Source of the DNA: Octopus vulgaris | Taxonomy: Eukaryota | Assembly: GCA_951406725.2 (NCBI GenBank) | Contig: OX597827.1 | Location: 43,276,001 to 43,340,000, forward strand | Direction: 5' to 3' | Length of the DNA: 64,000 nucleotides | Shown: positions 1 to 64,000 of the stretch, piece by piece | How positions within the stretch are numbered: the stretch's first letter is position 1 | Layout of the letters: each line of letters opens with the position of its first letter | Translations under genes and position numbers: made by a program | Notes under the pieces: generated by a model | What the model was told of the DNA's origin: nothing | Database searches by the model: none | The model's input: only the letters and a program-made list of their open reading frames with translations

Positions 1-1450
1 AGCATTTTAAAGGCAATCCTTAAACTTAGTTTAGGTTTATGCGCTGGTCCCCTACCATCTTCCAGCTCACCATACAATAGCTGCTTGGGCATTTGGTATC
101 CTTACCAAATGTCCTCCCACCTCAAACGTCTTTGCAAAATCATTGACTCTATACTTCTACTGCCACTCCTCTCAATCACCTCCACATTACTAATGGCCAT
201 TTTCCAATTTATGCTCCAAATTTTCCTCAGACAGTATTGATGAAATCATTTCACTTGCCTTACCTGCCTACGGTAAACAACCCATGTCTCACGTCCATAT
301 AGCAAAGATGGGAGGACGCATCTATTATATAACTTAACTTTAATTTGTGAAGATATGTTGTTTCCACAGACGCTTATCAAGCCTACCAAAAGCACTACTA
401 GCCCTGCTGATTCTGTATGAAATTTCATCATCGAGACCAGCAATGCTCAGGGTACGTCATAAATAAATAAATCTAGGTACAGTCTTCAACCTTTAACCAT
501 TCACAATTATAAAAAGTTCTTCATACATCTTGGAGGGAGCAGGCTAATTACATTATAACGTTTTTTTTAAATATTGATTGTTAGACCCAATGCTGCACAT
601 GATGCAGAAATCGCATTCGCCATGTGCTGCATATCTTTCTGAGAATGTGCCAACAAGTCACAATCATCTTCATACAGAAACTCAACGAGGTGAGAATGCA
701 GAACTTTCGTTTTGGCACAGAGTATTGTGAGATTGAACAGTTTTCCTGTTGTCCTATACCTTATATAGAACCCTTCAGGGCAATCTTTAAAACCTATTTG
801 AAAGACTATTGCGAAATATATAGCAAACGGTGTAGGGGCAGGAATATCCCCTTGCTTTACACCATTTTCTACAGAAATTGGATCTGATAAAGTACCTCCA
901 GCATTAACTCTCACTTCCATCTTGTCTTGAAGTTGTCTAAGCATTCTCACAAATTTTTCAAGGCATCCTAGCTTTTTAAGGATCTCCCAATGTGCAATTC
1001 TATTGATAGAATCAAAACACTTTTGTTAGGTCAATGAAAACCTGATATAAGTCCATATACTGTTAGATGCACTTCTCTTGCAACTGTCTAGCTGAAAATA
1101 TCTTATCCATAGTACTCCTACTATCCCTATACCCACATTACGATTCTGGTAGAAGCTCATTAGCAATGTGCAGAAACAATCTCTCCAGCATTACCTTACA
1201 GAGGACCTTTCCCGCAACAGCTAACAGACAGATGCCGCGATAATTATCACAGACATCCTTTCCACATTTAGATTTATATAGTATCTCCGTAGTTGCATCA
1301 CGCCAATCCGGAGGCACCTCTTCACTTTGCCAAACCCTCTGAATCACATCCGTCAACATTGCACAAAGATGATCACCACCATATTTATATATCTCTGCAC
1401 CTAGTCCATCCATACCAGGGGCCTTTCCATTGTTTAATTTGCTGATTGCT
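1..1450 (-). pseudogene. Decayed RTE-clade LINE ORF2 (reverse transcriptase and C-terminal region)
   Basis: Minus-strand pieces read KLNNGKAPGMDGLGAEIYK, EEVPPDWRDA, CDNYRGICLLAVAGKVLCKV, LLPES, FIDLTKxFDS, NGVKQGD, LYEDDCDLL (YADD-like) and KVKLYNRCVLPSLLYGRETW. Several stops and frameshifts; runs off the window start. Confidence 0.93.
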
Positions 1451-1491
1451 GATATATAATATCCTGAAATATGCATATATATTCCGCTTTT

Positions 1492-1845
1492 GTTCTTTCT
1501 TTTACTTGTTCCAATCATTTGATTGCGGCCATACTGGAGCACCGCCTTTAGTCGAACAAATCGACCCCAGGACTTATTCTAAGCCCAGTACTCATTCTAT
1601 CGGTATCCAACATGGGTTGTCAAGCGATGCGGGGATGGGGGGACAAGCATAGACACACCTACACACACACACACATATATTTACGATGGGCTTCTTTCAT
1701 TTTCCGTCTACCAAATCCACTTACAAGCCTTTAGTCGGCCCAAGGCTATAGTAGAAGGCACTTGGCCAAAGTACCACGCAGGGGGACTGAACCCAGAGCC
1801 ATGTTGTTGAGAAGCAAGCTTCTTACCACACAGACATTCCTGCGC
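1492..1845 (-). mobile_element. tRNA-derived SINE, family A
   Basis: Matches the other family A copies: GGCGCAGGAGTGGCTGTGTGGTAAG-like head, GGTTCAGTCCC B-box-like motif, internal microsatellite, CCAGCATGGCCGCAGTCAAATGACTGAAACAAGTAAAAG-like tail. Confidence 0.85.
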
Positions 1846-1850
1846 ATATA

Positions 1851-1903
<53 letters not shown>

Positions 1904-2053
1904 AAAATTGCGAAAATAATCTGGAACTCGACTGAGGATAGAAAACACCAAATGACCCGTCCTTGTTTTATTTGTATCGTCTGTCTTAATTGTTTTTCTT
2001 GTCCCTTTTTTGTATCACCTGTCTGGATGTTTTGCGTTCTTGTCCCATTTTTG

Positions 2054-2095
<42 letters not shown>

Positions 2096-2097
<2 letters not shown>

Positions 2098-2442
2098 TGG
2101 TGCTCCATCGGTTACGACGGCGAGGGTTCCAGTTGATTCGATCAACAGAAGAGCCTGCTCGTGAAATTAACGTGCAAGTGGTTGAGCACCCCACAGACAC
2201 GTGTACCCTTAATGTAGTTCTCGGGGAGATTCAGCGTGACACAAAGTGTGACAAGGCTGGCCCTTTGAAATACAGGTACAACAGATACAGGAAGAAAGAG
2301 TGAGAAAAATTTGTTGTGAAAGACAACAGCAGGGTCCCCCTTCCCTGCTAGAGCCTCGTGGAGCCTTTGAAGTGTTTTCGCTCTGGGAATCGAAACTGCG
2401 ATCCTACGTCCGTGAGTTCGCTGCCCTAACCACTGGGCCATA
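2096..2442 (-). mobile_element. tRNA-derived SINE, distinct family
   Basis: Minus-strand head ATGGCCCAGTGGTTAGGGCAGCG...GTTTCGATTCCCAG has A/B-box-like motifs. The same head occurs at 27850-27920. Confidence 0.7.
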
Positions 2443-2602
2443 CTCTATACACTCACACGCACGCTCGCGAGCGCGCACACGCACACACGTATATATATAT
2501 ATATATATAGTCATATTTCAGGATGGAAATGTACACCGGACAGCTGTGAGACATTCAGACTGTAACGTAAGATACACCCGATGTATTTTTCGAATAACTG
2601 AT

Positions 2603-3183
2603 ATTCTTTTCTTCTCTAGGCACAAGGCACGAAATTTTGAGGGGCGGGGCCAGTCGATCAGATCAACCCCAGTACGTAACTAGTACTTAATTTATCGACC
2701 CCGAAAAGATGAAAAGCAAAGTCGACCTCGGCGGAATTTGAACTCAGAACGTAAAGACATGAAATACCTATTTATTTACTGCCCACAAGGGGCTATACAC
2801 AGAGGGGACAAACAAGGACAGACAAACGGATTAAGTCGATTATATCGACCCCAGTGCGTAACTGGTACTTATTTAATCGACCCCGAAAGGATGAAAGGCA
2901 CAGTCGACCTCGGCGGAATTTGAACTCAGAACGTAAAGACATGAAATACCTATTTCTTTACTGCCCACAAGGGGCTATACACAGAGGGGACAAACAAGGA
3001 CAGACAAACGGATTAAGTCGATTATATCGACCCCAGTGCGTAACTGGTACTTATTTAATCGACCCCGAAAGGATGAAAGGCACAGTCGACCTCGGCGGAA
3101 TTTGAACTCAGAACGTAGCGGCAGACGAAATACCGCTAAGCACTTCGCCCGGCGTGCTAACGTTTCCGCCAGCTCGCCGCCTT
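2603..3183 (-). mobile_element. SINE family B, internally multimerised (3 cores, 182-bp period)
   Basis: Head GGCGGCGAGCTGGC near 3180. TTGAACTCAGAAC recurs at 2738, 2920 and 3102. Ends in the short tail TGCCTAGAGAAGAAAAGAATA. Confidence 0.9.
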
Positions 3184-3719
3184 AAAGATAAAGACCATAT
3201 TCTTTTCTACTTTTGGCACAAGACCCGAAATTTTTTGGGAGAGAGCCAGTCGATTAGATCGACCCCAGTACGCAACCGGTACTTAATTTATCGACCCGGA
3301 AATTGACTAACTCCCTCCTTCAGTATTTCTGGCGTTAGGCCAAAATTTGGAACCGATGTTTTGAAGTCGGGGAGCTGGGGAATTGTTTGCCTTTCACCCT
3401 TTCGGGGGTCGATAAAATAAGTACCAGTTTAGTACTGGGGTCGTTGTAATTGACTTACCCCCTCCCGCGTTATAACATTTATTGAACGGGAAATTCATTA
3501 AAAAAAAGGAGAGATTTACCTGCTTTTTTATTCGTTTTGCAAGGGATTTTGTTTAATTGAAATCCGTGCATAAAAACCGATATTGTAGCATTTGGAGGGA
3601 GCCATACTGTCCATAAAAATCCCACCACGCAAATGTTGTAATGAACTTCTGTATTGTTAATCAGTCTATTAATTAATTATTGATCGGCAAACTAATCAAT
3701 AATTAATTAACTTATTGGT

Positions 3720-4590
3720 TAACATGTGATCAGAATGTCGCAGGAAAGAATCGCAATATGGATTGTTCCAACCGAATCGATCGGTAGGAGATATAGGAAT
3801 AGATCAAGAACGAAATGGTTGGATAATATGCGTCGTATCGAAGGCGGCGAGCTGGCAGAAACGTTAGCACACCAGGCAAAATGCCGAACGGTATTTCGTC
3901 TGTCTACGTTCTGAGTTCAAATTCCGCCGCGGTCGACTTTGTCTTTCATCCAATCGGGGTCGATAAATTAAGTACCAGTTACGCACTGGGGTCGATATAA
4001 TCGACTTAATCCGTTTGTCTGTCCTTGTTTGTCCCCTCTGTGTTTAACCCCTTGTGGGTAGTAAAGAAATAGTTATTTCGTCTGCCGTTAGGTTCTGAGT
4101 TCAAATTCCGCCGAGGTTGACTTTGCTTTCATCTTTCCGGGGTCGATTAAATAAGTACCAGTTACGCACTGGGGTCGATGTAATCGACTTAATCCCTTTG
4201 TCTGTCCTTGTGTGCACCCCTATATGTTTAGCTCCTTGTGGGCAATAAAGAAATAAGAAACGTTAGCACACCAGGCGAAATGCCAAACGGTATTTCGTCT
4301 GTCTACGTTCTGAGTTCAAATTTCGTCGAGTTCGACTTTGCCTTTCATCATTTCGGGGTCGATAAATTAAGTACCAGATGCTTACTGGGGTTGATCTAGA
4401 AAGACTGGTCCCCTCCCCCCAAATTTCGGGCCTTGTGCCAAGAGTAGAAAAGAATATGCGTCATATCGGTTGCTCATGCTTGGGAATGCAACCGGATGCT
4501 TCCCTTAGGACCTTCTGGATGAGGTGCCTGAGGACTCTACCCTCTCGATCCTCAACTCCTAAGAATAGTGAGCAGAGATGGATAGGGGTA
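3720..4590 (+). pseudogene. RTE-like LINE 3' end fragment interrupted by a SINE B multimer
   Basis: RMSQERIA...GRRYRNRSRTKWLDNM (RTE C-terminal GxRxRGRPxxxWxD-like) resumes after the SINE at 4453. Confidence 0.6.
3841..4452 (+). mobile_element. SINE family B trimer with 16-bp TSD
   Basis: Three GTTCTGAGTTCAAATT...GGGGTCGAT cores, flanked by AATATGCGTCGTATCG (3825-3840) and AATATGCGTCATATCG (4453-4468). Confidence 0.9.
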
Positions 4591-4744
4591 TGGGGTGTGT
4601 GGTTAGAAGTTTGCTCCCCCCATCCACATGGTTCCGAGTTCGATCCCACTGCGTGGCACCTTGGGCAAGTGTCTACTACTAAAGCCATGCGCTGTCGAAA
4701 GTCTTGTGAGTGGATTTGGTAGACGGAAACTGGAAGAAGCTTGT

Positions 4745-4745
<1 letters not shown>
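4590..4745 (+). mobile_element. SINE family A, 5' half
   Basis: CACATGGTTCCGAGTTCGATCCCACTGCGTGGCACCTTGGGCAAGTGTCT...GATTTGGTAGACGGAAACTG followed by (CA)n. Confidence 0.8.
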
Positions 4746-4800
<55 letters not shown>

Positions 4801-5087
4801 GGAACAAAGAGATAACACTGGAGAATGTAATGGACTTCATTAGCTTGCAGTTGTTTCTGCTATAAGATGTGTGAGTTCCTGTGTAGCATGCTCTGTTCCT
4901 ATTACCACTCTATACTCACATAACAATGTGTTCTGGACCATACATGCATTGAGTTCTACACCAGATTATTAGTCTCGCTATGCCTAAGCGAAAAATATTG
5001 ATGTGTGTGTGTGTGTGTGTGTGTGTGCGTATGTGTGTGTGTGGTCAATTTTAATTAGAATGTCGCGAGGAAAAAATCGTAAGATAT

Positions 5088-5270
5088 ATTTCATTATTGC
5101 CCACAAGGGGCTAAGCATAGAAGGGACAAACAATGACAGACAAAGGGATTAAGTCGATTACATCGACCCCAGTGCGTAACAGGTACTTATTTAATCGACC
5201 CCGAAAGGATGAAAGGCAAAGTCGACCTCGGCGGAATTTGAACTCTGAAATACCGCTAAGCATTTCGCCC
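5088..5270 (-). mobile_element. SINE family B
   Basis: Core and long tail shared with other family B copies. Confidence 0.85.
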
Positions 5271-5299
5271 AGATAACTATATATCGTAAAAAATCTTAA

Positions 5300-5470
5300 A
5301 ACGGATTTTAAAAAAACTGGCAGGAGGCCTAGGGGTAGACCAAGAACGAAATGGTTGGCCAATATCCATAGCCTCGGTTGCACTTGGTACTCAAGCTGAA
5401 AAGTGTCATGACTGTTGCTTTTGGTAGGACTCTATGGAGGGCTCAATCCATCACGACCCTAATAGGAATA
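5300..5470 (+). pseudogene. RTE-like LINE 3' end fragment
   Basis: Translates to KTGRRPRGRPRTKWLANI, the typical RTE C-terminal motif. Confidence 0.6.
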
Positions 5471-5729
5471 GGTGGGTGCAGAAGACGGTTGAATTAGCTA
5501 ATAGAAAAGAAAAGAAGTAATATCAGAGCGTGTGTTTACTTTGGCAGTGTGACCTACAAGAAAGCGCAACATTATAAGAAGAGATACAATTATAAGCGTA
5601 ATTATAACTGTAACTAACATAAACTTCTCTGGAAGTCAAGACTTAGTCACTTCGTCATCTTTGAAGAAAAAACATGGCTGCCACTCAAAGAATACACGTG
5701 ACCGGTCACATGTCAGTTGTCAACTCTAA

Positions 5730-6390
5730 CTGGATTGATCTATGCTCAAAGACTTTCCAGTCGTGACCATGTGATCCATTTTAGAAGTGTATCAAGAACT
5801 ACGTTATCTATTATACCCTTTCTTTTTCCAATACAGTAAAGTGTGATTTAAGGATGATATAGCTGTTACTTCTAGCAGATCATGAGATCACGTGAAGGTT
5901 TCCTCATTGGCCAGGTTTGTCTGTAAGAAAAAAACCGTCATCAATCCAACAGTGGCTACCCAGTCAAGTATTTTGTACATAGCGTGTTTAGGGCTAAATG
6001 AGAGACCTTGCGCAGTCGTTTTACCTGCTAGAAACAGCAGCTAACTTTCAAATTATATCCTACAGTCTTTAAAAAAGGACACATTGGGTAATGTACTCCC
6101 AGAAAGACGTAGTGGGTATGGCTGGAATACATTTCAATATCTAATATATTCTATCATGACTGACCCGCGTTAAACCTCAGTTGTGTCCTGACCGAACTGA
6201 GCACTGATTTATGATCAAGGGCATCCCAGAAGTGATCATCGCGTCTGGTTTTTGGGATAGCAGAAGTACATTATCTAGGGTGTTCAGTAAGTCCTTTCTG
6301 TTTTACGACGACAGGGCAAAGTTTGAGAAAGATGTAGCTGCTATTTCTAACACGTCATATGTCCATCTAGAGGCTTTCTCATAGACGACT
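5730..6390. repeat. Cluster of old diverged dispersed repeats in both orientations
   Basis: A motif like GATGTAGCTGCTATTTCTAGCAG and CCAGxCGTGACCAT recurs near 5760-5900 (+), 6010-6170 (-) and 6190-6380 (+), with related pieces near 9120-9310 and 58540. Confidence 0.5.
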
Positions 6391-7530
6391 AAGTGTGAAG
6401 TTTTAACTTAAACTAGAAGAGGTTGAGTTTAAATCCCGCTATGGAGTACTTGGGAAGGTGGGTGGTGGAGGTACACGTAATACGTCACCCGGCTCACCAT
6501 CCCCATGTAGTACACACCTTGGATGGCTTTGGCGGCCCCTCGCTGTTGCCAACATTCAGATCAGATCCCTAGTTTGTTGACAACTTCCTCCCTTACTCCT
6601 ACCTGTCGTGGGTACCCCCTACTCCCAACGAAAAGGGTCACGGGTACAGCCCCCCCCATCTCACTAAAAGAATACCGGAAGGACATAATGCACAGTTTGA
6701 CGAGTCTTCGATACTATTTCGTTGCAGTAAACTAGTTTCAGTGATAAGGTAGATCTTTCAGTTACGGCTACGGCCATGCTGGAGCACCGTACATGGGTGC
6801 TGCCACAATAAAGTTTCTTGCACCGGGTTGTGAGATTTCACTCTTAAGATGGTCATTTATATCAAGCTCAATACTTATTTTGGTACTCATTATATCGATC
6901 TCTATTTATCGAATGTATGTATGTATGTATTTATGTGTGTATGTATGTATGTATGTATGTACGCATGTATATGTGACTATTTGTGTGTGTGTGTGTGTGT
7001 TGGTTTGTTTTATGTGCCAGTAACTTAGTGGTTTGGCAAAAAAGCTCGATAGAAGAAGTGTGTGCGAGTGAGTGAATGTGTGTATGTGTGTTTGCACGTG
7101 TGTGCATTTGTGTGTGTGTGTGTGTGCCGCACCACATAGCAATCGGTGTTTGGTTTGTTTACGTCCCCGTTACTTGGAAATTCTAGAAAGCAAAGAAAAA
7201 AGAAAGAAACTCAACAAGTACCAGACTTTCAAAAGGAATCAACATTGGGATCGACCAAAAGCCCTTCACGGCAATGCTCCGGCGTGGCCGCATTTGAATG
7301 AGTGAAACAAGGGTCTTTTATCGTTTACATGTTTCAATCATTGGACAGCGGCCATGCTGGAGCACCGTCTTGAAAGATTTAGTCGAATGAGTCCCCCACC
7401 CCGTACTTAATCTTAAAAAACAACTATAACCTAGGTAACTTTTGCCAAACTGCTAGATGTAAACAAACCAACAACGGTCGTCAAACAGTCGTGTGAATAA
7501 GTACAAACACAAATATCCGCCCTCCCGCGG

Positions 7531-7595
<65 letters not shown>

Positions 7596-7662
7596 TAGCG
7601 AAAGAGAAAGGGAGAGAGGGGAGAGAGGGGGTTTCTTTCAGTCTCTGTTTACCAAATATGTA

Positions 7663-7698
<36 letters not shown>

Positions 7699-7721
7699 CA
7701 TACAGACATAGACACATGCAT

Positions 7722-7779
<58 letters not shown>

Positions 7780-7836
7780 TATATACATATATACGTATAC
7801 ATGAATACACATGCACACACACATATACACACACAC

Positions 7837-7908
<72 letters not shown>

Positions 7909-8076
7909 GGACTGGCTTCTTTCAATTTCCGTCTACCAAATCCACTCACTTTGGTTGGCCTAGGGCTATAGTAGAAGACGTGCATATTTATTATCTATTT
8001 TTAATTAACAACCTGGTAAAATGAAATCCGAGAGATATTGTAACAAAGAACAAGAGAGTTTGGGATCCTACCAAAA

Positions 8077-8111
<35 letters not shown>

Positions 8112-8558
8112 AAGAAAAGAAAAAAATAGAAGAAAAATTAGAAACACCTCTGCATAGCGTTCTCGCAAAAATGATAACAATCTATCGCGATCACAATAAT
8201 TATTTTTCACTTTATTTGCCATCCATCATGGACACACAAGATGTACAGTTAATTTAAATTTTGAAACAAGATTAGGAAGAAAGAAAAATTAGAACAATTT
8301 AAAGAAATTTGATTATAACAAGATAAAAAAAAATATTGTAATTAATTTTATTAATTAATATGACAGATCACTCGTTTTCTTTCCTGATGTCTTTTTCTTT
8401 CTTTTCTTTTTTTTGTCATTGTTTGGTTGTAGCTAATATAGAAATAATGTACCAAAACAAACCAAAAAATATTTTTTTCACGAAATGATAGGGAACCACC
8501 GGAGGTGAAAGAAAAACCAAGGAAACCGAAGTTCTAACTAATAATAATAATAATAATA

Positions 8559-8598
<40 letters not shown>

Positions 8599-8702
8599 TA
8601 ATAATAATAATAATATACGAATAAATATATAATTCAATAAATAATTAAAGGGTGAGAATATGTGAGATTAGACAAAGGAACTATTTATCGCACGAGTTAT
8701 GA

Positions 8703-8774
<72 letters not shown>

Positions 8775-9374
8775 CATAATATTAACAATAAATTGTCGAA
8801 AGCAAAGCGAGAAGGAGTATAGAGAAATGGGAAATCGAAATTATGATATTAGAAGATTTCAGAAGACTCCCTTCCCTCTGCATAAAATACTTATAGCTAA
8901 GTGCAGACTGATATATTTAATGGAGTGATTAAAAAAAAGAAGTATTTTTAATCAACTGGAAATTAAAGTTCTAATGAGATGAAAAATTAATGAAAATACT
9001 TGTCAAAACGGGCAAGGAAGACAACTCGGAAGTTTAAATTGACTGAAAACTTGACTGGATATATGCAGTGGTACAAATAAATCTTGTTATTGCTGTTTAA
9101 CACCTCTCTCACATCTGTCAGCCCGGACTCAGTAGAGTTAGGATCAAAAACATTCCAGCCGTGACAATTCCATCTTTTTTTTTCTAGAAATGATAAATGG
9201 TTTACGACACAAAAAAAATCACTTTAAACTTGCTAAAATTATATTCGGGATGCCTTAACCCTACTAAGAGTAGAAGCAGATGTGTTTCGTAGGATTAATT
9301 TTGAGGACTTGCAATTTTAAAAAAAGTAGAAGTTTTTGTTTCATTTTGAAAAATAAAAATTTATTTTATCGCTT

Positions 9375-9696
9375 ATTGACTGACCGTGGGATTGCACCTA
9401 GAAAGTTACCCTCCCAGGCACAAGTCCGGGCAAGATTGTTTATGGAAGACCAGCAGTCGCCCATGCATACCGGCATTCCCTTCTCCACACCACTGATGTT
9501 AACCAAGGGAAAGGCAAAGGCCGATACAGCTTGGCACCTGTGGCGTCGCAACTCATTTCTACAGCTGAGTGAACTGGAGCAACGTGAAATAAAGTGTCTT
9601 GCTGAAGAACACAACACGCAGCCTTGTTCGGGATTCGAACTTACAACCTCGCGATCATAAGATCGACGCTCTAACCAATGAGCCATGCGCCTTCAT
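9375..9696 (-). mobile_element. tRNA-derived SINE, family C
   Basis: Minus-strand GGCGCATGGCTCATTGGTTAGAGCG (A box) and GTTCGAATCCC (B box), then GTGTTGTGTTCTTCAGCAAGACACTTT central domain. A tail fragment of the same family lies at 13665-13760. Confidence 0.85.
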
Positions 9697-9856
9697 ATGA
9701 CTTATTATTGCTTTTATTTTAAATTATATATATATAAATATGGGGGCACCAAGATCGTTTAAATGCTTAGGGCCTCTACGAGTCAATTTGACCCGTGGGA
9801 ACTTTCCAGCTTTTTAAAACTGTTTGGTCCAATGAAGTACAGTATTCAGGTAGAAA

Positions 9857-10238
9857 TCTCTCTCTATATAAACGGCAGTTTGTCTGTGTGTGTTTCTGTG
9901 TGTCTGTTAGGTTGTACTCTCACCCTGACCACGGCTTTCAACCGATTCTGATGAAACTTGACACACACATAGCCCAATGTCATAATTCAAAACTAACGCA
10001 GCGAAAATTTTGAAAAGTTCCTCCAGTTCTGAAAAAAATCGATAAATTCGACATGGGGTCGACAATCAGAAACACAAACCGCAAACTGTCTAGGGGACGC
10101 AACTCCACCTTTTTTAAGTAAAAAAAAATTTACCATCATTTTCTTCCATCTTTTTGCTATTTTTTGGCTATAACTCTCTAAAAATGCTTTATAGTTATTT
10201 CCCTTACAAACCCGAGCAACGCCGGGCGATACTGCTAG
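9857..10238 (+). mobile_element. Non-autonomous Helitron
   Basis: 5' A|TC start, 3' hairpin CCCGAGCAACGCCGGG, then CTAG|T terminus. Confidence 0.85.
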
Positions 10239-10631
10239 TATATAAATATGGGGGCACCAAGATCTTTTAAATGCTTAGGGCCTCTACGAGTCAATTTGAC
10301 CTGTGGGAACCTTCCAGCTTTAAACTGTTTGGTCCAATGAAGTACAGTATTCAGGTAGAAATGTTTGATAAGACAGATGATGTGACAGTGGCTATGAAGA
10401 AGTGTATTCAGTAATGCACGCTTGAATTCTTTCAAAGACGATTTGACGGTTTGGTTAAATGATGGCGAAAGGGCATCGTTTGAAATGGAGACTATGTTTA
10501 GTAGAACTTTTGTATAGAGTGATGGTTCTCAACTGGAGTCCACGTGACCCTTGGTGGGGAGGGGGGGTCCATGTAAGATTTTGTTGTTAGGACTTTATGG
10601 GCAGTAAATTACTTACACTTCTGCAATAGGA

Positions 10632-11232
10632 ACAGGCGTAGTAGTGCGGTAAGAAACTTGCTTTCCAACCACATGGTTCCGGGTTCAGTCCCACTGCGTG
10701 GCACCTTGGAAAAGTGTCTTCTACTATAGCCTCGGGCCGACCAAAGACTTGTGAGTGGATTTGGATGACGGAAACTGAAAGAAGCCCATCATATATAAAT
10801 ATATATGCGCAGGAGTGGCTGTGTGATAGGCGCAGGAGTGGCTGTGTGGTAAGTAGCTTGCTTACCAACCACATGGTTCCGGGTTCAGTCCCACTGCGTG
10901 GCAACTTGGGCAAGTGTCCTCTAGTATAGCCTCGGGCCGACCAAAGCCTTGTGAGTGGATTTGGTAGACGGAAACTGAAAGAAACCCATCGTATAAATGT
11001 ATATGAATATGGGTGTGTGCGTTTGTGTGTCTTTGTTTTTCTTCCCCCAACATCGTTTGATGACCGATGTTGGTGTGTTTACGTACTCGTCACTTAGCGG
11101 TTCGGCAAAAGCGACCGATAGAATAAGTACTAGGCTTACAAAGAATAAGTCTTGGGGCCGATTTGCTCGACTAAAGGCGGTGCTCCAGCATGGCCGCAGT
11201 CAAATGACTGAAACGAGTAAAAGAGTAAAAGA
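10632..11232 (+). mobile_element. Tandem SINE family A copies (5' half at 10632-10790; full copy 10829-11232)
   Basis: Full head, body, internal (TG)-rich tract and GTAAAAGA tail. Confidence 0.9.
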
Positions 11233-11690
11233 ATGTGTGTGTGTGTTGTGCCCCACCACTACTTGACAACCGGTGTTGGTTTGCTAACGTAGCCGTAACC
11301 TAGCGGTTCGGCAAAAGGAGACCGATAGACCAGGTTTTCAAAAATAGCATAAGTATTGGGGTGGATTCAATCAACTAGAACTTCTTCAAATCGATGCCCC
11401 AGCATGGCCACAGACTAAAATGACTGAAGCAAGCAAAAATATACACAAAATATTTTAGTAATTCTTTTCTTTCTTTCATTCTTTTATTCGTTTTCTTTCA
11501 TTTATTTCAGTCATTTGACTGCGGCAATGCTGGAGCACCGCGTTTTTAGTCGAACAAATCGACCTGAAGACTCATTCTTTGTAAGAAGACTTGTACTTAT
11601 TCTCTCGCTCTTTTTTGCCGAACCCTAAGTGACGGGGACGCAGACACACCAACATCGGTTGTGAAGTGATTGTGGTGGTGGTGCGGGGGA

Positions 11691-11724
<34 letters not shown>

Positions 11725-12051
11725 CTCTCTCTCTCTCTCACACACACACATATTTATATATAAGTGTATGTGTATCTTTTCAATGTGTACACATAACACG
11801 GAAAAAATATAAATAAATAGCTATCAGGGTAGCAAAAAATTCACATAAGTACCAAGGATGTTACAACCTACTTATAAAGGCAGAATTTCCAGGGTTTAGT
11901 AAAATGTTTTTGTATAACAGATAAATAAAGAAATGGTGTTAAACCCAGGTGGTATTCAAATGTCGGAACAATATATGTCGGAAGAATAAAGATTTGAATA
12001 ACACCTGCGTTTAACCATATTTCTTTATTTAACTATTATATTATATGTATG

Positions 12052-12090
<39 letters not shown>

Positions 12091-12364
12091 CTGCCACACC
12101 AGACACCACCACACCCCACACCACCATCCCACACAATCACACCATACACTACAAACCTCCACACCACCACCACCACAACACCACACATCACACGCCACCA
12201 TACCCCACCACCCTGCACATAAGAGCACTGACCACTTCCCAGCACCCACACTATCATCCGCACACCTACACATGCACACACGCACACGTCAATGTCACTA
12301 GCCCCTTTCCACACGCACATACTCGCTCTCACATACATACGCACGCACACTTTCGTTTTGGGAT

Positions 12365-12618
12365 CACCACTACTTTATTATGTCCCCTTCTTCCTAGCTC
12401 TCCTGTGTGACATTTCTGCCCGGCATTCGCCATGATAGATCGCTAGCCACTAAACCTTTTTCTATTTTCTCTCCTTGTTTATTTCTGTGTTCCTTCCTGT
12501 CGAAGAGCGTAGGCTCGAAACGTAAAAGACTTTCTCACTCCCCGAGTGTTAAACTAATACATCTGTTTGTTGTTTACACACCTTTCTTCATCTTTTGTTT
12601 TTTTGTAAATTCTCACTA
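12365..12618 (+). mobile_element. Short (TA)n-associated element carrying a hammerhead-like motif, copy 1
   Basis: Alignable by eye with 18704-18870 (-) and 36224-36360 (-). Ends TTTTTGTAAATTCTCAC then (TA)n. Confidence 0.75.
12493..12528 (+). ncRNA. Minimal type-I hammerhead-ribozyme-like motif with variant core CUGUCGA
   Basis: CTTC-CTGTCGA-A-GAGC-GTAG-GCTC-GAAAC-GTA-AAAG: stem II GAGC/GCTC, GAAA, palindromic ACGT stem III, GUA triplet. Confidence 0.6.
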
Positions 12619-12934
12619 TATATATACATACATAAATATACGATGGGCTTCTTTCAGTTTCCGCCTACCAGATCCACTCACAAGGCTTTGATCGTCCCGA
12701 GGCTATAGTAGAAGGCACTTGCCCAAGATGCCACGCAGTGGGACTGAACCCGGAACCATGTGGTTGGAAACCAAACTTCTTACCATACGGCCATGCCTGT
12801 TCTTACTGCAGAAGTGTAAGTAATTTATTAACCACAAATGTGCCAGCAGTGGGACCGAACCCATACCATGTATTTGGGAAGCAAGCTACTTACCACACAG
12901 CCACTCCATGGGATTAAAAAAAATATTGAATAGC

Positions 12935-13665
12935 TATGAGGGTTCATCTGAGTAAACATGAACCAAAATGGTTCATAGATAATGGTGGATAAACATGGTG
13001 GTATCAAAACGTTCGCACCAACAGATGGCAGCACACGGTGCAGTGAGAGCTAGCAAATGACCTCCATGAAGCAGCGTGCCGGGTGACATCGCTGTGTTTA
13101 TTAGGCAAGTTGTTAAATTTTACTCTTTACTTGTTTCAGTCATTTGACTGTGGCCATGCTGTAGCACCGTCTTTAGTCGACCAAATCGACCCCAGGACTT
13201 ATTCTTTGTAAGCCTAGTAGATATTCTATCGGTCTCTTTTGCCGAACCGCTAAGTTACGGGGGACGTAAACACACCAGCATCGGTTGTCAAGTGATGTTG
13301 GGGGGACAAACACAGACACACAAACATATACACACACACATATATATATACACATATACGACAGGCTTCTTTCAGCTTCCGTCTACCAAATCCACTCACA
13401 AGGCTTTGGTCGGCCCGAGGCTATAGTAGAAGACACTTGCCCAAGGTGCCACGCAGTGGGACTGAACCCGGAACCATGTGGTTGGTAAACAAGCTACTTA
13501 CCACACAGCCGTTTTTTGCGATCATGTGTATGCTGTTGTCTCCGATTTGGTCACGAACAGGAAGTTGCAACAAAGAGCGGAGGTGAAATTTTGCGTTGAA
13601 CTTGGGAAGTCTGCTACAGAGACATTGATCATGCTTCGGCAAGGTTACGGCAACGAGGCAATGGT
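12935..13665 (+). pseudogene. 5' end of a mariner element split by a SINE A insertion (13120-13510, minus)
   Basis: After the SINE the sequence reads KLQQRAEVKFCVELGKSATETLIMLRQGYGNEAM (mariner N-terminal HTH). Assignment of the upstream segment (TA-TGAGGG start) to the same element is tentative. Confidence 0.65.
13120..13510 (-). mobile_element. SINE family A, near full length
   Basis: Near-consensus copy with internal (CA)/(TA) tract. Confidence 0.9.
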
Positions 13666-13788
13666 CGTCCATAAACAACCTTGCCCGGACTTGTGACACG
13701 GAAGGTAACTAGCTAGGTGCAAACCCACGGTCATTCATGACCCAAGAGGGTCTTTACCCTTTGTTCTTTACCTGGATATATATTTATA

Positions 13789-14278
13789 CTTGCAGTATCG
13801 CCCGGCGTTGCTCAGGTTTGTAAGGGAAATAACTATATAAGGATTTTTAGAGAGTTATTAGCAAAAAACTGCATTAAAAATGGAAAAAAAATGATGGTAA
13901 TTTTTTTTTTTAAATCGTTGACTCATCGTAGACATTTTTAAAGAGTTACTTCCCTTATATAATAGCGAAAAAAATGCATTAAAATGGAAAAAAATTATGG
14001 TAAATTTTTTTAAAAATCGTTTACTCATCGTAGACATTTTTAGAGAGTTACTTCCCTTATATAATAGCGAAAAATGCATTAAAATGGAAAAAAATGATGG
14101 TAAATTGTTTTAAAATCGTAGACTCATCGTAGACGCGCGCTAATACCCAGAAGGGCTCGATATGAATCACGACTATAAGATACCCGGTTTTGGATAAAAT
14201 GCACCGCAAAATGTGTGAGTAGTTAGGAATCTAAATCGTAGGAGACAGACACACGAACTTCACTTTTATATATAAAGA
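13789..14278 (-). mobile_element. Non-autonomous Helitron with internal ~108-bp tandem repeats
   Basis: Same 3' end as 9857-10238 (GCAGTATCGCCCGGCGTTGCTC on +; CTAG mutated to CAAG) and A|TC 5' end. Repeated unit TGCATTAAAATGGAAAAAAATGATGGTAAAT...ACTCATCGTAGAC. Confidence 0.8.
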
Positions 14279-14457
14279 TGTATTTGTATATTTGTGTGTG
14301 CATATACGTGTATGTGTAAGTGTACGGATATGTCCGTATATGCATGGGTATATACGGATGTGTTTGTATACGGTATATACACAGATATGCAAATCTCGAT
14401 CGTCGCTTGGTGTCATGAATATTAAATTATAATAATTAATATTATATATATATAGAC

Positions 14458-14712
14458 AGGGATCGCGGGTTCGAATCTCAGACCGGGTGATGTGTGTGTT
14501 TATGAGGGAAACACCTAAGCTCCACGCGGCTCCGGCAGAAGGTATTGGCGAACTTCTGCTGACTCTTTCGCCACAATTTTCTCTCACTCTTGCCTGCTGC
14601 ATCTTGCAGCATATGTGCGACGGACCGGCGTCCCGTCCAGGTGGGGGGACCTATACGCCAAAGAAACGGGGAAACCGGCCCTATGAGCCAGGCATGGCTC
14701 GAGAAGGAACAA
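14458..14712 (+). mobile_element. 5'-truncated tRNA-derived SINE with a V-SINE-like domain
   Basis: B box GGTTCGAATCTC. TGCGACGGACCGGCGTCCCGTCCAGG resembles the V-domain motif TGCGATGGACTGGCGACCTGTCCAGG (recalled, not searched). Confidence 0.65.
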
Positions 14713-14718
14713 GCATAT

Positions 14719-14834
<116 letters not shown>

Positions 14835-14837
14835 CTG

Positions 14838-15250
14838 TGCAGGAGTGGCTGTGTGGTAAGTAGCTTACTCACTAACCACATGGTTCCGGGTTCAATCTCA
14901 CTGCGTGGCACCTTGGGCAAGTGTCTTCTACTATAGCCTCAGGTCGACCAAAGCCTTGTAAGTGGATTTGGTAGACGGAAACTGGAAGAAGCCCGTCGTA
15001 TATATGTATATATTTATATATGTATATATGTATGTGTGTGTGTTTGTGGGTCTGTGTTTGTCCCCGATGCTGGTTTGTTTACGCCCCCGTAACTTATATG
15101 TGTGTGTGCATGCGTATATGTGAGTGTGTGTGTTGTGCCCCACCACTACTTGACAACCGGTGTTGGTTTTGTTACGTAGCCGTAAACTAGCGGTTCGGCA
15201 AAAGGAGAGCGATAGAATAAGTACCAGGTTTAAAAAATAGCACAAGTATT
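14838..15250 (+). mobile_element. SINE family A, rearranged
   Basis: Consensus head and body followed by duplicated tail pieces. Confidence 0.8.
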
Positions 15251-15262
15251 GTGAGTGGATTT

Positions 15263-15480
15263 GGAGACATTGAGCATGTTTCAGCAAGTTACGGTGGCGA
15301 GGCAATGGGTCGGACGCAACGTGTCGAGTGGCATGGGCGCTTCAAAAGCGGAGGAACGACCCTGGAAGAGGATGAGCGATTTGGAATGCCCTGCTACGAG
15401 CGTCACCTCGGGAAATGTGATGAAAACTCATAAACTTGTGCTTGAAGATTGTTGGAGGGCAATCAATGACAATGCTGACG
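15263..15480 (+). pseudogene. Mariner transposase N-terminal fragment
   Basis: YGGEAMGRTQRVEWHGRFKSGGTTLEEDERFGMP corresponds to the mariner WxxRFKxGxxxLEDxxRSGRP motif. Confidence 0.8.
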
Positions 15481-15938
<458 letters not shown>

Positions 15939-16217
15939 CAATCAGGACCCACACCATTAGCCACAAAGAATAATCTCTGTGCGTGTGTATGTATGTATGT
16001 ATGTATGTATGTATGTATGTATGTATGTATGTATATATGTATGTATGTATGTGCGTGTGTGTTTCTGAATGAATGTATATATGTATATGTACTATGTATA
16101 TACTTGTTCTATGTATATACTTGTTCTATGTATAAAATATATACACACATATATATATATATATTAATATATGTATATTTGTATCTATGTGCAAATATAT
16201 TTATGTATGTATCTACT

Positions 16218-16287
<70 letters not shown>

Positions 16288-16412
16288 TACATCAAATGAA
16301 ATAAAAAACAGAACACAAAGGATGTCGCGGTACACGTGTTTCAAGCTTTATAAAGCAACCTATTCTTACATCAATGTGTAATCGACATAACAGATGGTTT
16401 AAAGCTCTCTTT

Positions 16413-16534
<122 letters not shown>

Positions 16535-17144
16535 GAAAGTATTCCTGTATGTATTCATTGATTTTAATAGTCTCCATTGCAAAGGGAATTCGTATTTGCA
16601 TACATCATCATCATATCATTGCACTTGATGTTCAACAGAACCAACGTCTCCACAAACTTGAGAAACTCCCAACTCCCTCTGCTCTTTACTTCCCCAACTC
16701 TCCCTAACTCCTGATCTCCCATCACTCCTACTCCTTCACTCCCATACGTTTTCCTGCTGTTTTACTCCCGAGAGCTTTCTTGCACAGAACTAACGAAAGA
16801 AAAAAAAATAATAAAAAAAACTATTGACCTTTTATTTACAAAATGTTAAACTAATCATTTGATTTCAAATTTACCAACTTTTTCTTTCCCCCCCCCCACC
16901 AACGAAATAATCACGACAAAACACGGAACTACGAAAGGAAATTAGCTGTGATATCACACAACTTAGAAATCAAAAAAAAAAAAACTCCATGAAATTCACC
17001 CCCCCCTTCTCTTTTTATTTTATTTTATTTTATTTCAGTTTATTTTTTTCATTTATTATCATTTTTTTTTATTCTAATGAATCAATAATAGTCGTTTAAA
17101 ACAAATGAGCTGAGAGCAACGTTTTATCACCGAGCGATGCGACT

Positions 17145-17390
17145 TCTCTGTCTTTGTCTGTCTGTCTGTCTATCTGTCTATCTCTCTTTCTCTTTCTCTC
17201 TCGCTCTCTCGCTTCCTTTCGTCCCTCTCTCTCTCTCTCGCTCTCCCTCTCTCTCGTTCCCCCCTCTCTCTCTTTCCTTTCCCTCTCATTCTTTCTCCTT
17301 TTCTCTCTCCATCTCTCTCTCTCTCGCTCTCCCTCTCTCTCGTTCCCCTCTCTCTCTCTTTCCTTTCCCTCTCATTCTTTCTCCTTTTCT

Positions 17391-17428
<38 letters not shown>

Positions 17429-17870
17429 ATCTCTCCTTCCCTGTCCTTCTCTTTCACCTGCTCTCGCTCCCTTCCTCTCCTCTTTCTATCCCTTCTCTCT
17501 TCTTTATGTCCTCCTCTCTCTCTCTTGTTTGCTCTTTCCCTTTCTCTATCTCTCGCTCTCCTGTGCTCTCTCCCCTTTCTCTCTCTCTCGCTCTCCTGCG
17601 CTCTCTCCTCCTTTCTCGCTTTTTCTCTCACACTCTATTGCTCTTTTCCTCCTCCTCCTCCTCCTCCTCCTCCTCCTCCTACACTTTCTCTCCATTCTTC
17701 CTCTCTCTCCCAACCCTCTCCCCTTCTCTCCCCCTCTCTCTCCTACCCTCACTTTCTTTTTTCTCCCTCATCCTCTCTTCCTCACTCTCGTTCTCTTTCT
17801 CTTGCTCTCACTCCCTCCCTCTACCTCTCTCTACCTCTCTCTCTCTCACTCTTCTTTCTCTCTCTCATTT
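17145..17870. repeat. CT-rich polypyrimidine low-complexity tract with an internal ~85-bp duplication
   Basis: CTCGCTCTCCCTCTCTCTCGTTCCCC...CTCTCTCCATCT occurs twice (about 17237 and 17323). Confidence 0.9.
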
Positions 17871-18383
17871 TTTTGTAAGCAAATGGAATCAGAGGAAATT
17901 AGTAAATTAGATTCAAAATATTTATTAGGACACGTATTTAAATAAGCATAAAATTGGTAGCTGCCTCTTCTAATTGTCTCTAATTGTATGCGGTAACAAC
18001 CGACAATCATCTTTTTTTCAATTCTCTCTCTCTCTCTCTCTCTCTCTTTTCTCTCTCTCTAGCGTGTTATCTTTGGATATCGCGTGTTAGTTGGTACAGA
18101 GAACGACAAAAAAATATATATATATCTCCCAGTTTCACTAGTTATGATAAAAACTCCAACAACAAACATGCAAAGTGCACCGGTTCAAACCACAATGCTA
18201 ACTGAAAAGAATAAAAAACGGGAAAGCATTAGTTACATGGAAACACCATTATCACCTGCCTGACGCCAATATCGGCACACTAATAACCAAATAAAATATG
18301 GGAGGTTTTTCTGACGCATTAGGTAAAACAGTTGGTGTTGTTTAAGCCTTTTAGCCTATTCTTATATATATATATATATATAT

Positions 18384-18549
18384 ATCTTATAATTAAGGGC
18401 TAAAGAAGGTTATTCTATAGCCAATACACTGATTTATCCACTTATAATCCACTTGTTACAGTTCAATTCTCCTGTAACAAGTGGATTATAAGTGGATAAA
18501 TCAGTGTATTGGCTATAGAATAACCTTCTTTAGCCCTTAATTATAAGAT
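18384..18549. repeat. Perfect inverted repeat, 78-bp arms and 10-nt loop
   Basis: 18384-18461 is the reverse complement of 18472-18549; loop TTCAATTCTC. Confidence 0.95.
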
Positions 18550-18645
18550 GTTTATACTTCAACCGTAATGGTTTTTTTAATATACTGCCACGCTTTTTGG
18601 TGGAATCCTTTTCTGTAGAGAAAGGGACTTCATCCTATATTGTTA

Positions 18646-18707
<62 letters not shown>

Positions 18708-18796
18708 AGAATTTTTATAAAAAGAAAACGAATGAGAAGACGGGTGGTGTAGACAACGAACAGATGTATTAGTATAACGCTCGGGAGGTGATAAAG

Positions 18797-18833
18797 TCTT
18801 TAACATTTCGAGCCTACGCTCTTCCACAGAAAG
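18797..18833 (-). ncRNA. Hammerhead-like motif (core CUGUGGA), copy 2, in element 18704-18870
   Basis: Minus strand CTTT-CTGTGGA-A-GAGC-GTAG-GCTC-GAAAT-GTT-AAAG; stem I CTTT/AAAG. Confidence 0.55.
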
Positions 18834-18867
18834 GAACACAGAAAGAAACTAGGAGAGAAAAATATAT

Positions 18868-19080
18868 GTTTTCTTATTACCCACAAGGGGCTAAACATAA
18901 AGGGGACAAACAAAGATAGACAAACGAGTTAAGTCGATTACAACGACCCCAGTGTGTAACTGGTACTTAATTTATCGACCCCGAAAGGATGAAAGGCAAA
19001 GTCGACCTCGGCGGAATTTGAACTCAGAACGCAGCGGCCGACGAAATACCGCAAAGCATTTCGCCCGGCGTGCTAACGAT
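18868..19080 (-). mobile_element. SINE family B
   Basis: Core plus long tail. Confidence 0.85.
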
Positions 19081-19136
19081 AGGTGTAGTGGATAGTGATC
19101 TATCATGGCGAATCATATATATATATATATATACAG

Positions 19137-19520
19137 ACGCAGGCGTGACTGCTTGGAAGGAAGCTTGTTTCCCAGCCACATGGTTCCAGGTTCAGTCCTG
19201 CATCCTGGCACATTGGGTAAGTGTCTTCTACTTTAGCCTCGGGCCGACCAAAGCCTTGTGCGTGGATTTGGTAGATAGAAACTGAAAGAAGACCGTCGTA
19301 TGCATATATATGTATATATCTATGTGGGTGTGTCTCAGTGTCAGTATTTGTGTGTCGCCTCCCACCATCACCGCTTGAAAAGCGTTGTTGGATTGTTTAC
19401 GTCCCCGTAGGTGAGCAAAAGAGACCACTAAAAAAAGTACTAGGCTTTCAAAAGAAGTACTAGGCTTTCAAAAAAGTCCTGGGTGTCGATTTGTTCGAAG
19501 CAGATAAAAGAATAAAAGAA
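19137..19520 (+). mobile_element. SINE family A, diverged
   Basis: Head, body and tail recognisable; small duplication AAGTACTAGGCTTTCAAAA. Confidence 0.8.
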
Positions 19521-19529
19521 TATAATATG

Positions 19530-19846
19530 TACATATTTATTGCATTTGTATTTGTGTACCATTTCTCCGTTATTTCCCCCCGTCCTTGTTTTTGTATACA
19601 TTCGCTGCTTTCTTCCAAGGAATCTAATGCTCTTAGCTTAGTTTTTCCTTGGGGCTGGCCAGATTGGAGTAATTTCGAGTATAGCCAGCCGAAATTGCAA
19701 AGATAATCTGGAACTCGATTGAGGATAGGAAACTCCGAATGATCCTAGTTTTCTTTGTGTCGTCTGTCTGGATGTTTTGTTGTCCCTTTTTTGTATCACC
19801 TAACTGTCTGGATGTTTTGCGTTCTTGTCCCATTTTTGCATTTTTT
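19530..19846 (+). mobile_element. Short (TA)n-associated element, second family (also 1903-2058)
   Basis: AATCTGGAACTCGAxTGAGGATAG...TGTCTGGATGTTTTGCGTTCTTGTCCCATTTTTG is shared between the two loci. Confidence 0.7.
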
Positions 19847-19954
19847 ATATATAAAATATAGCGGCGTACGTACACTTTGGTCTCTTATATGTAAGCATAT
19901 ACGTATACATACATACATACATATACATATACATACATGCACAAACACACACAC

Positions 19955-19991
<37 letters not shown>

Positions 19992-20171
19992 CACCAGTGT
20001 GGTAACCAAAGTCTAATGTTAGCGGGGAGCGAGCACAAAAAAGGCGATGTGACTCATACTAAGCAATTTTTAACTCATTGATTATATATCTTATAAACGG
20101 CGCAAATTTTGAAAAATGTACTCGGGGATAGTGGCCCCTCCCCTTGTTCCCTTATCAGCTACACCATTGCG

Positions 20172-20204
<33 letters not shown>

Positions 20205-20351
20205 TGTATGTATGTATGTATGTATGTATGTATGTATGTATGCATGTATGTATGTATGTATGTATGTATGTATGTATGTATGTATGTATGTATGTATGTA
20301 TGTATGTACGTATGTACATATGTATGTATGTATGTATGTATGTATATATGT

Positions 20352-20902
20352 TAGGTCACTTTCGAGTGCTACTGGTAACATGTAACCCAGTACAACCTGT
20401 TGCATGGTCGGGTCGTCGGCGACTAAACCGGCAACTCCACCAAACTTGCTTGGTGAGGAGGTTGTTTATTGGACACCCTGCGGGATGAAAAACAAAACTC
20501 GTCAAAGGGCGGAGGAACTCTTGAGAGTTAACGGCCATGCAATAAATGTCTTAGGGCTGTATCATGCGCGGGGACATAGAAATAATCGGGCTGAATACCC
20601 AATCGCGCGGTTAAACCATTGGGAGTGAATGACTCCTAGCCATTGTTAGGGCATCCTTCTAGGAGAAGGTAACTCAGGTAACTGGGATAACTCCGACATA
20701 AAACCAGCGGCTCAGTGGTTATCGATGATGTTGACTTGTTCTTCTTTTCGGATTATGGCTGCTGTTGCTTAGTGAGTGGGATTGACTCAGTACACAGCCT
20801 TTCCTCGCTTTAAAAAAAACCTTCTTGCACAGGCATTGCACGATAACAACATTAATTAAGCTTTGTGTAATGACCATACTCGATAACGAGGGGGAAGCCA
20901 AC
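20352..20902 (+). mobile_element. Probable non-LTR (RTE-like) 5'UTR-derived repeat
   Basis: GC-richer island within (TATG)n. GGGCATCCTTCTAGGAGAAGGTAACTC...ATAAAACC resembles RTE 5'UTR motifs (recalled, not searched). Confidence 0.4.
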
Positions 20903-20903
20903 A

Positions 20904-20939
<36 letters not shown>

Positions 20940-20975
20940 TGTATGTATGTATGTATGTATGTATGTATGTATATT

Positions 20976-22187
20976 TTAGGTAGTCCGGAAAATTCTGAGC
21001 GTTTTTAAGCTAACACTCCTGAAACGTAACACAGTTAAAAATTTTATGTTGCTTGAAGTGGTAGTACATGTTTTCTTTGTTTCTGACTAAAAATAGATTT
21101 ATCTTTCATTCCGGTTACCCTTTATTGACATTTGTAATGGATAACCAAAAATTACATATTCGTGCTGTAATGCTTTTCTTTTTTAATAAAGGAGAAAATG
21201 CTGCAAAGTTCATGGTGATGCTGCTGCAGGGGAATCAACCGTTCGAAGATGGTTTGCAAAATTTATATCTGGAGTTTAGCTTGGAAGAGGACAATCGCAG
21301 TGGAAGACCTTCAAAATTGGATGAAAATGTTTTACAGGCAAAACTCAAATATCACTACAGAACTTGCTTAGGAATTTGGAAGTTTCTAAAAGTACGGCAC
21401 ATGAACGCCTAGTGAAGCCAGGATATATTTCTCGCAATAATGTATGGGTCCCTCAGAAACTCTCAGAAAATAATTGCTTGGATCGGTATTCCGTTTGTGA
21501 CATGCTTTTGAAACGGAAAGAAAATATGCTTTTTTTTAAACAACTTGTGACTGGAGACGAAAAATGGATTGTGTACGAAAATGTAGTGCAAAAAAGATCC
21601 TGGAGTTTCCGAAAAATAGTAACGAAAGACGAATATCCATGCGAAAAAAGCTATGCTTTGTGTTTGGTGGGATCATAAAGGCATTATTTATTATGAGCTT
21701 CTCCACAAAACCAGACTATTAACTCTGATATGTACTGTCGTCAGCTGGCTAATTTGAAGCAAAAAAATCAAAGAATTGAGGCCAGAGATTACTAACAGGA
21801 AAAGGGTAGTGTTCCAGCAAGACAATACCCGACCACACGTGTCTTTGGCTACCCGAGCAAAGTTACATGAACTTGGCTGGGATCTCTTACCCCATCCACC
21901 ATATTCTCCTGATATTGCGCTATCCAGCTACCACTTGCTTTTGTCTCTACATAATTCATTGTAAGGAAAAACATTTAACTATTTAGATGGAATCAAAATG
22001 CATCTAGATAAATGTTTCTCTTCAAAATCAGTCAAATTTTATGCTGATGGAATATTTCTATGGCATGATAGATGTGCAAAGGTCATTAATAATAATGGAA
22101 ATTATTTCATTGAATAAAATTTATTGAAAGGTCAATTATTTATATTATCCCTTCCCGCATATTACAAAAAAAAAAAACGGTCAGAAC
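20976..22187 (+). mobile_element. Mariner transposon with decayed transposase (about 21137-22117)
   Basis: MDNQKLHIRAVMLFFF, RSGRPS, WVPQKL, LVTGDEKWIVY, QQDNTRPH, LPHPPYSPDIA; frameshifted. Left TIR TTAGGTAGTCCGGAAAATTCTGAGCGTTTT and partial right TIR AAAAACGGTCAGAAC. Confidence 0.95.
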
Positions 22188-22196
22188 ATACATAAC

Positions 22197-22369
<173 letters not shown>

Positions 22370-22399
22370 TATATACATACATATGTGTACGTACCTTAC

Positions 22400-22800
22400 A
22401 TCTACATGTATAGCGCTCGTAATATTTTATCTCGTTCGGCTTCACATCCCTTCTTGTCTGTGTTACTTTTATTCTCCTTGTCCTTTACTGTTTATATTTT
22501 GTACTGTCGTTACTGTCCTGTTTTTGTTACCATTTTTACCCCTCCGCAAAAAACAATCTCAAATTTTATTTAATTTACTTTTCGCGGGAAGGAATGTTTC
22601 AGTCGAAGTTGCATCTCGCCTTTACCTTCGAAACGCAGAGTAGATGAAACCATGGCGACTGAAGAAGGGGAATTTTCTTTGTGTTATTTGTCCTGTGCTC
22701 TATTTTTTCGTTGTTTAAGAAAAATGTCCAGTTCCTTGGTTTTGTGTTTATGTTTTCGTGTCTCATTGTGTTTGACGTTTTTTTGGTATCCTGTTCCATA
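22400..22800 (+). mobile_element. Short (TA)n-associated element, third family (related piece at 45917-45990)
   Basis: CCTTCGAAACGCAGAGTAGATGAAAC here versus CCTTCGGAACGCGGAGTAGATGAAAC directly after the Penelope RT fragment. Confidence 0.55.
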
Positions 22801-22919
22801 TATGCATGTATATATACATGTAGATGTAGGTACGTACATATATGTATGTATATATGCATATGTTTTATTTATTAATTTGTTATTACACGACAGAACGCAC
22901 GCATCCATTTCTAAGTAAG

Positions 22920-22992
<73 letters not shown>

Positions 22993-22996
22993 GTTT

Positions 22997-23085
<89 letters not shown>

Positions 23086-23162
23086 CCTGAGCGCCTAATA
23101 ATACTTTAATTGTTCCACCTCCTTGCGTTGTTGTCTTTTTTGTTTTCTGTTTGGATTAACTT

Positions 23163-23216
<54 letters not shown>

Positions 23217-23822
23217 AGTTGTGTGGGAACAAAGCCGGAGTACGAGGGTACGAGGGTACGACCACTGGGATGCATCTTCGCTCAATTGACTGTCTGCACG
23301 ATACATTGTATATTTTGTATTCTCTCACTTTTGAACTGACCAGCGCTCTACAAAAACAATAATTATTAGAACCCCCACACCACACCACCCCAGCCCAATT
23401 ATTATTAAAAGACGATGACATCCAATCTAAAGAGGAAGACCATACAGAAAATGAGAGGAGAAAAAAAGAGAAAATATATAAAACGACAAACAACTGAGAT
23501 TCGTAATAGAAAAAAAATACGGGATTAATATAATACAAATATCAAGTTACATACAACAATGCAATCTTTCAGACATTCATGCAATGGCGGTTATGGCGGT
23601 GGTTGTGGCGGCGGTGGTGGTGGTGGTGGTGGTGGTGGTGGCGGTGGTGGCGGCGGTGGCGGTTGAAAGAAAATGAAAGAAAGAAAGAAACAAGCTGATG
23701 GAAAAAAGAACTTGGCTGAATTAGAATTATTGTTGTTGTGGAGAGAGTCTGACTCCATTCGGAATTATTATTGTCAGAGAATCGAGGAGATATCAAAAAC
23801 GAAAAAAAATATAAAGTCGTCG

Positions 23823-23853
<31 letters not shown>

Positions 23854-23891
23854 TCTCCCGAAGATATATACATAGGGAAGAGAAAATAATT

Positions 23892-23927
<36 letters not shown>

Positions 23928-23947
23928 AATAAATAAATAAATAAATA

Positions 23948-24007
<60 letters not shown>

Positions 24008-24314
24008 ACAGAAGAGAGCGAAAAGCGAAGACGTTTTTCTTTTCTCTATTCATTGTGACATACGGAGAAAGGGAACAAAAATAGAATATATATATATATA
24101 TATATATATAACGATATGAAATGAAAATGAAATGAAATGAAAGCAAAGCAAAGCGAAGCGAGCCATCTATGTTATTAAAATGAATATTATTAACTCTGCA
24201 AGGAAAATTGCAAAGACGACAGAAGTATTGAAACCAGACAGTTAAACAAGAAAAATTAACGAGAGCAGGCATTCGAGAAAGCATCATAAAAGCCTAAGTA
24301 TTGACAGGCTACGA

Positions 24315-25080
<766 letters not shown>

Positions 25081-25214
25081 TGGATAATAGTTTTAAGACA
25101 ATTATGGTAGGTTTGCATTAATAGCAGAAACTAGCGATAGATTAACGCAAGTAGATCAGAAATATAAGAATAAACGACACCAGGAATTACGATTCGTTTC
25201 CAAAGACGGAAAAA

Positions 25215-25245
<31 letters not shown>

Positions 25246-25281
25246 ATTCTGGATGGTGTGGTGGGGATGTGGATGGTAGGC

Positions 25282-25326
<45 letters not shown>

Positions 25327-25457
25327 CAGATCGTTTCAAGGAAAGGGTTAAACTTAAAAGGAAATTTAAATTTAAAAGGGAGTTTTGGGAGAAGAATATA
25401 TTAAGCAGATGACATGCAAGGAAAGAAAGAAAAATAAAGCCTTTCTTTATAGATTGT

Positions 25458-25601
25458 CAAGTAGCTTGTTCACCAACCACATGGTTCCGAGTTCAGTCCC
25501 ACTGCGTGGCACCTTGGGCAAGTGTCTTCTACTATAGCCTCAGGCCAACCAAAGCCTTGTGAGTGGATTTGGTAGACGGGAACGGAAAGAAGCCCGTCGT
25601 A

Positions 25602-25639
<38 letters not shown>

Positions 25640-25840
25640 CGTGTGTGTGTTTGTCCCCCTAGCATTGCTTGACAACCGATGCTGGTGTGTTTATGTCCCC
25701 GTTACTTAGCGGTTCGGCAAAAGAGACCGATAGAATAAGTACTGGGCTTACAAAAGAAAAAGTCCCGGGGTCGAGTTGCTCGATTAAAGGCGGTGCTCCA
25801 GCATGGCCGCAGTCAAATGACTGAAACAAGTAAAAGGAGT
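25458..25840 (+). mobile_element. SINE family A
   Basis: Near-consensus copy lacking the first ~20 nt. Confidence 0.9.
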
Positions 25841-25979
25841 ATACGAAAATACTTCTGCAGTGCGCCAAAAGTCATGGTAGTGTGAGTTAACCTGTAGGGC
25901 GGCGAGTTGACAGAGTTGTTACTGGTCAGAACAGAATGCTTAAAGGCATTTGTTCCAGCTGTACGTTCAGGGGTTCAAA

Positions 25980-26362
25980 TTTCAGGCGTCTAGAGACCTT
26001 TCTAGGGGCGTCTCGCTCTTTCGTGCTAGTGGGGGACTGGAACAGTATCTTAGACGAACGCATTGAATATGTGAGGACATTTAGTGGAAAAGGCGGGTGC
26101 AAAAGCTTCTCAAGCCAGCTCAGTAGATTCAATTTAGCTGACAGGTACCGATTGAACCATCCCAATGTGCCAATATGGACCAAGTCAAACCGCAGCAGAT
26201 CAGACTTAGGATTTCCCGTAGAGTAGGAGATAGGGATAGCATAGGGTGTCCACTTTTTCAAATAGTCGGCTACACAGACCACAAATTCGTGGTATGTACG
26301 CTCGACCTAGATAGGTTACATAGACAGGGACTCGATTACTGGAAGCTGAACGCATCGTTCCC
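25980..26362 (+). pseudogene. Tx1/L1-clade LINE APE endonuclease fragment
   Basis: FVLVGDWNSILD, FNLADRYRLNHP, IWT, GYTDHKFVVCTL and YWKLNAS correspond to the L1/Tx1 GDFN, SDH and WKLN motifs. Confidence 0.88.
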
Positions 26363-26540
26363 GTCATCTATCAATAACGATCTGTTAAGCAACTACCCCA
26401 AAAGCATAATGTCCACTCCAATTATGCAGAAGAGAGGATGAGGCCAAAAAACTCCACAGTCTGTCTACCCTTGTATATATTTATTTTATTATAAATGCAA
26501 AGCAACACTACGGAGGAATCGACGTAAGCTTAAATAATTA

Positions 26541-26676
26541 ACCGCGATATGTGAACCGCGATAGGTGCACCGCGATAGGTGCACCGCGATAGTGAACCGC
26601 GATATGTGAACCGCGATATGTGAACCGCGATAGGTGCACCGCGATAGGTAAACCGTGATATGGTGCGGGATTACTG
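26541..26676 (-). repeat. pogo/Tigger-type terminus with an expanded 14-bp subterminal repeat array
   Basis: Minus strand TA|CAGTAATCCCGCACCATATCACGGTT followed by about 8-9 units of (A/C)TATCGCGGT(T/G)CAC. Confidence 0.75.
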
Positions 26677-26793
26677 TACACAACATATCTTATCAGTTTT
26701 CTTATACAATTCTTAATAATATTTCATTATAAAAATATAAGATTTTTAAAAAATCAAATGGTTTTGAGGGTCCAGTAGCGTAAAATAGCACAA

Positions 26794-27028
26794 AAGGCGG
26801 CGAGCTGGCAGAATCGGTAGCACGCCGGGCGAAATGCGTAGCCGTATTTCGTCTGCCGTTACGTTCTGAGTTCAAATTCCGCCGAGGTCGACTTTGCCTT
26901 TCATCCTTTCGGGGTCGATAAATTAAGTACCAGTTACGCAGTGGGGTCGATGTAATCGACTTAATCCGTTTGTCTGTCCTTGTTTGTCCCCTCTGTGTTT
27001 AGCCCCTTGTGGGTAGTAAAGAAATAAG
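26794..27028 (+). mobile_element. SINE family B, full-length monomer with TSD
   Basis: Complete head, core and long tail; AGTAGC(G/A)TAAAATAG on both sides. Confidence 0.9.
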
Positions 27029-27054
27029 TAGCATAAAATAGAGAGCAAAAAGGG

Positions 27055-27790
27055 TCCATAATTGGTGAATTATCATCCTGAAAGATTGCATTTCTCCCCG
27101 GAAACAGTTCCGCAACCATTTGATCAGATAAAATTCTTAAATAGTCTTCACTGTTCAGCCATGTAAAGAAACTATTAGGCCGGCAGATTTCCAAGATATA
27201 GCCCTCACCCCAGATCATCACAGATCCTCCTACGTGTTTAACAGTTGGAAGAAGGCAGTCTGGATCAAATGCTTCTTTTGGCTGTCTTCACACATATACT
27301 CGGCTGGTGGTCGGAAATAAGGTAAAGGATGACTCGACCAAGAAAATAACATTCTGCCACTGTTGGTTTTAGTCCACTCTAAAAACTTTGCAACATTTGT
27401 TTTCGAAAGCAGTACTTTTCTGATTGCTGCCCTCCCGTGAAATCCAGCATTGTGCAGCTCCAGGCGAACAGTTTTTGTGGGAACGGTGTACTCGAGGTGG
27501 TCATTAAGCTCTGCAGTAATTTTGAGAGCTGCACTTTTGTGATCCTTTCTAATAATTTGCATTAGAGCTCGATGATCCCTATCTGAAAGTTTTGGTTTTC
27601 TTCAGGAGTCTTAGTTTTCTTCAGGAGTCTTGGTTTGACGAAGAGGTTTTTGCCTCTTTCTCAAAGGCTGTCATTACTTTCGAGACAGTACTTCTTGATA
27701 TACCAAACATTTCGGATGTTTTCGTTATGCTAGCGCCTGGCATACGAGCACCAACAATTTGACCTCTTTGAAAGTCCGATAAATCTGTCA
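27055..27790 (-). pseudogene. Tc1-family transposase, decayed and 3'-truncated
   Basis: MTDLSDFQRGQIVGAR, GISRSTVSKV, KTVRLELHNAGFHGRAAIRK, PTVKHVGGSVMIWG, IFQDDNSPI. Confidence 0.93.
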
Positions 27791-27849
27791 TTTTAATGAA
27801 TTTTAATAACATTTTTCTGCTGATTTCTGAAGAGAAACAGCAATTTTAG

Positions 27850-27920
27850 CCCGGTCTGGGACTCGAAACCGCGATCCTCAGACCGCGAGTCCGCTGCCCT
27901 AACCACTGGGCCACTGCGCA
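27850..27920 (-). mobile_element. tRNA-derived SINE head fragment
   Basis: TGGCCCAGTGGTTAGGGCAGCGG...GTTTCGAGTCCC; no proper 7-nt anticodon loop. Confidence 0.7.
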
Positions 27921-28012
27921 CCCCATATATATATATGTATGTATATGTATATCACTATCTTTAGTTATATATATGTGTATGTATGTATGTATGTATGTAT
28001 GTATGTATAGAC

Positions 28013-28086
<74 letters not shown>

Positions 28087-29678
28087 GAATAATGTAAGCG
28101 CTTCGTTAACAGAAGCGCTTACATTACATTTTAAGCTATTTTAACATTCAGATTGACATTAGTTTCAATTTGTTTTGTTTATTTTTCTACTTTATTGGAC
28201 AAAAATTTCTCTTTTTAAAACCAATTGAATAAATCTATGCGTTTTTCAGATTTTACTGCTCGATGTTCCGCCAAAATAATGGAATGTGATGAGAAAATAT
28301 CATCACTCATTCGTTTCGTTTCGGTGTTGATTTATTTTTGTATGTCACACCTTCTGACCTACTTTTCTTATTTATTATTATTATTTTTTTTTTTTGTTGT
28401 TGTTCAAGAAAAAAGATGAAACAAAAACAAGCTTTTAGATTTTTGTGTTTGAACATCGGAGATTGAAAGTACATACAATAAAACAAAAAATAAATAAAAT
28501 ATTTTTTAAAAACAAAAACAAAAAATAATATATACTCTCCCTTCAATACATTGTATACGTATTTATGTACTAGTGTGTGTATGTGTGTATGTACGTACGT
28601 ATGTATGATTGCATGTATGTATGTGTGCATATATGTATGTATGTATGTATATAAGTATATGTATATATATATATGTACGTGTGTTTGTATGTGTATGTGT
28701 GTATGTGTGTATGCATATACGTAAATACAAGTATGTATGAATGCCTATATGTATGTATGTGTCTGTATGTATTTGTATGTGTGTGTATGTATGTGTACAT
28801 ATGTCTGTCTGTATTTAAGTGTGCGTATATATGTATGTATGTATGTAAGTATGTGTGTGCATGTATATGTATCTCTGTGTGTATGTGTGTGTGTGTGTGT
28901 GTGTGTGCGTGTGTGTGTGTAATATCTTTTATCGCTCGTTGCAGTTATTAGACTCCATGCTGGAGTACAGCCTAAAAGAAATTCTAGTCGAACGTATCGA
29001 CTCTGGTGCCAATTTTATCTTTAAAACCTGGTACTTATCTTATCGGTATCTTTTGCTGAACTGCTAAGTTGCTGGGATGCAAACAAAACGATACCGACTA
29101 TTAAGCGGTGGTGTGGGAGGGGGGACAAATACACAAGCAAATACAGAAACACACACACGTACACACACACACATGAAACACACACACACACACATGTATA
29201 TATACTTATATATTGTCACAAAGGTATGCATATACATACCCTAAGCACTTACATATGCGTGTGTCAAGATGAGTGTGCACGCACCTGACCGCGCACAATT
29301 CCGATTGTGTAAGTGCATACTCGCGTATGGTGTGTATGTATGTATGCATGTATGTATGTATGTATGTATGTATGTATGTATGTATGTATGTATGTATGTA
29401 TGTTTGTATGTATGTATGTATGCATGCATGTATGTATTATGTATGTATGTATGTATGTATGTATGTATGTATGTATGTATGTATGTATGTATGTATGTAT
29501 GTTTGTATGTATGTATGTGTGTATGTATGCACGTATCAGTATACATGCATGTCATGTGCATATTTGTTATCATGAGAGCATGTATATGTGCGTATGTATG
29601 AATATATACGTGCGCATGTTCACACACATGCGCACGCAAACACACTTATATACAGACGCATGTAAATATGTATGTATG

Positions 29679-29727
<49 letters not shown>

Positions 29728-29734
<7 letters not shown>

Positions 29735-30508
29735 TATGCGTTTTTACTGCTTGGATCGCATTCAATGCCACTACATCCCGTCCGATTCGCTCCAAAATTT
29801 ACAGGGACATGTAGAATGAGGTGACGATGCCCGTGAGCTACCTTAGAAAACACTATCTTAAAAGGTGTGGTTGCTAGGGGCCATCTTCCTCACTCACGCT
29901 ATTTCCTCCATTACCCTCTCACTCCCCTCCATTATAACTTTGACAATTCCACTACCGTTATTTAATGTATCTGTTACTCTCGCGATTTCCTCTCTTTTTC
30001 ACTCACTCTGTTTCCTACCTTCCCATCAGTTCTTTTATGTATCTGTCTGTCACCAACAACACACGAGCATGAGAACAAATATTATGAATCAGATATTCTT
30101 GCGTTCATTTATATGTGTGTGTGTTCTATATATAAATATGTATATATAATGTATGTGTGTGTGTGTGTTCTATATATAAATATGTATATATAATGTATAT
30201 ATACAAAGTGTATTTATCTGTATTTATTTATAATAAACTTTTTCATACTTTTTCATAGTTATATATATTTTTAAACAAATTATAAATATAATTTAATAAT
30301 TTTTATTTTCAATTTAAATAATTTCAATTTTTCAATTTTATATTTTATATATTTACTATATTATATTTTGTTTTTGTTTTTGTTTTTGGTTTTTCACAGT
30401 TTGATATAAGTGGTTTTATCTCTAATTTATACAGATATATATCTCATTTGTATACATTTGTATATATAATGCGTGCACACACACACACATATATATATAC
30501 ACATATAT

Positions 30509-30581
<73 letters not shown>

Positions 30582-31757
30582 CATTACGTAGTCGGTCGAT
30601 TCAGCTGAAAATATGCACACCTATGTTAAAAGTGCTGGCAAGTTTGCATGACAACTATTTTTTTCCTCAAATGAAAGGCGTCAACTCTAGGACAAAATTC
30701 CTCATCTTATAAAATGTGGCCCCAGTAGACCCGAATGAAATCGGGTTATATTAACCAAAATGTGAAAAGGGGTCTAAATGGTGCTGGAAGGGGATTAAAA
30801 TTTCAAGGAGCGGGTGTTTAGGAATTCTCTGTTACATCAAGCTAAAAAATTTGCGCCAGCCTTTTAATCGTCAATGTGTTGCCGTCCATGATAAAGAAGT
30901 TTTGAATGCTTGCCATGGTGAGTCGTGAGAAAGAATCACTTCAAAACTTGGTGTTTACGAATTTTCTTTTACATCAAGTTCAAAATTTTACGCCAGCCGT
31001 TAATCTGTCAATACGTTGCTGTCCGTCGTTAAGAAATGCCAGCCATGGTGACTCTACTATCCTCAGATTCTATCCCTTCAAACTTTGGTTTCCAATATTT
31101 TATTATTTTTATTCAGCTCGCAAGTTCGTCTGTCCCTTTTAAATGTTAGCGTTTTGCTGTCTGCCTTGAAGCAGACCTTTCCGTTGCCACTGCCTGATAT
31201 TTATGATTGATCTTTCTAAATATTTTATTTCTCAACTTACTCAAGATCTTTTGTTGTTTATAAATGGGAGAGAGATAGATAAAGATAGAGAGTAAGAGAA
31301 AGCGAGGGAGAGTCCGAGAGAAAAGAAAAGTAAGAGAGTGGGAAAGTGAGAGAGAAAGGAGAGAGAAACAAAGACGGAGAATCATCATCATCATCATCGT
31401 TTAACGTCCGTTTTCCGTGCTAGCACGGGTTGGACAGTGTGACCGGAGTCTGGGAAGCCAGGAGGCTGCACCAGGCTCCAGTCTGATCTGGCAGTGTTTC
31501 TACAGGTGGATGACCTTCCTAACGCCAACCACTCTGTGAGTGTAGTGGGTGCTTTTTTCGTGCCGCCGGCACAGGTGCCAGGGGGCTCGCAGGGGCAACG
31601 ATCGGTTGGCGCTTTTTACGTGCCGCCGGCACAGAAGCAAGTCAAGGCGGCGCTGCAATCGGCCACGTTCGGATGGTGCTTTTTACGTGCTGAAAGGAAG
31701 CAACAGAAAGTAAGAACCACACTCTTACCCGCGCGTAGAGCGGGTCACCTTCAACTA

Positions 31758-31758
<1 letters not shown>
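29728..31758 (+). mobile_element. Probable ~2-kb non-autonomous Helitron with nested insertions
   Basis: 3' hairpin ACCCGC-GCGTAGA-GCGGGT (31727-31745) then CTAG|T. The 5' part CCGATTCGCTCCAAAATTT resembles the CCGATTCTGATGAAACTT segment of the 9857 Helitron. The 5' boundary is uncertain. Confidence 0.55.
31381..31690 (-). mobile_element. Retroposon 3' part with (GAT)n tail and ~60-bp internal repeats
   Basis: Minus strand GGTTGGCGTTAGGAAGG...AACGGACGTTAAACGATGATGATGAT; GCACG(T/A)AAAAAGC occurs three times. Confidence 0.75.
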
Positions 31759-31827
<69 letters not shown>

Positions 31828-32145
31828 ATAAATATATATATATGTGTGTATAAATATATATATATGTATGTATATATATACAGAAAATATATACGTATCT
31901 AGGCTTATATACATACATACATGCATGTGTGTGAGTGCGTGTGTGTGTGGGTTTGTGTGTGTATGTGTGTGTGTGTATGTGGGTATGTGTGTATATGTGT
32001 ATGTGTGTATGTGTGTGTGTGTATGTGTGTATGTGTGTATGTGTGTGTGTCTACGTGTATGCGTGCGCGCATTCAAATATTCTGAGGGTCATATTTACAC
32101 TGACGCCTCCAGATTCGCATTAAATCGACTCATATGCACATGCAA

Positions 32146-32199
<54 letters not shown>

Positions 32200-32338
32200 G
32201 TGCTCAAACACGGACATCATCTACCCGAAACGATGCCAACCTACAGCTGTGAAGCGGGTATGGTTTATAGAGGAATCTTTAGTGTGGGTAGTATAGATTA
32301 CATGCTTAGGTTAATGGCTCAGGCTGATAGGCTGATTA

Positions 32339-32339
<1 letters not shown>

Positions 32340-32374
<35 letters not shown>

Positions 32375-33043
32375 AGAGAGGGAGAGGGAAAAAGAGAGAA
32401 AGTGAGAGAGAGAAAGAGAGAGAGGGAGAAAGTATGAGATAGAGAGTGAAAGAGAGAGAGAGAGAGAGGGGGAAAGTGTGAGATAGAGAGGGAAAGAGAG
32501 GGAGAGAGAGACTGAGAGAGAGAGAGAGAGAGAGAGAGAGGAATTTAGAAAAACAGTGAGCAAGCTAGAAATAAGGAGTGAAAGAGAGAAAGACACAAAG
32601 AAAAAGGAGGAAGAAAGAGTGAGAAAAAGAAAGAAAGCCAGGAAGGGAGAGAGAGCCAGACAGACACAGAGAGAAAGAGAGAGTAAGTGAAAGAAAGTGA
32701 GTGAAAGAGAGAGACACAGACAAAGAGAGGAGGGAGAGAAAGAGGGAGAGAGAGTGAAAGAGAGAGCAAAAGAGAGGGATGACGAGAGGAAAGGAGTGTT
32801 TGTCGTTCGAATGAGAGAGGGAAAGTTAGAAAAAAGAAAAAGAACAAGATCGATTCTTAAAACTGAGAGAGGGAGAGTGAAAAAGAGAGAGGGAGAGAGA
32901 GAGAGGAAGAAGGAGAGAGTGAGTAAGTGAGAGATAGAGAGTGAAAGAGAGAGAGACACACACACAAAGAAAGAGAGAGAATGAGAAAATAACTGAGGGA
33001 AACAGTTTCTGAGTGACAGAAATTAAATCAGGGAATGTGTGCA

Positions 33044-33079
<36 letters not shown>

Positions 33080-33455
33080 TGTCTGTGAGGGGAGGGAGAC
33101 AGAGGGAGAGAAAGGGGAGAGAGAGAGAGAAAGAGGGAGAGAGAGAGAAAGATGGAGAGAGGGAAAGAGGGAGAGAGAGAAAGAGGGAGAGAGAGAAAGA
33201 GCGGGAGATAGAAATAGAGAGAGAAGTAAAGTGTGTGTGTGAGAGAGATAAAGAGTGAGAGAGAAAGAGAGAGAGAGAGAGAAAGAGAAAGAGAGATAGA
33301 GACAGAGAAGTAAAGAGTGAAAGAGACAGCGAGCTGGGAACGTATATGTGTGAGAGAGAGATAGAGTGAGAGTTAGAGACAGAGATAGAAAGAGAGAGAG
33401 AGAGAGAGAAGTAAAGTGTGTGTGAGAGAAAGATAGAGAGAGAGAGAGAGAGAGG
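32340..33455. repeat. GA-rich polypurine low-complexity tract
   Basis: Directly visible; a similar tract lies at 39645-40540. Confidence 0.95.
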
Positions 33456-33544
33456 GTGGAACGTGTGAGAGATAAAGGCAGGGTTGTAGAAGGGGTGAAT
33501 TCTAACAGGTGCGATTCGACTCAAATAACCGTAAGTAACCCCGG

Positions 33545-33570
33545 TGACGTCAGCAAATAAATGAATATAA
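33545..33570 (+). promoter_or_regulatory. Candidate CRE site with adjacent TATA-like motif
   Basis: Perfect TGACGTCA at 33545-33552 and AATATAAA about 12 nt downstream, in a non-repetitive island. Motif evidence only. Confidence 0.25.
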
Positions 33571-34099
33571 ATTACTTCGTAATATAAGAACAGACACAAA
33601 CATAAAATAAAACAGAACAACAACATTATATTAGAAACGAAAAACAAAGAAGGCTTCACCCTTCACCTTTATAATGATGTCAGCTGTTCCCTTCACCCCT
33701 AATTTGTCCAATATAGATTCCACGCTGAGGGAAGATAATAAATGATTAACAATGACTTGCTTGTTTATTCCCAATACGATCAGGTAGATTCGAACGCAAA
33801 TATGCTAATCGCTATTGTGTATGTCACAATAGAACGACTTGTCATTTTACGCCAACAATTTATTTATGATACACGTGGCTCATTGGTACAAGGGTTGCTA
33901 GGACAGCGGTGCTTTGATATCTTGTGTCTTATCAGTCACAGACACCCGGACTTTGAGTCTAAACAAGAGCCGAAGACTTTGTTTATAATTTCAGCGAACA
34001 CGCTTTTCGCTGATCAGTGATGATATCTGCAAGTCGTTATTTCCATTGTGAAATACCGCAACCTGAAACGTTGACGTTTTATATTTACTCATAAATATT

Positions 34100-34301
34100 C
34101 TTTTCTACCCTAGGCACAAGGCCCGAAAGTTCTGGGGAGGGGGCTAGTCGATTAAATCGACCCCAGTGCGTAAGTGGTACTTAATTTATCGACCCTGAAA
34201 GGATGGAAGGCAAAGTCGACCTCGGCGGAATTTGAACTCAGAACGTAAAGACAGGCAAAATACCGCTAAGCATTTTGCCCGGCGTGCTAACGTTTCTGCC
34301 A
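34100..34301 (-). mobile_element. SINE family B (short tail) with 17-bp TSD
   Basis: ATTTACTCATAAATATT at 34083-34099 and 34302-34318. Confidence 0.92.
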
Positions 34302-34395
34302 ATTTACTCATAAATATTACCGGCTGATTCCAACGGAGGCATGCTAATTGCTGTTGTGTAAGTCACAGAGCAATTTCTCTTTTTTACGGTGGTAA

Positions 34396-35095
34396 TTCTT
34401 TTCTACTCTAGACACAAGGTCCGAAATTTTTGTGGGAGGGGTCAGTCGGTTAGATCGACCACAGTACGTAATTGGTACTTAATTTATCGACTCCGAAAGG
34501 ATGAAGGGCAAAGTTGACCTCGGTGGAATTTGAACTCAGAAGGTAAAGACAGACGAAATACCTATTTCTTTACTACCCACAAGGGGCTAAATGCAGAGGG
34601 GTCAAACAAGGACAGACAAACGGATTAAGTCGATAACATCGACGCTAGTGCGTAACTGGTACTTAATTTATCGACCCTGAAAGGATGAAAGGCAAAGTCG
34701 ACTTCGGCGGAATTTGAACTCAGAACGTAACGGCAGACGAAATACCTATTTCTTTACTACTCACTAGGGGCTAAACACAGAGAGGACAAACAAGGACCGA
34801 CAAACGGATTAAGTCGATAACATCGACGCTAGTGCGTAACTGGTACTTAATTTATCGACCCTGAAAGGATGAAAGGCAAAGTCGACTTCGGCGGAATTTG
34901 AACTCAGAACGTAACGGCAGACGAAATACCTATTTCTTTACTACTCACTAGGGGCTAAACACAGAGAGGACAAACAAGGACCAACAAACGGATTAAGTCG
35001 ATTATATCGACCCCAGTGCGTAACTGGTACTTAATTTATCGACCCTGAAAGGATGAAAAGCAAAGTCGACCTCGGCAGAACTTGAACTCAGAACA
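34396..35095 (-). mobile_element. SINE family B tetramer, 184-bp period
   Basis: TTGAACTCAGAA at 34530, 34714, 34898 and 35082; three long tails and a terminal short tail. Confidence 0.92.
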
Positions 35096-35833
35096 TTAAC
35101 GATATTCTAATTGCTGTTGTGTAAGTCACAGGAGAACAATGCTTTTTTACGGCGATAATGCGTTCATAATGATCTTGACTCATTGGAGGCAAGGATTAAA
35201 GGCCAATGGTATTTCGACATATTGTTTCTCATCGGCCAGAAGCTATTCGCTGATCAGTGTTATTTGCCAACGGATAATAAATCGTAATTTGCATCGTGAA
35301 ATGCCAGAATCTGCCGCAGCGTTCTAAAGAAATTAATTAACAAAAATAGTTATGTAACTGATAGTTTGAAAATTCTTCTCTTTAACAGCTCGGGCGCTTT
35401 TACATCAGGGATGATAAGAAATGAGGCATTTTTCGATAGTAAAAATTTTAAATAGAACAGGAAGTAAAATAGAGAATTAATTGCTTCTGTTTTTTTTTAT
35501 TTATAGATGCTGATCTAAGATGGAAAAGCATGGAAATATGTCGGTGGCGGTGGAATACAAATGTCATATTAGAAAACAATATTGAAAATATATGCATTTT
35601 ATGAAACAAATTACTAATGCATTATTAAGCTGGCAAGCAATAATGTGTTGCTTAGGTCAATCAGTTTATGAAGTATTTTATAACACAGGTTATGTATACT
35701 TGTATGTGTGTGTGTGTGTGTGTGTGTTTATGTGTGTGTGCGTGCGCGTGCAGGTGTGCTTGTATGTACATATTTACATCTATCTCTCACAATATACATA
35801 CATACATACATACATACATACATACATACATAC

Positions 35834-35871
<38 letters not shown>

Positions 35872-35945
35872 TATGATGTGAATTTGCTACCCAGGTATCG
35901 GTTATCTTTCGAATTATCCTTAATAAGATAATTCATTCAACTACT

Positions 35946-36006
<61 letters not shown>

Positions 36007-36049
36007 TAGAACCTCGGTTTTCGAATAACTGATCACGAATAAATCGTGT

Positions 36050-36083
<34 letters not shown>

Positions 36084-36089
36084 ATCTAA

Positions 36090-36136
<47 letters not shown>

Positions 36137-36157
36137 GTTTTATATATATACATGCAT

Positions 36158-36224
<67 letters not shown>

Positions 36225-36309
36225 TTAGAATTTACAAAAAAAAAAAAACGAAGACGTGTGTGTAAACAATAAACAGGTGTATTAGATTAACTCTCGGGAA
36301 GATGAGACA

Positions 36310-36346
36310 GTCTATAACATTTCGAGCATACGCTCTTCAACAGAAA
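36310..36346 (-). ncRNA. Hammerhead-like motif (core CUGUUGA), copy 3, in element 36224-36360
   Basis: Minus strand CTTT-CTGTTGA-A-GAGC-GTAT-GCTC-GAAAT-GTT-ATAG. Confidence 0.5.
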
Positions 36347-36380
36347 GGAACACGAGAAAATATATAAATATATATATATA

Positions 36381-37438
36381 CTGGGTTGGCAACAATGATA
36401 CCGCCGTTTTTTTAAATTTTGGAATCTATTTTTTCGAGAATTCTACTTTTGAATAATTTTGGAACCTATTTTATTTTATTTTTTTCTAGTTAATTTTAGT
36501 TACTTTTTGTTTGTTTTCAGATCATTAAAATGGAATGTCAAGTTAAGAAAAACGAGCATTTTCGACACCTCCTTCTTTTTGCTTTTAATCAAGGTTCTAA
36601 GGCCGCAAAAGCTGCTCGCGACCGTTGTGCTGTGTATGGAGAGGGTGCCATAGCTGAAGGAAGAGCTCGTGATTGGTATGCCAAGTTCAAAAATGGAAAT
36701 TTTGACCTCAAAGACGCACCTCGTTCTGGCCGTCCAGCTGAGTTTTCGACGAAGAGCTATAAAAGCAACTTTTGCACGAAAATTCTCGTCAAGCGACAAG
36801 GGAAGTGGCAGAGGAAATGGAATGCTCCCACACTGCAATAGAGAAGCATCTTCACTCGATGGGAAAGGTTCAAAAGTATGGAGCATGGGTTCCGCGTGAT
36901 TTGAGTGACAACAACAAACATCAACGAACCACAATCTCCGCTTTGTCACCGCTCGACTCATGGACACAAGCAACGATTTCTTTACCGAATCATTACTGGC
37001 GACGAAAAACGGTGCCTGTGCATTAATATGAAGCAGCGTAAGGAATGGCTTAGCCCCGGTAATCAAGCGACACCGCGCGTGATGCAAGATCTTCATCCGC
37101 GTAAAACGATGTTGTGCGTATGGTGGGACTGGGAAGGGATTATCCATTACGAATTGCTTGAACGGAACCAAACGGTCAACGCGGAACTCTATGTTCAAAA
37201 GATGGAACGACTCAACACGGCTATTCAAAAGAAAAGACCTAATCGGCAGCCTTCATATCACCAATATGATCATGGAAGCCATTCAAATGCATGACTGAGA
37301 ATTGCTGCCACACCCGCAGTACACACTTAATTTGGCACCAACGGATTTCCACCTCTTTCGATCTCTTTCGAATGCCATGCGCGGAGTTTTAAAAAAATTA
37401 AATGAAAGAAAACGACGGAAACTTAGTTGTCAACCTAT
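36381..37438 (+). mobile_element. Mariner transposon with decayed, internally deleted transposase (from 36530)
   Basis: MECQVKKNEHFRHLLLFAF, WYAKFKNGNFDLKDAPRSGRP, WVPRDL, RIITGDEKR, MLCVWWDWEGIIHYELL, LAPTDFHLF. TIRs GGGTTGGCAAC...CCGTTTT and AAAACGACGG...GTTGTCAACC. Confidence 0.95.
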
Positions 37439-37688
37439 ATATATATATAAAGCACGATTTATTCGTGATCAGAGTTGTTCAAAAGCCGAGGTACTACTGT
37501 ATGTGTGTGTGTGTGTGTGTGTGAAGGGTAAGAAGCATGGTTCTTGGTTCAGTCCCAATGCATAACAATTGGGTAAGTGTCTTCTACAGTAGTCTCGGGC
37601 CGACAAAAAATATATATATACATATAGCTATACATATACATACATAGATACATACATACATAGATACATACATACATAGATACATACA

Positions 37689-37766
<78 letters not shown>

Positions 37767-37775
37767 TGTCTCGAA

Positions 37776-37820
<45 letters not shown>

Positions 37821-37931
37821 CATTACAGATATAGGGTGAAATATAATTATTTTAATAAAATCAACAAATTTCACCTAGTAGTATTTCGGTAGGGAAAAGT
37901 TTTTACCGAATAAGTTATATAAGTTTTTACC

Positions 37932-38002
<71 letters not shown>

Positions 38003-38004
<2 letters not shown>

Positions 38005-38163
38005 GACAGTCTTCTTTCAGTTTCCGTCAACCAAATCCACTGACAAGGTTTTGGCCGGCCCGAGGCTATAGAGTAGAAGACAGTTGGCCGAAGTACCACG
38101 CAGTGGGACTGAACGCGGAACATTGAAGTTGAGAAGCAAGCTTCTTATCACACAGCCACGCCT
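38003..38163 (-). mobile_element. SINE family A, 5' half
   Basis: Matches other copies; further diverged copies at 38499-39270, 42110-42380 and 46413-46570. Confidence 0.8.
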
Positions 38164-38354
38164 TGTTGTGAATCATTTTTTACAGAGACAGACGAACGTA
38201 CGGATTTTTGTCTATTTTACATCCGCGTTATCTTTTCGTAATTACATTTTCATTTGAATGTTCTCACTTTGAAGTGATATGTCCTCATTTTGAATTATAA
38301 TTAGTGTACTTATGGTCTTTACCAACACTCTAATGATCATTAGTCATTGTCGAG

Positions 38355-38418
38355 AATTTCCTGATGATGTCCCATATGACGGTATGTTAGGTCATATAGT
38401 CGCGAAGCTGTTAAAATT
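38355..38418 (+). ncRNA. Degenerate type-I hammerhead-like motif
   Basis: AATTT-C-CTGATGA...ATATGAC/GTCATAT stem...GAAG (for GAAA) CTGTT-A-AAATT. Confidence 0.4.
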
Positions 38419-38650
38419 ATGACGTTTAATTATATAGAAATCTAGGTGGTCGGTCGATTTGGTAAAAACAACAGCTAAATAAATCTCAGATCATAATATG
38501 GCTGTGTGGTAAAAAGTCTGCTTCCTATGCACTTGGGTCTGGGTTCAGTTCCACTGCGTGGTACCTTGGTAGAGTGTTCTCTACTGTTGCCGCGGGACGA
38601 CCAAGGCCTTTGTGAGTGGATTTCGTAAACGGAAACTGAAAATCGTCGTT

Positions 38651-38704
<54 letters not shown>

Positions 38705-38833
38705 TACACACACACATATATATGCATGTATGTGTGTGTGTATATACATATATATATATACACACAGGCATATACACACATACACATATATATAGTTTAT
38801 ATATATATATATATTTATATATGTATGTATATA

Positions 38834-38944
<111 letters not shown>

Positions 38945-39024
38945 TCCAGCATGGCCGCAGTCAAATGACTGAAACAAGTAAAAAAGAGAAAAAGAGAGAA
39001 AAGAGAGAGATACATATGTATATG

Positions 39025-39055
<31 letters not shown>

Positions 39056-40640
39056 ATCCGTATGCATGTGTGTATATGGACGTGTGTGTGCGTGTGTGTG
39101 TACATTTGTGCTTGTTGCCCACCACCATATGACGATTGGTGTTGATGTGTTTGCGTCCCCGTAACATAGCTGTTCGGTAAAATAGACCGATAGAGATTTT
39201 TAAAAAAATCAATAACAAAACATGCACATCGTGGGGTCGATTCTGTCGACTGAATCCCTTTAGGGCCTTGTCTGAGCTTTGGCTGCCATCCAATAACCTT
39301 TAAAAAATGCCGTCTTGAAATACTATCAGGAGCACAGAAGAATGTTTTGCATAACGTAGTCGTAGATATTTCGTAACTCTAATGGAAGGTCACGGTTGGA
39401 ATATATGGTCTTCTTGATCAGGGTTGGTCTGTGGCCAAACAACAACGACAACAACAACGATATGACTCACTGGTCGAGCATTTGGCATCAGATTGAAAAG
39501 TTTCAGCAAAATCACGTGTGCCGTGTTAATGTTTGGTTTTCGCTGGCGTTGTCCCATTATGGCCACAGTGAAATAGCTGGAACCTATAAAATATTTATAT
39601 CCGTTTCGTCTTGCAGGTCCTGAGATCGGGAAAAAATTGTAAAGCGGGAGAGGTAGAGAGAGAGAGAGAGAGAGAGAGAGGGGAGGAGAGTGAGAAAGAA
39701 AGGAGAGGTAGAGAAGTAGAGAGAGAAAGAGAGAAAATAGAGAGAGGAGAAGAGAGAGAGGGGAGAAGTAGAGAGAGAGGAGAGGAAAAGAGGGAGTTGA
39801 GGAGGAGAGAGAAAGAGAGAGGGAGACAGAGAGAAAGAGAGAGAGGAAGAGGAAAGAGAGACAGAGAGAAAGAGAGAGAGGTAGAGAAAGAAAGAGAGAG
39901 AAAAGGGAGAGTAGCAGGGGAGAGTGAGAGAGAAAGAAAGAGACAGAGAAAGAGACAGAGAGTAAGAGAGGTAGAGAGAAAAGAGAGAGAGAGAGGAAGA
40001 TAGAAAATGGGAAAAGAGGGGGACGTAGAGAGTGGGAGAGAAGGAGGGAGAGATAGTGTAGGTACGTATGTTATCGTGTGTATGTGTATGTGAATGTGTG
40101 TGTGTGCGTGTGTACGTATATGCATGTGTGGAGAGTGTGTGTGTGTGTGCCTCTCACTTTGGTTCCGTGTCAATTAGAGATAGAGAGAGACGCCGAGTGA
40201 AGGAGGAGACAATTGTTAGAGTGTGTAAGAAGCAGAGAGGTAAAGAGAGAGGGAGAGATAGAGAGATAGAAACAGAGAGAGACAAAGGAAAAGAGAGAGT
40301 GAGAGACAAAGACAGAGACTGACAGACAGACAGACGGAGAGAAAGAGAGAGAGAGAGAGAGAGAGACTGAGAAAGAGAGCAAACGTGAATATGAATGGAT
40401 GAGAGTAAGGAATATCTACTGAAGAGGAGAAGTGTGCGTGAGACTGATTGACAAAGAGAGGAGAGTGAAAGAGAAAGAGATAGATTGATAGATATATACA
40501 GAGAAGAGAGAGAGAGAGAGAGAGCGGGAAATAGAAAGAGAGAATAGTAGAGAATTAAAGTAGAAAATGGAAGTTATACTAAAGTTCAAGTTGAAGATGA
40601 AAAAGAAGAGGTTGTTGTGGGACTGGCGGTGGTGGTGGAG

Positions 40641-40671
<31 letters not shown>

Positions 40672-40868
40672 TAGTGGTGGTGGTGTGGTGGTGGTGGAGA
40701 CAGTGGTGGTGGTGGGGTGCAGGAGAGAGGGAGTGAATGAAAAACGAGAGAGCAAGACAAAATGGCGCCCACCGTACAGGACATCTATAATGTATAAACT
40801 GCTACAGTTCATATTCTGTCAATTTACCGGTTGATTGACTGGTATATACATGCACACATACACAAACA

Positions 40869-40902
<34 letters not shown>

Positions 40903-40961
40903 TATGCATACACATACACACACACACACACAAATATGCATACATAAATATGCATACACAT

Positions 40962-40992
<31 letters not shown>

Positions 40993-41179
40993 CCCGCGCA
41001 CACATATATAACATATATACATACATACATATAAAGGTGTGTGTGTGTGCACGCGTGTATACTTTTACATGTTTCAGTCCTAAGGCTGTGGCTATGCTGG
41101 AGCACCGCCAATATTCATATAAATACATACATACATACATACATACATACTTACATACATACATATATACATACATACA

Positions 41180-41215
<36 letters not shown>

Positions 41216-41331
41216 TGTGTGTATATATATATATATATATTTGTATGGATGTATGTATGTATACAAGTATGTATGTATGTATGTATGTATGTATGTATGT
41301 ATGTATGTATGTATGTATGTATGTATGTATG

Positions 41332-41384
<53 letters not shown>

Positions 41385-42004
41385 TTGAAATACGAGAATT
41401 GTTTCCATGAATTCATGAAATTTAATGAAATTAGTTCGAATAAAATTCCTGATAGTTCGTACAATATAAACAAAAAACCAGTGTTGTGAAGATGAACTTT
41501 TGCTTACCCACAAAGCAAGTGTTAAAAATAAAATTTAATACAAGAAATAATATATAAGAAATTAACGTGTCGATGTTCTATGTGGTTGACATGTTGAAGT
41601 AGACGTTTGCCTTAATAGGTGGATTAGAATTAAAGAGAGAAATATTTCCAAGCGTAACAGTTATATGTCCAGCGAAAGTGGAACCGTGCCAAATTTTTTA
41701 ATGAAACTGCCACCGAGATGCACGTATAGGCTGTTGTGTTATGAAACGCAAATGGCTAACGGGTATATATTTGGGTCCCATGTCTAAGTCGCCTCCTGTT
41801 CCCACCCCATCTACACTCTCCCCTCCACCACCATTTTATAGAAGCAAGTTCACAGTCTATCCGAAAACCGAAAAAATTCTCTGAAAACGTGGGAATATAT
41901 CAGACTCAAATATCTCGGATATAAACTTTTCCACCCTCTCTTTGTGTGTATATGTGTGTTTATATACATGTTCATACATACATACATACAAACATACATA
42001 CATG

Positions 42005-42090
<86 letters not shown>

Positions 42091-42389
42091 CATATATACA
42101 TATATATAGTCGTGGTTGAGTGGTTAGAAGCCTGCTTCCGAACCACATGGTTAGGGTTCAGTCCCACTGCGTGACACTTTGGGCTTCTACTAGTGTCTTC
42201 TACTATAGCCTTGGGCCGACCAAAGCCTTGTGACGGAAACTGAGAGAGGCTCGTCGCATATATATTCTTGTGTGTGTGTGTGTAAGTTACTGTATTTACC
42301 GCCCCTCCGCCATTGCTTGACAACCGATGTTAGTGTGTTTACGTCCCCGTAACATACCGGTTCCGCAAAAGATACCGATATGTTTTAAA

Positions 42390-42600
42390 TTAGTAAGCGT
42401 TCAAAATGGCAGCATATTCCTTTGTACACACTTTGTTCAGCGTTCGTTTAACAATCTTAAAATAATAAATTATTTTTGTATGAAAAATTGAATTATACCC
42501 TCTGAATATTCTTGGAGCTTGACTTTTTTCACTGTGCCATTCAATCCTGAATTTTATAACACTTAGTACATATTCCAAATAAATGTAGACTTTCTGTACT
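42390..42600 (-). pseudogene. Highly decayed Penelope-like GIY-YIG C-terminal fragment
   Basis: STFIWN...KFRIEWHSEKSQ...CTKEYAAIL resembles PLE LSKYIWxL...IxW...LCxxEKxxI. Confidence 0.4.
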
Positions 42601-42643
42601 TTGTTTCATTGGTGACGCATATTAATTTGTGGTAAATTGGTGA

Positions 42644-42697
42644 CTATTCGATGATGGAATATTTCTTTTGGAAATATTCCCTAAAAAACTTTTATAG
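42644..42697 (+). ncRNA. Degenerate hammerhead-like motif
   Basis: CTAT-TCGATGA-T-GGAATATTTC/GAAATATTCC (10-bp stem II)-CT-AAAAAAC-TTTT-ATAG. Stem I CTAT/ATAG is present but the core is mutated. Confidence 0.35.
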
Positions 42698-43092
42698 CAT
42701 AACTATGCTACAAAAAGTGTGTTTGCGCCTATATTGACTACATTTACACGAACAGATACATACACACCTACCTTCACCACCTACCCACCCACACATATAT
42801 ACATACTTATACTCTTACTTGGAATGACCAATTTTAAATACTGTTGGATCTTACTCATAAGGTATGGGAATCTTACATTGTGTACAAACTTTATACTTGG
42901 AATGAACAATTTTAAACACTGTTGGATTTTTCTCAACAGGTATTGGAATCTTACATATGTACCATTCTGCCTAAAAAATGGATCTACAACTTCAAGATCC
43001 CTACATATCTCACATCTATTTTCTTTCCTCCACCTCACTCTCTATTTTGTACCCAATCTAAACTAACTATTACTTAACCATCCTCTCACACC

Positions 43093-43144
43093 GTCTCCGA
43101 TGAAGGGATATAATTAATAAATATCCTGGAAACAGCTGTAAGAC
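43093..43144 (+). ncRNA. Minimal type-I hammerhead ribozyme, PLE type (U4C variant)
   Basis: Stem I GTCT/AGAC; core CCGATGA; stem II GGGATAT/ATATCCT; GAAA; palindromic stem III ACAGCTGT; GUA cleavage triplet ending at 43140. Confidence 0.72.
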
Positions 43145-43240
43145 CTTCTAACTATAAATGTTCTAATATCTACACAGCCTTGGTTTTCTTTTATCTCATT
43201 ACGGAAAACATTCTTATATACTTATACTCTTATACATATA

Positions 43241-43620
43241 CTAGCAGTATCGCCCGGCGTTGCTCGGGTTTGTTTTCTTTTCGACCCTTTAGAATTGGAA
43301 TTTTTGAAAGTAGAAATTTTGCCTCATGTGGCTTGTTATTCTCTTTAAGTGAACATTTTTCTGGTTGAAATACACCGAAAAATGGCGATACAGCAGTCAA
43401 ACAATTGTAAAAAATAGGGATTTTCATAGAAAAAAAGCACCTTTTTGATGTAAATAATTTTTGGTCTTAACATGGTCCGATTTGAAGAGCAAGCCTTCTT
43501 CTATCATACTCTCAATTTTGGTCAACTTGCGCCTCAGGGTCTCGGAGGAGATAGTGTTAGTTGCAGGCTACCAAACCTACCACACACAGACAACTACAGC
43601 TTTATATATATATATATAGA
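43241..43620 (-). mobile_element. Non-autonomous Helitron
   Basis: Plus strand A|CTAGCAGTATCGCCCGGCGTTGCTCGGGTTTG is the same 3' end as 9857-10238; the other end is GA|T. Confidence 0.85.
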
Positions 43621-44682
43621 TGTATAACACTTGTATAAACGGATATGTATGCAACTTCGAATATTGCGACTTGCAGAGCTATCGACAATGAGGATGACGG
43701 TCAGGCGCTTAGTAACGAGCGTTCCTCGAAAATCGACAGATTTTTCAAGGAACTGGAATAGCAATTGCTATATATGGCAGCCATGTTATTTTTTTAGTTT
43801 GTTTGTTTATTCACTCGGACAACAATGGCTGCCTGTTTTCCGAAGCAGCTTAGCTGTGAAGTAGATGACGTTTGGATGAATTTTCGTCGGAATTCTGTCT
43901 TTTACCCACTTGATAAAACTGCTAAAAGGATTTTCACGAGCTTTTTAATAGCTCAGGGATGGAACTTGATTTAAATGGAAAGGCAATATTGATGGTGAAC
44001 GAAATATACTTATGGCCGTCTTGGATAGCTTTAGATTTATTAATGACTGAAGTGTTGCTGTTACTGTTGTGTTGCTTGTTGTTGTTGTTGTTACATTGGT
44101 GGGGTTGGCGGTGGCGGTGGTGGTGGTGGTAGCAGTGTGGTGGCGTTGGTGTGCCTGTTGGTGCCAGCCGTGAAAGCGAAATTACATGAGCTGTGCATTG
44201 TGAACTGTTTTTTTTATCGTAATCCTGTTTTCACAACAGTAAGTTGTAGAGTAAAAACAGTGTGTCTCTTCCACATACATACATACACATACATACATAC
44301 ATACATACATACATACATACATACATACATACATACATACATACATACATACATGCGTACATACATTCGTACTTACATACATACATACGTACGTACGGAC
44401 GGACGGACGTACATACAAACATCATACAAAACATACATGCACTTCCATATATATATATATATACACACACATATATGCATATATACATACACACATACAT
44501 ACATATATACATGCACACATACATACATATATACATACACATACATACATATGTACATACAGACAAACATACACACACACACAAACATAAATGTATATAC
44601 ACACATACAGATAGAAAGAATGAAAGATAGAGAGAGAAAAATAGATAGATAGACAGACAGATAGACAGACAGACAGACAGAC

Positions 44683-44743
<61 letters not shown>

Positions 44744-44771
44744 ATATATATAGATAGATAGAGAGAGAGAA

Positions 44772-44828
<57 letters not shown>

Positions 44829-44986
44829 AAGATAGATAGACAGAAAGAAAGACAGATAGATAGATAGGTAGGTTTAGATAGATAGATAGATATACTTATA
44901 CATGAATATTACACAAGTACACATACAAGTAAAGAATATTTGTATATGTATATATACATAGAAATAAATAGAGCGAGATAAACAGC

Positions 44987-45072
<86 letters not shown>

Positions 45073-45461
45073 CAGAAAGCCAGAGAGGTGGAAGAATAAA
45101 ATGATTAGTAACGTAGACCGTGTTAGTTTTCAATGGCTGTAAAGAAGGAAGATTTTCTTCACAGATCATTACACGTTCTCATCTCTAGTTGACGGCGCTG
45201 CCATGTTTATTCTCCTCCTAAGATGTCATCAACATGTTGTGCTCCCACGTGACATATGAAGCTGTAGCTAAATCAATACTTCTACAATGCCACATGTAAA
45301 TAGGGGCTGCATTGGGACTGTATATATAATTTAATATAATATATATATTCTTTCATTCTTTTACTTGCTTTAGTCATTTGACAGCAGCCATCATGGAGCA
45401 CCGCCTTTTAGTCGAGCAAGTCGACCCCAGGACTTATTCTTTGTAAGCCTAGTACTTAGTA

Positions 45462-45915
45462 TGGACACTGATATATATCGACAAGAGGAGGGTTTAGCTA
45501 TGGGTTCGCCATTATCACCGTGATAGCCAATATATACATGGAATACTTTGAGAATTTGGCTTTCAGATCAACACCAAATACTATGGCTATGATATATTAA
45601 TGACACCTTTATACTCTGGCCCCACCAGGAAGATGTCCAAGTGCTGTTAGATCATGTGAACTCAATAATGCCATCCATACAGTTCACAATGGAAAAGGAA
45701 AAAGACAATCATCTAGCATTCCTGGACGTATTAATAACACGCACCAAGTATGGATTCAGGATATCCGTACACCGCAAGATGACCTTTACTGGACGATACC
45801 TCAGCTTCAATTCTCAACATCCATACAGTATAAAGAGAGGGATTGCTCAGTGCCTAAAACATCGTGCAAAGAATATAAGTAGCGATCGTGATACACATCA
45901 TGAAGAAATGATCAA
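45462..45915 (+). pseudogene. Penelope-like element reverse transcriptase fragment
   Basis: YRQEEGLAMGSPLSP, IANIYMEYFE, YINDTFILW (YVDD-like), IQFTMEKEKDNHLAFLDVLI, VHRKMTFTGRYLSFNSQHP. Confidence 0.93.
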
Positions 45916-46290
45916 GCGGAAGGGCTGTCGCGTATTGTCCTTACCTTCGGAACGCGGAGTAGATGAAACAGGGAACAACTGATGATATAGATGTATAACA
46001 CTTGTATAAACGGATAAGTATGTATGTATATATGTATGTATGTAGTAATGCAAGTGTGTATGTATGTTGCATGTCTCGTTTCTCTGTTTTTTTATTCGTT
46101 TTCTGTTTTTGTTTTTATGTTCTAGTTTCTCATTCTGTCTACGTTTTTTTTTTGATGTCCTGTACTCATATATGGATGTAATATACATATATATATATAT
46201 GTAGGTATGTACATATATGTATGTATTTATGCAGATATTTATATATTATTTATATATCATATTATATTATATTATATTATATTATATCTA

Positions 46291-46409
<119 letters not shown>

Positions 46410-46639
46410 TTACGTCAGGCTTCTTTCATTTTCCGTTTACCAAATTCACTCACAAGGTTCTGGTTGGCCCGAGGCTATAGCAAAAGACACTTGCCAAAGG
46501 TTCCACACAGTGGGACTGAATTTGGAACCGTGTGGTTGGTAAACAAGCTTCTGACCACACAGCCACGCCTGGACCTATATATTCATTCTTCTATTTTTGT
46601 CAGCTCTCATTTATTTTCTTCCCTTTCTGAATACGTTTT

Positions 46640-47140
46640 TCGATCTCTGTAATTACATATTTATGTCGGGAGCTCTTGTTGTCCTTAAACATTGCATAAA
46701 AGCAATTTGAGATCTTTACCCTTCGTCTCGGGAAATACTGCTTTTGTGTGTATTAGTTCTTATCAGTGGGGCAATCTTAATACATGAGTCATTTATTATG
46801 GCATAAGTTCTTTGCGTTTCATGTCATAGACTTTGCACAGGGAGACTTTAATTTAGGGTCCTTTTTGAAGTGATTTTCAATCGGCTTTGTGACAGTTGAA
46901 GAGGGATAGATTTTGAGAGATCACTATGTGATAGATATCTTTCATTATTAGTTCGATTACGTTGTGGTCTGAAAAAAGAAAAAAATGTTATCTACCCTAC
47001 GGCTCCGTGGATAAGTTCTATGTAATTGGCGAAGAAGAGATCCAAGATATTGTTACTCTTGGTTGAAAATGGTATGATCTCTTCCGTATATATCGATTTA
47101 ATGAAACCAAGTGAAGAATGTGCTTGATTCTGTTCTTTAC
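46640..47140 (-). pseudogene. LINE APE endonuclease C-terminal fragment, very decayed
   Basis: IPFSTKSNNILDLFFAN matches the PTRxxNILDLxFTN motif. Confidence 0.6.
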
Positions 47141-47297
47141 GTGACACACACAAACATGCACATACACACACACGCACGTACACATATGCGTATATATATT
47201 CATAATATTCGTACATATATATATGCAAATATATGTATGGGTATATATATTAAGTAAATCTCTTTCTCCCATTCTCTCTCCCACTCTCCCTCCCTCC

Positions 47298-47330
<33 letters not shown>

Positions 47331-47928
47331 CATATATATGTATGTGCGGACCTATGTATATATCTATATCAGTATGTATATATATATATAAATATATATA
47401 TATATACATATATATATGTATGTATATGTATATATGTATATATGTATATACATATATATGTATATATATATATATGTATGTATGTATGTATATATGTATA
47501 ATGTATATATATAGATGTATGTATGCATATATATACCTACCTACTTACATACATGTATATATATATATATATTTGTATGTGCGCGTGTATGTATTTATGT
47601 ATCTATATATGTACGAACGTACGTATGTATGCATGTACGTACCTGTCTATGTATGTATGTATGTATGTATGTATGTATGTTTGTATGGGAAGCAAATCTA
47701 AAGAAATCACTAAAACGTGAAAACCACAATCGATAGGCAATAGAAGAATTGAACAACATTTGATCACTTGAATACTTACACAGAATATGGCGTCTTTAGA
47801 AAAACATTACAGTAAACAGTTTGAATACACCATTGTCTGGATATATACTAACATAACACACACACATGCACACACGTGTGTGTATACATATATATATACA
47901 CACATATACATATATATAAGTATATATA

Positions 47929-47974
<46 letters not shown>

Positions 47975-48103
47975 AAAGTATATATATTTATAAGTATATA
48001 TATATATATAAGTGTATATATATACTTGCAGCCATCAATATTAGCGTCTAGACTTAGTATATATGCATCGTGTGTGTGTGTATGTGTGTATGTGTTTGTG
48101 TGC

Positions 48104-48199
<96 letters not shown>

Positions 48200-48413
48200 C
48201 TCAATTGCTTTCTCTTCTCGGCAAGTTTGCCTCCCTCCACTTTCCATGGATGCATGTATGTATGTATGTATGTATGTTTTTATGCATGTATGTGTGTATG
48301 TATATATGTAAGTGTGCATGTATGTGTGTGTGTATGTATGCATGTATGTATGTACCTATGCGACAATGTGCCTATGTATGTATGGTTATATTTACATATT
48401 TATATGTATGCAT

Positions 48414-48455
<42 letters not shown>

Positions 48456-48667
48456 GTATATATGTATATACATATGGGCTTGTGTGTGTATATCTGCATT
48501 TTTATGTACTTTCTTATGTATTGACGTTCTGTTCACTTTTTCTATGTGTGCCACATTGCGTGTGCCTGAGTGTGTGTGTGTGTGTATACACACACATATA
48601 CATATGCATAGCAATATTTTCCTATACGTATGTATGTACGTACGTATGTATCTATCTCTCTCTTTAC

Positions 48668-48701
<34 letters not shown>

Positions 48702-49429
48702 ATAAATGCACTCGCTTTTGCTTAGCTGTTCACACGCTCTCACACTCGTATACATATCTAAAGATGCACACACACACAAACACACACACACACATACTTA
48801 TACACACAAATAAAATATTGAAATGCACGTAAAAAGCGAAAGAACCAGTCCACCATCCTGAGAATCAAGAAGCAGCCTCTTACTCACTTCCACTCCTTTA
48901 CCTACACACACATACACGCGAACACACCCATATCCACATACACACAAAGTCCCACACTTATACACACACATATACACATACACAAATACGTTCACACAAT
49001 GACGCACAAACACACAAACACACAAACAATGCAAGTATACAAGTTTACAATATGTATACACTACACAGAATATAAAACATTAGCAACAAAAAATATATCA
49101 AGAAAAAGATGGTGACGTTTTTTTTTTTCTTTTATTGAATCAACTAACTGAATTCTACGTGATTTTTTGCCAAAATCTCATCGGTAAAGTGGAACTACAA
49201 TGGTAGAAAGAAGAACAACTGCAACAACAACAAGAATTGTAGCAGCAACAACAACAATAACACTCGCAATAAGAATTAACCGGAAATATCAGTAGCAACA
49301 ACTAATAGTAGCAGCAGCAGCAACAACGAGAAGAAGAACGGAAAATATCAACAACAACAACAACAATAACAAGAGCAGCGACAACAACATTAACTAAAGA
49401 TAGATTGCAAGAGCAACGGCAAACATCAA

Positions 49430-49624
49430 GCACTACCGCACCACCAACAACGATGACAACGACGATGACGACGACGACGATGACGACGACGACGATGATG
49501 ATGATGATGATGATGGTGATGGTGATGATGATGATGGTGGTAGTGATGATGACGACGACGACGGCGATGATGATGATGATGATTGTGGTGGTGGTGGTGG
49601 TGGTGATGATGATGATGGTGGTGG

Positions 49625-49658
<34 letters not shown>

Positions 49659-49698
49659 GGTGATGATGATGATGGTGTTGGTGATGATGATGATGGTG

Positions 49699-49730
<32 letters not shown>

Positions 49731-50271
49731 GACGACGGCGATGATGATGATGATGATGATGATTGTGGTGGTGGTGGTGGTGATGATGATGATGGTGGTG
49801 GTGGTGGTGGTGGTGGTAGTGGTGATGATGGTGGTGGTGGTGGTAGTGGTGGTGGTGGTGGTGGTGGTGGTGATGATGGTGGTGGTGGTGGTGGTAGTGG
49901 TGGTGGTGGTGGTGGTGGTGATGATGATGATGACGATGACGACATGGACGACAAGAACTGACTGAAAATATCTACAACAGCATCAACAATAACAACAGCA
50001 GCAGCAGTAGCTGTGGTGGTAGCAGCATCAGCAGCAACAACAGCAGCAGCAACATCATACCAACAACTATAACAACAACAACAACAACAACAACAACAAT
50101 AATAACCAAGTGTTTGGATGCAATAACAATAATAACGGCAACAACGACAACAACGAATCCGACAGGAAGAACCGAAGACATCAACAACAACCACAATAAC
50201 AACAACAACAACAATAGCAACAAGCAGTAGAAACTGGTGTTTGGATGCAAATGACAATACCAACAATGACA

Positions 50272-50326
<55 letters not shown>

Positions 50327-50367
50327 CAACAATGACAGTAATAATAATAATAATAATAATAATAAAC

Positions 50368-50429
<62 letters not shown>

Positions 50430-50440
50430 CAACAATGACA

Positions 50441-50492
<52 letters not shown>

Positions 50493-50503
50493 CAACAATG
50501 ACA

Positions 50504-50579
<76 letters not shown>

Positions 50580-51000
50580 TAATAATGATAATAATAACAA
50601 CAACAACAACAACAACGGTACAAATTATTTAAACAAGAAAAAAAGCCTTCAGAATTATAGCAATAAACAGCAGAAGTGAAACAGAGGAAAGAGAAAGAGG
50701 AGAAGAATGGAATTGATGGCGAAGTCTAACACTGATGGAAAGCAGTCATCGTCTCCACCACCATCACCTTCCTTGTCCCTTCTCCTCCATCTCCGCCTTC
50801 ACCTCCATCTCCGCCTTCACCTCCTCTCCTGTTTCTCTACTTCTTCTTTGTCGTTGTCCTCGTCGCCATCACCCACCTCCTCCTCCTCCTCCTCCTCTTC
50901 TTACTCTTCTTACTCTTATTACTCCTCCTCCCCCTCCTTCTTCTTACTCCTCCTCCTCCTCCTCCTCCTCATCATCATCATCATCAACAACTTCTTTCTC
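49430..51000. repeat. Trinucleotide low-complexity block (GAT/GGT, CAA/CAG, AAT, CCT)
   Basis: Directly visible. Confidence 0.95.
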
Positions 51001-51094
51001 TCATTCTTCCCCATCTTCTTCATGTACCTCACCAAATATCCCTCTTCATCCTCATATCCACCCCCCCTTCGTCGTCGTCATCTGTTGCGATTGC

Positions 51095-51640
51095 TATGTT
51101 AAACTGGGTAAAAAAAGCTGCAGAAATTTACGAAATGCACCGTCGAGACTGATTATTGGTTAATTTCTATGGAACCGAGCATCTGCTTTACTCTGACACA
51201 AAAGGCCAGATAGCGAAGTCCACCAGAAAGCTCATAATTGTCTTTTTTTTCCGACAGCAAGGGCATCATCTACAACCACTGGGTTCCCTCTGGCCAGACA
51301 GTCAACAATGAATACTTTCTGGTGATTTTGAGGGAGCTCAACAGAGGTATCGTCGCAAATGACACCAGGATAGTGCACCAATTCCCGATTCCTTTCAGGT
51401 AACCAGTTATCTTACAGAGATGGTCATCAAAATTGTCCCTCACGATCCCTATAGTCCAGGCCTTGCTCCCTGCGATTTGTTCCCTTGTTTCTCAAATTGA
51501 AGAACCTCTGAGATTCTGAAGACACTGAGATGAATGAGGACTGTGACCAGATTCCTGGACTTCTTCACTTTGGAGGACTTCCCTGGAACCTTCACGAAAT
51601 GACTGGAGCCTTACAACAAGTGCTTTGAAGTTAGAAGATT
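51095..51640 (+). pseudogene. Mariner transposase, decayed and internally deleted
   Basis: FFDSKGIIYNHWVPSGQTVNNEYF, HQDSAP, VPHDPYSPGLAPCD. Confidence 0.85.
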
Positions 51641-51797
51641 CTAATTTGAAGATTAGATTTTTGTAATTCATCTGAAATTAATAAAATTTCCTCGAAAAGT
51701 CTCAAAATTTCTAGAATGCACGTTGTGGGTATATGGATATACATATATAAATGCATGCGTACATGCATGCACACATACATATATACACACACATACA

Positions 51798-51902
<105 letters not shown>

Positions 51903-52029
51903 TGTGTTTCCAATCAATCTGCTGATAAAGTTACATTCGTAAAGGCACCCCATACTACAATTCCGCATTAGAAAGCTCTAATTTTAAGAGTAGTATAACT
52001 TATATTGACTTAAATCTAGACAGAACATG

Positions 52030-52670
52030 AAGACGTCGACAGAGAAAAATATTATGGCACAATCCTCCATATAGCATGGATGTGGCCACTATCATATGTA
52101 GAAGATTACTGAAACTCATAGATACTACTTACCATCACTCATATAAATATCACAAGATCTTCAACAGGAATACTGTCAAAGTTAGCTATAGTTGCCTCCC
52201 TATAAGAGGGTCACACAATAAAAATAGCAACATTGGGATCATCTCTCCAAAATCCTATAATTGTAGATCCCCGTACAGCTGTCTCTTGAACCATATCTAC
52301 CTGCAAAGAGATATAGTGTACAAGGCCATCGTTACGGATTTGAACGGAACAACAAAAATTTGCAGTGGGATGACGGGAAACGCCTTCAAATAGAGATATA
52401 CGCAGCATTTAGCTTCGTTTAGAGACTAAAGCAAAACATGCACAATAATTTTATCCAATATGGTTTTATCATTTAATGAGAGGAACTTAAAGAACTCCCC
52501 ACCTCTAAATTAGAGCATCATAACTACGGCCATCAAATACAGGATATGGGTCATCCAATGAGAGTTCTATATTACTGATAAACTAAATATAACATCAGCA
52601 ATAAACGTCTTAAATAACAGGGAGAAAACCATTTCCACCTGCATTCACAAGCAAAAATTCATATTTTGAA
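52030..52670 (+). pseudogene. Penelope-like element C-terminal linker and GIY-YIG endonuclease fragment
   Basis: RQRKILWHNPPYSMDVAT, HKIFNRNTVKVSYSCLP, NCRSPYSCLL, IVYKAIV...GMTGNAFK*RYTQHLASFR, STCIHKQKF. Confidence 0.9.
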
Positions 52671-52877
52671 ATTTCAGGCATTCCCCCACCTCCGCCACTT
52701 TTCCAGCTGGATAAATTTTTCTTTGGACATCGATTATATGCGCATTATGCATTATATGAATATTATGCATAAAATACATACGCTCCCATGAACGTATTCT
52801 GGATTCCATTTCCGCCCGTTGCGATTTAAGGTTTTTGGGGTCCTTACGGAATCCTAGCTCTTTGAGACTAAGTTATG

Positions 52878-52959
<82 letters not shown>

Positions 52960-53108
52960 TCTCAAATGGAGTGAAAGAGATAGGGATGCGTATGTTTTTG
53001 AACATTGGCGGGTATCTGTTTTGCTAACAATATCTGAATGGCGATGTTTAAGCAATACGCTCATATATAAATATATAAATGCCGCTGTTTATATATAAAT
53101 ACACATGC

Positions 53109-53144
<36 letters not shown>

Positions 53145-53170
53145 TACCGTATATATAGTATATATATGCT

Positions 53171-53212
<42 letters not shown>

Positions 53213-54074
53213 GATGCATACACACGTATATATGTACATACATATACGTATGTATGCATGTATATACATATACACATTGATATATATGTATATATATACA
53301 TATGTGTATATATATATGTGTGTATATATATATACATTTATATATCCTCTTACCAAATATAAAATTATGTTTACAAATATGTGTATACGTGTGTATGTGT
53401 ATGTGTATATATGTATATATGTACGTGTATGTATATGTGTATACATGTCCATAGAAATAAATGATTTGATTATGTGGAATGAAAAGAAAAAGAAGAAAAA
53501 TAGAATGAAGTAAAATAAAATAATCATAAAACAGGTAAAACAAAATTAGATTAAAATAATCGGACAGAAAAAGGCGAAACAATACGCTTCCAGCAACAGG
53601 AACAATGTCGGGAGAAGTGCATTGTGGGAACGTTCAGACTATTACTCCAGATACAACCACTGTAAGCTTCTATGTGTGTGTGTGTATGTGTGTGCGTGTG
53701 CGTGTGTGTGTGTGGTGTGTGTGTGTATGTATGTATATTTTTTCTGTACATATCTGCATACACCTATGAAGGACACATACACACACACATACACACGCAT
53801 ATATGTATGTATATATCTTGTACCTCTATTAATTGTTTCAGTCAATAGATAGAGCAATGGAGAGATAGAGAGAGAGAGAGAGGGGGGGGGAGAGAGAGAG
53901 GCTTACATGGATATACACACAATCTCACAGACACACAGAAATATACATGTATATACATACACATATACATAAATCTACACACACATATATATACATATAC
54001 ATATATAATATATAATATGTATATATATACGTGAGTATATAAATATATATATATATATATATATAGATACATAC

Positions 54075-54109
<35 letters not shown>

Positions 54110-54111
54110 CA

Positions 54112-54167
<56 letters not shown>

Positions 54168-54495
54168 CTACACGTGCATTTTCCCACACACGCACCATAT
54201 ATATATATGCATTCATAAATACATGCATGCCTGTATGTATGTTTAAGTGCATGTGTGTGTGTGTGTATGTGTGTGTGTGTGTGCGTGTGTGTGTGCGTGT
54301 GTCTGTGTACTGAGTGCTCGTCCATTGATCTCGGTGCATCGTCTGAATGCTCAGAAAAATGTACCTGGTTAAACCCCGGGTGTATAAAGATACCCGACTT
54401 CTGTTTACCCGCTTTTGTGTAGACTCAAAGGCACCCTGAGGCCATTTAAGGGTGTTCGAGGATGCTTATTCATACATATTCTTCGACACATGCAT

Positions 54496-54552
<57 letters not shown>

Positions 54553-54660
54553 CACTCACTCACTCATACAGACACACACAGATAAGCCTTACGTAAGCAT
54601 ACGTTTAATTGCATACATATGTATATATGTGTAATGTATGCATGCATGTATGTATGTATG

Positions 54661-54691
<31 letters not shown>

Positions 54692-55042
54692 GAGTGAATG
54701 TATGTACGTATGTATGCATGCATGTATGTATGTATGTACGTATGTATGTATGTATGTATGTATGTATGTATGTATGTATGTATGTATGTATGTATGTATG
54801 TATGTATGTATGTATAGAAACAAACCATACGTGCGTGAGGATACACATACACACACCCATATATATAAACTCTAACATACATTTGCACAAAAAAACTTCT
54901 TCATTCATTCACTTTCTGCTCTTTTTCCTCTTTTTATGAACTTCGTTCTCTATCTATTTTCCTCTCTTTCTCTCTCTCTATCACTCTTTCTATCTGTCTT
55001 TGTCTGTCTGTCTTTCTCTCTCTCTCTCTCTCTCTGTCTGTT

Positions 55043-55190
<148 letters not shown>

Positions 55191-55560
55191 GCTACTCTCT
55201 GGTCAATCTCTCATCAACTTCTTCAAGTATCACTTGAAGAGAAAGTGAGAGTAGAGAGGCAAGTTTTGTCTAGTGAATGTTTTAAAAAAAGATGGTGAAT
55301 GTATATATATTGATTATGATTCTATGAACTGTAAAAATTAATACAGAGAGTTGCTTATTTGCAAAAAAAAAAAAAAGAAATATAACATGTGACATATATG
55401 GTCTTTTCCGTATATATATGTATATATATGTATTACGATCCCTATATGTCCTCTTTCTTTCCTTTTATCCCTTTTGATCGAAAACCAACCCCTACCCCCA
55501 AAAGAAAAGCTCTACCTTGTAATTTGTTCTGTCTATCCCTGTGTGGCTAATAAAGAAACA

Positions 55561-55609
<49 letters not shown>

Positions 55610-55707
55610 ATCTATCTATCTATATATATATATCTGTCTATCACTCTTTCTGTCTGTCTTTGTCTCTGTCGGTCTTTGTGCTTTTGTCTCTGTCTGTCTT
55701 TATCCCC

Positions 55708-55763
<56 letters not shown>

Positions 55764-55896
55764 GTATATATATATATTTGTACAGGTTGTCCTAAAAGTC
55801 CGTGATAGGTTTGAACTTTTATTAACTTCCTTAACTTTCTCTATTGATGTTCTCCTTCAGTTGCACCAAAGTCCCAAGCATCCCCACAGCAGCCAT

Positions 55897-55956
55897 ATTA
55901 AAACTCCGAGTTTCAGATATCGGGGCAGAAACCCATGCCAGCATCTCTTCAGTTAT
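55897..55956 (-). ncRNA. Type-I hammerhead-like motif, left arm of inverted pair
   Basis: Minus strand ATAA-CTGAAGA-GATGCTGG...CCGATATC-T-GAAA-CTCGGAG-TT-TTAA. Confidence 0.6.
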
Positions 55957-55979
55957 CAGAGCATTTTTTTCGATGGCTC

Positions 55980-56040
55980 GATAACTGAAGAGATGCCGGC
56001 GTGGGTTTTCGCCCCGACATCCGAAACTCGGAGTTTTATT
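55980..56040 (+). ncRNA. Type-I hammerhead-like motif, right arm of inverted pair
   Basis: Stem I ATAA/TTAT; canonical core CTGAAGA (55985-55991); stem II GATGcCGG/CCGaCATC; GAAA (56023-56026); quasi-palindromic stem III AAACTC-G-GAGTTT; GUU triplet ending at 56035. Confidence 0.7.
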
Positions 56041-56320
56041 ATGGCTACCGAATGACTGTCACATATTATATTCACAGATAAATTCCTCAGTTTACATAAT
56101 ATCGAGGTCTCTTTCATTCTTTTGTTGTCTTACCATTTCTATAAAGTTGCCTCCCGATTACCGCTATTTTTCCGTAAGGGCTAATGTCCCCTCTATGTTT
56201 AGCCCCTTGTGGGCAGTAAAGAAATATAATATAATGAAAATCGTCAGAAATCGGTTGAGGACTCCGCCCCGCAGAAGAATTCAATTTGGACGCCTACTAC
56301 ATCGATTATTCTATGAAACA

Positions 56321-56355
<35 letters not shown>

Positions 56356-56413
56356 GTACACATACACACACACGCACATATACACACACATACACACACA
56401 TACGCACACATAT

Positions 56414-56800
56414 GGCACAGGCGTTGCTGTGTGGTAAGCTTGCTTTTCAACCAAATGGTTCCAGGTTGCGTAGCTCCTTGGGCAAGTGCCTTTTACTATA
56501 GGCTCTGGCCGACCAAAGCCTTGTGAGTGGATTTGGTAGACGGAAACTGAAAGAAGCTTGTCGTGCATATATATGTACGTATGCATTTGTGCGTCTGTGT
56601 TCGTCCCTCCCGCTCTATTGCTTGACAACTGATGTAAATGTACTTACATCCCAGTAACTCAGCGGTTCGGCAAAAGTAACCGATAGAATAAATACTATGG
56701 TTACAAAGAATAAGTCCTGGGTTCGATTTGTTCAACCAAAAGTGATGCTCCAGCATGGCCGCAGTCAAATCACAGAATTGAGTAAAAGAGTACGAGTAAA
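56414..56800 (+). mobile_element. SINE family A
   Basis: Full-length diverged copy. Confidence 0.85.
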
Positions 56801-57369
56801 AGAATATATATGTACGTTTATATCTACACACACACACAATCATATGTATGTACACCCATATGAGTCTGTGTGCGCACGAGTATGTGTGTGTACACTTGTA
56901 TACGTTTGGATACAGAATCGAGAGGAAATTTGTTTTTATGCTGATGTATAGTTTATCCACGCATCGAAAGCTGATCTTCCCTCCGTCGTTACTCCGAGTT
57001 TTCCTTTTAATGTACCGCTTCTGAATGAGACCGAGATGCGAATCACCTTACAACAACCTTCAGGAATTCGATTGTCTGTTATTAAGAAGTCAATCGTGTG
57101 CGACTGTTTAAAATAAACTTGCTCTTTTTTTAATTTTGCTGTCGACGTCTACGGAAAATGTAGGACCCTGATCCATTGATGATTCGAGAGGGTGGTCACT
57201 TTTTACATGCTGTTGTGAAATGATGCTATGATCTTTACCGAAGTGATTTTGGCACCGTCACCTGCCTTATACACTATGCAGGTATCATCTCCTTTGTAGT
57301 TAGATATTTTTGAACAGCATTTCTCTGTCGTTATTGCCACTTTGATACTACCTCTTTTAATAGTCTCTT

Positions 57370-57768
57370 CTACTCTTTTACTTGTTTCAGTCATTTGACT
57401 GCGGCCATGCTGGAGCACCGCCTTTAGTCGAGCATATCGACCCCGGGACTTATTCTTTATCGGTGTCTTTTATCGGTCTCTTTTGCCGAACCGCTATGTG
57501 ACGGGGACGTAAACACACCAGCATCGGTTGTCAGGCAATGCTAGGGGGACAAACACAAACACACAAACATATACACACACATACATATATATATATATAC
57601 ATATATACGACAGGCTTGTTTCAGTTTCCGTCTACTAAATCCACTCACAAGGCATTGGTCGGCCCGAGGCTATAGCAGAAGACACTTGCCCAAGATGCCA
57701 CGCAGTGGGACTGAACCCGGAACCATGTGGTTGGTAAGCAAGCTACTTACCACACAGCCACACCTGCG
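57370..57768 (-). mobile_element. SINE family A, full length
   Basis: Near-consensus copy. Confidence 0.9.
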
Positions 57769-57774
57769 TCTGGT

Positions 57775-58330
57775 CTGTATGAGAATATTAAATTTCTTAG
57801 CAGGGCATGTAGGCATCGTTTCATTCAGCTGTGTAGTCGGCTTCTATTTCAACAACAGATCAGGATCTTTCGATATTGTTGATTACCATCTCTTAGATTC
57901 CAGATATACTTGGACAGTGAAATTTCTTTTAATTCTGGAACCGAAGGAGTACATGTGCTGGGTGTTTCTGCACTTGAATGTGTTTCCAGTCAGCCGATAT
58001 TATTTCCTATGTCTTCTCATTATCGACGGCCGATTGTACTTTGAATGGATGCACTAGTGGCTTTCTTAGGCACATTCTATGGAGCGGGCATGATGTAGAA
58101 TCGCTGGTATAGCTTTCAGGTAATAGAAACAGTTTTACTGCTTCGTCAAAGAGAGTGAGTAGGTTTATAACCATTTTGTGAGGTATACAAAACCGAAGGA
58201 TTAGTGAGAGACCCACTTCGAATGCCTACGACACACTAGATTCCGAAAAGAAAAGAAACGTGGCAATGTAGTTTTCCACATTTCCGACTTCATTAAAAAA
58301 GTTTTAAATCGTAGAGCAGGATTTAATGGG
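57775..58330 (-). pseudogene. Penelope-like GIY-YIG endonuclease fragment
   Basis: Minus strand SCPLHRMCLRKPLV...LTGNTFKCRNTQHMYSF...SKYIWNLRD. Confidence 0.75.
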
Positions 58331-58879
58331 GTTATTGTTATAATCTCTAATCGATCAAACATCTACGTAGTGATACTAGTGTTAACTCGTTGTTGACCTG
58401 TAAATAAAAGGAAATAGCAGCTAGAACCAATAATATTCTTCTCTTGTCTATATAAGTAACGCCATTGTTATAGATCGAAATGGTTACATTATTCAATACG
58501 CTCTTCCTTTTTTATGACAACAGGGTTTGATATGAGGGGTATTTGATTACTATTTTTAGCAAGTTAGGGGCTATTGAAACACCTGCTCAAAGTGCTACAC
58601 AGTGGGACTGAGCCCAGAACCGCATGGCTTAGAAGCAAACTTCTTGCCACACAGCCACTATAAATTGGTATATATGTGTGGATATTTCTGTGTATGAGTA
58701 CGTATATATAACTGTGGTTATGTGCCATAGTATATGTTCATGTATGCGAATGTGTGTGTGTATGTGTGTGTGGGTGGGTGTGGGTATGTATGTATTAATG
58801 TATACGTATGTGTATACACACCACACTATTACATATTTACATACCTACTTACACACACATATATATTTACTTGTATGTA

Positions 58880-58910
<31 letters not shown>

Positions 58911-59060
58911 ATATGTATATATATGTGTGTATATAGATGTGTGTTCGTATGCGCGTATAGCTGGGTACGCTATGTGTAAGTGCATCAATGTGACACATTT
59001 AAGAATATGTGTACACCAAATGTATGTATATGTATATATATATATATATTATTGTATTTA

Positions 59061-59127
<67 letters not shown>

Positions 59128-59300
59128 ATGTATGTATCAATGTATACGTATGTATATACACACGCACACATATATACATATTTACATACCTACTCACACA
59201 CACATATATATATTTACAGGTATGCGTATATGTATATATATATATGTATATGTATATGTGTGTGTGTGTGTGTGTATGTATGTATATATATATGTATGTC

Positions 59301-59383
<83 letters not shown>

Positions 59384-59654
59384 ATATGTGCGTGCGTGTG
59401 TGTGTGTGTATGTATGTATACATATGTATGTGTGTGTGTACAGTTGAGTCCACCGTGTAATTATTAGCCACCGCATTAATTTCCTGTTAATTCGTTTGTT
59501 TGGGAAAAAAATTTTTTTGAATTAGGTGAAATCGGGGGAGAAATGTGTGTGTGCATTTGTGTATTCGTACTTACGTGTATATATGTGTGTGTGTGTGTGT
59601 GTGTGAAATTAACTATTTTAATTAACATTTGGAAATTGATCAATTCATATTGAA

Positions 59655-59694
59655 CAGCGACAACGACGACGACTATGACGATGATAATGAGGAC

Positions 59695-59742
<48 letters not shown>

Positions 59743-59959
59743 GGTGGTGGCGGCGGTGGTGGTGGAGGTTGTGGGGGTGGCGATGGTGGCGGTGGTGATG
59801 GTGGTGGTTGTAAAGATGATGATAATGATGATGATGATGATCTTCCTCTTTCTCCTCCTCCCTTTCTCCTTCGCCTCCTCCTCCTCATCACCACCATCAT
59901 CACCGGTGTTGCTGTCCTTGTCGTCATCTTCATCGTCATGATCCTCGTTATCATCATTG

Positions 59960-60018
<59 letters not shown>

Positions 60019-60839
60019 GTTATCGTCGTCGTCGTCGTCGTCATCATCATCATCACCAGCAGCAGCATCATCATCATCATCATCATCATCATCACCAGCA
60101 TCCTCATCATCGTTATCGTCGTCGTCGTCGTCGTCATCATCATCGTCACCAGCAGCAGCATCAGCATCATCATCATTATCATCATCATCATCACCAGCAT
60201 CCCCATCATCATCGTTATCATCGTCGTCGTCGTCATCATCATCATCACCAGCATCATCATCATCATCATCAGCAGCAGCATCAGCATCATCGTCGACGTC
60301 GTCATCATCGCCATCATCATCATTGTCGTAATCGTCGCCGTCGTTCTCATCAACCCGATCATCCACCCCGCCCACCCACTTCTCTGTGTTCCTTAACACC
60401 ACATCTGCAACCACAGTTGTCACCACCACTACTCCGCCACCATCTCTGTGCCATTACCCTCTCCACCATCACTACCACCAGCACCGCCACTACCACCAGC
60501 ACCGCCACTACCACCACCACCACCACCAACCACCACACCACCACCAACAACAACAACAACAACAACAACAACAGCCATCAGCAACACCAACACCACAACC
60601 ATCACTGCCACTAACACTACCACAATCACAACCATCACCTCTGACACTACCGCAACCACCATTGCCATCGCTAACAGCATCACACCACCACTACCACTGT
60701 TGACACCACAACCATCTGCAACTCCACCGCTGCCGCCGCCACAACCACCGCCACTACCACAATATCTGTCATCATCACTATCAACGTTGACGCCACCGCC
60801 ACCACCACTGCCGCCACCACCACCACCACTGCCGCCACC

Positions 60840-60905
<66 letters not shown>

Positions 60906-61615
60906 GCTGCTGCTACTACTGCCACTACTACTACTACTACCACCACGACTGCTACAACAACAACTACTACTACTACTACTTCTACTATTACCACCACAAA
61001 GAACCATAGCAATCTGGACAGAACTACCACTGCCACCACTCACCTCTGATGTTGCCATTATCCCCACTCCACACTGAGCCCCATTCTTACGAAACACCAG
61101 TAACATCACTAGCATCACCACCGTTACCACCACCACCACCACCACCACCACCAAGCCACTACCATAATCCAACGTCTATTACCACAAGCATACTTAACAC
61201 CCGTACCTTTTTGCGTCGTTACCAACCGTTACTACAACCGCCAACACCAAAAGCTAACTCCACCACCAACGACAACAACATAATTAGCACCGTCATCGCC
61301 AACACCACCACCTACATCATTAGTACCACCACAACCACAACTACAACTGCTGCTGTCATAAACACAACCACCACACAATCACCACCACCAATACCTCCAT
61401 CACCATCACCACCTCCTAGCACCACCACGACCACCACTGACAACAACATCAACAACACCACCATCAATACCACCAGCCCCATCGACACCACCAGTAGCAC
61501 CAGTAACGCCACTAGCACTATCATGATCAGTAGCAGCAGCAGCAGCAGTAGCAGCAGCAGCAGCAGTAGCAGCAGCAGCAGCAGTAGCAGCAGCAGCAGC
61601 AGTCAGCAGTAGCAG
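59655..61615. repeat. Trinucleotide low-complexity block (GAT/GGT, CAT/CGT, CAC, CTA, CAG)
   Basis: Directly visible; source of the long poly-D/P/T/S ORFs. Confidence 0.95.
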
Positions 61616-62547
61616 TCACAACACAGGTAAGACCACCATCACCATAAAGACCACCTTCAAAACCACCCCCACCTCGCTGGTATTCTTACCAGAAGCACTG
61701 GTAGTAATACCACTAAGAATATGAAAAAAAAATCGTCACCGCTACTACCATGCACGTCGCCGCTGCCAGTACCATCCCCAACACCACCGCCAACGACAGG
61801 ACTCATACCACCACCATCGCTAGGACTCATACCACCACGACACTTAGTAATACGCTCATACCGGCATCAATTAGAACAATCACCACTACCTGGGCCGGTT
61901 CAAGGTACCGGCAATTCGGGCAGTCGTAGGGGGCGCTATGTACTACGGGACGCCAAGGAGGGCGTAACAAATACAAGGAAATTTCCACGCCTGTCAGCTT
62001 GTAGACTGACCACTACCACCATTACCACCACCATCACCGCAACTCCATGCCTACATTTCATGCTTATGAGCATTTCACATATAACTACATTTCACATGTA
62101 TGTACATACCTACATTTCCCACCAACATACATTTCACGCATACGCAAGTTTCGTACACAGCGTTCTGCATATACCTACATTCCTTGTACACTCACATTTC
62201 ACAAATGCCAACAATTCACACATACCTATATTCCTCACAAACATTCCATACATGCCGGTACTTCATACATACCTACATTTCATACATGCTTACAATTTCC
62301 CCACATATACATTTCACACCTACATTCATTCCACCACACATACATTCCACTACACATACATTTAACCACACATACATTATACCACACATATATTCCAAAC
62401 GTGCTTATATTCAACACAAGCCTACACATCAGATACGTCTACATTCCACGCATTCATACATTCCACCCGCACGTATATTCGATATGTGCCAATATTCCAT
62501 ACACACCTACATCAGACAATCTTACACTTCATGTAATTTTTACGTTT

Positions 62548-62920
62548 TATCTTTTACTTCTTTCAGTTAATAGACTGCGGCCATGCTGGGGCATTGCCTT
62601 AAATTTTTAGCTGAATAAATCGACCCAGTACTTATTTTTTTTAAACCTTGGCATTTATTCTATCGGTGTCTTTGACAGAACCGCTAAGTTACGGGTACGT
62701 AAACAGACTAACAAAAGTTGTCAAGCGATGATTTAAAACAAACACAGACACAAAGAGATACGCGCACACACACACACACACACACATACGACGGGCTTCT
62801 TTCAGTTTCAGCCAAACAAATCCACTTTGGTCGGCGCGAGGCTATAGTAGAAGACTGAAGCGGGACTGAACCCGGAACCATGTAGTTGCGAAGCAAGGCA
62901 AGCTTCCTACCACACAGCTA
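62548..62920 (-). mobile_element. SINE family A, diverged
   Basis: Tail, internal (CA)n and head recognisable. Confidence 0.8.
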
Positions 62921-62952
62921 TATACATACACACACACACGCACGCGCGCGCG

Positions 62953-62992
<40 letters not shown>

Positions 62993-63139
62993 TATATATA
63001 CATATATATATATATACACACACATATATAAAGATATATGTATATACATATATATATAGATATAAATATATATACACATATATAAATCTATACATATATA
63101 TACATATATATACATATATATATATATACATATATATAT

Positions 63140-63207
<68 letters not shown>

Positions 63208-63276
63208 CATATATATGTATATATATATACCATATATATGTATATATATATATTTATATATGTATATTTATATATT

Positions 63277-63309
<33 letters not shown>

Positions 63310-63384
63310 CATATATCTTTATATATGTGTGTGTGTATATATATATATATATGTATATGTATACACACACACACACACACACAC

Positions 63385-63461
<77 letters not shown>

Positions 63462-63723
63462 TTATATTTCCTAGATGTCTATATTCTACATTTACCTCTA
63501 TTCCACACTTACATTACCCACTTGTCATGCAGACAACATCTCTTCCCACCTTTATTCCTCGTGTTTTCTACACGTCTTCTTTTCTTTTTCTTCTTCTTTT
63601 TTCTTTTTCTTCGTTCTTCCTACTTTTCTCTTCTTTTCTTTTTCTTTTTCCTGACATTTAAATCTGTCTAACGCTTCCAAAAATGACACATAGCTACTTA
63701 CTTCGGAGCACGCACGCACACAC

Positions 63724-63789
<66 letters not shown>

Positions 63790-63955
63790 ACAAACATACG
63801 CACGCACGCACAACCACACATACAATTACACATGTATACACGCAGTACCACGCCTACACACGATGTAAGCTTTATATTTAACGTCATTCTGATATTGTGT
63901 ACGACATATCACTGATTATTCGCTGAACATAGGAACATTATACACGTTTATATCC

Positions 63956-64000
<45 letters not shown>

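Follow-up and report, generated by a model that had tools for sequence, protein, structure and literature searches.

A hairpin carrying two hammerhead motifs

The locus lies in a 64-kb window of the Octopus vulgaris genome (the whole stretch of DNA analyzed here, in whose coordinates all positions are given) and centers on two arms, 55891-55957 and 55980-56046, whose letters are complementary at 60 of 67 positions. All but one of the seven differences are transitions, which bears out the first-pass annotation of near-perfect reverse-complement arms differing mostly by transitions. As a 168-nt hairpin RNA, the region was predicted to fold at -113.8 kcal/mol (z = -18.2), and none of 200 shuffles was equally stable. 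When the whole window was scanned with a type I hammerhead descriptor, both arms matched (right arm with C3 at 55985 on the plus strand and H17 at 56035; left arm with C3 at 55952 on the minus strand and H17 at 55902), and 100 locally shuffled windows yielded no match. The hammerhead core (CUGANGA, GAAA, and UH) and its three helices are present in both arms, intact on the right and with broken pairs on the left; the two cores are 33 nt apart and the motifs point outward, as had been proposed. Predicted cuts fall after 56035 on the plus strand, the site that had been expected, and at 55902 on the minus strand.

The hairpin and its two mirror-image hammerhead motifs are real, and the ribozymes within it are predicted from folding to be inactive or locked shut. 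The right motif has lost no core base and has a stem I of 5 bp (hammerhead fold of -7.9 kcal/mol), whereas the left is degraded, stem I being interrupted by an A-A mismatch and stem II by an additional mismatch (hammerhead fold of +4.2 kcal/mol), and in folding predictions the hammerhead is not the minimum-energy structure of either isolated arm. An Rfam scan of the window returned no family at gathering score and, up to E 10, no hammerhead model, the only matches being generic hairpins (miRNA, sRNA) far below the cut-offs. Separately, a weaker descriptor match was seen at ~185-236 on the minus strand, directly downstream of an RT-like ORF piece at 570-1025 on the same strand (Pfam RVT_1, E 5.7e-08).

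Extent of the element copy

The unit had been described as a 156-bp hairpin; its arms stand, and the unit itself is larger. Comparison with other copies showed that the 22-nt “loop” is the element's own terminal-repeat (pLTR) sequence upstream of the ribozyme rather than a spacer, and that the right arm extends as element sequence to ~56322 through the tail, 5′ UTR, a foreign insertion, and the ORF start. The parts of this Penelope-like element (PLE) copy are as follows.

55781..55868, no strand assigned: left flank, an unrelated repeat piece with an internal deletion, outside the element
55891..55962, minus strand: inverted 5′-truncated pLTR piece, spanning about -9 to +61 in family numbering (hammerhead C3 = 0), whose outer end falls short of the usual family ends
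55897..55957, minus strand: left type I hammerhead motif, degraded (C3 55952, H17 55902)
55960..55962, no strand assigned: approximate inversion junction, a 3-nt microhomology common to both arms, its position read from the sequence
55960..56145, plus strand: direct pLTR end with hammerhead and tail, to which the two usual family 3′ ends map at ~56080-56083 and ~56145
55980..56040, plus strand: right type I hammerhead motif (by descriptor, fold, and comparison with family copies), with stem I at 55980-84/56036-40, core at 55985-91, and stem II at 55992-56021, then one extra C, GAAA at 56023-26, palindromic stem III to 56034, and H17 at 56035
56146..56185, plus strand: element 5′ UTR beyond the tail, by comparison with family copies
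56186..56235, plus strand: later 50-nt insertion, the end of an unrelated very-high-copy repeat, with ~14 nt of the element replaced
56236..56322, plus strand: remaining 5′ UTR and first PLE ORF codons, with a decayed start codon (56286-88), stopping in a (CA)n run

The inverted part comprises element sequence alone, without flank. Its outer end, at +61, is non-standard, the usual family ends lying at about +95 or +162. There is no 3′ pLTR in the window, where the right arm continues into the ORF, and neither a (TA)n flank nor a target-site duplication of ≥6 bp was found at the window copy. Because this copy is without the usual family ends, (TA)n flank, and target duplication, we infer later erosion, and erosion after insertion is the likely cause of the non-standard outer ends.

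Assignment to the Hydra clade

The arm is a high-copy repeat, with 2225 candidate matches in a 2.8-Gb, microsatellite-rich genome, and a repeat search over 50-64 kb of the window was itself dominated by microsatellites. Sister copies connect the hammerhead to coding sequence on either side, in the order RT, endonuclease (EN), 3′ UTR, hammerhead in L062, L097, and L099, and hammerhead, tail, ORF start in L069, L085, and others. In L097, L099, and L062, a single ORF with RT plus a GIY-YIG domain at its C-terminus is linked to the pLTR, and the window holds the first codons only. L099 has about 2.8 kb between ORF start and hammerhead, and L097 has 3.0 kb.

RWK and DKT motifs occur in the translations of L081 and L099, and L097 and L099 carry a CxCx5C linker, plus CxxC and CxH motifs next to the EN's conserved E and N; a CCHH motif was not seen by eye in the EN of the decayed family copies. 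The family inserts into (TA)n, which is not visible at the eroded window copy. For the Hydra clade, section 11 of PMC8557442 lists RWK, DKT, CxCx5C, CxxC, and CxH motifs, (TA)n targets, and a length generally under 3 kb. Since sister copies link the ribozyme to an RT and GIY-YIG ORF with Hydra motifs, we read the window copy as a decayed Hydra-clade PLE insertion with an inverted 5′-truncated pLTR, in agreement with the PLE origin suggested at first pass. As placed by motifs and by-eye comparison, the family is a Hydra-clade PLE, and apparently a second one in the octopus genome, other than the published Hydra-1_Obim.

A 177-aa RT piece of the family had 87 homologues among 1051 candidates, almost all unnamed, and Pfam recognized none of four family ORF pieces and none of four full-length homologues. 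The Nematis clade, our initial guess, was dropped when the Hydra motifs matched, and a GIY-YIG ORF beside L019 (with a Pfam match) belongs to a different PLE family and was not taken as the parent.

Recurrence across the genome

A 30-nt tail word downstream of the ribozyme has 598 exact matches in the genome. Our sample took 92 of the 93 matches listed on contigs C1 and C2 (89 loci), chosen regardless of 5′ structure; outside it were L029 (no inversion), seven matches listed on C3, and 498 unlisted matches, and L104 duplicates L105. Of the 89 sampled loci, 53 had an inverted piece of the family alongside, 18 of the 89 had both arms spanning the core, and the 53 inverted loci showed 51 different junction pairs. 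Genome-wide, at least 198 loci carry exact head-to-head ribozyme 5′ halves 8-38 nt apart, and junctions visibly differ among the 50 head-to-head loci listed.

The junction seen in the window has no second occurrence in the genome. A search for further copies with the same inversion point thus finds that exact point nowhere else and the arrangement itself repeatedly, so that the choice originally offered, between a shared inversion point and a one-off rearrangement, has a third answer. The head-to-head arrangement is a recurrent mechanistic by-product with variable junctions. The earlier suggestion of a fossil of template switching next to the ribozyme is supported. Both arms are family pLTR, and inversions are common, with varying junctions.

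Short, internally deleted derivatives are also numerous (L067-L095, e.g., L075, L083, and L090), with an inverted hammerhead, 100-400 nt of ORF start, and then a hammerhead with tail; their second junction likewise lies just upstream of the ribozyme.

Decay of the two arms

Across 19 twin loci, arms differ at 8% of subfamily-diagnostic sites, compared with 49% between loci. In the window, both arms share a stem I variant that was found in two of 86 copies, their identity of 0.90 lies within the range of other twins (0.85-0.97), and CpG transitions make up four of the eight left-arm differences from the family majority. The likeness of arms within loci, the shared rare variant, an identity in the twin range, and the CpG transitions fit a single insertion event followed by neutral decay: both arms most likely stem from one insertion event and, judged from their substitutions, are decaying neutrally.

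Family copies deviate by 6.7% on average from the majority, and the core is intact in 56 of 86. Stem II pair variants in the 86 copies are one-sided and pair-preserving (U-A/U-G 40/37; G-C/G-U 53/23), with no two-sided change. In four contig runs, no listed piece bridges the junction or the left flank, an absence that proves nothing.

How the inverted copies may have been built

Family 3′ ends fall into two classes, at about +95-98 (some read to +117) and +158-165. At 48 of the 49 inverted loci with both ends classed (loci L100-L189), one arm carries the short end (about +95) and the other the long end (about +162), where random pairing of end classes would give about half, by arithmetic from the end counts. 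On the 5′ side, 32 of 92 segments end within 30 nt upstream of the core and three in the next 29 nt, and the predicted cut site is crossed by 80 of the 92. A pile-up of 5′ truncations at the cut site, as a fossil of in vivo cleavage, was considered and rejected (two of 92 ends in 49-53 vs. about 2.4 expected). PMC11167929 describes a tail defined by two internal RT start sites, cutting and extension of both DNA strands, and a template that is mainly uncleaved RNA; the lack of a cut-site peak and the uncleaved-template pattern in our family agree with that account.

We conclude with high confidence that the locus is a worn Hydra-clade PLE insertion in which a 5′-truncated terminal repeat lies head-to-head with a second copy, most likely from one event, with ribozymes predicted to be inactive. 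Under the mechanism that we propose, the element protein would nick the target and prime once from each DNA end, with reverse transcription beginning at internal positions of uncleaved element RNA that lie downstream of the hammerhead. Each cDNA would pass back through the ribozyme and usually stop within 30 nt upstream, likely near the 5′ end of the RNA, which was presumably initiated in the pLTR. The two cDNAs would then be joined by microhomology, and later deletions, the small insertion, and CpG decay would have eroded the window copy.

More tentatively, the stubs could be a record of PLE insertion at large, in which one dimer primes both cut ends, using the short start site on one side and the long one on the other, on uncleaved RNA that begins ~30 nt upstream of the hammerhead; we regard this wider reading as less likely than not. 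If true, short insertions would yield twin-ribozyme hairpins by default, and these would be an inherent source of dsRNA directed against the element. For head-to-head junctions, PMC3846280 favors self-priming on an antisense template over priming from both ends, and the family data do not separate the two routes.

Far less probable is a post-insertion origin, with a single pLTR copy inverted by fold-back at the DNA level and not in the course of retrotransposition. Rare variants common to both arms, microhomology at the junction, and the non-standard outer ends of the window copy would all suit such an event, but fold-back of flanking DNA would not yield the pairing of short and long element ends seen at 48 of 49 inverted family loci, and the inversion here spans element sequence only, with no flank.

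Masking and editing

Whichever strand were read through, transcription would reach the antisense arm before the ribozyme, which would be trapped in a 67-bp duplex, so that the idea of an antisense copy preceding and blocking each ribozyme is upheld as geometry by the fold energies. Because the hairpin is favored over the best ribozyme-containing fold by 82 (plus strand) and 95 (minus strand) kcal/mol, masking is predicted on both strands. From these models, it looks like a consequence of geometry, a by-product and not a selected switch.

The notion of a dedicated self-masking or bidirectional cassette is not supported: the junction is unique, the arrangement recurs with many junctions, and decay is of the neutral CpG type. 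In its strongest form, the hairpin would be a selected switch, keeping the hammerhead inactive until opened by A-to-I editing or a helicase, whereupon host RNA is cut, and we consider this very improbable. The geometry does mask the ribozyme on both strands, the right arm keeps its core bases and 5-bp stem I, and family RNA occurs on both strands in a related organism. Against this, the energy gap persists under simulated editing, remaining at 75-80 kcal/mol with every antisense-arm A read as G and at 44-60 kcal/mol with all of them non-pairing, which renders the proposed release by A-to-I editing implausible on these models. Editing would also strike the ribozyme itself, five of the 14-16 A per ribozyme arm being core bases likewise exposed. 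Moreover, the arm differences do not favor pairing (plus strand, two GU and five mismatches; minus strand, four GU and three mismatches), and about 200 or more equivalent hairpins decay alike. Pfam searches of 101 stop-to-stop ORFs in the window found transposase and RT matches only and identified no host exon; the hairpin may be intronic.

The RNA reads from the related organism (three raw runs, about 6% of each, and one contig run) came from other family copies, on both strands; their starts and ends formed no pile-up, A>G and T>C changes were not in excess over C>T and G>A, and no read was assigned to the window locus. An editing-controlled ribozyme switch would matter far more if true, and nothing at the locus supports one; a worn by-product of PLE insertion is the reading that we retain.

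Comparison with known elements

An inverted 5′-truncated copy beside the upstream pLTR, with a one-sided tail, is the textbook PLE layout (PMC8557442, Fig. 2 legend; PMC3846280), and the first-pass statement that PLE hammerheads can occur inverted is already in print (PMC4209133; PMC8557442 supplement): PMC4209133 reports pairs of minimal hammerheads in PLEs, one on each strand and separated by about 100-700 bp, and Penelope-13_HM of the Hydra clade has an inverted 5′ copy with hammerheads on both strands (PMC8557442 supplement). The family shares with the Hydra-clade PLEs of PMC8557442 a single ORF with RT and C-terminal GIY-YIG, a type I hammerhead with palindromic stem III, and a one-end tail, and its stem III is identical to those of Hydra-2_aMil and Penelope-16_HM in the supplement. 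It differs from them in a longer stem II (13 positions, two mismatches), the extra C before GAAA, and a tail of about 65 nt instead of 30-40. From Hydra-1_Obim, the octopus family in the same supplement, it differs in its hammerhead, and the protein looks by eye like a close but clearly distinct relative.

The minimal PLE hammerheads of PMC4209133 have the same short helix I, long helix II, G-C beside the core, and dimer-requiring palindromic helix III, whereas the motifs here are closer together (33 nt) and have an extra base on the 3′ side of stem II; in that report, single minimal hammerheads cleaved little or not at all and dimers only at a low level. Penelope copies of Adineta vaga (PMC3846280) likewise have a head-to-head inverted pLTR whose 5′ end is shortened, junctions with overlap or microhomology, and an optional one-sided tail, but often keep the target duplication and 3′ pLTR, while the window copy has lost both ends. 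Poseidon of Anolis (PMC11167929) resembles the family in its two internal RT starts, uncleaved RNA template, and cutting and extension of both strands; it belongs to another clade, and its ORF starts inside the hammerhead, compared with about 290 nt downstream here.

Least credible of all is a non-autonomous hairpin element (MITE-like or retrozyme-like) mobile as a 156-bp unit, since, for all the family's high copy number and the many short twin-hammerhead units, the junction is unique with no second genome copy, the outer ends are not common to other copies, no target duplication was found, and the inverted copies are tied to an ORF, in contrast to the direct tandems that define non-LTR retrozymes (10.64898/2026.07.22.740005). 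On the same comparisons we set aside both a non-LTR retrozyme, the copies being inverted and ORF-linked and not direct tandem repeats (10.64898/2026.07.22.740005), and a MITE or fold-back DNA transposon, there being no common termini across copies and no target-site duplication. A partial literature search turned up no paper on this PLE family or on an editing-gated PLE hammerhead.

Taken singly, the locus is an ordinary worn transposon stub and matters little; the family-wide statistics of ends and junctions are the part worth pursuing. From the family copies one can count, within a genome, how PLEs assemble inverted ends, with a one-sided tail, junctions crowded just upstream of the ribozyme, and no pile-up at the cut site. 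These statistics bear on how PLEs insert, a matter within reach of the in vitro PLE system already established.

Neighboring elements

Other transposon remnants lie near the hairpin and elsewhere in the window. Another Hydra-like PLE has left a decayed C-terminal piece with GIY-YIG at 57873-58090 and 57050-57370 (both minus strand), interrupted by a high-copy repeat, and a stem III-like palindrome near 56985-57005 (minus strand) may be the worn hammerhead of this second element. A third Hydra-like PLE is represented at 51941-52663 (plus strand) by a decayed thumb and endonuclease half (tblastn E 2e-33). Remnants of Tc1/mariner transposases are found at 36500-37291 (plus), 26964-27845 (minus), and 21065-21409 (plus).

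Around sister copies elsewhere in the genome, pieces of other PLE families with GIY-YIG and a Zn-finger-like linker adjoin family copies in (TA)n tracts (L064:2312-2869, plus strand; L063:647-1806, minus strand). Upstream of a further family copy, at L061:2454-5615 (plus strand), lie ORF pieces that may resemble a Helitron Rep/helicase.
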